Shown: positions 1-64,000, counted from the stretch's first letter. The stretch: 64,000 nt of DNA from the human T2T-CHM13v2.0 reference genome, Homo sapiens (GCF_009914755.1 NC_060926.1); one strand, 5' to 3'. Notes: generated from the letters alone by a model not told the origin. Program-made: numbers and translations.

Positions 1-220
1 TCCAGTTTTTCTCAGTCTGTAGAAGACTAGTAGCATCTGACTGGAATTAGAGGGCTGCAAGAGGGAAGCATGCAGATAAAACGGCACAGAGACAGGTTCA
101 GATAAGAAGGATCCCATAAAAATTACTCAATTACCAAAATGAAATGATGGCTTCAAGGCTTCAGTGGGGAAAAACTCATTTCAGTTGATTCAGTTAAGAC
201 ATTTAAAAGAAGACATTTCT

Positions 221-221
<1 letters not shown>

Positions 222-251
<30 letters not shown>
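222..251 (+). repeat. Pure poly(A)30 tract
   Basis: 30 uninterrupted A after ...ATTTCTC; no attached retroposon body visible. Confidence 0.95.
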
Positions 252-255
<4 letters not shown>

Positions 256-519
256 TGAAAGTTTTGTCACTTAAAGGGCAAATATTAATTTTTTAGAAAA
301 TTCATTTATTTAGAAACTTTCACTCCATGTTTATATTAGGTAAAGAGGGTCTAAATCATGTATGACTGTTTTTACCAATGACCAATTTTCATAAGTGGAA
401 AATTATGTTTCAAATCTTTGCTTAGAGGAATATGCCTTTTTAGTCTACGTATGATATCCACTCCCAGCGATACAGCTCTTTTTCCTTGTCCTCATTTTGG
501 CAATGAAGCTGGTCTTGCT

Positions 520-650
520 GGAAGTGCAGTGGAAACCTCTGGGTCACACAAGCCAGGCAGCCCTCACTGTGACTTCGTCTTATGCAAGTCACATCACTTT
601 ACCTCCCTGGACCTTCGTTATCTCACCTGGAAAATAAGGGAGTGGCTTTT
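520..650 (+). mobile_element. MIR SINE remnant
   Basis: Degenerate MIR core ...GCAAGTCAC..TTTACCTCCCTGGACCTTCGTTATCTCACCTGGAAAATAAGGG. Confidence 0.6.
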
Positions 651-1026
651 AATGTCCTTCTTTCATTAATGGCTGAAGCTTTTCCTGTGATTCCAGGGCA
701 TAATTTATTAAAAGGAGGAAAAATTGATATTGATTAGCATATATGAATAGATGTTTGATTATCAAGCACTTGATACCCGATTCCACATTTACCATTGGAC
801 TCCTTTGCCTTTTAGTACTAGGTTCCTCCTCTGTAAAACGTGAGGGTTGATTTAGGTAGATGGAATATATAAGGTTTATACTACATCAAAGACTGAATGG
901 GTTTTAGTTAAATTCATGATTCTCTTTCTTTTTTGTTCTGTCCCCAAGAACCTCTCACTAGGACACTCACATCTGTTCTTGTCACCAGAGCCTCACTTTT
1001 TCCAGGACATCCCTTTTCTCCTCTAC

Positions 1027-1450
1027 TGTTGCAGAACTTTCCCCTCAGTTTAGTTTAAACCAGGTTCTTGTCACACGACCGGGAAAGATTAGGCTTGAGA
1101 CACATAGAGGGGTGAGGAACAGAACTTATTGGGCAAATAGTAAAACAAAAAAATAACACTCAGCAAAGTGAGAGAGAGTCCTGCTAGCAGGTTTCTCACC
1201 TTACAGATTGAATCCCAGTTCACCACCCAGGAACTGAAGAAGCCACAGGCTCCTCCCAACTGCAAATGGCGCAAACCTCCGGAGGCTCCACCCCGTCCTC
1301 CCAGTGTGCAGGTGGGCATTGTTCAGAGAACCAGTCGGGAAAGGGCGGGCTCCATCCGGGACCAGCAGTCTGGTTTTTCAGCCTTCAGGCTGTTTTAGGC
1401 TTGAAGATGGAATTTCGCTGGGGACCCTTGGCTGTCTCCTGTCTCTATCA
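1027..1450 (-). mobile_element. Solo ERV1 LTR, MER61 family
   Basis: TG...CA termini; minus strand reads TGATAGAGACAGGAGACAGCCAAGGGTCCC...AAAGTTCTGCAACA; 4-bp TSD-like flanks CTAC/ATAC; homologous to the LTR at 52.3 kb. Confidence 0.8.
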
Positions 1451-2419
1451 ATACCTCTTGCCTCCTCTCCCACTGTGATAAAGTCTTTGCACTGTGGGAT
1501 GAGACACATGAGGCCTTATTCATTGTTGCATCTCCACCTTCCAGTCTGATGCTTGTTGAATGAATTAATGCAGATACCTCTTGTATACCTGACTCCCAGT
1601 GCCTCATCCTCCACTGGAGCGCCATCCTTGCATCACCTTTCTTACTCTGGTGAGGAGTCGTACTCTCAGCCCCTGTGGTTTGAGACCCCCACAACCACTT
1701 CTGGTATGAAGACAGACAGACACCCCTCATTCTCATTGTCAGACACTAGGCATTAGGAATCGGAATTTCAGCTCTTTTCCCATAGAAGCAATATTTAAAA
1801 TTGTCACAGCTTTGGTATTTTAATATAAATACAGTGTGAGTTAGAACTTCGGTTGCCTGGCTAAGGAATCTAACCATTATTTACAACACAGTGTTGTTTC
1901 TTTGGAAATTTCTATTCTGGGTTCCAAGTGACTGACTTGCAAATAAACTTTGGTAAGACAGTCCATTTGTAGTTTGCGAATGGCCTTTAGGCCATATAGA
2001 TAGAAAAGCATATTGGGATAAGCATGGATCTCAATGTGCATGAAATTTGCAGTGCCTCAAAGACAGATCTTTAGTGTATGACAAAAGACAGAGAGTATTC
2101 CCAAATAAGTCTTTGACTTTTCCCACAGACACCGATTTTCATGTTAAGAAAAACCTTTTCAGAACACATCTACAAGAGCAAGGTACAGTTGAATTTTATG
2201 AAAATTGAATTTGAACAAGGGCTTTATGATTGCAAACTTTGTCAATCCCCATGGTTTATAATTCCAAAAAAAAGTTTAAGTGTATCACTTTCATTTAAGC
2301 TGTCATCTGTGTTTTGATTTTCCATGGGGGTGTTCCTTTCATCTTGATAGCGCTTCACTGGGGAGATTGTTTGATTGCCAATAGACTGTTTCCTATTCTA
2401 TCTTTATACTTTCCCTTTT

Positions 2420-3110
2420 CTGTGTCTTAAAGTCACCATCGTCATTTGCCTGGAGCACGACAGCATACTCCTAAGCCGTTCCTGTACTTCTGTCCTTGCC
2501 CTGCCCCGTGCCAGATTTGCATATGGAAGTCAAAGGGAGCTTTACAATGGGACCCATTTTTTTCCATGATAAAACCATCCAGTCACAATTAATTGACTTA
2601 GATTAAGACGTAAACTTCTTACCTGGGACTTGAAAAGCCCCAAATGATCTGGCCCTACTATCTTCTCTAATTCAGCATGAAGCACAACCTCCTTTTGACT
2701 CAGCATGTCCCAGCTAAACTGACTTTTTTTTATTGCTTGACCACCCAACATCCTTTCTTGCTAGAACTAATGCAATGGCTGTTTCTTCTGTTTGTTTGAC
2801 TCTCAGAATCTTTCTTAGAATTAAAGTGTCCACGCAAAGTCCCCCTATTCAAAGAGTGCTTCTCTGACCAAATTATCTAATATAGTCTAATATTAAACAT
2901 CACTTTCCTCTTTCTCCAATATAACAATGTTTTGTTATCCTCCTGGCATTCGTTACTATCTGAACCAATTTTATTTATGGGCTTAAGGTCTATCTCCCAC
3001 TTTTGAATGTAAACTTTGAGACAGAGGACATTGTCTGATTTTCTTACCACCCTATACCTGGTGCTTAGAGGAGTGTCTGGCACTTTACAGAAACTCACAT
3101 GTGTAAGTGA
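2420..3110 (+). mobile_element. L2 LINE 3' remnant
   Basis: L2 3' end motif CTCCCACTTTTGAATGTAAACTTTGAGACAGAGGACATTGTCTG...GTGTCTGGCAC; boundaries approximate. Confidence 0.7.
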
Positions 3111-3124
3111 GTGCTTTGATAGAT

Positions 3125-3210
3125 TACTGGCCTCTGTGCATTAGATACCAATAACACTCTTCTGATGTGACAATAAAAAGTACCACAAGACATCATCCCT
3201 GGTTGAGAAA
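3125..3210. mobile_element. MER20 (hAT-Charlie) fragment
   Basis: CTGGCCTCT...TAGATACCAATAACAC...TGTGACAA...CCCTGGTTGAGAA resembles the MER20 end. Confidence 0.55.
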
Positions 3211-3219
3211 TATGATATA

Positions 3220-4086
3220 CAGCAAGAACAAAACAATCCCATCAAAGAGTGGGCTAAGGACATTTGAATAGACAGTTCTTAAAAGAAGACATACAGATGG
3301 CCAAGAAACATATGGAAAAATGCTCAACATCACTAATTATCAGGGAAATGCAAATCAAAACCACGATATGATATCACACCACCTCACTCATGCAAGAACG
3401 GCCATAATAAAAAAAAATAGATGTTGGCATAGATGTGGTAAAAAGAGAACACTTTTACACTGTTGGGGAAAATGTGAACTAGTACAACCACTATGGAAAA
3501 CTGTGGAAATTTCTTAAAGAACTAAAAGTAGATCTACCATTTGATCCAGAAATCCCACTCCTGGGCATCTACCCAGAGGAAAAGAAGTCATTATACAAAA
3601 AAGATACTTGCACACACATTTATAGCAGCACAATTTGCAATCAGGAAAATATGGAGCCAGTCCAAATGACTTCCATATGCAAATGCCCATCAATCAACAA
3701 ATGGATAAAGCAAATGTGGCATATATATACCATGGAATACTACTCAGCTATAAAAAGGAATGAAATAATGGCATTCACAGCCATCTGAATGGAATTGGAG
3801 ACCATTATTCTAAGTGAAGTAACTCAGGAGTGGAAAACCAAACATCGTATGTTCTCACTCAGAAGTGGGAGCTAAGCTGTGAGGACACAAAAGCCTAAGA
3901 ATGATACAATGGACTTCGGGGACTCGGGGGAAAGGGTGGGAGGCAGGTGAGGGATAAAAGACTACACCTTGGGTACAGTGTACACTGCTCAGGTGATGGG
4001 TATACTAAAATCTCAGAAATTACCACCAAAGAACTTATTTATGTAACCAAACACCACCTGTTCCCCAAAAACCTATTGAAAGAAAA
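3220..4086 (+). mobile_element. 5'-truncated L1PB1-like LINE-1 (ORF2 end and 3'UTR)
   Basis: 3' end GGGATAAAAGACTACAC...CACCACCTGTTCCCCAAAAACCTATTGAAA; TSD AGAAATA(G)TGATATA at 3206-3219 / 4087-4101. Confidence 0.9.
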
Positions 4087-4499
4087 AGAAATAGTGATAT
4101 AGAAGAAGAGTAAATCACAGTATTAGTATTTTAGAGTGGAAAGAGTAAAAATGATGCAAGGAATCCATTTTCACCATTTATAAGCTACATGGACCTGTGC
4201 TCTTGTTGCTTAATCTTTGAACCTTGGTTATGAGTTATTGTAAGGATTACATGAAGACCTTGCTTTCAGGACAGATCCTGCCTGTGGCCAGAGCTAGCCT
4301 CCCAATCCACCTGCTTCCCATTCATCCTCATTGTGTACCTTCACTGAGGGCTTGTACCAGAGCATTGTCATGTCCTGTGTAACACTGGGTTCTTTGAGAT
4401 GCTCAGTATTTCTAGAATTTTGCTATATTGTTTTATTTCACTGTTTTTGATTGGTCATTACTCATATCCAGTGGAGAAAGAATGAATCTCAAGATGTGG

Positions 4500-4700
4500 C
4501 ATGGTAGAATGCTAACAGACAAATAGGTCCAGGGAGCTCAAAATCCATTTCCACCATTTATTATCAATAACTCTGGGACTTTTTGTTCTGGTTACTTATT
4601 CTCTGTGAGCTTTTGTTGTGAGTTATTGTGAGAGTTAAAAGATATAAATGAAACACTAAAATAGGGATTGGTACATAGTTAGTACTTAATATATGTGAGC
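4500..4700 (+). mobile_element. MIR remnant
   Basis: GTTACTTATTCTCTGTGAGC...GTTATTGTGAGAGTTAAAAGATA...GGTACATAGTTAGTACTTAAT. Confidence 0.55.
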
Positions 4701-4954
4701 TGTCTTCTCTCCCGTTTCTTAAATTTCTCAAGCCATGTTTACATACACAAACAAGTATATTTATCCATACATATCTGGGTAATCATTCAATAATTTATTC
4801 ATTAAAAAAAGGTATTGACCTCCTACTTATTAGGTGCCAGCCCTGTTCTGGATTCTGGAGTTGGAACAACAACAAAAAAATACAGTCAAAAGCAGTCATT
4901 AACAGTGATGATTGTAGATTATGTTCTCTGATGAGTTGTGTATGTGATTAAAAG

Positions 4955-5031
4955 ATATATATGTGTATATATACATATATATGTGTATATATATGTTTAT
5001 GTATGTATATGTGTGTGTGTGTATATATATA
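4955..5031. repeat. (TA)n/(TG)n compound microsatellite
   Basis: Directly visible alternating TA/TG run. Confidence 0.9.
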
Positions 5032-5107
5032 TTTAAATCACCCTATTCTATGAACAGTAAATTCAGGGGCGTAATCATTTGAAATAATGTATTATAAAAT
5101 ATTGTCA

Positions 5108-5398
5108 TAATCTCAGCACTTTGGGAGGCTGAGGCGGGTGTATCACCTGAGGTCAGGAGTTTGAGACCAGCCTGGCCAACATGGTGAAACCCCGTCTCTA
5201 CTAAAAATACAAAAATTAGCTGAGCATGGTGGTGGGCACCTGTAATCCCAACTACTCAGGAGGCTGAAGCAGGAGAATCTCCTGAAACCAGGATGCAGAG
5301 GTTGCAATGAGCCAAGATCACACCACTGCAGTCCAGCCTGGGCAATGATAGTGAATGAGACTCTGTCGCAAAAAATAAATAAATAAAATAAAATAAAA
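5108..5398 (+). mobile_element. AluS, slightly 5'-truncated
   Basis: Dimeric Alu with central CTAAAAATACAAAAATT linker and (TAAA/TAAAA)n tail. Confidence 0.95.
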
Positions 5399-6529
5399 TT
5401 GTCCTTATCAAAACAGTGCTTTCCTACCACTTGGTAAAGCATTTGTTGATTTTTTTTTTCAGGAATACAAATGCAAAATATTGAAAGCCTGAACTTTTGA
5501 CCTAATTAGCTTTTGAGTTTTTAGCCCTAACAAATCTGAGTGATTTAGGCATAAAACAAAACAAAACAAAGCAGAAAACAGCTTTTCAGCTTGATAATTC
5601 TTTCTGGTTTGTTATACCTCTCAACACCTTCAATTCTCAAATTAGTGCTCAAGGTCTGCGTTGGTGGCTACATATATTTCTGCATTGTTGTGTCTTCCAG
5701 TCTGAGAATATCTGGGTTGGAATGAATTTCCTCTCAGGGAAATGGGTGAAAATAACTTTTTGCAAAACATGACTGCATCATCCCCGAGCACCATTACAAC
5801 ATGCTTAATGGGCTGTATATAGTATTTTTATTATCTTATAACTTCAGCTCCCTTAACTTGTTTGACGGTCTTTAAAATGCACCTTTGAGCATTGTTCCAT
5901 GTGCTTTGTGTCCCTTGAATAAATATTATACCCCTATTGACTTTTTAATTTTGAAATTTGATAACAGTAGTGAAAGAGAAATCCCTGACCATTTTATGTG
6001 TTTTGCCACTTCATTTCATATAGCTTCTTTCTCTTTCCGGCGATGTATTTAGCAGACATTTCTCTGTTTTGAATGGGTGTTATTTGGTTGTTAAAAAAAT
6101 AATAATAATAACTAAATCCCATCGCTGCCTGTTAATCTTTAACTGTTCTTTAACTGTTGATATGAGCCAAATGGGAAGTGTTTGAAATATTGAAACTGAC
6201 TAACCTACACCTTCTACTGTAAAAAGTATGGGAGAGGAAGCAGTGTCTTGGGCTGGCAAGGAATCCTTATGGACTAGATCTCAGAGATTGATGGAGCAGG
6301 GTCTGAGGGACTGTGAGTGTTCCCTGAGAGAAACATCCTAGGTGCCATCCTGCTTAGGGCATTGAACATTGTGAAAGATATCTGTATATCTCACTTCTGG
6401 GGTGGTGAAGGGTCTATGTGAATGACTTCATACAGGTCTCTACAAAGTAAGTCATGGCCAGTCTGGGCTCTATAAATAGATAGGGACTGTGCTTAACTGT
6501 CAGTGAATCTGAGATATTTTGATGCCTGT

Positions 6530-6720
6530 TATTTGTTATTGAGGATTTATTATGAGCCAAAGATAGTGTGCTGTACTTTTAAATCTTTATTTTATTTAAC
6601 CTTCACCACAATTCCACTAGGTTAATATTAGTGCCATTATCTTTATTTTATAAATTAAGGACTGATTCATAAAGCTTATATAATTTACATATGTTCCCAG
6701 TACCCATAAGTAGTGGAACT
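6530..6720 (-). mobile_element. MIR remnant
   Basis: TTATTGAGGATTTATTATGAGCC...ATTTAACCTTCACCACAATTCC...TAAGTAGTGGAAC. Confidence 0.55.
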
Positions 6721-9700
6721 ATAGTAGAAGGATGTTGTACATAATATATGAGGTTTAAAAATTATCCACACCCATGCCTTAGTTGTAGAATTTTAAAACT
6801 AGAAAAATTTTAGAAATTATCCAGTCTTCCTCCACTATCACCAGTATTTCAGATGAGGAAGACCGTGAAACCCGGAGAATTTGAGTTTCCTTTTAAATAC
6901 CCTGATCAAGCTCTGCTACTGTAACAACTTCATGGGAGGAACTCTACTTTTAGTGAATTACACATCAATATCACTTTTTACTGTCGTTGTCATAAATACT
7001 TTAGATTTAGATAGGTCACGAATGTAGTATATTTAAGTTCAAAACTTAGAGTTTCTTAATCTGTTGAGCTGGGGAGGATTGCATGAGGCAGGATTGAGTG
7101 GGACTAGTTAAGTTGAGACGATCTGTCTGGACTCTGCATTTGTGGTGGAGATCCCATGCAATGGCAATTAGGTAGAAAGAGCATGCAACTTTGGTGACTG
7201 ACAATTTGTACTTAAAAGCCAACAACAGGGAATCAGGTGTTATACTTATCCATCCAACTACCTCTGAAATACATGAAGTTACATGTATTTAAAAGGTAAA
7301 ATGAGATATTCCCTGTATCTGACCTGTGTCTAATACAACTTTGTAGGCTGTTTGAGGTTGATGTATTTTTTCCTTTTAAAGGTTTTTGTTGCTATCAATT
7401 ATCTACTTTATACAGATCAAATGTGATTTGTGAAAGCAAGGAGGTATTATATGTATGATTTTTATGGGGCTTTGTAGCCCTATTAGGGATGGGTCTTTTT
7501 GGTCTTCTTGGTTCATTTCACAGTTTCTCAAACTTATGTGTGGAATCCACTTGAAGAACATGTTAAAAGATTCACATTTAGAAATTCTGGAGTGGGGCCC
7601 AGGACTGTTCTTTCGCTCCTCCTTGCCTAGCAGCCCAGGGGATTTTGATACGAGTGATTCATAATCAAACTTTGACAAGCATAGAGTTACAAGTAGGATT
7701 GTGCTTCTGATCTTTCTAAGATGCCTCTGATGATCTTTCATGTAAAAAAGAAATATTTAGCTTATTAGACCACTGACAATTTCTGGGTTTTGCCAAATCT
7801 AAAATTAGAGCCTGAAGATTGTATTTGTTTATCTTTACCGAGATTATATTTAGGAATACCTAGGAACCTAAGGAAACAAAATATTTCAATGACTTCTTTG
7901 ATGCAGTATGAGGTTTTCCTTTTAATGTAGACAGTTTATTTTTGTTGGCTGTGATTCTTTTTATGCAGTCTTGTTACATTGGGCTGAGACATGGAGGTAA
8001 TGAATATTTTTCTTATCTAGGATCAAAGAATACTGAAAACAGGAAAAAAAAATGTGGGTATTCAGTCTCATCTCTACCCTTAACTTTTTGATATTCCTGC
8101 CTTGCTCTCCTCAAGTGTTTTGGAATTGTTTTAAAGATATGTGTCTGGTGTTTTTAATGTTTTGTTTATAATTAAATGTCAGAATATCCTTGTTTTCACA
8201 ATGGCTGCAGGTGAGTGATATCCAGTCAATTACCAGTTTTCTGTTACCTCAGCCACTGGTCAGCATAGTGTTTTCTGATAGGGCTGTACCTACTGTGAGA
8301 ACAGGTTGCAGAGGACACTGATTCCTCCTTTCTACCCTCTTCCAGACCTGCCTATGCATACTAGTGAAACAGGTATTTGTTTTCTCTGGATAACACCCTC
8401 TTCGCCCTCCATTTCTCTGTCTCTCTCTTTCTTGCCCTTTTCCAAGGCCCCCAATATAAGCATTTTGGATGGGGTGGTAGAGAAAGTCCCCTTAGATTGA
8501 GAAGCCAGTAAACTTAAGTATGCTGTCAGGCTTCAAGCCAAATAAAGTGCTGAGCATGACAATTAATTGGATAACTACCAGAATACCTCTTACTGTAACT
8601 ATAATTCAGAATATCCCTAGCTGAAGTTAAAAAAATGATGTTAATTAATTTGAAAGTTGCTAAGAGTCCCTATCAAATGCCTGTGCTCTGTTTGCATGCT
8701 AGGTTTTGGCATTGTGAGCAAGAGGAGACACCGATAGTGAAGCTCTATCCTTCTGCTAGGGATTTAATACTCTTGACAAGCCAGGAAATAGGTGGTCATG
8801 TCTCTATCTCAAAGATGGAGGAGAATGAAATGCTCGGGGTAAGCGTTTCAAGCCAGAGCTGTCCTGGTTGATTAAGGTCATCTGATCACTTTGCTAAGTA
8901 AAATAGGAAGATGAGGACACATGTTGAAGAGTTTGCAAGAAGAGCAAATAATTAAATATTTTCTTTTAAGCTCTGTGAAATTAACTTGGAAGTTTTGTTG
9001 CATTTCAGTTGAATAAAAATAATACACAAAAATGAGCTGGTTTTTTAAAGTGAAGAAAGAGGTGCACATAATGTTTCCTTTGTGTCTTTTGAATATTTTA
9101 TTTGGAAACTAGTTAAATTTGCTTAAATACCCATTTGTTTTTGGTTTCAGGGATTTTGATGTTTGTTTTGAGATCCTCAGCAACAAATTATATTTAGAGA
9201 AATGTGGGATTGCCTATTATTAAGACATTTTAAATTGTTTGAAAATATTTTTAAAACATAATAAAAGATTTATGCTTTTTAATTTTGTATCATCAAATCC
9301 AAACTGCAACTCCTTATGTTTTAATATATAATCATACATACATATATCATATATTGGGACATTAAAGTTTAGGGAAATGCAGTTTGCAGTAATGACTTTA
9401 GATGTTCTTCCTGGCTCTCTTTAATTTTAGGCCCAAAGTTATTTTCCTAGCTGTATTCACATTAATTGTTTAGTATTTTACTGCATATTTTTGTGTTTTT
9501 ACATTACAGAGATATTTGTAGACTGTTCATGAATTGTAATTCTCTTTTTAAATAACCCCCTTTTGGGGACTTTGTGTGAATTTCCCTTTGATTTATTATA
9601 GACTATAAACAACTCAACAGACTCTATTGTTTGAATAAAAAATACTAATCATGTCATATTTCTGCATCATATCCTGATCTATCCTTCAATTTTAACTTTA

Positions 9701-11579
9701 GAAGTAGCTTCCTCTTTGTTTTCCTGAGCTCAAGGCAGAATTCAGAACACTTAGAACAATGTATGAGACAGAATAACATTTTCAATGGGGGGAAAAAAGT
9801 TCAATTCTAATCCCTTCTCACGTTATGTTTTGTATTTTTTAAACTTGAAGTGCTAGAAAAGTAAATAATAATGATATGAATGATTTTTTTCCTTAGAAAA
9901 TCAACTGTCAATTAACTAATGAATATTCTTTTTAATCAGTGTTAATTGACAAATTTCCTGCACTTACAAACTCACTGCTTGCATAATAGTTTCATTTTGA
10001 CTCTTCCTGATTTCCCTTTTATGTGTTGGTAGTCCTGTTGGGTGTAATTCTGCATTATTTTCTAAATTCCCTCATCTGGAGCTAGATGGAGCTATGAGAT
10101 CTTTTGTAAATGTATACAAGGCCAGTGGCTCTTCTTCATCTACTTGTGGCATTAAGTAGATTAAAACCCAATTTTAAAGCTTTCTTGTCCCTTTATTCTT
10201 AAAGACAGCATGGAAGAGAAAGTCTGGATATCTAAAACACAGTCATTAAAATGGACAGTCACACAGTTCTTTAATTATCATTTACTACTGAGCAACTCAA
10301 AAAACAAAAACCCAAACTCCCAAAATCAAAACAAAGAAAAACACCCGGCTACATATATACCTATTCTTAACACTATTGACTCAAAACTACATTAAATGTG
10401 TTTTCATTAAAAATATAATTATTTTTGTTTTGTTTTCCAAAAGATTATAATTCTCTCAGAAATCCACACAATACAGAAAATGATGGGAAAAGCATATGGC
10501 AATTGTTTTAGGACTTATCTGCCAAATTTTATACATACACATTTTATAGATAGATACATGGATAGATAGTTATATATATAACATACATGTAATATATATG
10601 TATGCATATAATTATATAAAAATGTAGAAAATATTTCACAAGGAAGGATTAAAAGTTTTGCTTAAAAGGTTTTGGATAAAATGTCATCTTCAGTTTCCCT
10701 GTATATAGGGACATTTAGATGATCTCGTCACTGTATCTTATCCATGCCTACAGAGCATTTTGGGAGGAAAGGTATTCATTTTTTGTGTTTGTTTAGTTTT
10801 TTGCTCAGCTTTTTATTGAGCTAGCTATGCGGTTTTCTTGACTTGTTATTCAGTGTGTTTAAGTCCTAAGAGATGTGCCCAGACTGCTGTCATACTGTTT
10901 AATATCTGTTAGGACAGAAGTTGTTAAAGGTCATCTACCTACTTTGAGAATCTAATTGTAATAAATTCTTCTGTGTGTTTCTCTAATTGGATTAACTTTA
11001 GCTCTATGCTGTTCACATATTTGGGTAATTATATGAATAATTTTCATTTACCTAATTTGGCAGATACTACATAAACCAAATACTTATTTGAACTCTACAC
11101 CATCTTGCTTTTTAAGTTACTTGTAGGCTTTACTCTTGAGTCTTTTATTGTGAATTGTATCCTTTTAAACTTTAATGTCCCTCTATATTCTGTCCTTATT
11201 TGCTTCTCAAATCTAGAGAGGAGTAAACAGTATTTTAAACAATTTCTAAAGAAGTAAGAGGTAGGGAGGTGGTTCTTGATTTGGCTTTAATAAGCACTTC
11301 ACTTGAAGAAAGGGCATTTTACTAATCTAGCTATTAGGTAAGTAAAAAGATAAAGATAATTATAATGTAATGATTATAAAATAACTAGTAGATAATTAAC
11401 AGATACATAGATAGAGGTGTTACATGTGAAAGACCTGAGCAGTGAAGCTCTGCATAAGAAGGACAGACACTAAAGCGTATATCCTTTACAGGTAGAATCT
11501 TGTTCAGGATCTGCTTTTTCTTGCTTTACACACAATTTGACTAGGCTTCATTCTCAGTCTTTTACCCTAAAGAGGACTT

Positions 11580-12564
<985 letters not shown>

Positions 12565-12864
12565 TTACATCAGGGTACATTAATTGATGCTTATGATGAT
12601 TAAAATAATTTATACAAAAAGATGCGTGAATTCTGTTTTAAAAAGTAAGCACTCCTGAACAATTTTAGGAAAAGTACTAAATTTGAAATAAGTTTTGGTG
12701 CTTAAAATGGGTAAAGAACCAGTAGTAAAACATTCACCTCAAAAGACAATTACAATATTGGGGATGACAGAGAAGAGAGAAGGGAGGCCTAACTGTAACA
12801 TTTATATTTCTTAGTTTTTAAAAGATATCCAGTACATATGGATATACAAGGTAGGGTAAAATTT

Positions 12865-13560
12865 TTTGTTATTTTTTTTTAAAAATCGAGGTATAATTGA
12901 CCAACAAAAGGCACAGGTTTTACATGAACAGCTTGATGGGTTTTAACAAATGTAGTCACATGTGTCACCACCACTCCAACAGAGACGTAGCTGTTTTTCA
13001 TTATTTCACTAAGTTGCCATGTGCCTCTTTCCAATTAGTTCTTCCCCACCCCTGAGGCAAACACTGCTCTGATTTCTATAATATCACCCTAGCTTGGTTC
13101 TACAAGTGCATATAAAAGGAATCATAGTTGCTATTTTGTGGGACTTGGGTTCTGTCATTCAATAATTTTTGTGAAATTCATCCATATTGTTGCAGGCATC
13201 AGTGGTTTGCTCCTTTTTTATTGCTGAATAGTATTCCACTGCATGAATATATCTCAGTTTATTCGTTCTCTTCTTTAGCTATTCCTGTGGTCAAGAGATG
13301 ATACCTTGTGTTTTTAATTTATATCTCCCTTATCATTCATGATTTGATCTTTTTATGCTTTTTAAAGTTTAATCAAGGTTTTCAACAATTTTACTAAAAT
13401 ATAACTTACATACCAAGAAGTTTTCCCATTTTAAGTATACAATTCAGTGGTTTCTGGTATATTTACAGAGTGGTACAACCATCACCCTAATCTTAGGACA
13501 TTTTAATCACCTCAGAAACAAGCCTTTTACTCATTGGCAGTCACTCTCCATTCCCAATCT
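12865..13560 (-). mobile_element. Two old L1M 3' fragments (L1ME-like 12865-13345; L1MB-like 13360-13560)
   Basis: GAGGTATAATTGACC...GGAATCATAG...ATTCATCCATATTGTTGCA; CCCATTTTAAGTATACAATTCAGTGG...GGCAGTCACTCTCCATTCCC. Confidence 0.75.
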
Positions 13561-13731
13561 ATATAATTTTAACAGTCTTATAATTTTGTATATTCTTTAT
13601 CAAAGTCCTAGTAAACAGCTCTCTCGGCTTTATATCTGTACACCTTGAGCATAGTGATGGTGTGTTGCCTTCTAGTTTTCAATTCCTTTGTGGAGCATCT
13701 TGTGAAAATCTTTAGAGGGGGTCAATTAGAA

Positions 13732-13882
13732 CAGTACTCTCAAACTTGAATGTGCTTTCAGGTCTCCTTGATAAAATGCAGATTCTGATTAGGTGGGTCT
13801 GGGGTGGGTCTGAGATTCTGTATTTCCAACCAATTCCGACATCATGCCCACACTGCCAGCCTGGAGACCACTTTGAGCAGTG
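13732..13882. mobile_element. MER5A/B DNA transposon
   Basis: CTCTCAAACTT...AAAATGCAGATTCTGATT...GGTCTGGGGTGGGTCTGAGATTCTGTATTTC...GACCACTTTGAG. Confidence 0.8.
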
Positions 13883-15183
13883 TGGTAAGAGACTTTGGTT
13901 GGCCTGCCTTGAAAGAGAAACGGTGTCACAAAGACTGTATGTTGTAACTCTTTTATCTGACAATTTATGTGCACATGAAGTTTTTGTTCTCAGAGCAGTT
14001 CTTAATCTGTTTTGAGTTTTTACAAGTTCGTTACTTCTCTTTGTAGGTATGTAAAAAGGAAATGGACTTTGAGAGTTTTAAAGGTAGGATTAAGAAGGCG
14101 GCCCTAAAAATCTTACAGTATGTCATTGGTTTGTTGATAACTCACTGAAGAGCCTGCTGAAGAATAAATAAGAAACATCTGTACAGGGTGAATCCTTCGG
14201 GTTCTCACTGGGGACCTGTTGACTCTGAGTAGGCTTTCGTCAAAGCCTCTTTGCAGGGTCTTGCCTCAGTTTCTGGATCCACTCCTTCACTGGCTTCTCC
14301 GAAAGCCTTTTTAGGACCTGGATTTGAAGAGGGAATTGTACTCCTGTTTGCAGACCATGGCAGTGGAGCCAGTTGTAAGCTATTGGCCTGAGTTTCGGAA
14401 ACAGAGTGGTGTATCCATCCTTGTAACAGTCAGGGAGTGGATTATCAATGGAAACGGAAGTAAAAAGGACATACTGTATTCAGTACTCACATTGAAAACA
14501 TTAATTTTGGATTTAATCTTTGCCTCATAAAATGCAATAATCCAAAAGCTCATTTCCAGAACCCTCTTTCCAAATATAATAGCTTCAACTGAATCAACGC
14601 TTGGTAAACGTGATGTATCTCTAGTTTAAATGCAAATATTTTCTTAAAGTTGGCTAGAAAGGACATTTTTGTAGAGCAAATCAAATTTTTCCACTGTTCA
14701 TCATGTAATTGGAGATATGCTTCTATAGACAAAACTGTCGTTGGATTGAGTTGAAGGATTTTGATTTTATGCAAAAAATTTAGAAGTGACAGACACCCCA
14801 TGCTACTCTAAGCCTTAGCAGATGCCTAGGCCTAACAAGTAAGATGCGAAGAAGACTGTACATCTTGATTTTTTTGTTTTTCATTCTTTTAACATGTTGG
14901 AACTCTGCCTCTACTCAGGGAGTTGCTCCATCACGTTCATATAGAACCCTCTTTTGAGGCCAAGTAACCCCAGGCACTCCTAATCCAGCTTCCTTGTTTT
15001 CCCTCATGTCCAATTTTTATTGGGTTTTAAGTTGTATTAAAGGTATATTTTACCAGTAGGGGCCTCTGCTTTATATTGTCTGACGTCTTGACTGAAAAGC
15101 CCTTAATTAGGAGGTATAAGTTATGTAAATCAAAGCGCTCCACTGTAGCAATTTCATATAACCATTTTATTTAAACTGAAGTA

Positions 15184-15864
15184 CAGTGGACCCTTAACCT
15201 GTGTTTGAACTGTGCAGGTCCACGTACACATGTATTCTTTTCAACCAAATGTGGATTGAAAATACAGTACTCTAGATCCCTGAGGAATCGCCACACACTC
15301 TAGATCCCTGAGGAATCTTCCACAATGGCACATATACACCATGGAATACTATGCAGCCATAAAAAATGATGAGTTCATGTCCTTTGTAGGGACGTGGATG
15401 AAGCTGGAAACCATCATTCTCAGCAAACTGTCGCAAGGACAGAAAACCGAACACCGCATGTTCTCACTCATAGGTGGGAACTGAACAATGAGAACACTTG
15501 GACACAGGAAGGAAGGGGAACATCACACACCAGGGCCTGTTGTGGGGTGGGGGTAGAGGTGAGGGATAGCATTAGGAGATATACCTAATGTAAATGATGA
15601 GTTAATGGGTGCAGCACACCAACATGGCACATGTATACATATGTAACAAACCTGCACGTTGTGCACATATACCCTAGAACTTAAAGTATAATAAAAAAAT
15701 TAAAAAAAAGAAAATACAGTACTCAGTGAGATGGAAACTCACATAGAAGGAGGGCTGACTTTTCCCATATGTGAGTTATGTGTGCCTGACTGCCAGACTA
15801 GCGTATGTGCAGTTTTTGATAACTATAAGGTCCTGGAACCAATGCCTATACTGAGAGAAGACTG
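15184..15864. mobile_element. MER8 (TcMar-Tigger) split by an L1 insertion; pieces 15184-15272 and 15725-15864
   Basis: CAGTGGACCCTT...TTTGAACTGTGCAGGTCCAC...GAAAATACAGTA | ...GGAGGGCTGACTTTT...GGTCCTGGAACCAAT...GACTG; TA at both flanks. Confidence 0.85.
15273..15709 (+). mobile_element. 5'-truncated, 5'-inverted L1PA4/5-like element
   Basis: L1PA 3'UTR ending CCCTAGAACTTAAAGTATAATAAA; perfect 15-bp TSD GAAAATACAGTACTC at 15258-15272 / 15710-15724; antisense L1 piece at 15273-15328. Confidence 0.92.
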
Positions 15865-15878
15865 TATATATTAATAAT

Positions 15879-15912
15879 TCTTACTGTCCCTCTACTCTTA
15901 CTGTCCCTCTAC
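15879..15912. repeat. 17-bp perfect tandem duplication
   Basis: TCTTACTGTCCCTCTAC x2. Confidence 0.95.
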
Positions 15913-18675
15913 CAAAGAATTTCACCAAAGATGCCAGGATTCACAAAGGCTGAATATACCATGACTTTCTGAATTGAAACAGGAAAACACTGGTAATTTT
16001 TTCAAGTACTGGAGGGGCATCAAATTAAGATTTATTTAGTGATGGTAATTTCAGTAAGTTTGCAGACAGGAGAACTGTGTGTTTCTACTTCAGTCTAGCC
16101 AAATACTGTGTGTCAGTTTGGCAATACCAGTTAGGAGCCCTACATTGTTGTTCATTTCAGAGAGAATAATTCTGGCTACAGCAATTTAACTATGGTATGT
16201 ATGTTCTTAGAACTGAGTAACTAACTTCCTCAGACTGAACCTATTAAATTAGTTTCAATTTCCTGCCAAAATTTATAGACAGGTTGTAGATGAAAAAGCT
16301 GCCTCTGCCCTTCATTATCACTATGTATCATAGTTTTTAAAATAAAAATGTTATTTACTTGCATCTACTGTCAGATATTAAACTACAGAGGCATCCATCA
16401 GCAGTTTTGTTGGCACTGTAAAGAAAAAAGTCATGTAACAGCACACCTGGCTTTAGTGTTATAGCATAGAGTTAGTGTTGCAAGGTGACTTTGATATGTC
16501 AGAAAAGCTAATTATGTGCCATCAAAGGACTGAAGAAATTGCCTTTTTTAATGAAAAGTATTTTATAGGAGGTGACAATGATCTTAAGCAAAGCAGTAAA
16601 ACCGGGTGTATAATTATATAAATTCTTTAAATTCTTATTAGACTTAGCTAATTGACATGTTACTGTTCAATGACACAGAAAAAAATTGTTAAACATAAAA
16701 ACCAGAGCAATGATTTTGAACTGTAGAGATAAAGTCTAATCTTAAATGGATTCTTTTGCCATTTTTCCTTCCAAATACAGTCACAATTTTTCCTTGACAT
16801 TATTTATGGTAATGCGTGTTTTTATTTTGTATTAAAAAAAGAGTATAGCAAATTTTAATAAGAATGAACTGTTAGTAACATATATATGCCCCTTCAAATA
16901 AAAATGCAATTTTCTTAGCTAATGGTGATAAAGTGCCCGAGTCTATTTTCAGTTTTCTTGATACGTATAGATGTAAGTGTGTTTATGTGTGTCACACATA
17001 TATATAAATTTAATTTTTATTTCTTTGAGGAGCCATATTGAGGGGGAATGTGAAGTGGGTCCTGCTGTTTGGTATATCAGGATTAAGAGCAGAACTTTTT
17101 ATTGTTAGCTCTGGCAGAATGTATGTGATTATTAGTGATGTCTTTTTTTAGAAAATTGTAAATTATAGGAATGCTACACAGGAAGAAAGAAATGAAGCAT
17201 ACAGTAGTTATGTAGGTTTACAAGATTGACAATTTTTTTTTTCCTTCACAGAAAGTTCAGTACTTAAAGCAGAAAGCTGTAATTGTTGGTTGCTGTAGAT
17301 GCCCTTAGCTATTTGGAATGTGGAAAGATGTATGCTATAAATGTTTTACTCCTATAATTGTCATCCCTTCAGAATGGTTCAATTATAGCTATTTTGTAGG
17401 AAAGGTGCATGAAGAAACAATTTCTGGCAGCATTCTGTAATGACCATTCAAGTTTTTAAAAAATTGCAAATGTAAAATAAACAAACCCATTTTTGTTACT
17501 GGACAGGGAGCACAGTTCCCAAAGCCTCCTGTTTCACATCTCAGATGACAGGTCAAGCAGGGGCCGTGACAGGCAACCCACAAAGTGTAGTTGGTTTTGG
17601 TGCTTGGGGTAAGAACGTCTCAGGACATGCTCAAGGCTATTTGGATTTATGAAACTGAAATGTCTTGATTTAAAGTGAATCTTTAAGGTATCAACTGAGC
17701 CAGGTCATAGAGCTCTGGACTGTGAGGAAGGAGTTGGGTTCATTAATCCTCATGCTAACCCATGTGTGTTGACACTAATCAACTAACCTCACCTCTCTGA
17801 GCATCTTACAATGACATGGTCAGCTCTAAGACTGCTTAGATTATATGGCAATGCGACACTCCTGGAGGAAACCAATGTGAAAATGGATAATCTGTAAATT
17901 TTCTTGGGAACCAAATGCCTGTATGGGTTGTGGGGGTATAGTGCAAGATTCTGAAATAACTCCTGATTGTTCTTAGGTATATGCCCTTTGTAAAGCTATT
18001 AAAGGTTGTTAATTACCAGCCTTAAAAGATTGGGGAATTGAATGTTTGGTTGGAGGCGGTTTGGCCTGTATTCTTACTTTTGGCTAGCCAAATTGTGTAC
18101 TTACATCTGACAGCTTAATTCTGAAATTAGGTTTGCAAAGCCCGGATATCAGTGGGCTTATTCTTTTTGCCAGTGCTGGATTGAGTATCCAACAGAAGTC
18201 AAGTGCCAGAGACCAGTCAGATTGAAATAGACTCTAACTGATGATTAGTAGAGTTTCAGTGGGAAAGTCAGAGTTCTATTCATTTTGATTGTTTTATTAA
18301 GTGTGAAATAGCTAAGCATCCTTTTTTATTGATCAGACATAATGTAACTGTTCTAAAGGATTGTTTCTTTGATATACCTGGATTGTGCTTCCTAAAGGGA
18401 AAAAGACTGGATCCATGATTTTATTTTCCAGACTACCAACTCCTGATACATGAAAATTGCTCTATAAAATAATCTCTTTCTCTTAGTTGTTTGTGATTTA
18501 ATATAGTTTAGCATGTTGGAATTACCAATTGTTCCCTATCTCTGTCTTTGACTAATTGCCAGAAGTTTCATTTAATAGTATATGATACCTACTATTATGT
18601 GTTATATAGGTATATCATACATATATAGAGAGAGAGCATGCATATATGTACATGCAGTTTGAAATGCAGCAGAGT

Positions 18676-19001
<326 letters not shown>

Positions 19002-20969
19002 TTATCTCCAAGAAGTATCCAGCTGATGTGGGGCTGCACACAAATGACTTTTGCATGGACAGGATATCTGGTCTAACTACTCTAAAAAATTGCATAACCC
19101 TATAGGGAGCCAGAGCTAACTAATGCAATAATTACCTAGGAGTAGAGCCAACATCCTGCAATTATATTAGAACAAACGTGCTACAGTGTTTCTGTTTATA
19201 TATGTCTCTTGGCATCTTGAATTAATATTTTATCATATTTCATTAAGAAAAAATCAGAGATCAGAGAAGTCATGGAAACAAGATCACTAGAATTACCTGT
19301 TGTGTAGGGTTAGAAAATTTCTATGAAACTTCTCCCATCTTGACAAAATCATTTAACACTACTGAAAACAATTGATGTTTACCTCATAGTTAAGTAGAGG
19401 CAAGCATTTCCTTGAGGTCTGTGCGTTAGAAAACCATGAGCGTATTAGATATTATCTTTAGCTACTCAGTTTTTTCTTTTGTTTTCAAAGTATGCCAATA
19501 TTGTTAATATGTACTTTTTATGTGGTTGACCAGTCTGTATGTGTGTGTATCTATGTCTATGTAAAATGCCATTTTCAACAGTTTAATTATATTACTTAAA
19601 TCCCTTTCGGTGGGGGGTGCTGAATACAGAGTATATCAACAAAGTCAAGAACTACACGTTGATAAATCTTAATTGAAAGCTCTTTCTTCAGCAGATTGCT
19701 GTGTATTTTATACATTATATGTTGACAACGTAACATTTAAATTTTTGCTTAATAAGAAAACAATGAGGGAGAGTTAAGCTTTTTTTTTTTCTTTTTTCCT
19801 TTTAGCCCTGAAGGACTCACCAGTGTTATTTTGATTGTCTGGGAAAATTAGTTGTTTTGAGTTATAGATCTCGTTCTGAAAAAGAAGAATTGCTGAACTT
19901 GGTAGGTGGTTGCCAAGGGGCATGCTGAAGCCAACTGAGAAAGGGCTTCTTTGAAAGGCAAATTTCTGATGGATTCCAGGCCAGGCTAATGAAGGAAACT
20001 CTGAAGCTCTATGTGTCTTGGAGTAGTGGGAAAGGAGTAACAGATTTTTCAGAGAAAGATTTTGCAACCCAGAGTCAGGAGTGCTGCTGCTGTGTGTTGT
20101 GCATCTGCTATCAAGGACTGCCTAGTCGCCTCTTTTTCTATCTGAGAGCTGCACAGGAGTGCTTTTGCACTGTCCCTGAATCGTGAGTGTTCTGGGAGAG
20201 GCAAAGCTAGTTCCAAGAATCAGCATTACCTTGTGGCTTTCACTTTTAGAGGGTCTGGAGATAGCTGACACCCTTGACTGAAGCATCACTAAGACACATC
20301 CTGGCGTCAGGCAGCACAGTCGCCTTCTTACACATGTATGCTTCCTTTTTTCCTGTAGCAAGGGATAGAACAAGATCTCACCTGAACTGGAGCACAAAGC
20401 TATAAACTGACTTTTGCTACCTTTGGAATACAATCACTGGAGTTGATTTTAATTTCTAAACTGGATATAACAAGAAAAGCAATTTTCTAAATTCCCCATA
20501 TTTAAAAATCTGTACCATTTCTCTGTTTCCCAGAAGTACAAATCCATTGAGAAACCTTTGTTGCTGGGCAATATTTGAGGCCTATTGCATGCAGAGTTAT
20601 TATCATTTAGTGTTAAATTCTTTAAATATTTTTTCTAGATTACATCTTTTGGAGGATAATAATCAGATAATCCTTCTATAATCCTCCTAAAATTTAGCCT
20701 AATATTGGGTAATCTACAAATGCCAATAGACTGCTTTACCACTGAATTGATTTCTTTTATGGCAAGTGTCTGACTGCAAAAGCTTTATTTGTATATTGCC
20801 TCTTTTATTTACCTCCCCTCCTTCATCCTTCACAATGAATTGCTTAATGTATTGGTAATCAGACTCCTTGACAAAACATGCACTTTGAAAGCTGCAGGCT
20901 GGTTCTATGGGCTACAAACAAAGAGTCCTACTATTAGGATCTTTTCAATGTCTTTACCTTGATTTAGAA

Positions 20970-21125
20970 CCTTGGTACTCAGAGTATAGCATGTGGACAG
21001 CAGGGCATCACCTGCAAGCTTATTAGAAATACAAAATCTTGCCCTTCCTCCTCATCACTGATTTAGATGGCTTTTCGGAGAGGTCAGGTGATTATGAATC
21101 TCTAATAAAGGTTTTAAACTACTGC
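20970..21125. mobile_element. MER5-type DNA transposon remnant
   Basis: GGCATCACCTGCAAGCTTATTAGAAATACAAAATCTT...CAGGTGATT. Confidence 0.6.
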
Positions 21126-21711
21126 AATAGAACCTCAGAGGGTTAACCTACAATACCATCAAATACCATTCAGAATGAGCTTGGCAGTCCTGGTGGAATT
21201 TGGGGATTATTCTATTCCTACTCTGCATTGCTTTACTTGGAAAAAGGGGACTGGATTTTTCTATGAAAAGAATGAGCTTCCCGTGCTCCTGTAAAGACAC
21301 CTTGTAGTCTATGTCTAGAAAGCATTCCTTAATTTTCTTCAATCTGTTTGGAATATCATATAAATAAAAATTTGTATGTTTTCTTTGTAACTCTGGAAAT
21401 GCTAGAGAAAATAAGTTTTCAAATGGTTGTTGAATCACCATGGTTGTCATAATTACTTACCCAATAAATAGTGGAAATCATCATCGACACCATCCTTTTA
21501 TTTTCCTTTTCCTCATCGTTTTCTCCTCATCACTATCCTAACAGTTAGTCTCTGTCATTGTGTTAATATTTTATTTTTCAAAGTACTGTTGAGACCTAAA
21601 TTGTTGCTGATTGTTTCATTTTTGATCAGTTATGTGTTCTGTATTCAGATGCATTAACTATATTTTCTTTTTTTATTTTATGTGTATGTATATATATATT
21701 ATATATATATA

Positions 21712-22005
21712 TTTTTTTTTTTTTTTTTGAGACAGAGTCTCACTCTGTCTCTGAGGCTGGAGTGCAGTGGCCCAATCTCGCTCGCTGCAACCTCTGCCTC
21801 CCGGGTTCAAGCAATTCTCCTGCCTCAGCCTCCCGAATAGCTGGGACTACAGGTGTCCGCCACCACGCCCAGCTAATTTTTATTTTTAGTAGAGACAGGG
21901 TTTCACCATATTGGCCAGGCTGGTCTCGAACTCCTAACCTTGTGATCCGCCCACCTTGGCCTCCCAAAGTGCTGGGATTACACACATGAGCCACCGCACC
22001 TGGCC
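21712..22005 (-). mobile_element. AluSg-like, inserted in the tail of the next Alu
   Basis: Antisense Alu with poly(T); TATATATATTTTTT at both ends. Confidence 0.92.
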
Positions 22006-22013
22006 TATATATA

Positions 22014-22298
22014 TTTTTTGAGACGGAGTTTTGCTCTGTCGCCCAGGCTGGAGTGCAGTGGTGCAAGCTCGGCTCACTGCAACCTCCACCTCTCGGTTCA
22101 AGCAATTCTCTGCCTCAGCCTCCCAAGTCACTGGGATTACAGGTGCGTGCCACCATGCCCGGCTAATTTTTTGTGTTTTTAGTAGAGACGGGGTTTTACT
22201 ATCTTGGCCAGGCTGATCTTGAACTCCTGACCTGGTGATCCACCCGCCTTGGCCTCCCAAAGTGTTGGGATTACAGGTGTGAGCCACCGCACCTGGCC
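22014..22298 (-). mobile_element. AluS (outer element of nested pair)
   Basis: Antisense Alu; TSD ACT(A/C)TATTTTCTTT at 21657-21670 / 22299-22312 brackets both Alus. Confidence 0.92.
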
Positions 22299-22714
22299 AC
22301 TCTATTTTCTTTATGGGAATAAATACAAGATAATAGCTAAATATTTCATCTTTTTCTAGGATTAAAGTGAGGCTTCTTCACCTTAGGGAGTAGCAGAAAG
22401 ATGATATCTGAGAGCCCACATAAACCTAGAAAACCATTGTAAATGATATTGTCGCCAGTGAGAGAAGAGCCAATGGGGTGAAAATATTAATAGATTATGT
22501 CTACAAATTTGAAATGTTACCATTGAAATAAATGAATCAGGCTCACTTGACTAAGAAAAAAGGAAAAGCTTTATAATTTGAATGCTTTCAAATAGAATAG
22601 TGTGTTTATAATCAATAGCATGTTTTCTTTTTAAAATTTCCTATATTTTATTTGAAGTCATCATGAAATGTAAATGGAATAGAAAATTTCCTTTTGGAAA
22701 TAGCAGAATGTTCT

Positions 22715-23696
22715 CTTTTTTTCAACTTTTGAGTTCTGAGGTACGTGTACAGGATGTGCAGGTTTGTTACATAGGTAAATGTGTGCCCTGTTGGTTTGCT
22801 GCACAGATCAACCCATCACCCAGATATTAGGCCCAGCATCCATTGGCTATTCTCTCTGATGCTCTCCCTCCCCCTGGCCCCAGCAACAGGCCCCAGTGTG
22901 TGTTGTTCCCCTCTATGCATCCATGTGTTCTCATCATTCAGCTCCCACTTGTAAGTGAGAACATGTGATGTTTGGTTTTCTGTTCCTGCATCAATTTCTT
23001 AGGTTGCTAGCCACCTAGTTTGCTGAGGATAACGGCTTGTGGTCCATCCATGTCCCTACAGAGGACATTATCTCATTCCTTTTTATGGCTGCATAGTATT
23101 CCATGGTATATATGTACCATATTTTCTTTATCCAGTCTATTGATGAGCATTTGAGTTGATTCCATGTCTTTGCTATTTTGAATAGTGCTGCAATAAGCAT
23201 ACAAATGCATGTGTCTTTATAACAGAATTATTTATAATCCTTTGGGTATATACCCAGTAATGGGATTGCTGGGTCAAATGATATTTCTGCCTCTAGCTCT
23301 TTGAAGAATCGCCACACTGTCTTCCACAATGGTTGAACTAATTTACACTCCCATCAATGGCGTAAAAACATTCCTTTTGCTCTGCAACCTTGCCAGCATC
23401 TGTTGTTTCTTGACTTTTTAATAATCACCATTCTGACTGGCATGAGATGGTATCTCATTGTGGTTTTTATTTGCATTTCTGTAATGATCAGTGATGTTGA
23501 GCTTTTTTCATCTATTTGTTGGCCTCATGTATATCTTCTTTTGAAAAGTGTCTATTCATGTCCTTTGCCCACTTTTTAATGGGGTTGTTTTTTTCTTGTA
23601 AATTTGTTTAAGTTCCTCGTAGACTCTGGATATGAGATCTTTGTCAGATGGATAGGTTGCAAAAATGTTTTCCCATTCTGTAGGTTGTCTGTTCAT
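22715..23696 (-). mobile_element. 5'-truncated L1PA (about PA10-PA13) 3' end
   Basis: GGATGTGCAGGTTTGTTACATAGGTAAA...CTGCACAGATCAACCCATCACC; TSD TAGCAGA(A/G)TGTTCT at 22701-22714 / 23697-23710. Confidence 0.9.
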
Positions 23697-25889
23697 TAGC
23701 AGAGTGTTCTTTATAAAAATAAGACAAATTGTATGTCATTTTTTAAGAGAGAACTAATATTAAATACCATTTATTCTAATCATGGCACATGTTTTGCTTC
23801 TTCTTCATGAAACTCCTGTGAGGCAGATTGTGTTATTTATATTTTAAAGATAAGAAGATAGACTCATTGATAAATGGAAACTTTATTCAAGATCTGTGCT
23901 TATTATACTTAGATATTGACTGTTAAAAAGGACATATAGATTGGAAACAATTTGTTGAGCCTGATTAGTTATTATACAGAATATATTTTAATGTGTTTAG
24001 GTATCTAGTTGGGGGCCTATATGTCCAGTTTCAAAGTTAAATGGTGATAACCCTGAATATTTGTGAACTCTAGTTTTATATCCTCAGTAGAGCTTCACAT
24101 ATTTTATAGTTGCTCAAGAAACATGTGTGGAATACATGCTGAATGAGCCACACACTCCTCCAACCGCCTGAGAAGGGGGAAGAGCTTCTCAGCACAATGG
24201 TCACCACAAGGTGGGCCACTTCTCCCACTTTTCTTTTTCTAAGTGGCATCAGCATGTATTTGGTCACCTGCAGAGAATAGCTGAATTGCAAACTCAGTTT
24301 CCCATCGTTATTTTCTGTTCACAATTTTGGGGCTTAATGATCTTTCAGACTATTTGAACATGTTCAATTTTGTTTACAAAACCCACAAAGCATTTTTCAA
24401 GCTGAGTCAACTATCAAAGAAGAAAAGACTCGGTCATCTAGTGGATCTTCTCTGGGTGGATTGGTTCCATCTACCGAATGGGATATGAGGAGGCAAACCT
24501 TACCCTCCCATTTCTCCATAAACCAGAGTCGAAAATTAGGTTGTGTGTTTCCAGTCTATTTTTATGAGTTCCCATCATAAGTCACACCATCCATCATAGC
24601 ATAAGCATTTGACCCTCATTATGAGACATCAAGAAAGCTGTCACCATTGCCCTAGCACCAGTGTCTCCAGTAAATATTGGAAATGTTAGGAGATCTCATT
24701 TAGTAAATTCCTGAGTGTTGCCTGCCAGCGCATTGGGTCTTAGTGTTTTATGAATTATTCTTTAGTCTATGTACTTTTATCACACTTGACAGTTATCATA
24801 AATGGTCTTTAGGCTGAATACTAGTTTTTAACAAAGGAAAATACTCAACATTATTAAGAAGGACCTGCCTGGATCTGCTATAGGGATGCAGAATATAGAA
24901 ATTAAAAATATTTGAGATCGATGTCTGTGCAACATATGAAATCATGTAAACAGATACAATCAATAATTTCTCTTCAGTTCTAACAGAGCCCCATAAAAAC
25001 GATTTGGTTCAGTTTGGGCTACCTGGGATGGCTAAAAAATAAAAATGTTTTCTGTAGACTTAGAACCAATCTGGAGATGAGGACACTTAAGAGTTCTTGT
25101 CTTCTGAGGGATTGTCAGACAGGTGGTGTGTTTAACATCAGGGTGTCATACAAAGGCATTTTCTTAGATGGGCTTTAGCCTAATGACCATGACTGCCTAA
25201 CAGTCACTACTGGTATCTGGCAGGCAATTGAGGTATTTTTCAAAGGCCCACAGGGTATGTATCATTATACTGAGTGTTTTATGCAGAAAACCCTTTGAGG
25301 CATTTTTTTAAATCAGTTTTTTTTAATCAGCTTTTAGTTCCATCTGTTCAAGAATAGGTAAACTGAATCTCTTTGGTTCCTTTGTTTTTTATTTAGGGAA
25401 GTTATCTGTTCAATTGAGATGAATGGTAATGGGATTATATTACTGTAATTCATTTATTAAAGGAGTATTAGAATCCATAGTAGTATGTTTCCATCTCAGA
25501 ACCCACAAATTACCAATTAAACACAATCTTCCAAAACAATGTGATTATTTTCATTTAAGCCTATTTTGGAAGCTGAGTCACTTGCCACCTGCATATATCT
25601 TTGTTTAAAAAGCATTAGTGGAATATTACTGAAGCCGAAGCCATTACTTGGTTGTGATTTACACAGGGAAATGGTGATAGCTGTTCATCCAGACTGCAGC
25701 CCAGTCACTTTCGAGATAGCCTGTCTGCATGTTGGCTAGTTGTAGCAAGTTTTAAAAGCAAAACACTCAAATTATACCACGTTGAAAACATGAAGAGGTG
25801 TTTTTATTTTTTAAAAAGAACGAAGAGATGGCAAACTAACCTATAAATTAAAAGAAGCCCAAACTGCTGTAGATGAGGATGCTGCTTTC

Positions 25890-27090
25890 TTTGATTTAAC
25901 AGTATTAACAGAGCACTATTCTATATGCAGCGCCATTTCATACCCTTTGGGTATTTTAGCAATTTGAAATCACATCCCTTCCCTCAAGCAGAATGCAAGG
26001 TAACTGGAGACATAAAATGAGCACACATGTAAAACCAAATAGCGATACAAGGCAACCCTACCAGAGGCATACGACCAGACAGTGCATGGTGCAATGCCAG
26101 AAGTTGACACTGTCATTGGGTGCTGTGGATTTATGGCAAAGGGCTCACTATGGATTTGAGAAGCCAGAAAAGTCCTTAGAGAGGAGGTGAAATTTGAGCT
26201 GATTCTTGAGGAATGTATGAGAACTGTTAAGACCCCAGCATTCCAACTGGGAGGGATCATTGGTGAAGTGTCAAGATGTCCATGGCAGGGGTGCAGGAGA
26301 GAGGTGAGCAGCAGGAGAATAATGAGGGGGCTGAGATCAGAAGAGTGGAAGTAGAATGGCAGGCAAGGCACAAGCACCAGTTTTGCAGGGAGGAGAGAAG
26401 GGTAGAGGTATTGAAAAACCTATGCTTTTCTAGAAATCTATGTGGAAATAGCTACTAAACATTTGTGGATGTGTATTGAGATTTATCAACAATAAGGCTG
26501 AGGATACCAGGCTTGAAGTGTTCCCAACAGAGAATATTGGGTGGCAAGTGACAGTGATGCAGAGTAAGATATGCAGTAGACCAAGATCTGGCAGAGAAGA
26601 CAAGAGAGCAAACAGAGTTTCGAGAAAGGGAGAGAGGGAGGGAACTGTGTTGCACAAGCCAAAGGAACAGATGAGGCCTTGAAGTTGACATCAAATGGGA
26701 CATAAATGTGTTAGAAGGTGTGAAGAGTGACTCATCCCTATAATCCTGGTACTTTGGGAGGCCAAGCCAGGCAGATCTCTTGAGCTCAGGAATTTGAGAC
26801 CAGTCTTGGCAACATGGTGAAACCCCATCTGTACAAAAATACAATAATTAGATGGATGTGGTTGTGTGCTTCTGTAGTTCCAGCTACTCGGGAGGCTCAG
26901 GTGGGAGGATCATTTGAACCTGGGAGGTCAAGGCTGCTAGTAACCAAGATTGTGCCACTGTACTCCAGCCTGGGCAACAGAATGAGACCCTGTCTCAAAA
27001 AAAAAAAAAAAAAAAAAATGTATGGAGGGACCAAGATGAGGAGGCCTGAGAAAAGTTCATTTTCATGACAGTAGAAATCTCTTGAGAATC
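25890..27090 (-). mobile_element. L2 remnant interrupted by AluJ
   Basis: GAGGAGGTGAAATTTGAGCTGATTCTTGAGGAATG; AAGATGAGGAGGCCTGAGAAAAG; boundaries approximate. Confidence 0.6.
26716..27018 (+). mobile_element. AluJ
   Basis: J-type GGGAGGATCATTTGAACCTGGGAGGTCAAGGCTGC, highly diverged, A tail. Confidence 0.92.
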
Positions 27091-27677
27091 CGATAAAATG
27101 GTAAGAAAAACAAACAAAAGATAGGATAGGAGAGACTAACTAGGTATTTTATGAAACATAAGGCTGGTAAATTGTATATAAGCTAAAGAATTATAGATGA
27201 AACTTTTGATAATAGACTGTTTATCCCTAGATAACCAAGGCCAGATGAGGAATATTATGTGCAGTGCCAGGGTGAGATAAGTAGAGAGATAAGTAGAGGT
27301 GCTATTGCTGGACTCCCAGAGCTCAATGCCTTATGCTTCTGGTGTTGTTCTCTCATTGTGGGGAAACTGAGTAAGCCGTGCGTCTTTTTCATTTTGCCTC
27401 CCAGTTACTCTAGATTGGTTTTCTAGATCCATTAACTCTTAAGGGTCATTCCAGTCCAGCTCTGAGCACATCAAATCTATTGCTTCTCATCCTTTACACC
27501 AATAAGCTTGACTCCTTCTAAAGGTCTTCTCTGCTCTTCATGATCTCGATTCTTCCTGCATTCCTAAGAATGAAAGACACAAATAGCTTTTATAGAGAAT
27601 GCCCTGTGATAGATAAAGCAGTTGTCTCTCTACTATATATAAAAGGGATGCTGATATTTGCCATCTTCCTCAATGAG

Positions 27678-27826
27678 CAGGACCAGTTACATTTGCAGGG
27701 CCCAATGCAAAATGGAATGTGGACCCATTATTCTCAATTTATTAAGAATGAAGCCAACAACAACAGAACAATAAACCAAACAAAGTAGGGGGTCCTCTTT
27801 GTGCATTACCCATGAAGCCAGCCCTG
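27678..27826. mobile_element. MER45A (hAT-Tip100)
   Basis: CAGGACCAGTTAC..TTTGCAGGGCCCAATGCAAAATG...ATTATT..TTAAGAAT...CCCATGAAGCCAGCCCTG. Confidence 0.8.
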
Positions 27827-27846
27827 GCTCCAGAACTGTTCAAGTC

Positions 27847-27860
27847 CAGCTAGATGGCAG
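27847..27860 (+). promoter_or_regulatory. Candidate CTCF core motif
   Basis: CAGCTAGATGGCAG matches 13/14 of CCRSYAGRKGGCRS; motif only. Confidence 0.45.
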
Positions 27861-28862
27861 TGCCATTCTGCCATTATAAGAAGCAGCATGATCTAAAGGA
27901 ATATTACAGATGTTTAAACAAAAAATTGAATATGTGCTGAGTAAAATTCATTTATGATGTTAAATGATTTCCAACAGTCAGCAGGCATGGCTGTGTATAC
28001 CTCTGATAGTCATTCACAGTGTCAAACTACTTAGGCTTACTTTTTACATCCAGTTCACCACTGAACCTTCAACTGATTCAAGGCTGGTGAAGAGAAAACT
28101 GAAGATGTTAGGACTCTTCCAGAGTAACATAACGGAAAGTTTCTTTTCCGTGAAATAACAAACTGGTTTTCTAATAGCTGTATTCTTTCCAACTGGAAGC
28201 ATTCTAATCAGTTACCCAGAATTGCTGATTCTAAATCCATCTGAATTATATAATGTGTTTCTCCTTCTATAGAAAGAGGTATACAGTGTTTTTTTCTGGA
28301 AAGTTAATTTTACTTTTGGCATATGTTCTCTGGGACTATCGGTTTTATTGCAACTGGATGCAGAATTTACCATGTCTGCTTTGCCTTCTCCGCCTTCTCC
28401 GCATGCCAGCAGGAGCACTCACCACACTGCAATCCATCTGGCCCCTGGCTGGCAGTCTAGGCACAGTGTCAATGCTGTGGTGGCCCTAGTGTGTACAGGA
28501 AGGTATGCTTTGGTTCAGAACTGCATACATAGTAGGCATTTTATAAATACTTACTGAATGAATAAATAGAAGATGACAAGGCATGGAACAGCATAATGGT
28601 CTTGGGAATGCTTGTGTTTTCCTAATATATCCAGAAGGAGAAAATAATTTTCAGCCCCTAGTCAAGAAGTTTCATTTGCCTCCACATTCAAGGGTGGGAG
28701 TATCTCAGTTGATGAAATATATGCTTCTGACCAAAACATGTATACATTGAATATATATTAAATTTATTGGGTAATTATTTAAAGGAACAGTATGTTAATG
28801 GATTTTCCTTGTTTTGGGTACCATCATTGATTTCCACCTCCCCCCACCACATCCCCTTATAG

Positions 28863-28937
28863 TCTTTGTCTGAGGATTTCACTATAAATGAAATTAGCTG
28901 AAGAAAACCAGGAGAAAACCAGGACACATGCACAACG
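28863..28937 (+). other. Candidate 75-nt non-coding/poison cassette exon
   Basis: C/T-rich tract + TAG acceptor (28862); ACG|GTAAGT donor (28938); stops in all three frames. Confidence 0.35.
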
Positions 28938-29059
28938 GTAAGTGTCACAAAGTGACAACTGAGCTAGATGTACACATGGCCTAAGGCCTGCTAGCCACAG
29001 GGAGGCAGGGATGTCCCCTCTTGCTCAGCCTCCCATCCTGTGTTCCCTCACTCATTTTT

Positions 29060-29930
29060 ATTAAGTGATAGCACGTTTCACTGCAGCTACTACAGCATCT
29101 TTGCTGTCTGGAGGGTATTGTTTTGGATGCGGATGTTGTTTAGGATTTAAAACAACTGTGACATTGATCCTTTTCAACAGGCAAGAGATAATATCTCTTG
29201 CCATCATCCACTGCCTCCACGAGGATATTCTAGGAATCTGTATCTAATTACCTGTGCAGCTAATTACCACTTCCATGTTAAGCAGCAGCAGTAATCTCTT
29301 TTTCCTTTCAAGTCCATTTTATGGCATCAAACTGTATTATATTCTCTTTTCAATGGCTGCTGACAAAATTACAACAGCACCACCCAGGACCCGATATGGA
29401 ATCTGCCTGCCCGTGATTCAACTGCACGCTGTGTGTTTTCTCTTAAGTCCTTTTCTTTTTTTTTTTTTTTTAACCTTGTGCTATTAAATACCTATACATC
29501 GGAATCATCTCCCCATAGCTCCATTTGTTTGATTAGCATTACGATACTGTGACAAGACACTATATCAGTAGTAATCGATCTGATTAGCATGGAGATGATA
29601 TGAACACAGATTGTATTGATGTTTAATAGTGAAGGCATCCAGGTGCTGTAAACATTATAGATGTTTTTGTATGCTGCGTGCAAGGTCTCTGTATTGAAGA
29701 CGGCAACCGCAGCAGATTTTAGAGCTCGATGATTTATTTTATGCCAAGTGCCACAGTGGGTCTTGCATAGTGTATGGCATTCCTTTGCTTTATCTTGCAC
29801 AAAATGTTTTAATCAGTGTTCAAAATAATGCAAATATTTTCACTGGACAGATTCTAATATTGCTTTATTAAGAGATGCTTGCAATACTGCAGTAAAAAGC
29901 TTACTGCAGTCTCATTGAAAACCAGCCACA
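29060..29930. promoter_or_regulatory. Putative conserved non-coding element / developmental enhancer
   Basis: Repeat-free; 13 CpGs in about 660 bp of AT-rich DNA; TAATTA x2, TGATTAGCAT x2, TAATCGAT, GTAAACA, TGATTTAT; conservation inferred, not measured. Confidence 0.6.
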
Positions 29931-30244
29931 TTCTTCTCTGAACTCTTGTCTCTTCCCTTACTCTTGTCACCATTATACCTGGAGAGCTACCATTTGCCAG
30001 CTAATATTCAGCCCCAGATGTTCCCCCTGGACAATTTTTCTGAATTTGCCTATCCTTTGGCTCTCAGTAGTTAGGAGTATTTTCCCCTGGGCAGTTCTAG
30101 AGCTTTGTGCTCCTGTTCTGGTACCCCTGGCTCTGTGTTTATGCATCCATGCCTCTTTACTTTGTAATTAGGATGCCCCGAAGGTAGTCATTGAAAATTA
30201 CCATGTCTTTGTACATGGCAACCAGTGGAATGCTTAGCATTGAT

Positions 30245-31690
30245 TATTCATTTATTTATTTAACACATATGTATTGAGTGCTTCATGACGCTTATATTCT
30301 GCTGAGAGGGAGAGAGACAATATAACATTATAACACAGGTAATGATAAGTAGATAGGGGGAGCCAGAGGGGACAAGGTGAAATGGAGAATACTGTCTTAT
30401 TTGTAGAGAAGAGGAAGAGCTTACATTGCTATGAAGGTGCAATCAAGGTGGGGAGAGAGCAATGAGTGTGAAAGCCATAGTCTGGAGTGTGCTTAGGCTC
30501 TTCCAGCAGGAGCAAAGGAACACCTGTGCCTGGAGGTGACTGTGGAGAGAGTTGGAGGTGAAGCTTGACAGGTGCAGTGGGTGGAGGAAGATCTTATTGT
30601 GGGCCACATTGAGGATGTTGACTTTGACTTGGAGTGAATTGGGCACTCATTAGCTTAGACCAGAGGATTTACTTTGAATAATATGAAACAGTCTCAATAA
30701 CTGATCTATTCAGTATGGTAGCCGCTAGTCATGTGTGGCTGTTGAATACTTGTGATGTGGCTACCTTGAATTGAGATGTGCTATATGTAAAACACACATG
30801 GATTTTGAAGATGTCGTATGAAAACTAAGAAAAGTGAAATCATCTGATATATAATTACAGTAATAGGATCACTAGCTGCTGTACTGAGAAAAGATATAGG
30901 GGTGGAAGTGTCAAATGGTTTGGATCAGGGTGATGTCAGTGGAGATGAAGAGATGTGGTCAGATTCTGGGTGTATTGTGAAGGCAGCCTCAAAAAGATTC
31001 ATTGATGGATTAGATGTGGGGAAACAAAAGGAAGTCTAAGAGTCTTTTCTGTGCAACTACAAGAAGGGAGTCCTTTTCTTGAGATGAGAAAGACTGGTTG
31101 AAAGATCTGGGCTGGGGAAAGGGAGAATCAGTAAGTTGTTAGTGTATGTGTTAAGTTAGAGATAACAATTACAAATCTAGACAAAAGATGATTTGACAGT
31201 TATAAAAGACTGGAGTTTATAGAAATGGCTCATATGGAGAAATAAATGTGGGTGTCTCAGCATGGAAGTGGTTTTTGAATCATAAAACTGGATGAGACCA
31301 CTTAGGGAGTGAATGTAGGTCTGTGACTTAGCCCAGGACATTCCAGTATCTATGTGTCAGAGAAAGGTTGGGAAAATGCAAGAACTGGCAAGGGAGGAGA
31401 ACCAGAGGAGGGTGGTGTCTAAGCACCCAAATGAAGAAAGTATTTCAAGAAGAAGGGAATGATCAGCTGTAAGATGAGTAAGATGAGGACTCTGAAAAAT
31501 GGTAATTTGATTTGACAAGTTGGAGGTCACTGATCATTCCCAGGAGAGCTATTTCATTGAAATGGGGAGTATGAAAGTGGAGGCAGTGAGTGGAGCCAGT
31601 GCTTTTAAGGTGTTATGCTTTAAAGTTTAACAAAGAAATGAGAAAGTGCTTGGAGGAGAATATAGAGTCAGATGAGGGATTTTTATGAGA
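30245..31690 (-). mobile_element. Long L2 remnant containing the MER33-derived insert
   Basis: ATTCATTTATTTATTTAACACATATGTATTGAGTGC start; GGATCACTAGCTGCTG, GTGGTCAGATTCTGGG, AAGATGAGGACT motifs. Confidence 0.8.
30697..30830. mobile_element. MER33 terminal fragment, inverted relative to the 31.8-32.1 kb copy
   Basis: GGTAGCCGCTAGTCATGTGTGGCT...AATTGAGATGTGCT...GATTTTGAAGA. Confidence 0.85.
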
Positions 31691-31770
31691 TGACCACAAG
31701 TATAACTAAATAAATGGTTTTTTTTTGCATGATAGATTAATAAATAAGCAAATGCATGTATTTAAAGATT

Positions 31771-32085
31771 CTAAAGCTGTGCTGTCCAAAAGAAATTGCA
31801 TGTTAGCCATATATGTAATTTTAAATATTTTAGTAGCCTCATTCAAATGTGAAAAGATACAGCACAAATTAATTTTAATAGCATAGTTTATTTAACTCAG
31901 TATATCCACAAACTTGAATATATAATGGAAAAGTTATGGAAATAAGGCATGTTTTGTCTCATAGTAAGTCTTGAAAACCCATGTGTATTTTATGTATAGC
32001 ACATCTCAGTTTGGGGTAGCCACATCACAAGTGTTCAACAGCCACATGTGGCTAGTGGCTACCATACTGAATAGCTCAGTTCTTA
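31771..32085. mobile_element. Near full-length MER33 (hAT-Charlie)
   Basis: GCTGTGCTGTCCAA...GCCATATATGTAATTTTAAA...AGCCACATGTGGCTAGTGGCTACC. Confidence 0.88.
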
Positions 32086-34639
32086 AGACTGTGCCTTATG
32101 AATAGAAAAGAGCTGTTGTTGAAAGTAAAGCAGAATAACTTTTATTATATTATTAATTCAAAGTATATATTCATAAAAGTTTATGCAAAATGAATGAGAA
32201 ATTAATTAAGGCTCTGTAATTTGTTCCATTTATGTGATTACATAAGTAAATCTATTTTATATAGAAAATATGACTGTGTCCCTTTCAAAGACACTAAGAC
32301 CTTATCTTAAACTCTATTTTAGTTAAAAAAAAAAAAAGTTAATTGCCATTTCAACTGTGTGGTTTGTAGTAAAATTTGAAATGGGTTTAATGTCATTTAT
32401 AACATTTGTAAAGTTTTGGGTGATTTAAAGGGCATTAAGGGTTTTTTTGATGAATTATACATGTTGGTATTCAGAGATTAATGGTGTCCTTTGCAAAGAA
32501 TGTGTGTATTCTACTTGAATCTGTTGAAATTGTAGTAATGGAATTGCATTTTTGCAAGGCTGTATGTTATACAGACATTTTCTTTAAACAAATAGTTTGA
32601 GGTGAGGAAAAAACAGAAAAAGGACTATAAACCAGGGCTGGAATATGTTAAATCTCATTTTTTAAGGAATATTAACAAAACATGAAAGATATTATAGTGA
32701 CAGGCATTTTTACTTTTTTTTTTTCATTTCCTGTCATGGGCAAGTCAAACATCCATGCCCCAGCTTCCTCATTATTAACAGGAGATATATTAAATGCTCC
32801 TTAAAATACAACACTTCTGTGATTCTCTGAAATGGAGCTTATTATAGTAAATTGCAAATTTCTAGTAAGTTATAACTGCTGAATACAAACATTTTGCATC
32901 TAATAATGAAAATATGAAATAAAGAAATAAACACTGTAAAACCCAACCCCCAAATGCTTGAAGATCACTCCTGGGCTGAGTTGTTGGTGTTTCAGGGTTG
33001 GACATTTAAAGGGGATTTCATGAAAATTAAATTTCTTGGGTTTGTTTTTTCAAAGTTTTAAAATATATGTTTATAGATGACATGGATAAAATGAACTAAG
33101 GTAATATAAATAGTGCCTTTCAAAGAGCAATAAAAGAATGCCTTTGGTCCATAAAAGGAGAGATTATCAAAAAGAATAAACTTGATTAGAAGAAATAAAA
33201 GTAGATTTATTTTAAAAGGGAAAATGGAATTTATTCCTTTAAAATACAGAAGCACTAACTTAAAAATGTTTGGACTATAGTAATAGATTTTTTGAAAAGT
33301 AGAGAATTAAGGAGAAAGACCTACCAAAAAAACCCCATAATTCAAGTGTACATGGAGCAATGTGAAGGGAAGGATGTGCAAATGTGCATTTATGTTGGGA
33401 AAAATCAAGGAGCCTGTTTAAAAATAGAACCTACTTAGAGACAAAAACTAGATTAGGAGGCGTTAGGTTATGTTAGAAAAGTAGTTTATTTTCCTTCTAC
33501 AAGCTGTATATGGTTTTTGAATCATTTTTAAAAGGCTAATTTGAAATGTGTTTTGCAATTTTAAACCAAAAGCTTTTTATGCAACTTTAAGAAAAGGATA
33601 CTTATCCTATTTTTATAACCATGAAATATCTATAACTTTGCATTACCTAGCCCTTTAAAACTCAGAATATAATTTAGATAATTTACAAAACTGATGTTAT
33701 AACCCAGCCAAAGCTAGTGTTTTTCAGTTATCAGGTATTTAACCGATATATATCTATGAGATTTCTTAAATTTATATTAATTTATTCTATGAACATTTAT
33801 ACTATCACATATTTTTGTAATAACAAGCTAAGAAAATTATTATTGTTGCATTAAATTGTTTACTGAACATTTATTGTTTTATGCAAATAAATGTTTTCAA
33901 ACTTAGTGAGCTCCCCCGCCAAAAAAAGAACCAATACTAACTGTATTGTGCTTTATCTTTAGGATATATTATCCTCCTTATTCAGATTCCATGTACATAT
34001 GATTCCTTATCCCTATTTACACTCACTTTTCCTGAGAACTTTTTGACTATAGGAACTGAAAGAGTATGTGCATGAAAGCAAGCAGTTGGAAAGGACTTAA
34101 AAATACTTAAAAGAAATAGTTTTTAGAGTTAGATGGGGGTCTACCTGAAAGCAGTATTGACTCTTATTTTTTGTAAACAATATCTGAAAAGGTAGACAGG
34201 ATATAAACAAAGGATAGTACTATTGATTTAGCTGTATAGTAAATACTCCCTTTCAATAAAATCTGAGCATAAATAATTTTCTGTGACTTTTCTTCAACCG
34301 TAAGCACTTTGGTTTTGGAATGTACAGGTTCTCTACTCAGACTTTCCTTAAACCAAAGTTTTCTGCTGTGGGACCTCTCACACTGTATTCTCTGTACTTG
34401 TTCTGTGAAATGGGATTCTGCAAATGCTAGCTATTATTATTCATCACTCTACTTAGAATAATTAACAAATGAGATAACTAGAGGTTAGGTTTTATAAAGG
34501 AGGATGAATTAGATGTCAGCAAAGTAAGGGGCTTTTTGCATTGAATCAATAATGAAAGTAAATAAAGGTAAGAGGAAGTTGGTCTTGGCCTCCATGTCAT
34601 GCTTCTGTTTCTGGGTATTATCTAGAGGCGCTGTGCTGC

Positions 34640-34900
34640 ATATTGATGATGTGAAGCTCAAGGGCTCTGGAGTTAAGCTACCTGGGCTTGACTGGCTGAG
34701 CTACCTCTGCCCGTGGTGGCACCTCGGACATGTTTATCCCATCCATCTAAACTTTTATTACATATATATGAAATGGAGGTAACGTTTTGAATCTACCATA
34801 CTGTAGAGATTGATTTGAGAGGACAAATTGAAAAGGTGTATATGAGTCCCTTTATTCAGTTCCTGGAACATTGTAAGAGCTTAATAAATGTTAGCAATTA
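34640..34900 (+). mobile_element. MIR
   Basis: GGGCTCTGGAGTTAAGCTACCTGGGC...TGAAATGGAGGTAAC...TTAATAAATGTTAGC. Confidence 0.65.
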
Positions 34901-35653
34901 AAATCATCATCAGTATTGCTTTTTATTATCAGTACAAGTACTCCTTGTAAGAGAGACTAATGACAAGACTCTACAGTCTTATCATTTAGAAAGGGAGTGG
35001 ACAATATCTATTTAGCTAGGTCCAGTACACTAAATAAAGGCTATCTAATGCTTTAACCATTGTTAACTTCCTTATTCTGAGTCTCTAAGACCAAGGCAGA
35101 ATGTCATTGTTTGGAGGTCACAGAATAAGAAAGCCTTTGAACTTTTGTCTAAAAGTAAAAATTGCCTGGTATGCATATGATCTTGAACACATAAAAATGA
35201 TTATATTAGTAGTAAATTGCATCTGTACAGCAGAGCGGGGTTAAAAAGATTTTAGCAAGTGAACAATAATAAAAGGAAATTAATTGTGTGCTATTCTTAT
35301 TGACTTGTGTACAATAATACCATAGATATTCTTATTTTAAGTGTTTTTCCCTTATGTTGTTCATGGAAATATTTTTAACAAATTAATTTATAAGGTCTTC
35401 ACAAAATTATTTATAATTTAGCTATTAAATCCCTGGTTTCTATAAGGGCTTAGACATATCAGAATATTTTGATTTGTGAGGGACTGGTATACTTGTGTCT
35501 TTATTTTATAAGCAGTTTCTCATTTAGACCTTAGTAAAATTGCCCTGAATCAATGTTTTAGAGGACTAAGAGTTGGTAAAAAGTCGCATAAATTGTGTGT
35601 AGCTCAGTGTGTAGGCCGTAATAAATATAGAACTATTAAACCTGTAGGTACTG

Positions 35654-35674
35654 TTTTTTTTTTTTTTTTTTTTT
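35654..35674 (-). repeat. Pure poly(T)21 tract
   Basis: Directly visible, followed by GAGAA. Confidence 0.95.
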
Positions 35675-35754
35675 GAGAATTTAAGGGGATTGGAAAGGTT
35701 TACTGAAAGGAGAGAAAGAGCAACAATGGACTGTCTCCCAAAACTCTGATTATT

Positions 35755-35950
35755 TTTTTTCTTAAACCTTTTCATTTGGAGATAATTGTAGAATTGCGTA
35801 TGGTTATAAGTAACATAGGAAGATCCTGTGTACTCTTTATCCAGTTGCCTCTAATTGTAACTTATAAAACTGTGCAACAGTGTCCCAACCAGGATATTGA
35901 CAGTGATACAGTCAAGATACAGAACAGTTTTGTCACCACAAAGATTCCTT
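35755..35950 (-). mobile_element. L1MC 3' end fragment
   Basis: GAGATAATTGTAGA...CAACCAGGATATTGACAGTGATACAGTCAAGATACAGAAC. Confidence 0.75.
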
Positions 35951-36261
35951 GTTAAAATTCTCATGTTTGATGGTTAAGTTACCTCAAAGGGATTAACTTA
36001 ATACTGAGATTAGTTCAAAGAAACAAGCCACAAAGCAAGCAAGGGAACATTGATCATTGCTTTCTGCCTCTTAATCGGAATGTTGTGGTAGTCAATCAAG
36101 CAGCAACTGTGAGCAGAGAACAAAAGACTATTAATAAACCTGTAAAGTAAAAAAAAAAAAAACCCTAAAATACCTGATAGGCCTTGGTTGAGTCAACAAA
36201 CAGAAGGTTTCTGTAGTTAATAAAGGACTAAATGAAAAACTTCAATGAAAATCACTGACCA

Positions 36262-36402
36262 GTTTGGAATAATGAAAAGCTCTGAAGGTGGTAGTAATGA
36301 TTGGTGCACATGTTATAAATGTACTTCACACCAATACACTGTATACTTTAAAATGGTTGAAATGGTAAATTTTATGTATATTTTACCATAATAAAAAAAA
36401 AA
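36262..36402 (+). mobile_element. L1MB/MC 3' terminal fragment
   Basis: ACTGTATACTTTAAAATGGTT...GGTAAATTTTATGTATATTTTACCATAATAAAAA. Confidence 0.75.
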
Positions 36403-36450
36403 CATAAATGAACAAACAACAATGACAATAAAAACCATGGACCATTTCTT

Positions 36451-39400
36451 TTTTTTTATTTTTAATTTTTGTGGTTACATAGGTATATATATTTATGGGG
36501 TACATGTTATATTTTGATACATATGTACAAGGTAAATGGAGTATCCATCCCTTGTAGCATTTATTTTTTTATGTTACATACAATCCAATAGTAGTTATTT
36601 TAAAATGTATAATAAATTATTGTTGATTATAGTCCTCCTGTTGTGCTATCAAATACTAGATCTCATTCATTCTATGTACTTATATTTTTGTACCTATTAA
36701 CCATCCACACTTCCCCCATCCACCTCTAGTTTTATTCCATTGTGGTCAGGGAAGATATTTAATACAATTTCAATTTTTTTTGAATTCTTAAAGACTTGTT
36801 TTGTGGCCTAACATATGATCTATTCCTGAGAATGATCCATGTGCTGAGGAAAAGAGTGTGTATTGTGCAGACATTGGGTGAAATGTTCTGTAAATATCTA
36901 TTAGGTACATTTGGTCTGTAGTGAAGATTAACTCCAGTATTTCTTTGTTGATGTTCTCTCTGGATGATCTGTCTCAAGCTGAAAGTGGGGTTTTCAAGTC
37001 AGTAGCTATTATTGTAATGGGGGCTCTCTCTCTCTTTGTATCTAATAATATTTGCTTTATATTTCTGGGTGCTTTGTGTTGGATGCATATATATTTACAA
37101 TTGTTATGTTCTCTTGCCGAATTGACCTCTTTATCATTATATAATGACCTTTGTCTCTTTTTATGGTTTTTGTCTTGAAATCTATTTCAAGTCTGATATA
37201 AGTATAGCTACTCCTGCTCATTTTTGTCTTCCATAGGCATGAACTATCTTTTTCCATCCCTTTATTTTCAGTTTTTGTGTGTCTTTACAGGTGAAGTCTG
37301 CTTCTTGTAGGCAACGGAATATTAGGTTTTTTTTTTTAATCTATGTCTTTTGATTGGAGAATTTAGCCCATTTACATTCAGTGTTATCATTGATAAATAA
37401 AGACTTAATCTTGCCATTTTGTTATTTGTTTTTTAGTTGCCTTTTGGTCTTCTCTTCTCCCTTCCCTCCCTTCCCTCCCTTCCCTCCCTTCCCTCCCCTC
37501 CTTCCCTCCTCTCCTTCCCTCCCTCCCTCCCTCCCTCCCTCCCTTCCTTCCTTCCTTCCTTCCTGTCTTCCTTCCTGTCTTCCTTCCTTGCTGTCTTCCT
37601 TTCAGTGTAGGTGGTTTTCTCTGCTGCGCTGTTTTAATTTCTTGCTTTATATTGTTCGTGAGTCTGTTGTATGTTTTCTGATTTGAGGTTGCCATGAGGC
37701 TTGCAAATAATCTCTAATAACCCATTATTTTAAACTGATGACAGCTTACCACTGATTGCGTAAGCATACAAGCAAGGAAAAAAAACTAAAAAAACTCTAC
37801 ACTTTAACTTTGTCCCTTCATTATTAATATTTTGTTGTTTCTATTTGTATCTTACTGTTATGTCTTGAAAAGTTGTTGTTATTATTTTTAATAGGTTCAT
37901 CTTTTAGTTTTTCTACTTAAGATACAGGTAGGTCACACAACATAATTACAGTAATATAATATTCTGTGTTTTTCAGTGTATTACCAGTGCATTTTATACC
38001 TTCAGATAATTTTTTATTACTCATCAACATCCTTCTCTTTCAGCTTGAAGAACTCCCTTTAGTGTTTCTTGTAGGACAGGGTCTGCTGTTGATGAAATTC
38101 CTCAGTTTTTGTCTAGGGAAGTATTTCTTCTTGATTGAAGGATAATTTTGCTGGATATACTATCCTTTGATAAAAGTTTTTTTTTTTTCTTTTTCTTCAG
38201 CAGTTAAAACATGTCTTGCCACTCTCTCCCGACCTATCAGGTTTCCACTGAGAAGTCTACTGCCAGACCTATTGGACTTCGTTTGTGTATTATTTCCTTT
38301 CACTTGATGCTTTTGGGATCCCCTCTTTATCCTTGACCTTTGGGAGTTTGATTGTTAAATGCCTTTAGGTAGTCTTATTTGGGCTAAATCCGCCTGGTGT
38401 TTCATAACCTTCTTATGCTTGAATATTGTTGTCTTTCTTTAGGTTTGGGAAATTCTCTGTTGGTTTCACTTTGAATAAGTTTTCTATCCCTATCTCTCTC
38501 TTTACATCCTCTTTAAGGCCAATAACTCTTAGATTTGCCCTTTTGAGGGTATTTTCTAGATCCTGTAGGTGTACTTCATTGTTCTTTATTCATTTTTCTT
38601 TTGTCTTCTGACTGTGTATTTTCAAATAGCCTGTCTTCAAGCTCACTAATTATTTCTCTGCTTGATCAGTTCTGCTCTTAGGAGACACCGACACAGTCTT
38701 CAGTATGTCAGTTGCATTTTTCTACTCCACAATTTCTGCTTAATTCTTTTAAATTATTTCAATCTCTTTGTTAAATTTATCTGACAGGTTTTTGAATTCC
38801 TTCTCTGTGTTATCTTGAATTTCATTGAGTTTCCTCAAAACAGCTATTTTGATATCTGTCTGAAAGGTCATAAATCTTTTAAAAGGTCTCTCCGGGATTT
38901 GTCTTTGGTGCCTTACTTGTTTGTTTTGTGAGGTCATATTTTCCTGGACCTTCTTTATGCTCGTGGATGTTTGTCATTGTCTGGGCATTGATGGCTTAGG
39001 TATTTATTGTAGTCTTTGCAGTCTGCTTGTTTGTACTTGCCCTTCTTCAGAAGGCTTTCCAGGTATTTGAAGGGACTTAGATGTTGTAATCTAAGTTTTT
39101 GGTCACTGCAGCCACATCTGCATTACCTAAAAGTAACACTGTGACTTTTGCAGACTTTTACAGGTACCATCTTGGAGGTCTTGGATAAGATCTGGAAGAG
39201 TTCTGTGGATTACCAGGCAGGGACTCTTTCTCTTCCCTTATTTTCTCCCAAACAATTGGAGTCTTTCTGTCTCTGCTGAGCTTCCTGGAGCTGGGGGGAG
39301 GGGTGACACAAGGACCCTTGTGGCCATCATTACTGGGATTACTGGGACTGCGCTGGGTCTTGCCCAAGACCTGTGATAACCACTGCCTAGCTAGTGCCTA

Positions 39401-40380
39401 TGTTTGCTCAAGGCCCTGAGACTGCAGTCATCAGGTGGCAGCCAGCCAGGCTTGTGTCCTTCCCTTCAGGGCAGTGGTTTCCCCTTGGTCCCAGGTGGAT
39501 CCAGAGAACCAGTCAGGAGCCAGGGCCTGGAGTCAGAAACCTTAGAAATCTACCTGGGGCTCTATTCTATGGCAGCTGCACTGGTACTGAAGCCACAAGA
39601 CAAAGTCCTTTCCTCTCTTCCTTCTCTTTCCAAAGGTAAAGTCGTCTCTCCCTGAGGCCACCACTGCCTGAGGCCTGTACTACCTGGCTACTGCTGGTGT
39701 TCATTCAAGACCCAAGGGCTCTTCAGTCAGCTTATGGTAAATGCTACCAGGCCTGGGACTCTCCCTTTAGGGCAGAGGGCTCCCCTCTGGTATGGAGCCG
39801 GTCCAGAAATGCCATCCAAGTGCCAAGGCCTGGAATCAGGGAACCCTAGAATCTACTTGGTGCTCTACCACACTGTGGCAGAGCTTGTATCTAAGGTGCA
39901 AGACAAAGTCCCCTTTGCTATTCCCTCTCCTTGTCTCAAGCAGAAGGAGTCTCTTGCTGTAGCCATCACAGCTGGGAATGTGCTGGGTCACACCTGAAGC
40001 CAGCATGTCTCTGAGTCTCACTCAAGGGCCACAGTGAGAACGGCCTGGGTACTGCTGCTGATTATTCAGATCCCAAGGGCTCTTTAGTCAGCAGGTGATG
40101 AATCCTTCCAGGACTGGGTTTTTCCCTTCAAGGCAGGTGGTTTCCCTTCTGGCTCAGGGTGTGCCTGGAAATGTTGTTTAGAAGCTATGCCCTGGAGTGG
40201 GGGTCTCAGGAGTCTGCCTAGTGCCCTATTCTACTGTGGTTGAGCTGGTATCCCAGTTGCAAGACAATGTCCTCTCTACTCTTCCCCTCCTCTCCTCAAG
40301 CAGTAGGGAGGAACCTCCCGGAGCTGCACTGCCTGGGGTTGGTGGGGTGGTGGTGCAAGTACTCCCTTGCTGCCTGGCTG
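36451..40380 (-). mobile_element. L1MA2/3-like LINE-1 with both ends intact and most of ORF2 deleted
   Basis: 15-bp TSD CATGGACC(A/G)TTTCTT at 36436-36450 / 40381-40395; 3'UTR 36451-36725 joined directly to endonuclease-coding sequence, then ORF1 remnants and GC-rich 5'UTR. Confidence 0.88.
37455..37590. repeat. (CCTT/CCCT)n polypyrimidine microsatellite inside L1
   Basis: Directly visible; homopurine-homopyrimidine run. Confidence 0.92.
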
Positions 40381-40672
40381 CATGGACCGTTTCTTGTCCT
40401 TCAACTTCAATTCAGAAGCTGTATTTTAGATAATAACTTTTCTTTCAAAATTATCAGTTAATGTTTTACATAGAAAAGGCTGTTTTCTTTTAAGGAGCTG
40501 TTGGAAATTTAAGGTTTGCTTCAAGTGGTTCTGGAAATTAATTGGTCTTTGTTCTCTACTCATGATTTTAGGGGTTAAAGTTGAGACTCGAGATTAAAAT
40601 ATGGGTTATAAGCATGAGTGTGATCGCTTCTGAATAGCTAGACGTTTTTAAGTTGTATAAAGAATGAGTTTC

Positions 40673-41055
<383 letters not shown>

Positions 41056-42794
41056 TTAGAAACTTTAATGAGTTCAATTCATCCCTTCCTAGTATATTTG
41101 GACAAAATGAAGTTATCTTGCCAGCAATGGCTCCTGAATTCTATGTCCTCTTCTTCAGTGCATCTAGTTTTATGGGTACGACTGGTCAGTGAATTGCTGG
41201 TCACTGCCTAAATGTCCTGGAAATGGTAGGTGGTGATGACACAAAGAACATGCCAAGATATCCTGTGGCTGTAGCAAGAGTTTCAGAGAGAAAACTCAAG
41301 GAGTGAACTGTGTTTGGGTTGTTGAGGTAATTGAGTGAGAGGAAAAGATTTACATTTCTATCATACAAGCCAGAGAAGCCATTTTCCCATGTAGGCCTTT
41401 ATGGTACTTCTAGTTTTAAGTGGGTACTTACATTTTAAAATGAGAAAGGTTGCCATTCTCTTAGCTTACCTTGTAGGGCAGAAAACATACTAGGATTATG
41501 AGAGATGGAATAGAATTTTGAATTTCAAACCCATTAGGAACAGCTTGAATAAAATAGAACTTTCTTATGACTCAGAGTGAAAGACCATGCAAGGGCTAAC
41601 ATTTGACATTTCAGCAGCAAGCTTTTAGAGACATTGTGTTATGTATTTGAATTTCTTCTTCTCTGTGGGGAGTAAGGCCTTAGGACATGCCATTTAATTA
41701 CATGTTTAATGTGTTTTGTTTTATATTACCACAAATTGGCTAAAACCATTATAATGTGCTAAAACTTATCCATCTCTTCAAAATCTAACCATGTTGTTTA
41801 TATTGATAACTTCTTGATATTATGAATCCCACAAGCCAAGAATACTTACATGTTGCAAGAGAAACCTTCCTAATTTGTTCACAAATTTTCTGTTTTTTAA
41901 TTTCCTGAAAAATTTCCTCATTCTCTTTTTATCGATCTGGAATAAAATGAAGAATTAATATGATTGAGACTATCTTCATCTCTTCCTCTCTACCTTTTCA
42001 TTAAAAGGCAATCATTGCAGTGTCCTTTTATATGTAAATTTTATTTTTGCCTCTAACTATCATTTAGCTTTGTAGAAGCTAAAGCTTTAAAATGGCAAAT
42101 AGAGGAAATTTACAGAGATGTATTTTCAGTTTCTATAGAACCTTCTTAAAATTAGATGACCAACCTCTACTCAATGCTGAGATTATTCATTATGCTGTCA
42201 ATGTATAATTATCTGTCGGTCTACTATTTGTAATTTCTCTGTGCTGAGATATCCCGTTTGCTATTGAATGCTACTTGAAAGAAAATTATTGATCTATACC
42301 ACACATAAGAGTTTTGAAATCTTCCCATCGGAGTATATTGCACCTTTAGCATAAAAAAGGCTCTGATTTATTTTATTTTATTTTTTTGCAAATAGCTGCT
42401 TTATAGTTCTTTAAGTTCAATTCAATATTACTCTTTGTTAAACTTTAAAAAAGTCTTCATTACTTTCCTTTGTTAAACCATTTCTGCATTCTTCAGATAA
42501 TCCAGGATGGTTTCAGTAATTAAAATAATTTAGCTTCATCACTGTTCAACATAATCACTGTTAAGCATGTTAATTCAGATACTGATCCTTAACATTTTTG
42601 ACTGTTATGATGGAGGCCTGGCCACAGACGTACTTGTGCATGTTTTTAAAAAACCTAACCTGTTAATAATCTACTCCAGGTTCTACCAGTAACCCAGGGG
42701 ATATTTGTTTTCTTTTGTGGCTTCTTCCAAGGAATCATATCAAATTCCTTTGGAAAACTTGTATTATTTGCATCCATCGTCTACCCTTCTATTT

Positions 42795-42860
42795 TATACC
42801 CCCTAAATATTTATATCTACTATGTACCTACAAAAATTAAAAATGAAAAAAATTAAAATT
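42795..42860 (+). mobile_element. L1MA extreme 3' terminal fragment
   Basis: TACCCCCTAAATATTTATATCTACTATGTACCTACAAAAATTAAAAAT. Confidence 0.6.
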
Positions 42861-45249
42861 TAATTTTAAACATCTTGTAGTTGAGAAGCAAGTCGTCCAA
42901 TATCAGATTATACTTATATATACATTATAGTTATGGCAATGCCTTTAATTTCAATGCTTTTTTTTTTAGAAATTCTGAACTATCCATGAAAGATTTTGTT
43001 TTTTATAATTTTCCATTAAGAGTGGGATGTTAAATATGTTCTCTACTTTTTATTTTAAAAAGGACATCACTACATGTCGTGATAGTTTATGTTTCATGTG
43101 CATTTATGTTCTTCACCTTTATGTTATTCAGAATTTATTTTTGGTCCACATATGTGATGTTAAAATCTTAAGATTTTTAAAGTTTACAATATGTAGAATG
43201 TAGGTGTGTTACTGAATCACTGTTGTACTGCATTTGACAGCTTATGTATTTCTAATAAAATTAAAGACTTGGGAAGGAAGCATAGAGGATCAAGAAGAGA
43301 CTAGGCTTTGGAATAAGATAAATTTGGGATTGAATCCTGGCTTATTTTCTTTTTCTGAGCTCTGGGAAAAATCACAAACTCTAAATTGCTGGATTGTTCT
43401 AAGAATTAACAGAGATAACATGGAGAGATCCCTAATATATAGCAGTACTTAAGTGTTTCCCCTACCTCCTTCAAGGTCAACTAAGTGAAAGAAAAGGTAA
43501 ATATCAGAAAGAGGCATCTTGGAGCAGTGCCCCGGGATGTGATGTTATCAGCAGGAGTTACCAAACTGTGTAGCAGAATGGACCACTTGGTGGTGTTTGG
43601 GACCTGGCATGGTGGGAGAGGAGAGGAGAACCAGAGAGCAGGGCTTCAGACCACCCCTTCCCTGGTCTCCAGTGGTATAGTGTGCTGTCTCTCATTTTTC
43701 TTTAAATGTGTTAAATAAATTGTGGTTTATTCTGATAATTCTTTGAAAGAAAAATGGCTTTATCATTTAAAGGGAAGATAGTCAAGTGGCCAAATATAAA
43801 TATACTCTGGATCACTAAATGTAACCGGTTTTAAAACTTTGTGTAGGATGTATTAATACTTAAAAAAATGATGAGTTTTTCCCTCTTGAGTTTTTCCCTC
43901 TGGAATGACCTTCAAAAGAGACTCAAATCTCTGCTGTAGGTGAGGGACTGACCAAGTGGGTGGGCACAGTGGCAAAATATTGGTAGACAAAGTGAACAGA
44001 GGAAGAGTGGGGGTTAAATTAGATTTTACTAGGCAGCTGCCCTCTCCTTCCTACTTAATGTGCTCAAGAGGAATGAAGCCAACATACCACTTAAAAGGGT
44101 TAGTCGGGGGAAAATGACTCTTGAGGACCAGTAGCAAACCAGTTAGAAACCAGTGGTTTCTAACACCTGAAAACATTCCTAGAAATGAAAAGCAGTTAAG
44201 TCAGTGGAAAGAGAAAGGAGAGTAACACGTCTAAGACTAAGATGTTCTTGGGGTTAATCTAGGAAGTTGAAAATCCGGATTTGGAAGGCAAAGGGAACAG
44301 GACAACAAGGGTAGTTGTAGCCATTACTTTATTTTGGGCTAGAGTAATTTTTGCTAAATAATGGCTTATTAAAGGGTTCCTGATGGTAGTTTGTGATTGA
44401 TGTAGTGCCAACTCTTATTTCTCATCTGGACTGGGTAGCTGGTTAAATAATTTTTCTGTGACTTAAGTAATTATTTAGAAGTCATGGTAACTATTTGTCA
44501 AAAAGTAAAATGAAACCAGCTCTCTCTGTATGAGATTCTGGAGTAGGTGTCTCCTTCAGAATGCAACCCATTTAGACTCAGACTTTTCTTGCTTTGAAAT
44601 ACCATAATAACTCTGTCATCACATAAACAGTGAAAATTGTAGTTAGAATGCTAAAGCCCATTTTCCCCCTTTGTTTTCTCTTTTCATTGGTGTGTGTGTG
44701 TGTATGTATAAATGAATGAATATGGGAAGAGAGAATTCTCCTCCCGTGCCAGTTATATATATGGGCAGTAGACCTTATTATTAACTAGAGAACACATGGT
44801 GTTTGGACTGTTATTGTTAATCATTTCTTTTGCTCAGTGTGGTATCCAAGCTATAATTTTGATGCCTTCCCTTATGTTGGTAATTTAGCAACCATTGTTC
44901 TGTTTGATAACCACAGCTTGACAGATATATTAGCAGCCTAACTAATATTTGTAAAAAGAGTGAGTTCAAAATTTGTTTTTACATTTAGCCTGACTTCCAG
45001 CCATGGAGAAAACTTTCTTTGTAATGTGGTCACCAGGTTATGTTTTTTTCAGGCTTAATTTTATGTTAAACATTTTACATTGGATTATTTCATCTGCGTG
45101 GTTTTGTACACCATTTGAATTGGGATGCTTATGGTGATATCTTGGAGAATGTATGCTATTTGCAGATAATGAAGATTGCTGGGAAATTTTAGCATTTTTG
45201 TGGAGAATTGGGTGTATTAAAAAGTAGAAGCAAAGATGCTGATTTTTAA

Positions 45250-45538
<289 letters not shown>

Positions 45539-45980
45539 CATGAAAGCTTTTATTTAGCAACTGGGAAAGTACCTGTGGAGGACAATGACTAGGGCTGTGA
45601 CAGATGATGTGAATCCATAGGGCCATGCTTCTAGGTCTTGTCTTTGAAAGTTGTAAATTTTAGTACACCTTCATTTACATTTCTATTTGAATGTAAATTA
45701 TATTATGTGATAAAATTCCTCTGGAGGAAAATTCCCAATGCAGCTAATTTCTCTGGAGCCCCCTGCTACTAATGCAGAATAAATTATTCTTTTCAGGGAA
45801 TTTCACTGTGTCACTCTGGGTGGTAATGCAAGGCACACTGGGGGCTCAGCCAAAGCCTTAGTTTCATGGAATTCGGAGTTTGATCAGTGTTTGGTCATAA
45901 AATTGTGTCTCTTTATAGATATTATAAGACTTTCTTGACATGTTACTTCATGGGCTTGTTTCTATAAAGAGTGGTTTTTT

Positions 45981-46426
<446 letters not shown>

Positions 46427-47439
46427 TGATATAATATCTTCTATCTTTGAACTTGTAATATAAGAGAATAATGATAATGAAGGAAATAGTAAGATAATCC
46501 AAAAATATGAACACACGTTAATAATTCTTAATAATTGAATCATAAAAATTTTCAGCTAAAAGGAAATCTAAATATACTTAAATATAATTATCACATATCG
46601 AAGATGAAATTGAATCCCATATAAATGAGTTGTCCAAATTCATGCAAAAAGGAAGTGGAAGAAATTGAACCCAAATACCACATTTATTTCTTGACCATTG
46701 TTTTTGTCATCAGGCTTAGTGAAATGTTAGCAATATCTTTAAAACTCTTCTACCAACTGGGAATATTTTTTTAAGTGGTATCTGGAGTTGCACATTGGGG
46801 GAAATCACTACTATACTTTTCTTTGTATGAAAACAAGTGACTTAGCATTTGCTTAATGCTCTACAAAAAACAAAAGTCTATGAGATACAAAAGAATACAC
46901 GAGACTGAAATGGAGCGTCGAAATGGAAATAATGTTGTACTGGAGCCTAGACTCTGTTGGGCTTACTGTCATCCTTGCATAATTTTAGAATCCTCTGTGA
47001 ACCAAGTGAATTAGTAGTATCTAAAAAGAATTGATGCCCAGTAGTAGATACTAAAGACCCAAAAAGATTAACCAGAATAACGTTTATGTAAAAAGAAGAG
47101 ATGTTTACTTTTTCTGTAGTTCTGTTAGATTACTTGACCAAGGGGTTTCCATAAATATAGTGAATTTGACTTGGGTAAAATGTATTAAAAATAAATAACA
47201 AATAGCTTTCATGAGACCTTAAGGCCCATATAAAGGCATAAGTCTCAGTGATAAAAACATTGAGTGGTTTCATACTATCAATAGTGTCCTTCAGCAGAAT
47301 TGCTTTTTATTGTTTGTAACTCAGCCAAAAGGGAAGTTATTACCAGGAGTTTAGGGATCTTAAGCATCTGCAGGAGGGTTCAGAGGTTATGCAGTAAGGA
47401 ACCATGCAGATCATCAACCTTAAAAAAATAAGGCCATCG

Positions 47440-47935
47440 TCATACACTTTTGTCAAGATATTAAATTTGTACAAATATTTGGGAAAGTAATTTGGCTATA
47501 AAATTGAAAATGCACATAATGTTACAGAAATTACATGGTTAGGTAGGCATCCATTCTGTGGAAATGAAAGACAAAATTTAAAAACAGATGCACACACACA
47601 TACAGATGTTTATTGCAGCATCATTTGTTAATGGTTCAAAAAAAGGCAACATAAATGCCCATTCATATCATGCATATAAATTATTGGTAATATATGCTAC
47701 ATATTTACTATTCATCCTTGTCAAAAAATATTTGTGCATTAATTTTGGAAGATGGCCATCATAAATATAGATAAATATAAAGTTCAATGTTAATAAGTAC
47801 AGATTCTGAAGCTGGATTACTTGGATTTGTGTGAAAGTTTTCCTACTTCTTAGCTCTGTGAACCTAAAAGTGTTCTACTTGTCTTGAATTTGGTGTTCTC
47901 ACTTGTAAAATGAAGATAATCATAGTACCTACCAG
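47440..47935 (+). mobile_element. L1ME remnant followed by MIR
   Basis: GGGAAAGTAATTTGGC...GATGTTTATTGCAGCATCATTTG; then TGTAAAATGAAGATAATCATAGTACCTACC. Confidence 0.6.
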
Positions 47936-48910
47936 TAAGCTTATATAATCAGTTGTTAATACTGATTAACAGGGTTGGCATGGGGTCATTGATGAGTGGA
48001 GCACAGAGTTTCGGAAGGAAGTCTCACTTAGTTTGTATAAATGGTAGGAATATGGGTGATTGACTTTTGAAATCATCATTTTTGTTGCACAGTATTTCAG
48101 TGCATGAATCTGCCATAATTAATACAATATTTCCTTTATTGCTATGCTTAGATTTTTTCGAACTATTTTTCTCATGGAAGAGAAAGGAAGTCATTCCAAA
48201 TAGAAGATTCAGCATAAATAATGTGTAGAGTCAGGGATGATCATGAGCTCTTTCATTGCTGGAGATGATGTATGACAGGATTGTGTGTATAAGCTGTTTA
48301 GATGATTAGATGATGAGTAAAGAAGAGTATTGGTGGACCTCCAATATTGAGCTTAGAAGATGTTCCGAGTAAAATGTCTTTGGAAGGAAGCAGAGAATTG
48401 AAAGATATGATTGGACAAAGGAAATGTGTAATAGTGATCCAGGATGAAGAGAAAGCAGTTGGCAAATAAGTAAGAGGTTAGAAAGAGAAGCAAGTTTCCT
48501 AGGATTTGAAAATTTCATAAAAGAGGTTTAGAATTTTGATTCTCTTCCTTGTGTAATGAATGGGTAGCTGGGCTAAGACCTTAAAAAAACCTAGACCTTA
48601 TATATTTGTTTTAAAGAACAGACTGTTTTTTGTAGGGGAGGAGAATTATCTAGAGAAGCAAAGTTTGGGAAGCAGAAAGTTGAAAGGTAAGAAATTTGTA
48701 ATAACCAAGGTAAAAGATATATTTTGATTCTGTACTTTCAAGCTAAGGGAAATGGTGGTATAGGTGAAGCAAAAGCAATTAAATATTGGCAGGTTTCAAA
48801 GAAAATCTGAAAAAAGAATAAAAAGTTTGGATGAGCCAGAAATGACCCTACAATGTTTGGCTTCTGAGAGACAAATTAATGTCTTGCCTATTCCTGTAAA
48901 TAAGATTACT

Positions 48911-49224
48911 GTTTTTTTTGTTTGTTTGTTTTTTGTTTTGAGGATGGAGTCTCCCTCTGTAGCCTAGGCTGGAGTGCAGCGGCGTGATCTCGGCTCACTG
49001 CAAGCTCCGCCTCTCCCGGGTTCACGCCATTCTCCTGCCTCAGCCTCATGAGTAGCTGGGACTACAGGCGTGCACCACTACGCCTGGCTAATTTTTTGTA
49101 TTTTTCAGTAGAGACTGGGTTTCACTTTGTTAGCCAGGATGGTCTCGATCTCCTGACCCTGTGATCCACCCACCTTGGCCTCCCAAAGTGCTGGGATTAC
49201 AGGCATGAGACACCGCGCCCGGCC
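48911..49224 (-). mobile_element. AluY
   Basis: TGCAAGCTCCGCC, TTCACGCCATTCTCC, TTAGCCAGGATGGTCTCGATC; flanking AAGATTA repeat. Confidence 0.94.
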
Positions 49225-50064
49225 AAGATTAATATAATCTTCTTCCCCTTACGCTGAGTATGCCATAAAATGGGCACAGAACTAATAATTTGATATTAAA
49301 TGAAAGTGACTATTTTAATATTATTACATTGCTCATAAATTATCACTTTATTTTATGATGTTTGTGTTAACACCCTTTTTTCCTCATGTGTCTGTGAACT
49401 TTTCTAGCACCAAGCACATACAAATGCCCAATAATCCCTGAATAAATGAAGGAAAAAATTAACAAGCAAGTGCACAAACGAGACAGCATGTGAGAGACAG
49501 CTGTTTCCAGTTGTGCTAGAGCAGGGAGAGCAAGTTGATGTGCAGGTGATTCCAGATTAAGAAGGAAGCTTAAATAATTCAATACGATAATGCTGTGTGA
49601 GTGCTTAGTGCTTGGGAGCAGCCATTATCATCATCAACGTACTTGGCCTTAAGATCATCAGTGGTGTTCACCTGACTAACAAATTGTATAGAAAACACTA
49701 GTTGCTGGAAACCAGGATACCACTTGTATTTTTAGTTTATATATCATTTTCAGAGACAGAAGCTCATCAAACATCTTCAATAATATGAAAAATTTTCTAT
49801 TGTAAATTTCCAAGGAGTTCTCCATTTCATAAAGGTAGAGCATTAACCAGAAATTTTCATCCAGACACAGAAACCTTCATTTCAGTCTGCAACAGTGTTG
49901 TTCTATGATGTGCTTAATGGCGTTTCCATCCTTGGTACTTGTATCTTAGGGCATATGTGACTGTTTGCCAGGGTCAACAGAAGGTCACAGTTGAGAACAG
50001 GGCATCTGCCCATAGCAACAATTCATTTGCAGATTTAGGTCAACAAAATAGAACATTTCATGTA

Positions 50065-50200
50065 ACGGTGGCTATGTTAACTGGCTTGAAAGTGGTTATT
50101 ATTTCCCAATGTATGCATATATGAAAACAATGTTGTATACTTTAAATATATACAACTTTTGTTAGTCAAATATACTTCATAAAGCTGGAAAAAATGAAAC
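50065..50200 (+). mobile_element. L1MA/MB 3' terminal fragment
   Basis: TGTTGTATACTTTAAATATATACAAC...TCATAAAGCTGGAAAAAA. Confidence 0.7.
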
Positions 50201-51554
50201 TAAAAAAAACAAAAAGTAATATGTGAAATATACTTAAATAATGTTTCAATTATGCAGGTATAAAGTTTAAGAAATATTTAAACAAACTAACATGTTATTA
50301 GCTGTAATGGAAAATTTGCATGAGTTTGTAGGTTAAAATGTCAAAGTGCAAGTACAGTTTTGGATCATAAAAGGCCATTTTAGAAGTGCTCCAAGCTTCT
50401 GAATAGTATTCATTTGGGTTATTCATTTAATTTTCTGCCTGGAAGGGACATGTAGGGTATTTTGATATACATATTTTAGAAACATATGATAATTAAAGCA
50501 AATTTCATAGATTAACATGCAGCCTAAACTGCATGAAAATGCGTAAGTGATGCTAATTCCTGATATATTTTGGGGTAAAATTACTGAAGACTTTTAATCA
50601 CATGTTTTTATATCTTTGGATCTTCCCTACATTGCTTTCAAGAAGTAACTCAACAGAATAAAGTACACAGCTGACCTTAAATTTGCATTTGTTATCATGT
50701 CATATTAAATATTTACAGATCATTTATATGTGTGTCTTGATTCTCATAGTGATTTTATGTGCTCCAAGAAGATATCTCTTTTAGCATAAACATATACTTT
50801 ACTAACAGTTTCATCAAATTTTAAAAGTGCGAAGTATACAGATTTTAAATGCATTTCAAGCAGATTTCTTTTAAAGAAATATGCTCATTAAGAACAATTG
50901 AGAATTGATCTTGTAGCATGCCCACAGTGTGTTTGCCTGTCGATATTGAGTATTGGAAAGGTTATCAGATTGTTAAGCAACAAAGGAAAATAAATTTTGA
51001 AAGTTTCATTGGGAAATAGCTAAAAACATAAGACTGTATAAAAAAATTAAGAGGTATTAGTAAGAAATGTGTGGATTCTTCCTTCTCTTAACATTACTGT
51101 AGATCCTGTTTTATTTCAGCTGTTTGTTCCCTTATCCTTACATTTATCAGGATTCTTCTGTGTTCAACTGGCTAATCTGAATACTAACCATAACAAATAG
51201 ATGTTTGGAAGCATTAAAGTGATGACTTTCAAAGGGGTTATTATCATTTATCATGAAAATGAATTCAGCCCACTGATGGTAATTTAGCCTACAGATAAAA
51301 TGAACGTCATATGTTTATAAAATGAATTTTCAAATGTTTAACTTTCTCAAAATAATATTTCCTAAAGATGCGATATTGCATTTAATATGTTCACAGGAGA
51401 CACTTTACCTCACTAATCCCCAAATTCTATGTTTAACCATTGTAGAAAGGTGGTAGTTTATAGACTGGTTCCCACAAATATTCAATGGACAGAATTTCAC
51501 AAGCTTTTATGGAAATATTCTGTTGTATCCCTCAAATGTATAGATTGTCTGCAT

Positions 51555-51725
51555 TATAGCTTGATGGTGATTCTGGGCTCCAGAATCAGATTCTCTGGGT
51601 TTGAATCCTGGCCCCACCAATTAAGTGCTGTGTGATATTGCTTCAGTTTCCTCAATTGATGACAGTGCTGACCTTATATGACTTTTGAGACGATTGTGAG
51701 ATAATGCGTGCAAAAGTGCTTAGAA
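51555..51725 (+). mobile_element. MIR
   Basis: CTGGGTTTGAATCCTGGCCCCACC...GCTGTGTGA...CAGTTTCCTCA...AAAGTGCTTAGAAC. Confidence 0.7.
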
Positions 51726-51738
51726 CCACAGTTCTCAT

Positions 51739-52249
51739 GGTTCCCAAATGAGCTGTAGTACCGCTAGCACTACAGGAAACTCAGAGGGACACTGCACAAT
51801 ATTTTAAACTTCTGTGAAACACTACATAGACTTCTGTCTCATGGTAGTTTGGTTTCAGTATTAGATTATACTTCATTCCTTTTGATGTCATATCTTTGCA
51901 AAGCTGAGTTTTCATCAGTTGCTATGACAAAAAGCAATACCTTGTAAAAATCATCATGGAAAAAGAAATGAAGCTGTTTGTGTCTAGTTTAAGAAGTTTT
52001 GCAGTGCCCCAATAGACACATATTGGTAATTTGTGATTATTTAAGAATTAACTAAAAATATACATTTTGTTCAATGTATGTGTATTATTTTCTCAAATGG
52101 TTACTAAGTTGTTAAGACAGAAATAATTAAATTGCTTAGACCTGTCTACTTAACGGACAGAACTGTTAGGTGTTTTGTTTGGTCTAAAGGCACCGTGAAA
52201 ACATTACCAAGACACTGAAGGCACTACTGGAAAGTTTGGAAATGTCTGT
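51739..52249. mobile_element. hAT-Charlie element (Charlie4a-like)
   Basis: Terminal inverted motifs GGTTCCCAAA ... TTTGGAAATGTCTG; about 510 bp with Charlie-like interior. Confidence 0.6.
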
Positions 52250-52312
52250 GCTGGCTTAGCTTTTGCGTGTGTGCCCTCAGTAAGGGTCAGTTGTTTCTGT
52301 TGATGGTAGTGA

Positions 52313-52646
52313 TGAGACAGCTAAGTAAAAAGGGCTCCCTAACAGAACCTCCAACTGGCCTGCACGCTGGGAGGAGTGCACAATGGGGCGGAGCCTTGGG
52401 AAGTTCACACCATTTGCAGAGGGGAGGAGCCGGGCCTCTCCTGATCCGGGATGGTACCTGGGATTCAGTCTGTGAGATGAGGGTCTGTTAACAAGAACCT
52501 CTCTTGCTTTGATGAGTTGTTTTTTTTCCTTTTCACCCAATAAATTCCATTTTTCTCACCCTTCAATGTGTCTGCAAGCCTAATCTTTCCTGGTCATGTG
52601 ACAAGGACCCCGTTTTTAGCTGAACTAAAGAGAAAGTCCTACAACA
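52313..52646 (+). mobile_element. Solo ERV1 LTR, MER61 family
   Basis: TGAGACAG...GGCGGAGCCTTGGGAAGTTCACACCATTTGCAG...AATAAA(52539)...GCTGAACTAAAGAGAAAGTCCTACAACA; homologous to 1027-1450. Confidence 0.82.
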
Positions 52647-53094
52647 ATAATAGTTAGGAAGTCAAAGCCATTTTCTTAAGCTTAACTCAAATTCCTCTGA
52701 TCATCATTTTAACCCTTTTCTTCTTGTCTAATGACAGTGAGGGGGAAAGAGAGAAAGAATGGAAGGAGGGAAGAAAATAAGTAAATCTGCTGATGGAAAT
52801 TGGGATGTGTGACTGGAAGGGCAGAAATGAAAGCAATCTCCAATGAAGGGAGTAGAGGAGCTGTTTCCTGTGAAAAACAGGTGAGTGATGTATCATGTAG
52901 GAATTGTTCGAAAACCAGTAAGAAACCTCCTGTGGACCCCAGCCCTCAATCCAGCCTGAAGAGTAGGAAACATGTCCTGGTGGTGAAGAGGTTAGGAGCA
53001 GCTGTACAGAGAGAGGGAAAGAAAAGAAATAAAGGGAGGTTTGAGGGCAGACAGTGGGGCAGGGAATGAATTTCCAGCAGGACTGTGGAGTGGC

Positions 53095-53108
53095 CCACGC
53101 GGTGGTGC
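53095..53108 (+). promoter_or_regulatory. Candidate CTCF motif in a locally GC/CpG-rich patch
   Basis: CCACGCGGTGGTGC with intact CGCG; motif only. Confidence 0.35.
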
Positions 53109-55149
53109 CTGGAGCAGGGGACCACATGTGCTCAGGTAGAGAAGCCTCCAAGCTCCAGATCCCCAGCTGCCCAGATGCTCGTGGCCCTGCCCACAGCCAA
53201 GGAGGTCTGTGAAGGGAGTCATTGGGCTGGGTTTTAATCCTCAGAACGCGAGCCAGATGCTTAACCAGAGAGATTCCCACCTTCGCACCCCACTTTCCTC
53301 ACCTATTTAGGACTTCCTGGTGGATCGGCGGGGAGGAGGACAGAGAAAATTGTTCCGCTGTTAATCTGCACCCTTACTGTACCTCTAAGAGGATGGTCTG
53401 GGGAAACACTTGTCACATCTGGAAAACATTTCCTTAATGGAAAGAGAGAACATTGTTAGCTATTCATGTGTGAACATACAGCTTTTTACCTCCCTTCTCT
53501 GAGCCATTTTTTTCCTCCATGTTAAATTATAGCACTTTCTTCTTGTCAAAGGGCCTGCGCTATACTTAATAAACTATCTAATTAATAAAATTTAATTTTA
53601 ATTTTAGAAAAGTCCCCTCCCTAGAGAAGCCTTCTCCCAAAATGAAGCTGTATTTCATTTTAAATTTATGATTAATTTTCATTATTCCTTTGGTAATAAT
53701 TCTAATGCTGAAATTTGTTATGCATCGTTTAAGGAGATTTTTGAATTAAAGATATTTGAATAGTCATTATTTTGCCATATAAATTTAGTTTTATGTATAT
53801 ATACTAAAATATATAACATTTTCAGAGTTATATGTGACAAAATACCTCTAAAATTTAGTTGTTAAGTATATTAAAACTACTTTCACCATGGAAAAAACCT
53901 ACAAGTAAACATAAAGATATTTTAGTGAGCTTAACTTTCTCAGAAATCACAAGTTCTGAGTCACATATCTGAAACGATGCTAACAATATTTAGGGCTTCC
54001 ACAAAACTCCATCTTGAGAGATTTTTGTCAAGTCTTTGGCTAATTAATACTCGAGGCACCCCGTTCACTAGGTTTTTCTGTGGTTTCATTGTCACTGATG
54101 CATATTAATGACATCAGACAAATAAAGTGTCTTTCGTAATTGCTTGTCTCAAAGCATTGTAAAAATCAAATATGGAATAATTAAAAATTCATTTACGGTT
54201 TGTGGCTGTGAATTTGACTGCTGGAAGGTTGAGTCGAAGGCCCATGAGTGTCCTTGATAAGTCTGTACAGTTGATTCCCAGTCCAGTAGCTGCCCCAGTC
54301 ATATTATATAGATGGCTTCAGTCAAGGGAGAGTGGGATGTTTTGAAATACAGCGTGATAACTGTGCATGTTAGCACAAATAGCCATTGAAAAGAACTGTT
54401 AGAATAACTGTTGACAGGAAAGACGGTTGGCTGTTTATTTTCCAAGATAAAAAATTAGGGTCAGGTGGTATTATCTATGTACTTTTCATTATTCATGCAA
54501 AACCAAACACCTTCAGCAGTAAGAATATTTTGTTTGTGAAACAGAAAACATTATTTCACTGACTGGGCCACTTTTGTTAAAAATATCTAATAGATACATG
54601 GTTGTTTTGAACTTTATAGGTCAATTTTAGATTTAATTACCTATTAAATTCCCAATCATGTATAGCATTTTGTGTTGTATTAACAAAATAGTAGATTCTC
54701 TGAAATTGTTTAATGTTTTAAAATTGTCTTGGTTAACTCAAGAATGGATAAAGTAATATAAGAACAGTCCAATTTATATGGTAGCATATTGAATTTTAAA
54801 TTCTATAGAGATTTATTAAAATTTACATTTTTTACATGAGTGCAATTACATTTTAAGTGATAAATAATCCAGAAGAGTGTATTTTATAAGGAAAATAAAT
54901 GAGAAAATATTTTCATTGTCTAAAGATGTAGTTTTTTTTTATGATAAAAAAGATTCACTGTAGGGAAACTGTAATTAGAACTAATTTATCCATTTGTTCA
55001 TGGAGTTCCCTTAATGAGCAAGAATGCCACATACTCTTAATTATCTGTAAATTTTGACCATTTACATAAATAATCCTTTTTAAATATGAGTAGGACTTAT
55101 GATACTAAGCCACTCTTGAGCTTTTACAATATGAATTAAGTTTCAGATT

Positions 55150-55920
55150 CTTCATTTGTCTGACATGTGTTTATTGAGTACCAGTAAACTTTAAAGTATT
55201 TTTCTAGATACAGTGGATGCATAGAACAATGAATGAAATGGATAAAAATCCCTGTTCTCTTGGTTTTAACATTTTAGTGAAGGCAGCCCACCTTAAAAAC
55301 AAGGAAATATGTAAATATGTAGTGTAAATATATAGCATGTTGCATAGGGTCATAAGTGATATAAAGAAATATGGAGTAGAGAGGGAAGTTAGAGCCAGAG
55401 GAGGACAATTTAAAATAATCATCAGGGAAGATTCTAAGAAGACCATAGTCAAAGCCTGGGAGCTAATGAGGAGTTGGTGGGTGGGTGGATCAGATAGGGC
55501 CTTGTAGGCTATTCTAAGAAATTTGGCTTTCATTCTCTAGTAGAAGCAGCTATGGAAGGATCTGTAGCTGAGGAATGACAAGGTCTTGTGGCACTGGGAG
55601 GTTGTGCAGGGTAGAAGCTAGGAGCCAGTGAAGAAACGTTAGATGTAATTGAGGGAAAACAGAATAGTGGCTTCTATTTTGGGTATTCAGGATGGATTGA
55701 TTTATTTCATGTGAGGAGTGAGAGGACCAGAACTAACAATAGGACCAATTTTTTTATCCTGGGCAACTGGAGGTATGAGTTGATTTGCTGAGCTGGGGAA
55801 TTCTATGGGAGTTGCAGGTTTGGTGAATGCTATCAGGAGTTTCGTTTGGGACATCTTGAGAATGAGTCTAAAATTTGAAATAGAGATCTGGACTGAGATG
55901 TAAATTTGGGAGTTCCATTT
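55150..55920 (-). mobile_element. L2 remnant
   Basis: TTCATTTG...TTTATTGAGTACC; GGGCCTTGTAGGC; GGCAACTGGAGG; GATGTAAATTTGGGAGT. Confidence 0.75.
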
Positions 55921-56622
55921 CTTTGTAATTTAGGAATAGAATACTAATGTTTTATAATTTTTATTTCTAATTTGGATCAGAAGAGTTTTAACTGACAGTG
56001 TAGCCAACGACAAGTATTTTCCTTTTATTCAGAGCATTTCATTTGTTGTTCAAATAAAAACTAATTGTTTTAGGATCTGAAAGGCTATTGGGGTTATTGT
56101 TATAAATTATTTCTGGCTACTGATTAATACAAAGTATTATTTTTCTTTAATTGTAAACTGACAATAGTAATAGTAAAAGTGATTGTATTTTTATTTTAAT
56201 CTGATTAAATATTAGAATTTGCAGTTTGGAATAGTGACAGGTTTTTTCTTAGATTAGTTCACAAAAGCTTGCATTATTGGTTATAGTAATTAAAGTTTAC
56301 AAAATTAAGAAAAGCTTTAGAGTACTTTGTAGCCTGATATATTCTTATTAAGTTTTGATGGGCATTCTGACATGAGGAGACAGTTTTTATGGAATGAAGT
56401 TAAACCAAGAAGAGATAAATGCTTACTTAAATTTGCAGAAGAAAATGTAAAATATATACCTTCAAATTTCTCCTTTGAGGACATTCTTAATGTAAGATGA
56501 AAGCTGTTGGATTTTAAACATTACAAACAGGCAACTTGTTTTTTCCACATTATAATGCTTGATAGTGTTCTTTCCTAAGGGAGAAATTTCTTTGCTAGAC
56601 TTGCTTTGAAACTTCACATTGA

Positions 56623-56985
<363 letters not shown>

Positions 56986-57264
56986 TTATAGAAAAATAAT
57001 AGTTTTAAGATACTCGATGTGCAGTTTGTTCTTTTTGAGGGATTTGGTGATTTTTCTGTTTCCAGTTGATGTGGTTATTTGTCCCAGTCTGAGTAATGTT
57101 TAGCCATTGCCCATGTTCTATCTAGTCCCAAGTACTTGATAGTTCGTCTGTGTTTCTGGTGATTTTTTTTTTTTCTGGCTCTGTGATCCTTGTGAATCAC
57201 CATCCTTGGTCCCATTATACCCAGTCTTCATTTAAAACTAACACTCAATACATCTTCACCCCAC

Positions 57265-57985
57265 CCTGACTTTTTTCCACATTTTATGAAAAATTTTAAA
57301 TATATAGAAAAGTTGAAATAAGTATGCAGTGAAGACCCATCTACTTAACACCTAGATTTGGCAAATAACATTGAACTCTATTTGCTTTATTACGTATCTA
57401 TTTCTCTGTTTCTGTAACCATCTTTCAAGGCGTCTTATTTTTTTATGCATTTCCAAGTAATTGCAGACATCCATACACTTCCCTCCTAAGTACTTTAGCA
57501 TGCATATCATTAGCAAGAGTTTCATATTATTTAAAGATCTTTATAAAGTAAAATTTACATATGATGAAATGCACAAATCTCAAGAACTTTTGATGAGTTT
57601 TGACAATGTATGTATCTGTGTCATGTAAACTCCTATCAAGATATGAAACACTGCAACCACTTCCGAAAATCACCTTTTCCCAGTCAATCCCTGACCCTCA
57701 AACCTCCCAACAGCAACCACTGTTTTGATTGTTTTCTACCATAAATTGGTTTTGCCTTGTTTAGAACTTCATGTAAGTGAAATTATATGGTATGTATTCA
57801 TTTGTATAAGGCTTCTTTGTTCAGCATGTTTTTGAGATTCACCGTTTAGTATATTTGTAGTTAGCTCCTTTCTAATGCTGGGTGATATTCCATTGTATGG
57901 AATATTCCAAAAGTTATTTATCCTTCCTCCTGATAATGGACATCTGGGATTTTTCCAGTTTTGATTTATTAATGAAATCAATATG
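57265..57985 (-). mobile_element. L1MC-like then L1ME/MB-like 3' fragments
   Basis: ATATAGAAAAGTTGAAA...CCTAAGTACTTTAGCATGCATATC; AAAATTTACATATGATGAAATGCACAAATCT...GATAATGGACATCTGGG. Confidence 0.75.
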
Positions 57986-58929
57986 ACCTTCTCCTTTTAA
58001 AATATGACTCTTCTTTCATCTAATAAGTAATCCTCTTCCCCTTCAAAACAGTCTTATTATCACCCATTCTTGTTTAAGGCAAGCCATACGTTGTAGCTTA
58101 TTTCTAGAAACACTGTGTATATAAGAGGCTTTTCTCGGAGACTTGAAATGAAAGGTTTTAGAAACATTTCTGTGCATCTCCGAGTTCTCTTTAGCTGTCT
58201 GTTCCAGACAGTCACTTTTTTTTTTCTAAAAGTCTTCCATTTAGACAGACACATGAATTTCTCTTGCAGACTCTGCCCTTTACATCTTATTTATTCCTAT
58301 AGTCATGTTAATTTGGAGACAATAGAAAAATTTTTCCTCTTTCATGCATAATGGATGGAAATGTGTGTAAAGAACAATTACGGTGTTCCAGGTAATTCTG
58401 TATCTATTGCCCCCTTCAGTTGAGAGTATGGCAAAACAAAAAGTCTTAAGGTTCAACAAAGCCTTCACCTTGAGGCTGTGGCCCATCAGGGTATGTTTGC
58501 TCTTTTGGGGTTAGTAAATGTATACACTTTCGAGCATTGAGCTTGATGTTACCTGTGGCAGTCACTTTTTGTAGAGAGAGGCTCTGCATGTATTTGCTAA
58601 CCACTTGGTATCAGAAGATTCCAATCGGATTTTTGTATTTCCCCTCAGAGTTTTCAAGAAGCAAACCACCAAGGGCATTATGATGTGTCCTTTTGTCTAA
58701 ACACCTTTTGGAGCGAAATCTGAGTACACAACCATGGCCTTATGCCCTGGAGTTTTACAGCTCTACGTTTGAGGCTAGGAAAGAAGATCTCAATTGAGGG
58801 TAGTGTAATATATTCTCTTTGAAAAAATTCCCTTCAAATACCTTTGTGCTCACACCAAAGAATTATTGTATTTGATTAAATGTAAGGCCAAGCATTCAAT
58901 TTTTGCATTTTCTTTTCTCTTGCTTGTGT

Positions 58930-59360
58930 TTTCAGCTAATATTGCAGAGCATTTTATTTACTCAACCAGATTGACAAGATTATAACTGGGAGCTGTGTGT
59001 GGAAGCCTCTAATTTTTCATAAGTAAATGAATTAATTTATCATCGCTGTTGTGTTTTATTGCTGTCTCTGTGCGAGACTGCCCTGCTCCTTTCTTCCCCC
59101 TTTTGCCTTCTAAACATTGGATCCATGTCATCGTGTTTGACAGGTTTCTGATTCCCCTGTCAGATGCAATTTGGTGCTAATCACATTTCCTTTGCTCAGT
59201 GTCAATGATACAAGCCATGCATAATATTCCTATATGTCCACTCACTCACTTGCAGTGCAGCTGGAATATCTTGGGCATTAATCTGAGAGAATGCTGCATT
59301 GAAATGCAAAAATGATGCTTGAGCACTAAGATAATGTGGTCAGGCAGATGTGCAATAGAT
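58930..59360. promoter_or_regulatory. Putative conserved non-coding element
   Basis: Repeat-free; GAATTAATTTAT, TAAACA, inverted TGACAGG/CCTGTCA pair, several retained CpGs; conservation inferred. Confidence 0.5.
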
Positions 59361-59899
59361 AAGTGAGGCTAAAGTGGTGATCTTTTCCTAAGCTTTGATG
59401 AATTTTATTTCATTTCTGAATATCTCTTTACAAACCTGAGACTATGTAATCAGTGCTGGTTCATTAGACCTTCCGCATTTTTAATAGAATTCATTCATTG
59501 TCCATGTGTGAAGAAATAAGAATTATTTTTCCCATTAAAAAGAAAGTTATAGGTGGTTATTTTTAATGTTGAAGAGTATCCCTGTCTAGATCATACACTC
59601 TATCAAATGCATGAAAGTAGCTAACAATCTAGAGAAATCTGTTAATAATAAGCCAGTTTCTAATCTAGATGAGGTCACAAACAATAGACCTTATGTTAGA
59701 TCATTTTAGACAAATATAATCAAAGTATAGTGGGAGGATTTGGATTGATTTGGAATGAGGGTGATTGTTTATTTTTTGAAGTCTAGTTAAGATGTTTTGA
59801 CAATTAGAGTAGGGTGGAAGAAGCACTCAAAAAAGAAAGGAATAAAAGCAAAATTAGAGACAGGAGAGGGTGGTGTTTATCAGTGAAATAGCAGTTATC

Positions 59900-60930
59900 C
59901 ATTTTGGTGGTAAATAGGACTAGAAAAGCATTTCAGGAGCATGTGAGAGAGGTCCTTATTTTATAGACAAGAGGGAATCTTTTTCTGTTATTGTTGGAGC
60001 AAGCCTGTGTCATGATTATATTTGAATTTTAGAAAGAAAAGTTTCATGGTAGTGTGGAAAAGAATTAGAGAAGAAACAGAAAGAGATATCAAATAGGGGA
60101 CTATTGCAATAAGTCAGATAAGAGGTGAGGGCCCAAAGTAGGAGGGTGGCAGTGGAAGTACAAAAGGTGTGACAGATGCAAAAGTTATTACAAACTAAAA
60201 TCTGCAGAGTTGTACAACTGTTGGGATGTTGCAGGCTGGGGGTGTGGCATGGTAAGGAGGGAAGAAAGAACCAAAATGCTTAGCAAGTTTCTGCATGGAA
60301 CAGGGTACTGTGGATTCTGATGCCTTTTAAGTGAGAAGACCAGCAGAAGTATGAGTGGGGTGAGATCATGAATTTAGTTTGCATTATGCTGAATTTGAGC
60401 TTCCCATGGGATATCTAAATGGCAAAGAACACTGGTTAGGATGTGGGGAGATTCAACGGCCATTTTCGTTTATGCAATAAATAATAGAAATCATGGGAAT
60501 GGTTGCTGTTATTTTCAGGGAGAGAATATAAAGCAAAAAGAGAAGCAAATAAGCAGTGAAACCTTGGAAGTAAGGCTAAAATGAAGGGAAAAGTTGTACC
60601 AAAGTGAACTGAGAAAAGACTGAAATAAGCAATTGTACAGAAAAGGGAAGGATTGTGGAAGCTGGTGGTAGAAGGTAGTCAACACTATCACATATGGTAG
60701 AGGAAGACTTAGGTAGTACTATTGAATGAATAAATGTAAGAAATTTTTTTTTCTTGGTATTATTTATACAGTGTTTAACAAGTTCCAGGCAGGTTCAGGG
60801 GAGTAGTAGAACGAAAAGTCATATTGCATTTGGTTGAGGAGCAAATCAGTGTTGTCACATTGGAAGCTGCTCATTGTTCACAACTCTTTGAAAGAAATTG
60901 GTGGTAAGGGAAGTAGGAAGACCATTGGGA
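59900..60930 (-). mobile_element. Highly diverged L2 remnant
   Basis: GGGGACTATTGCAATAAGTCAGATAAGAGGTGA...GGGTGGCAGTGGA; GCTGAATTTGAGCTTCCCATGGGATATC. Confidence 0.65.
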
Positions 60931-61789
60931 TTGTAGCTTAAAGGAAACGTGACTACAAAAAAAATACAGTTTTTTTTTTTCCTTTTAAAATAGGACATAC
61001 CTTCTCAAAGGAGTTGAGATATCACCCCCAAGGGGAACCAAGGAAGTTGATTCTTTGGGAACAAAAATATCTTAAATATTACAATGTTTGTGTCTCTCCA
61101 AATCTCCTCCTACCTGACAAAAATCGTAGTATTTAATTGATCTTGTTTGGTTTTTATTTGGGTATCACACAGGCAGCATTGACTGAGTTCATAAACGATA
61201 TAACATACCTTTTATGATATGAGATCAGTGTTCCAAAACTATGGTGCATATACAGCTTAGTTGTAGGACTCCATTTATTGCTAGATCTCAGAGTTGAAAC
61301 CTGAGAAGTGGCCTATGTCTGTCTGCCTCTTAGCTACCTCTGACTGCTTTGTGTTTATGTGTGACTCAGATTTTGAAAGTTAGATTAGTTTATATTTTAT
61401 TAATTGTAAAAATTATTCAACCCATTATTAATTATATCAAGTGCTGAGACGAGAAAGTATTGACAATATCTGAATGATTATCCAGTAGCCAGTTAAGTGA
61501 AAAATTACTTTCTTGTATTCATATCAACCAAAGGTTAAAGGTAAATTTACTGAAAATAAATTTAAAAAAATAATTTAATTGTTCAGTTGTTTTGCTTTTG
61601 CTGGGAAATAATTTTGAAGGACTGAAAAATTTGATTATATTGTCATTATTATGTATTTTTGTATATTTATTTGTATATTAAATTTGATACAGCACAACTT
61701 ATGTAAAATAAATTGCATTAATAGCTTTTTAATTTTTAATTAGATTTTAACTTAAAAATATATTCAGTCAGCCTTAACCCTATACTTAT

Positions 61790-61945
61790 TCTTTTTATGT
61801 ATTATATAAAGCCTAGATATATGTGCAGTACATCAGCAAATATACAATATATTAAAATTTCATATGGAGGTGGCAATTAGGAAGGCAATGTCTTAAAAAG
61901 GCTCTGGAGATTGGGTGGAAGAAAAAAGATTGAGAAATACTGGGA
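61790..61945. mobile_element. hAT-Charlie fragment (MER113-like)
   Basis: AAAAAGGCTC...GAAAAAAGATTGAGAAATACTG terminal motif. Confidence 0.45.
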
Positions 61946-63264
61946 TAGAGCAATCTTAATTATTGTTCCTATTTCAATTAAATAATTTTTTACCTGTGAG
62001 AGTCACTAAACAATATGACACCACTGATGCTAACTTTTAGAAAAAAGCAAGAAGGTAGCCTACTTTTGACACAGGTGCCTATAGAGGATATACTTTTATT
62101 GATAATTTTTATACACAGAGGTGATTGTGATTCACAAAAAATTATAGTCAATTTCAGTTGCAGTATGTTAAATTGGAAGTCAAATTTTAGTGATCCGAAT
62201 TGAATTTCAACATAATCTAGAATTTGTAGGACACTAAGGACATGTTACAACTGTGTTATTTGCCTTAGTGATATAGTATTTGATGCATGATATTTCAGGA
62301 AATATTTTATTAAACTCAGATTCTGTAAAAGCTGTAAAATGAAGGACTAAAACCACTGATGGTGAAATAGGATCTTGAGCAAATCAGATCTTATGAGTCT
62401 TGTTTTGAAACAGTTAAAGGGTGTAAGATGTGTGCTTTGACTGTGCAACCAAAACAGTGCAATCCCAATAAACATTAATCTGCAGGGAATTTTCAAAAAG
62501 GAGAAAGGTTACCCAAGGATAACATAGAACTAAAACATCATGGCTTTCACTGGGAGAAGATACTTTCTTCTTCATGCTGTTAGAATGTTAAGAGAATGAA
62601 ATCTTCCCATTCATTTGGTAATGGGACATTGATTATAACATTGGTAGCTGCTTGTAGCTTAATTCGATCTGAATCTTTGTAAAATTTCAAACTAGTATTA
62701 AAGGGGCATTAATTTTACAGATTTTTTCTTTTTAAATAAGGAAAAGTTACAAGCATATGTACAGCAATACCATGTATTAAAAATATATGAAGATATCAAT
62801 TAGTTACTACTAAAATTGTTAAAAAGTCATCTGTGAATAGTCTTTTGCAAGATTTGGCTCCCTCTCAAATATCTTCTGAAAATCTTTGTGAAAAATTATT
62901 ATTCAACAGTATCAGTCCCTACTGCTTGTACAATTCTGTAATAGAAATGCTGAATATTAGAAAATGAAAACAAAAAGCCTCTCCCAGCTTTTGGGGAGCT
63001 TTAAATTTAATGTAAAAGTTGGAAGGTACACACATCTAAAACTGTTCACAAACTGAAATAAGTGAAAATGCAATGCAAGTGATATATGTAAGTGCCGAAT
63101 TGGATTCACAGTAATGGAATGATCAGCGAGGCTAATAAAAGACAACTCTGCAAAAACTGTATATTGAGCAGGATTTTCAATAAAGAGAACAGTGTAAATT
63201 GAAAGAGAAGAAGAAATTCTGCCAACTGTAACATATGTACCTGAGCTATACACACACGCAATCT

Positions 63265-63375
63265 GATATATATGCATATACATGTATACATATGCATATA
63301 TGATATACATATATATCAGGTATATAAATATATGTGTATATACAGGTATCTATGTATATAAGATATATATGTGTA
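63265..63375. repeat. TA-rich low-complexity microsatellite
   Basis: Directly visible (TA)n/(TACA)n. Confidence 0.85.
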
Positions 63376-64000
63376 TCTCTCTGTCCCTGTCTCAGGCACA
63401 GGTAAAAGAAAACCCATAGCTGATGCAGATGTGGGAAGGGTAATCAATTATCTCTGAGTAATAGGTAGAAAACCCTGGGAAGAAATAAGCATGGAAAAGT
63501 GTAGTTACTTACTGTGTCTAAGCCTTGGCAGCTAGATAGCTTGAGACTCAAGGAGGAATTTTATCTTTCCTATGATGATGGTGGCTATGAAGAGAAATAA
63601 ATCAATTTTTATTGTTTTACTGAATGCATTGTTTAACTTTGTAGCTGGGATTGAGACAATGCCACCCTCCATCACCACCAAGCATCCCACCCTCTTTGAT
63701 GAGTAGTAGTCAGGTTTTGACCTTGTAATTGAGCTCCTTGAGTCCATGTGACGAAAACTGACTACCCTAAACAAGAGGAAATATATTGGAAAAAAACAAG
63801 GGCTTATAAAATAAATAGGGTGATGATTGAGAATTTAAAAATGAACAGGAATTACGGCAAGATGAGGAAACGAGTCAAAACTGTTTTTCAGAAGGAATAA
63901 GCTAGTCAGGATATAGTTCTGCAAGCAGACATCAGACTTTTCTCATCCTTGGGTCATTTCAGTGAGATTCACACCTCCAAGAGACATTATTGACTAAGCT

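What the first reader, a model, noticed from the sequence alone, without database searches (positions are those of the whole stretch)
30699..32081. Inverted MER33 pair forms an 87-bp duplex whose 11 differences are all G-U wobbles on the + strand: candidate selected long-range RNA helix
Seen: aligning 30699 onward with the reverse complement of 32081 backward gives an ungapped match. In the core (30706-30792 vs 32074-31988) 76 positions are Watson-Crick and all 11 differences are T-vs-C or G-vs-A, i.e. U-G/G-U pairs in + strand RNA but A-C mismatches on the other strand. Non-pairing differences occur only at the edges (alignment positions 7, 95, 104, 109). The loop is about 1.2 kb. From the recalled MER33 consensus, both arms share derived bases (CTATTCAGT, GTTGAA-ACTTGTGATG, GCTACC). 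Inference: a one-directional 11/11 bias (about 1 in 2000 if symmetric, though the core boundary was chosen after the fact) is the signature of selection on an RNA helix. This would be a DNA-transposon-derived intronic stem that might affect splicing of the candidate exon at 28863, circularisation or ADAR editing. Transcription-associated A>G/C>T asymmetry could explain part of the bias.
Basis: partly seen in the sequence, partly recalled or inferred. Interest (0 to 1): 0.85.

Follow-up and report, generated by a model that had tools for sequence, protein, structure and literature searches.

The report
Inverted transposon pair, wobble bias unproven
Two old copies of the same small DNA transposon lie head-out in a PARD3B intron and could fold into a long RNA hairpin, but the one-sided wobble-pair pattern is rare without being beyond what chance yields across a whole genome, and nothing here shows it is selected.

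Summary
Arm 30706-30792 pairs with 32074-31988 as 76 Watson-Crick plus 11 G:U pairs on the + strand, with no other mismatch.

The arms are the first 133 nt of two inverted copies of one ~320-bp repeat family. I recall the name MER33; no repeat library was available to check it. They share 15 derived columns, including two deletions, so they had a recent common sequence.

The 11 wobbles are 8 independent events, because three are CpG doublets. Over the whole 133-nt arm the count is 12 G:U, 3 A:C and 6 other.

Local mutation asymmetry does not explain the bias. Eleven Alus in the window give 121 G:U-making against 126 A:C-making changes.

The pattern is rare per pair: about 2-6 x 10^-4 in simulation, and 0 of 27 other real pairs and 0 of 2,553 pseudo-pairs reach 11. 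The genome holds roughly 2-3 x 10^5 such pairs, so tens to hundreds are expected by chance.

Each arm's total divergence sits near the family median, so no constraint is visible.

Most likely this is a neutral inverted-repeat pair that forms intronic double-stranded RNA as a by-product. Selection is not excluded (about 0.1). The decisive test, comparison with orthologous sequence in other species, could not be run.

The parts
30689..30856 (+). Copy A of the ~320-bp repeat family (recalled name MER33). Only the 5' half is present, starting at the terminal CAG.
   Evidence: At least 5 BLAST matches to other copies cover 30694-30856. No similarity to the family is seen beyond about 30856.
30689..30821 (+). 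Arm A of the inverted repeat, the part of copy A that pairs with copy B.
   Evidence: over 133 nt there are 112 Watson-Crick, 12 G:U, 3 A:C and 6 other pairs. The outer flanks are not homologous.
30706..30792 (+). Core of arm A: 87 nt with only Watson-Crick and G:U pairs on the + strand.
   Evidence: One search gives 76 Watson-Crick and 11 G:U pairs. Duplex energy is -151.8 kcal/mol on the + strand and -120.0 on the - strand.
30857..31766 (.). Spacer (the loop). It is unique in the genome apart from pieces of an older interspersed repeat at about 30916-31491.
   Evidence: the only full-length match is to itself, with weak matches of 73-94% over 35-107 nt elsewhere; 60-79% identity to 9 loci. 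No Rfam family was found in 30000-32800.
31767..32091 (-). Copy B of the same family, full length (about 325 nt), in reverse orientation.
   Evidence: Family matches cover 31771-32089. Its ends show a short, weak terminal inverted repeat, 16 of 21 aligned positions.
31959..32091 (+). Arm B of the inverted repeat, read on the + strand as the 3' half of the RNA helix.
   Evidence: The helix is present in the minimum-energy and centroid structures of 30681-32099.
31988..32074 (+). Core of arm B.

Best explanation
This is a neutral pair of inverted copies of one old non-autonomous hAT-type transposon family in a deep PARD3B intron. Copy B is full length and copy A is a 5' half. Their first ~120-133 nt were identical more recently than the family's spread. 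The likeliest cause is non-allelic gene conversion between two neighbouring insertions; re-insertion from the same source copy is the alternative. Since then they have diverged by ordinary point mutation: three CpG decays in each arm, eight other transitions (five G:U-making, three A:C-making in R1) and a few transversions. When PARD3B pre-mRNA is made, the arms can fold into a long hairpin with a ~1.1-kb loop, as any intronic inverted repeat does. That makes it a plausible ADAR substrate, but as a by-product rather than a maintained function. The run of 11 sense-strand wobbles in the middle is a rare chance arrangement. Shown here: the anatomy, the shared ancestry, the predicted fold, the absence of local strand asymmetry and the rarity per pair. 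Inferred: gene conversion, neutrality and duplex formation in cells.
For: - Family and anatomy: 158 candidates in the same genome, of which 40 were scored. The other copies are 74-81% identical to arm A; arm B is 86%.
- Recent common sequence: in 30694-30806 there are 15 shared derived columns, with 7 changes private to A and 8 private to B. Six of the shared columns occur in at most 1 of 28 other copies, and these include a 2-nt and a 1-nt deletion. A differs from B by 14.2%, lower than all 378 pairs of other copies (minimum 16.7%).
- Homology stops at the element end. It collapses beyond 30821, where A and B differ at 27 of 35 positions. This fits a conversion tract. Print reports conversion between neighbouring Alus within about 10 kb (PMC8230782, passages).
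- No visible constraint: the arms differ from the family consensus by 19.8% and 20.7%, against a median of 19.8% for other copies (ranks 13 and 18 of 28). Copy B's paired part ranks 18 of 28 in divergence, while its unpaired part ranks 8 of 28 (8 of 21 among copies that carry that part).
- Fewer independent events than 11: three CpG doublets, three non-CpG C>T and two A>G. The whole arm gives 9 against 3 events, P = 0.073.
- Multiplicity: 19 inverted pairs in 178,576 bases and 11 in 184,000, which extrapolates to about 2-3 x 10^5 per genome. At a per-pair P of 2-6 x 10^-4 that gives tens to hundreds by chance.
- Fold.
Against: - The pair is the extreme of everything I compared. The longest same-strand wobble run is 6 in 27 other real inverted pairs, 8 in 30 Alu pseudo-pairs from the window, 10 in 378 family pseudo-pairs and 10 in 2,145 Alu pseudo-pairs. 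None reaches 11. The longest mismatch-free stretch in the 10 neighbouring pairs is 46 nt, against 87 here.
- Local strand asymmetry, the obvious neutral explanation, fails.
- The wobbles fall on the transcribed strand.
- All three CpGs of the arms' last common sequence have decayed in both arms, although non-CpG private divergence is only 4.7-5.9% per arm. The probability is 0.003-0.008 with the hazard ratio measured on local Alus, or 0.016-0.11 with higher ratios.
- Non-CpG differences are sparser in the core (5 of 81) than in the arm's flanks (10 of 46): Fisher P = 0.019, or 0.062 after dropping the two mismatches that define the core.
- The equal-total-divergence argument is noisy, since the family ranges from 12.0 to 27.6%. 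It also loses force if the shared changes predate insertion.
Confidence: 0.8

Rival explanations
1. The 87-bp core is kept by purifying selection as a duplex in sense-strand PARD3B pre-mRNA. It might act as a platform for a double-stranded-RNA-binding protein, an editing or processing substrate, or a loop-out element. Under this view only G:U-making changes (C>T and A>G on the + strand) and compensated changes were tolerated after an old split.
For: - There are 11 of 11 sense-strand wobbles and no transversion in 87 nt.
- Per-pair P is 2-6 x 10^-4, and it is the extreme of all controls.
- No local asymmetry explains it.
- The CpG clock looks older than the non-CpG clock, and the core is sparser in differences than its flanks. 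An allowed-change fraction of about one third would fit 5 non-CpG differences in 81 nt (inference).
- The + strand duplex is 31.8 kcal/mol more stable than the - strand one.
Against: - One mismatch in a helix of -150 kcal/mol barely changes folding, so per-site selection strong enough to exclude every mismatch is implausible at primate population sizes (inference).
- Total divergence of both arms is near the family median, and copy B's paired part is relatively more diverged than its unpaired part.
- The shared deletions argue for descent or conversion, not compensation.
- No exon, RNA family or annotated element lies in or next to the loop (hub annotation).
- The core boundary was chosen after the fact, and tens to hundreds of chance cases are expected per genome.
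- The unpaired part of copy B also leans the same way: 13 G:U-making against 7 A:C-making changes.
Confidence: 0.1
2. A strand-coordinated mutational process produced the bias. The candidates are cytosine deamination on transiently single-stranded + strand DNA during transcription or replication, or strand-specific handling of mismatches in a hairpin extruded from one strand. Either would act on both arms alike and give mostly C>T on the + strand, without any RNA-level selection.
For: - Polarised changes in the differing positions are 9 C>T against 1 G>A on the + strand, taking the three doublets as CpG decay as in my reading, while A>G against T>C is 2 against 2. The asymmetry therefore lies in one mutation class.
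- The window shows long-term skews of the right sign: TA +0.040 and GC +0.066.
- Copy B's unpaired part gives 6 C>T against 2 G>A.
Against: - The 11 Alus of the same window show C>T 94 against G>A 102 on the + strand.
- The other 10 inverted pairs in 184 kb of the intron give 183 against 177.
- Print places the C>T/G>A asymmetry only in the first 1-2 kb of transcripts, whereas this site is about 347 kb from the gene start (PMC2927911, section 5; hub annotation).
- It does not explain the absence of transversions in the core.
Confidence: 0.05

Closest known systems
Intronic inverted repeats of interspersed elements (mostly Alu pairs) that form long double-stranded RNA and are ADAR targets
   Same: Two copies of one repeat family lie in opposite orientation within about 1.1 kb in the same pre-mRNA. 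A stable long duplex is predicted. Such pairs are common, roughly one per 9-17 kb in the sequence I held.
   Different: The arms come from an old DNA-transposon family, not Alu. The duplex is shorter (133 nt), but its 87-nt mismatch-free core is longer than in any of the 10 neighbouring pairs (at most 46 nt). Editing was not tested.
Conserved long-range RNA structures in human introns (pairs of conserved complementary regions; PMC8052449, passages read)
   Same: Complementary intronic segments within 10 kb that could loop out RNA.
   Different: Those catalogues require cross-species conservation and exclude everything in RepeatMasker. This pair would not be listed in them, and its conservation is unknown. 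Typical helices there are far shorter (minimum 10 nt, energy threshold -15 kcal/mol).
Non-allelic gene conversion between neighbouring interspersed repeats (Aleshin and Zhi 2010, as summarised in PMC8230782, passages)
   Same: The neighbouring copies are more alike than family members elsewhere (14.2% against at least 16.7%). Shared non-diagnostic changes are present, and the similarity has a sharp boundary within the element.
   Different: The published evidence concerns Alu, not old DNA transposons. Conversion here is inferred from one genome. Insertion of both copies from the same source is not excluded.
MER33, a non-autonomous deletion product of the hAT element Charlie5 (PMC3525145, passages)
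   Same: A multi-copy family of about 320 nt with weak terminal inverted repeats and a start at CAG.
   Different: The name could not be checked, because no repeat library was on hand. Target-site duplications of 8 bp were not recovered.

Membership tests
MER33 / hAT-Charlie non-autonomous DNA transposon | Interspersed multi-copy family with a unit length of about 320 bp | tested here: met
   158 candidates, 40 scored, on many chromosomes; the common extent is about 320 nt in most of the 28 other copies, and 325 nt in copy B.
MER33 / hAT-Charlie non-autonomous DNA transposon | Match to the curated consensus of that family | not testable with these tools
No repeat library (Dfam or Repbase) was available.
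MER33 / hAT-Charlie non-autonomous DNA transposon | Terminal inverted repeats | tested here: inconclusive
   the first 24 nt of copy B against the reverse complement of its last 22 nt match at 16 of 21 aligned positions, with a low score of 8.
MER33 / hAT-Charlie non-autonomous DNA transposon | 8-bp target-site duplications | tested here: inconclusive
   0 of 29 copies have at least 7 of 8 matching flanks, and 3 of 29 have at least 6, the same as the offset control (3 of 29). The copies are old and their ends in the alignment are imprecise.
Intronic inverted-repeat double-stranded RNA (ADAR-substrate type) | Two inverted copies within one transcription unit, on the transcribed strand | tested here: met
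   The hub annotation places the whole window inside PARD3B on the + strand.
Intronic inverted-repeat double-stranded RNA (ADAR-substrate type) | Thermodynamically favoured long duplex | tested here: met
   the helix is in the minimum-energy and centroid structures of the 1419-nt RNA; the core is -151.8 kcal/mol and the 133-nt arms -195.6 kcal/mol.
Intronic inverted-repeat double-stranded RNA (ADAR-substrate type) | A-to-I editing or a duplex signal in RNA data | not testable with these tools
   No RNA data were available. A paper search for PARD3B with A-to-I found 1 paper, a review, which I did not open.
Selected (conserved) long-range RNA helix | Covariation or pair-preserving substitution across species | not testable with these tools
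   No other mammalian genome is held. Only the window's own assembly could be searched.
Selected (conserved) long-range RNA helix | Lower substitution rate than comparable neutral sequence | tested here: inconclusive
   Against: arm divergence is 19.8% and 20.7% against a family median of 19.8%, and the paired part of copy B is relatively more diverged than its unpaired part. For: the core has 5 of 81 non-CpG differences against 10 of 46 in the flanks, and the CpG clock looks older.
Selected (conserved) long-range RNA helix | Strand-specific wobble pairs beyond mutational expectation | tested here: inconclusive
   The bias is real and is not explained by local asymmetry. Per-pair P is 2-6 x 10^-4. 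With about 2-3 x 10^5 pairs per genome, that is within chance expectation.

The most novel reading that the evidence does not exclude
An 87-bp perfect (Watson-Crick plus G:U) duplex built from two copies of an old DNA transposon has been held intact by selection in sense PARD3B pre-mRNA since the arms last shared a sequence. It would be a repeat-derived, long-range, functional double-stranded RNA element of a type that published catalogues exclude by design, because they mask repeats.
Probability: 0.1. Interest if true: 0.7.

Novelty: new member of a known kind. Interest (0 to 1): 0.2.

Why it matters
If neutral, as I judge most likely, it is one more intronic inverted-repeat hairpin. Its use is as a worked example: an 11-of-11 wobble bias shrinks to 8 events once CpG doublets are recognised, and a per-pair P near 10^-3 to 10^-4 is unremarkable against hundreds of thousands of inverted pairs.

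If the selected reading were true, it would show that repeat-derived helices, which catalogues of conserved RNA structure discard, can be functional. It would also give a concrete element to test in a 1-Mb polarity gene. The case is cheap to settle with existing multi-species alignments.

Tried and rejected
- Rfam scan of 30000-32800, both strands, E up to 1: no match. No known RNA family lies in the arms or the loop.
- Segmental inverted duplication: rejected. The 200-nt outer flanks share no colinear similarity (score 12 against a shuffle mean of 9.0, 4% of shuffles reach it, and the match is offset by about 55 nt). The inner flanks share none either.
- A composite or fold-back element that is itself repeated: rejected. 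The spacer has only itself as a full-length match, and only 1 of 28 other copies has any second family match within 1.5 kb.
- The spacer as the internal part of the autonomous parent element: no family ends lie next to the 9 loci that match the spacer.
- Transcription-associated asymmetry as the cause: rejected.
- Compensatory evolution as the source of the shared derived bases: rejected as the main cause, because the shared states include a 2-nt and a 1-nt deletion and the arms' total divergence is ordinary.
- Target-site duplications to prove hAT membership: not recovered.
I used 120 kb of adjoining intron instead.
- Paper searches for MER33, PARD3B with circRNA, and PARD3B with A-to-I gave nothing about this site. 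I saw listings only, apart from the passages cited. Supplementary tables of editing or circular-RNA studies were not examined and could bear on it.

Full report
**Observation**

In 30706-30792 against 32074-31988 there are 76 Watson-Crick pairs and 11 positions that are G:U on the + strand and A:C on the - strand. Nothing else occurs in that stretch.

The repeat finder extends the inverted repeat to 30681-30821 against 31959-32099 (141 nt, 83% complementary, 1137 nt apart). Over those 141 nt the tally is 117 Watson-Crick, 12 G:U, 4 A:C and 8 other.

**What the arms are**

A search of the window's own genome with arm A gave 158 candidates. Forty were scored, on many chromosomes. Arm B is 86% identical to arm A; all the other copies are 74-81% identical.

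I aligned 28 of those copies with both arms. The alignment shows a unit of about 320 nt.
- Copy B is full length on the - strand (31767/31771-32091).
- Copy A carries only the first half on the + strand (30689/30694-30856).
- The two copies therefore lie head-out, with their 5' ends outward.

Print calls MER33 a deletion product of the hAT element Charlie5 (PMC3525145, passages). No repeat library was available to confirm the name. Target-site duplications were not recovered, and the terminal inverted repeat is weak.

The 910-nt spacer is unique in the genome, apart from pieces of an older repeat at about 30916-31491. Rfam finds nothing in 30000-32800. Only 1 of 28 other copies has any second family match within 1.5 kb, so the inverted arrangement is not a property of the family.

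**Shared ancestry, not compensation**

In 30694-30806 the arms share 15 columns that differ from the family majority. Seven further changes are private to A and eight are private to B.
- Nine of the shared columns also occur in 3-10 of the 28 other copies. These look like subfamily or recurrent states.
- Six occur in at most one other copy, and these include a 2-nt and a 1-nt deletion.

A and B differ by 14.2%. That is less than any of the 378 pairs of other copies (mean 30.3%, minimum 16.7%).

Homology stops at the element terminus, and the outer flanks show no colinear similarity. It also collapses beyond 30821, where A and B differ at 27 of 35 positions although each still resembles the family.

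Identical deletions in both arms are what descent or copying predicts, not stepwise compensation. The sharp inner boundary fits a gene-conversion tract between two neighbouring insertions. Print reports such conversion for neighbouring Alus within about 10 kb (PMC8230782, passages). Insertion of both copies from one source copy remains possible.

**How many events**

Polarising the differences against the family columns gives the following.
- Six of the 11 wobbles lie in three doublets (30732/33, 30767/68, 30786/87). Arm A reads TG and arm B, in element orientation, reads CA. The family shows TG, CA and TA mixtures at these columns, with a single surviving CG among the 28 copies at 30732/33.
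- These are CpG sites that decayed in both arms. For such a site TG/TG (two wobbles), CA/CA (two A:C) and the two invisible complementary outcomes have odds of 1:1:2. Each doublet therefore counts as one visible event.
- The other five wobbles are three non-CpG C>T in arm A (30729, 30747, 30766) and two A>G (30724 in arm A, 32009 in arm B).

So 8 events, not 11, point the same way (2^-8 = 0.0039). Within the 133 nt that belong to the element the tally is 12 G:U, 3 A:C and 6 other. That is 9 against 3 events, with one-sided P = 0.073.

**Is the local mutation spectrum skewed?**

The + strand of the window has a TA skew of +0.040 and a GC skew of +0.066, the sign expected for a + strand gene. 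The direct controls, however, show no bias.
- Eleven ~300-nt repeats in the window (Alu, by recall) give 121 G:U-making (C>T 94, A>G 27) against 126 A:C-making (G>A 102, T>C 24) changes on the + strand. Singletons give 30 against 32.
- The ten other inverted pairs in 184 kb of the same intron give 183 sense-strand G:U against 177 A:C.
- Print reports that C>T/G>A departs from 1 only in the first 1-2 kb of transcripts (PMC2927911, section 5). This site is about 347 kb from the gene start.

This result counts against my own reading and I report it as such. The unpaired part of copy B leans mildly the same way: 13 G:U-making against 7 A:C-making changes.

**How rare is the pattern?**

I simulated two arms evolving independently from their inferred common sequence, with a transition:transversion ratio of 1.7-2.5 and a CpG rate of 10-15x. 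Conditioning on 18-24 differences, a run of at least 11 same-strand wobbles occurred with P = 0.00034, 0.00064 and 0.00019 under the three settings (n = 14,601, 23,565 and 15,860).

Real data agree in order of magnitude. None of the following reaches 11.

| Comparison set | n | Longest same-strand wobble run |
|---|---|---|
| Other real inverted pairs | 27 | 6 |
| Window Alu pseudo-pairs | 30 | 8 |
| Family pseudo-pairs | 378 | 10 |
| Alu pseudo-pairs from 66 copies | 2,145 | 10 (in 4 pairs) |

The tail of the largest set (25, 11 and 4 pairs at runs of 8, 9 and 10) points to roughly 10^-3. Pseudo-pairs are not independent of one another.

Against this stands multiplicity. Inverted pairs with arms of at least 80 nt and a spacer of at most 3 kb number 19 in 178,576 bases and 11 in 184,000 bases. 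That extrapolates to about 2-3 x 10^5 in 3.1 Gb, so tens to hundreds of such runs are expected by chance in one genome. The core boundaries were also chosen after seeing the data.

**Is there any sign of constraint?**

Against constraint:
- Each arm differs from the family majority by 19.8% and 20.7%. The 28 other copies have a median of 19.8% and a range of 12.0-27.6%.
- The paired part of copy B ranks 18 of 28 in divergence. Its unpaired part ranks 8 of 28, or 8 of 21 among copies that carry that part.
- If the 15 shared changes had come from an unusually divergent source copy, the unpaired part of copy B should be unusually divergent too. It is not. This favours changes that accumulated in place and were then copied across.

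Two points fit constraint and remain unexplained:
- All three CpGs of the last common sequence decayed in both arms, while non-CpG private divergence is only 4.7-5.9% per arm. With the CpG hazard measured on the local Alus (113 of 194 CpGs decayed at 8.6% non-CpG divergence, ratio 10.1), the probability of six out of six is 0.003-0.008. With ratios of 15-20 it is 0.016-0.11.
- Non-CpG differences are sparser in the core (5 of 81) than in the arm's flanks (10 of 46). Fisher P = 0.019, or 0.062 after dropping the two mismatches that define the core.

Neither point is independent of the pattern that drew attention in the first place.

**Mechanism**

As RNA, 30681-32099 folds with the long helix in both the minimum-energy and the centroid structure. 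The antisense RNA does too, with internal loops where the wobbles become A:C. The core duplex is -151.8 kcal/mol on the + strand and -120.0 on the - strand.

In PARD3B pre-mRNA the arms can therefore form a hairpin with a loop of about 1.1 kb, as intronic inverted repeats generally do. Whether it forms in cells, or is edited, was not testable here.

A single A:C mismatch in such a helix would hardly change its formation. Selection able to exclude every mismatch over 87 bp seems implausible to me (inference). No exon or annotated element lies in or beside the loop. The nearest annotated exon starts at 41049.

**Verdict**

The anatomy and the count are right, and the pattern is unusual for one pair. 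The inference of selection is not supported by the tests I could run, and it rests on a statistic that a genome-wide scan is expected to turn up by chance.

| Reading | Weight |
|---|---|
| Neutral inverted pair, homogenised once and then diverging, with the hairpin as a by-product | about 0.8 |
| Selected helix | about 0.1 |
| Strand-coordinated mutational process | about 0.05 |

The published catalogues of long-range RNA structure mask repeats (PMC8052449 and PMC10691357, passages), so they cannot speak to this site. Multi-species alignments would settle the question quickly.

Noticed in passing
window 30807-30816 / 31964-31973: Five differences between the arms fall within 10 nt, four of them transversions, just where the similarity between the arms ends. 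This could be the edge of a conversion tract or one complex mutation.
   Followed up: partly
window 18684-18978 and 21704-21997: A second inverted pair lies in the same intron: ~300-nt repeats (Alu by recall), 84% identical, 2.7 kb apart. On the sense strand it has 10 G:U against 18 A:C, and its longest mismatch-free stretch is 46 nt.
   Followed up: partly
window 21712-22005 and 22008-22299: Two ~290-nt Alu-like copies sit head to tail in the same orientation, with a 2-nt gap between them.
   Followed up: no
window 30916-31491: The loop carries an older interspersed repeat, 60-79% identical to 9 loci elsewhere and not associated with ends of the arm family. I did not identify the family.
   Followed up: partly
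L022:2113-2273 and 2543-2703: A 161-nt inverted pair, 97.5% identical with a spacer of about 270 nt, lies next to an unrelated copy of the arm family on another chromosome. It is much younger or better kept than the pair studied here.
   Followed up: no
whole window; also 60 kb on each side (L041-L052): The + strand is rich in T over A and G over C: TA skew +0.040 and GC skew +0.066 in the window, +0.036 and +0.054 over 184 kb. This is the sign expected for a + strand gene, yet substitutions in Alus of the window show no matching transition asymmetry.
   Followed up: partly
outside the window, window coordinates -55786..-54945 and -52617..-51815 (L047): An 848-nt inverted pair, 69% identical and about 2.3 kb apart, in the same intron. 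On the sense strand it has 57 G:U against 48 A:C. I did not identify the family.
   Followed up: no
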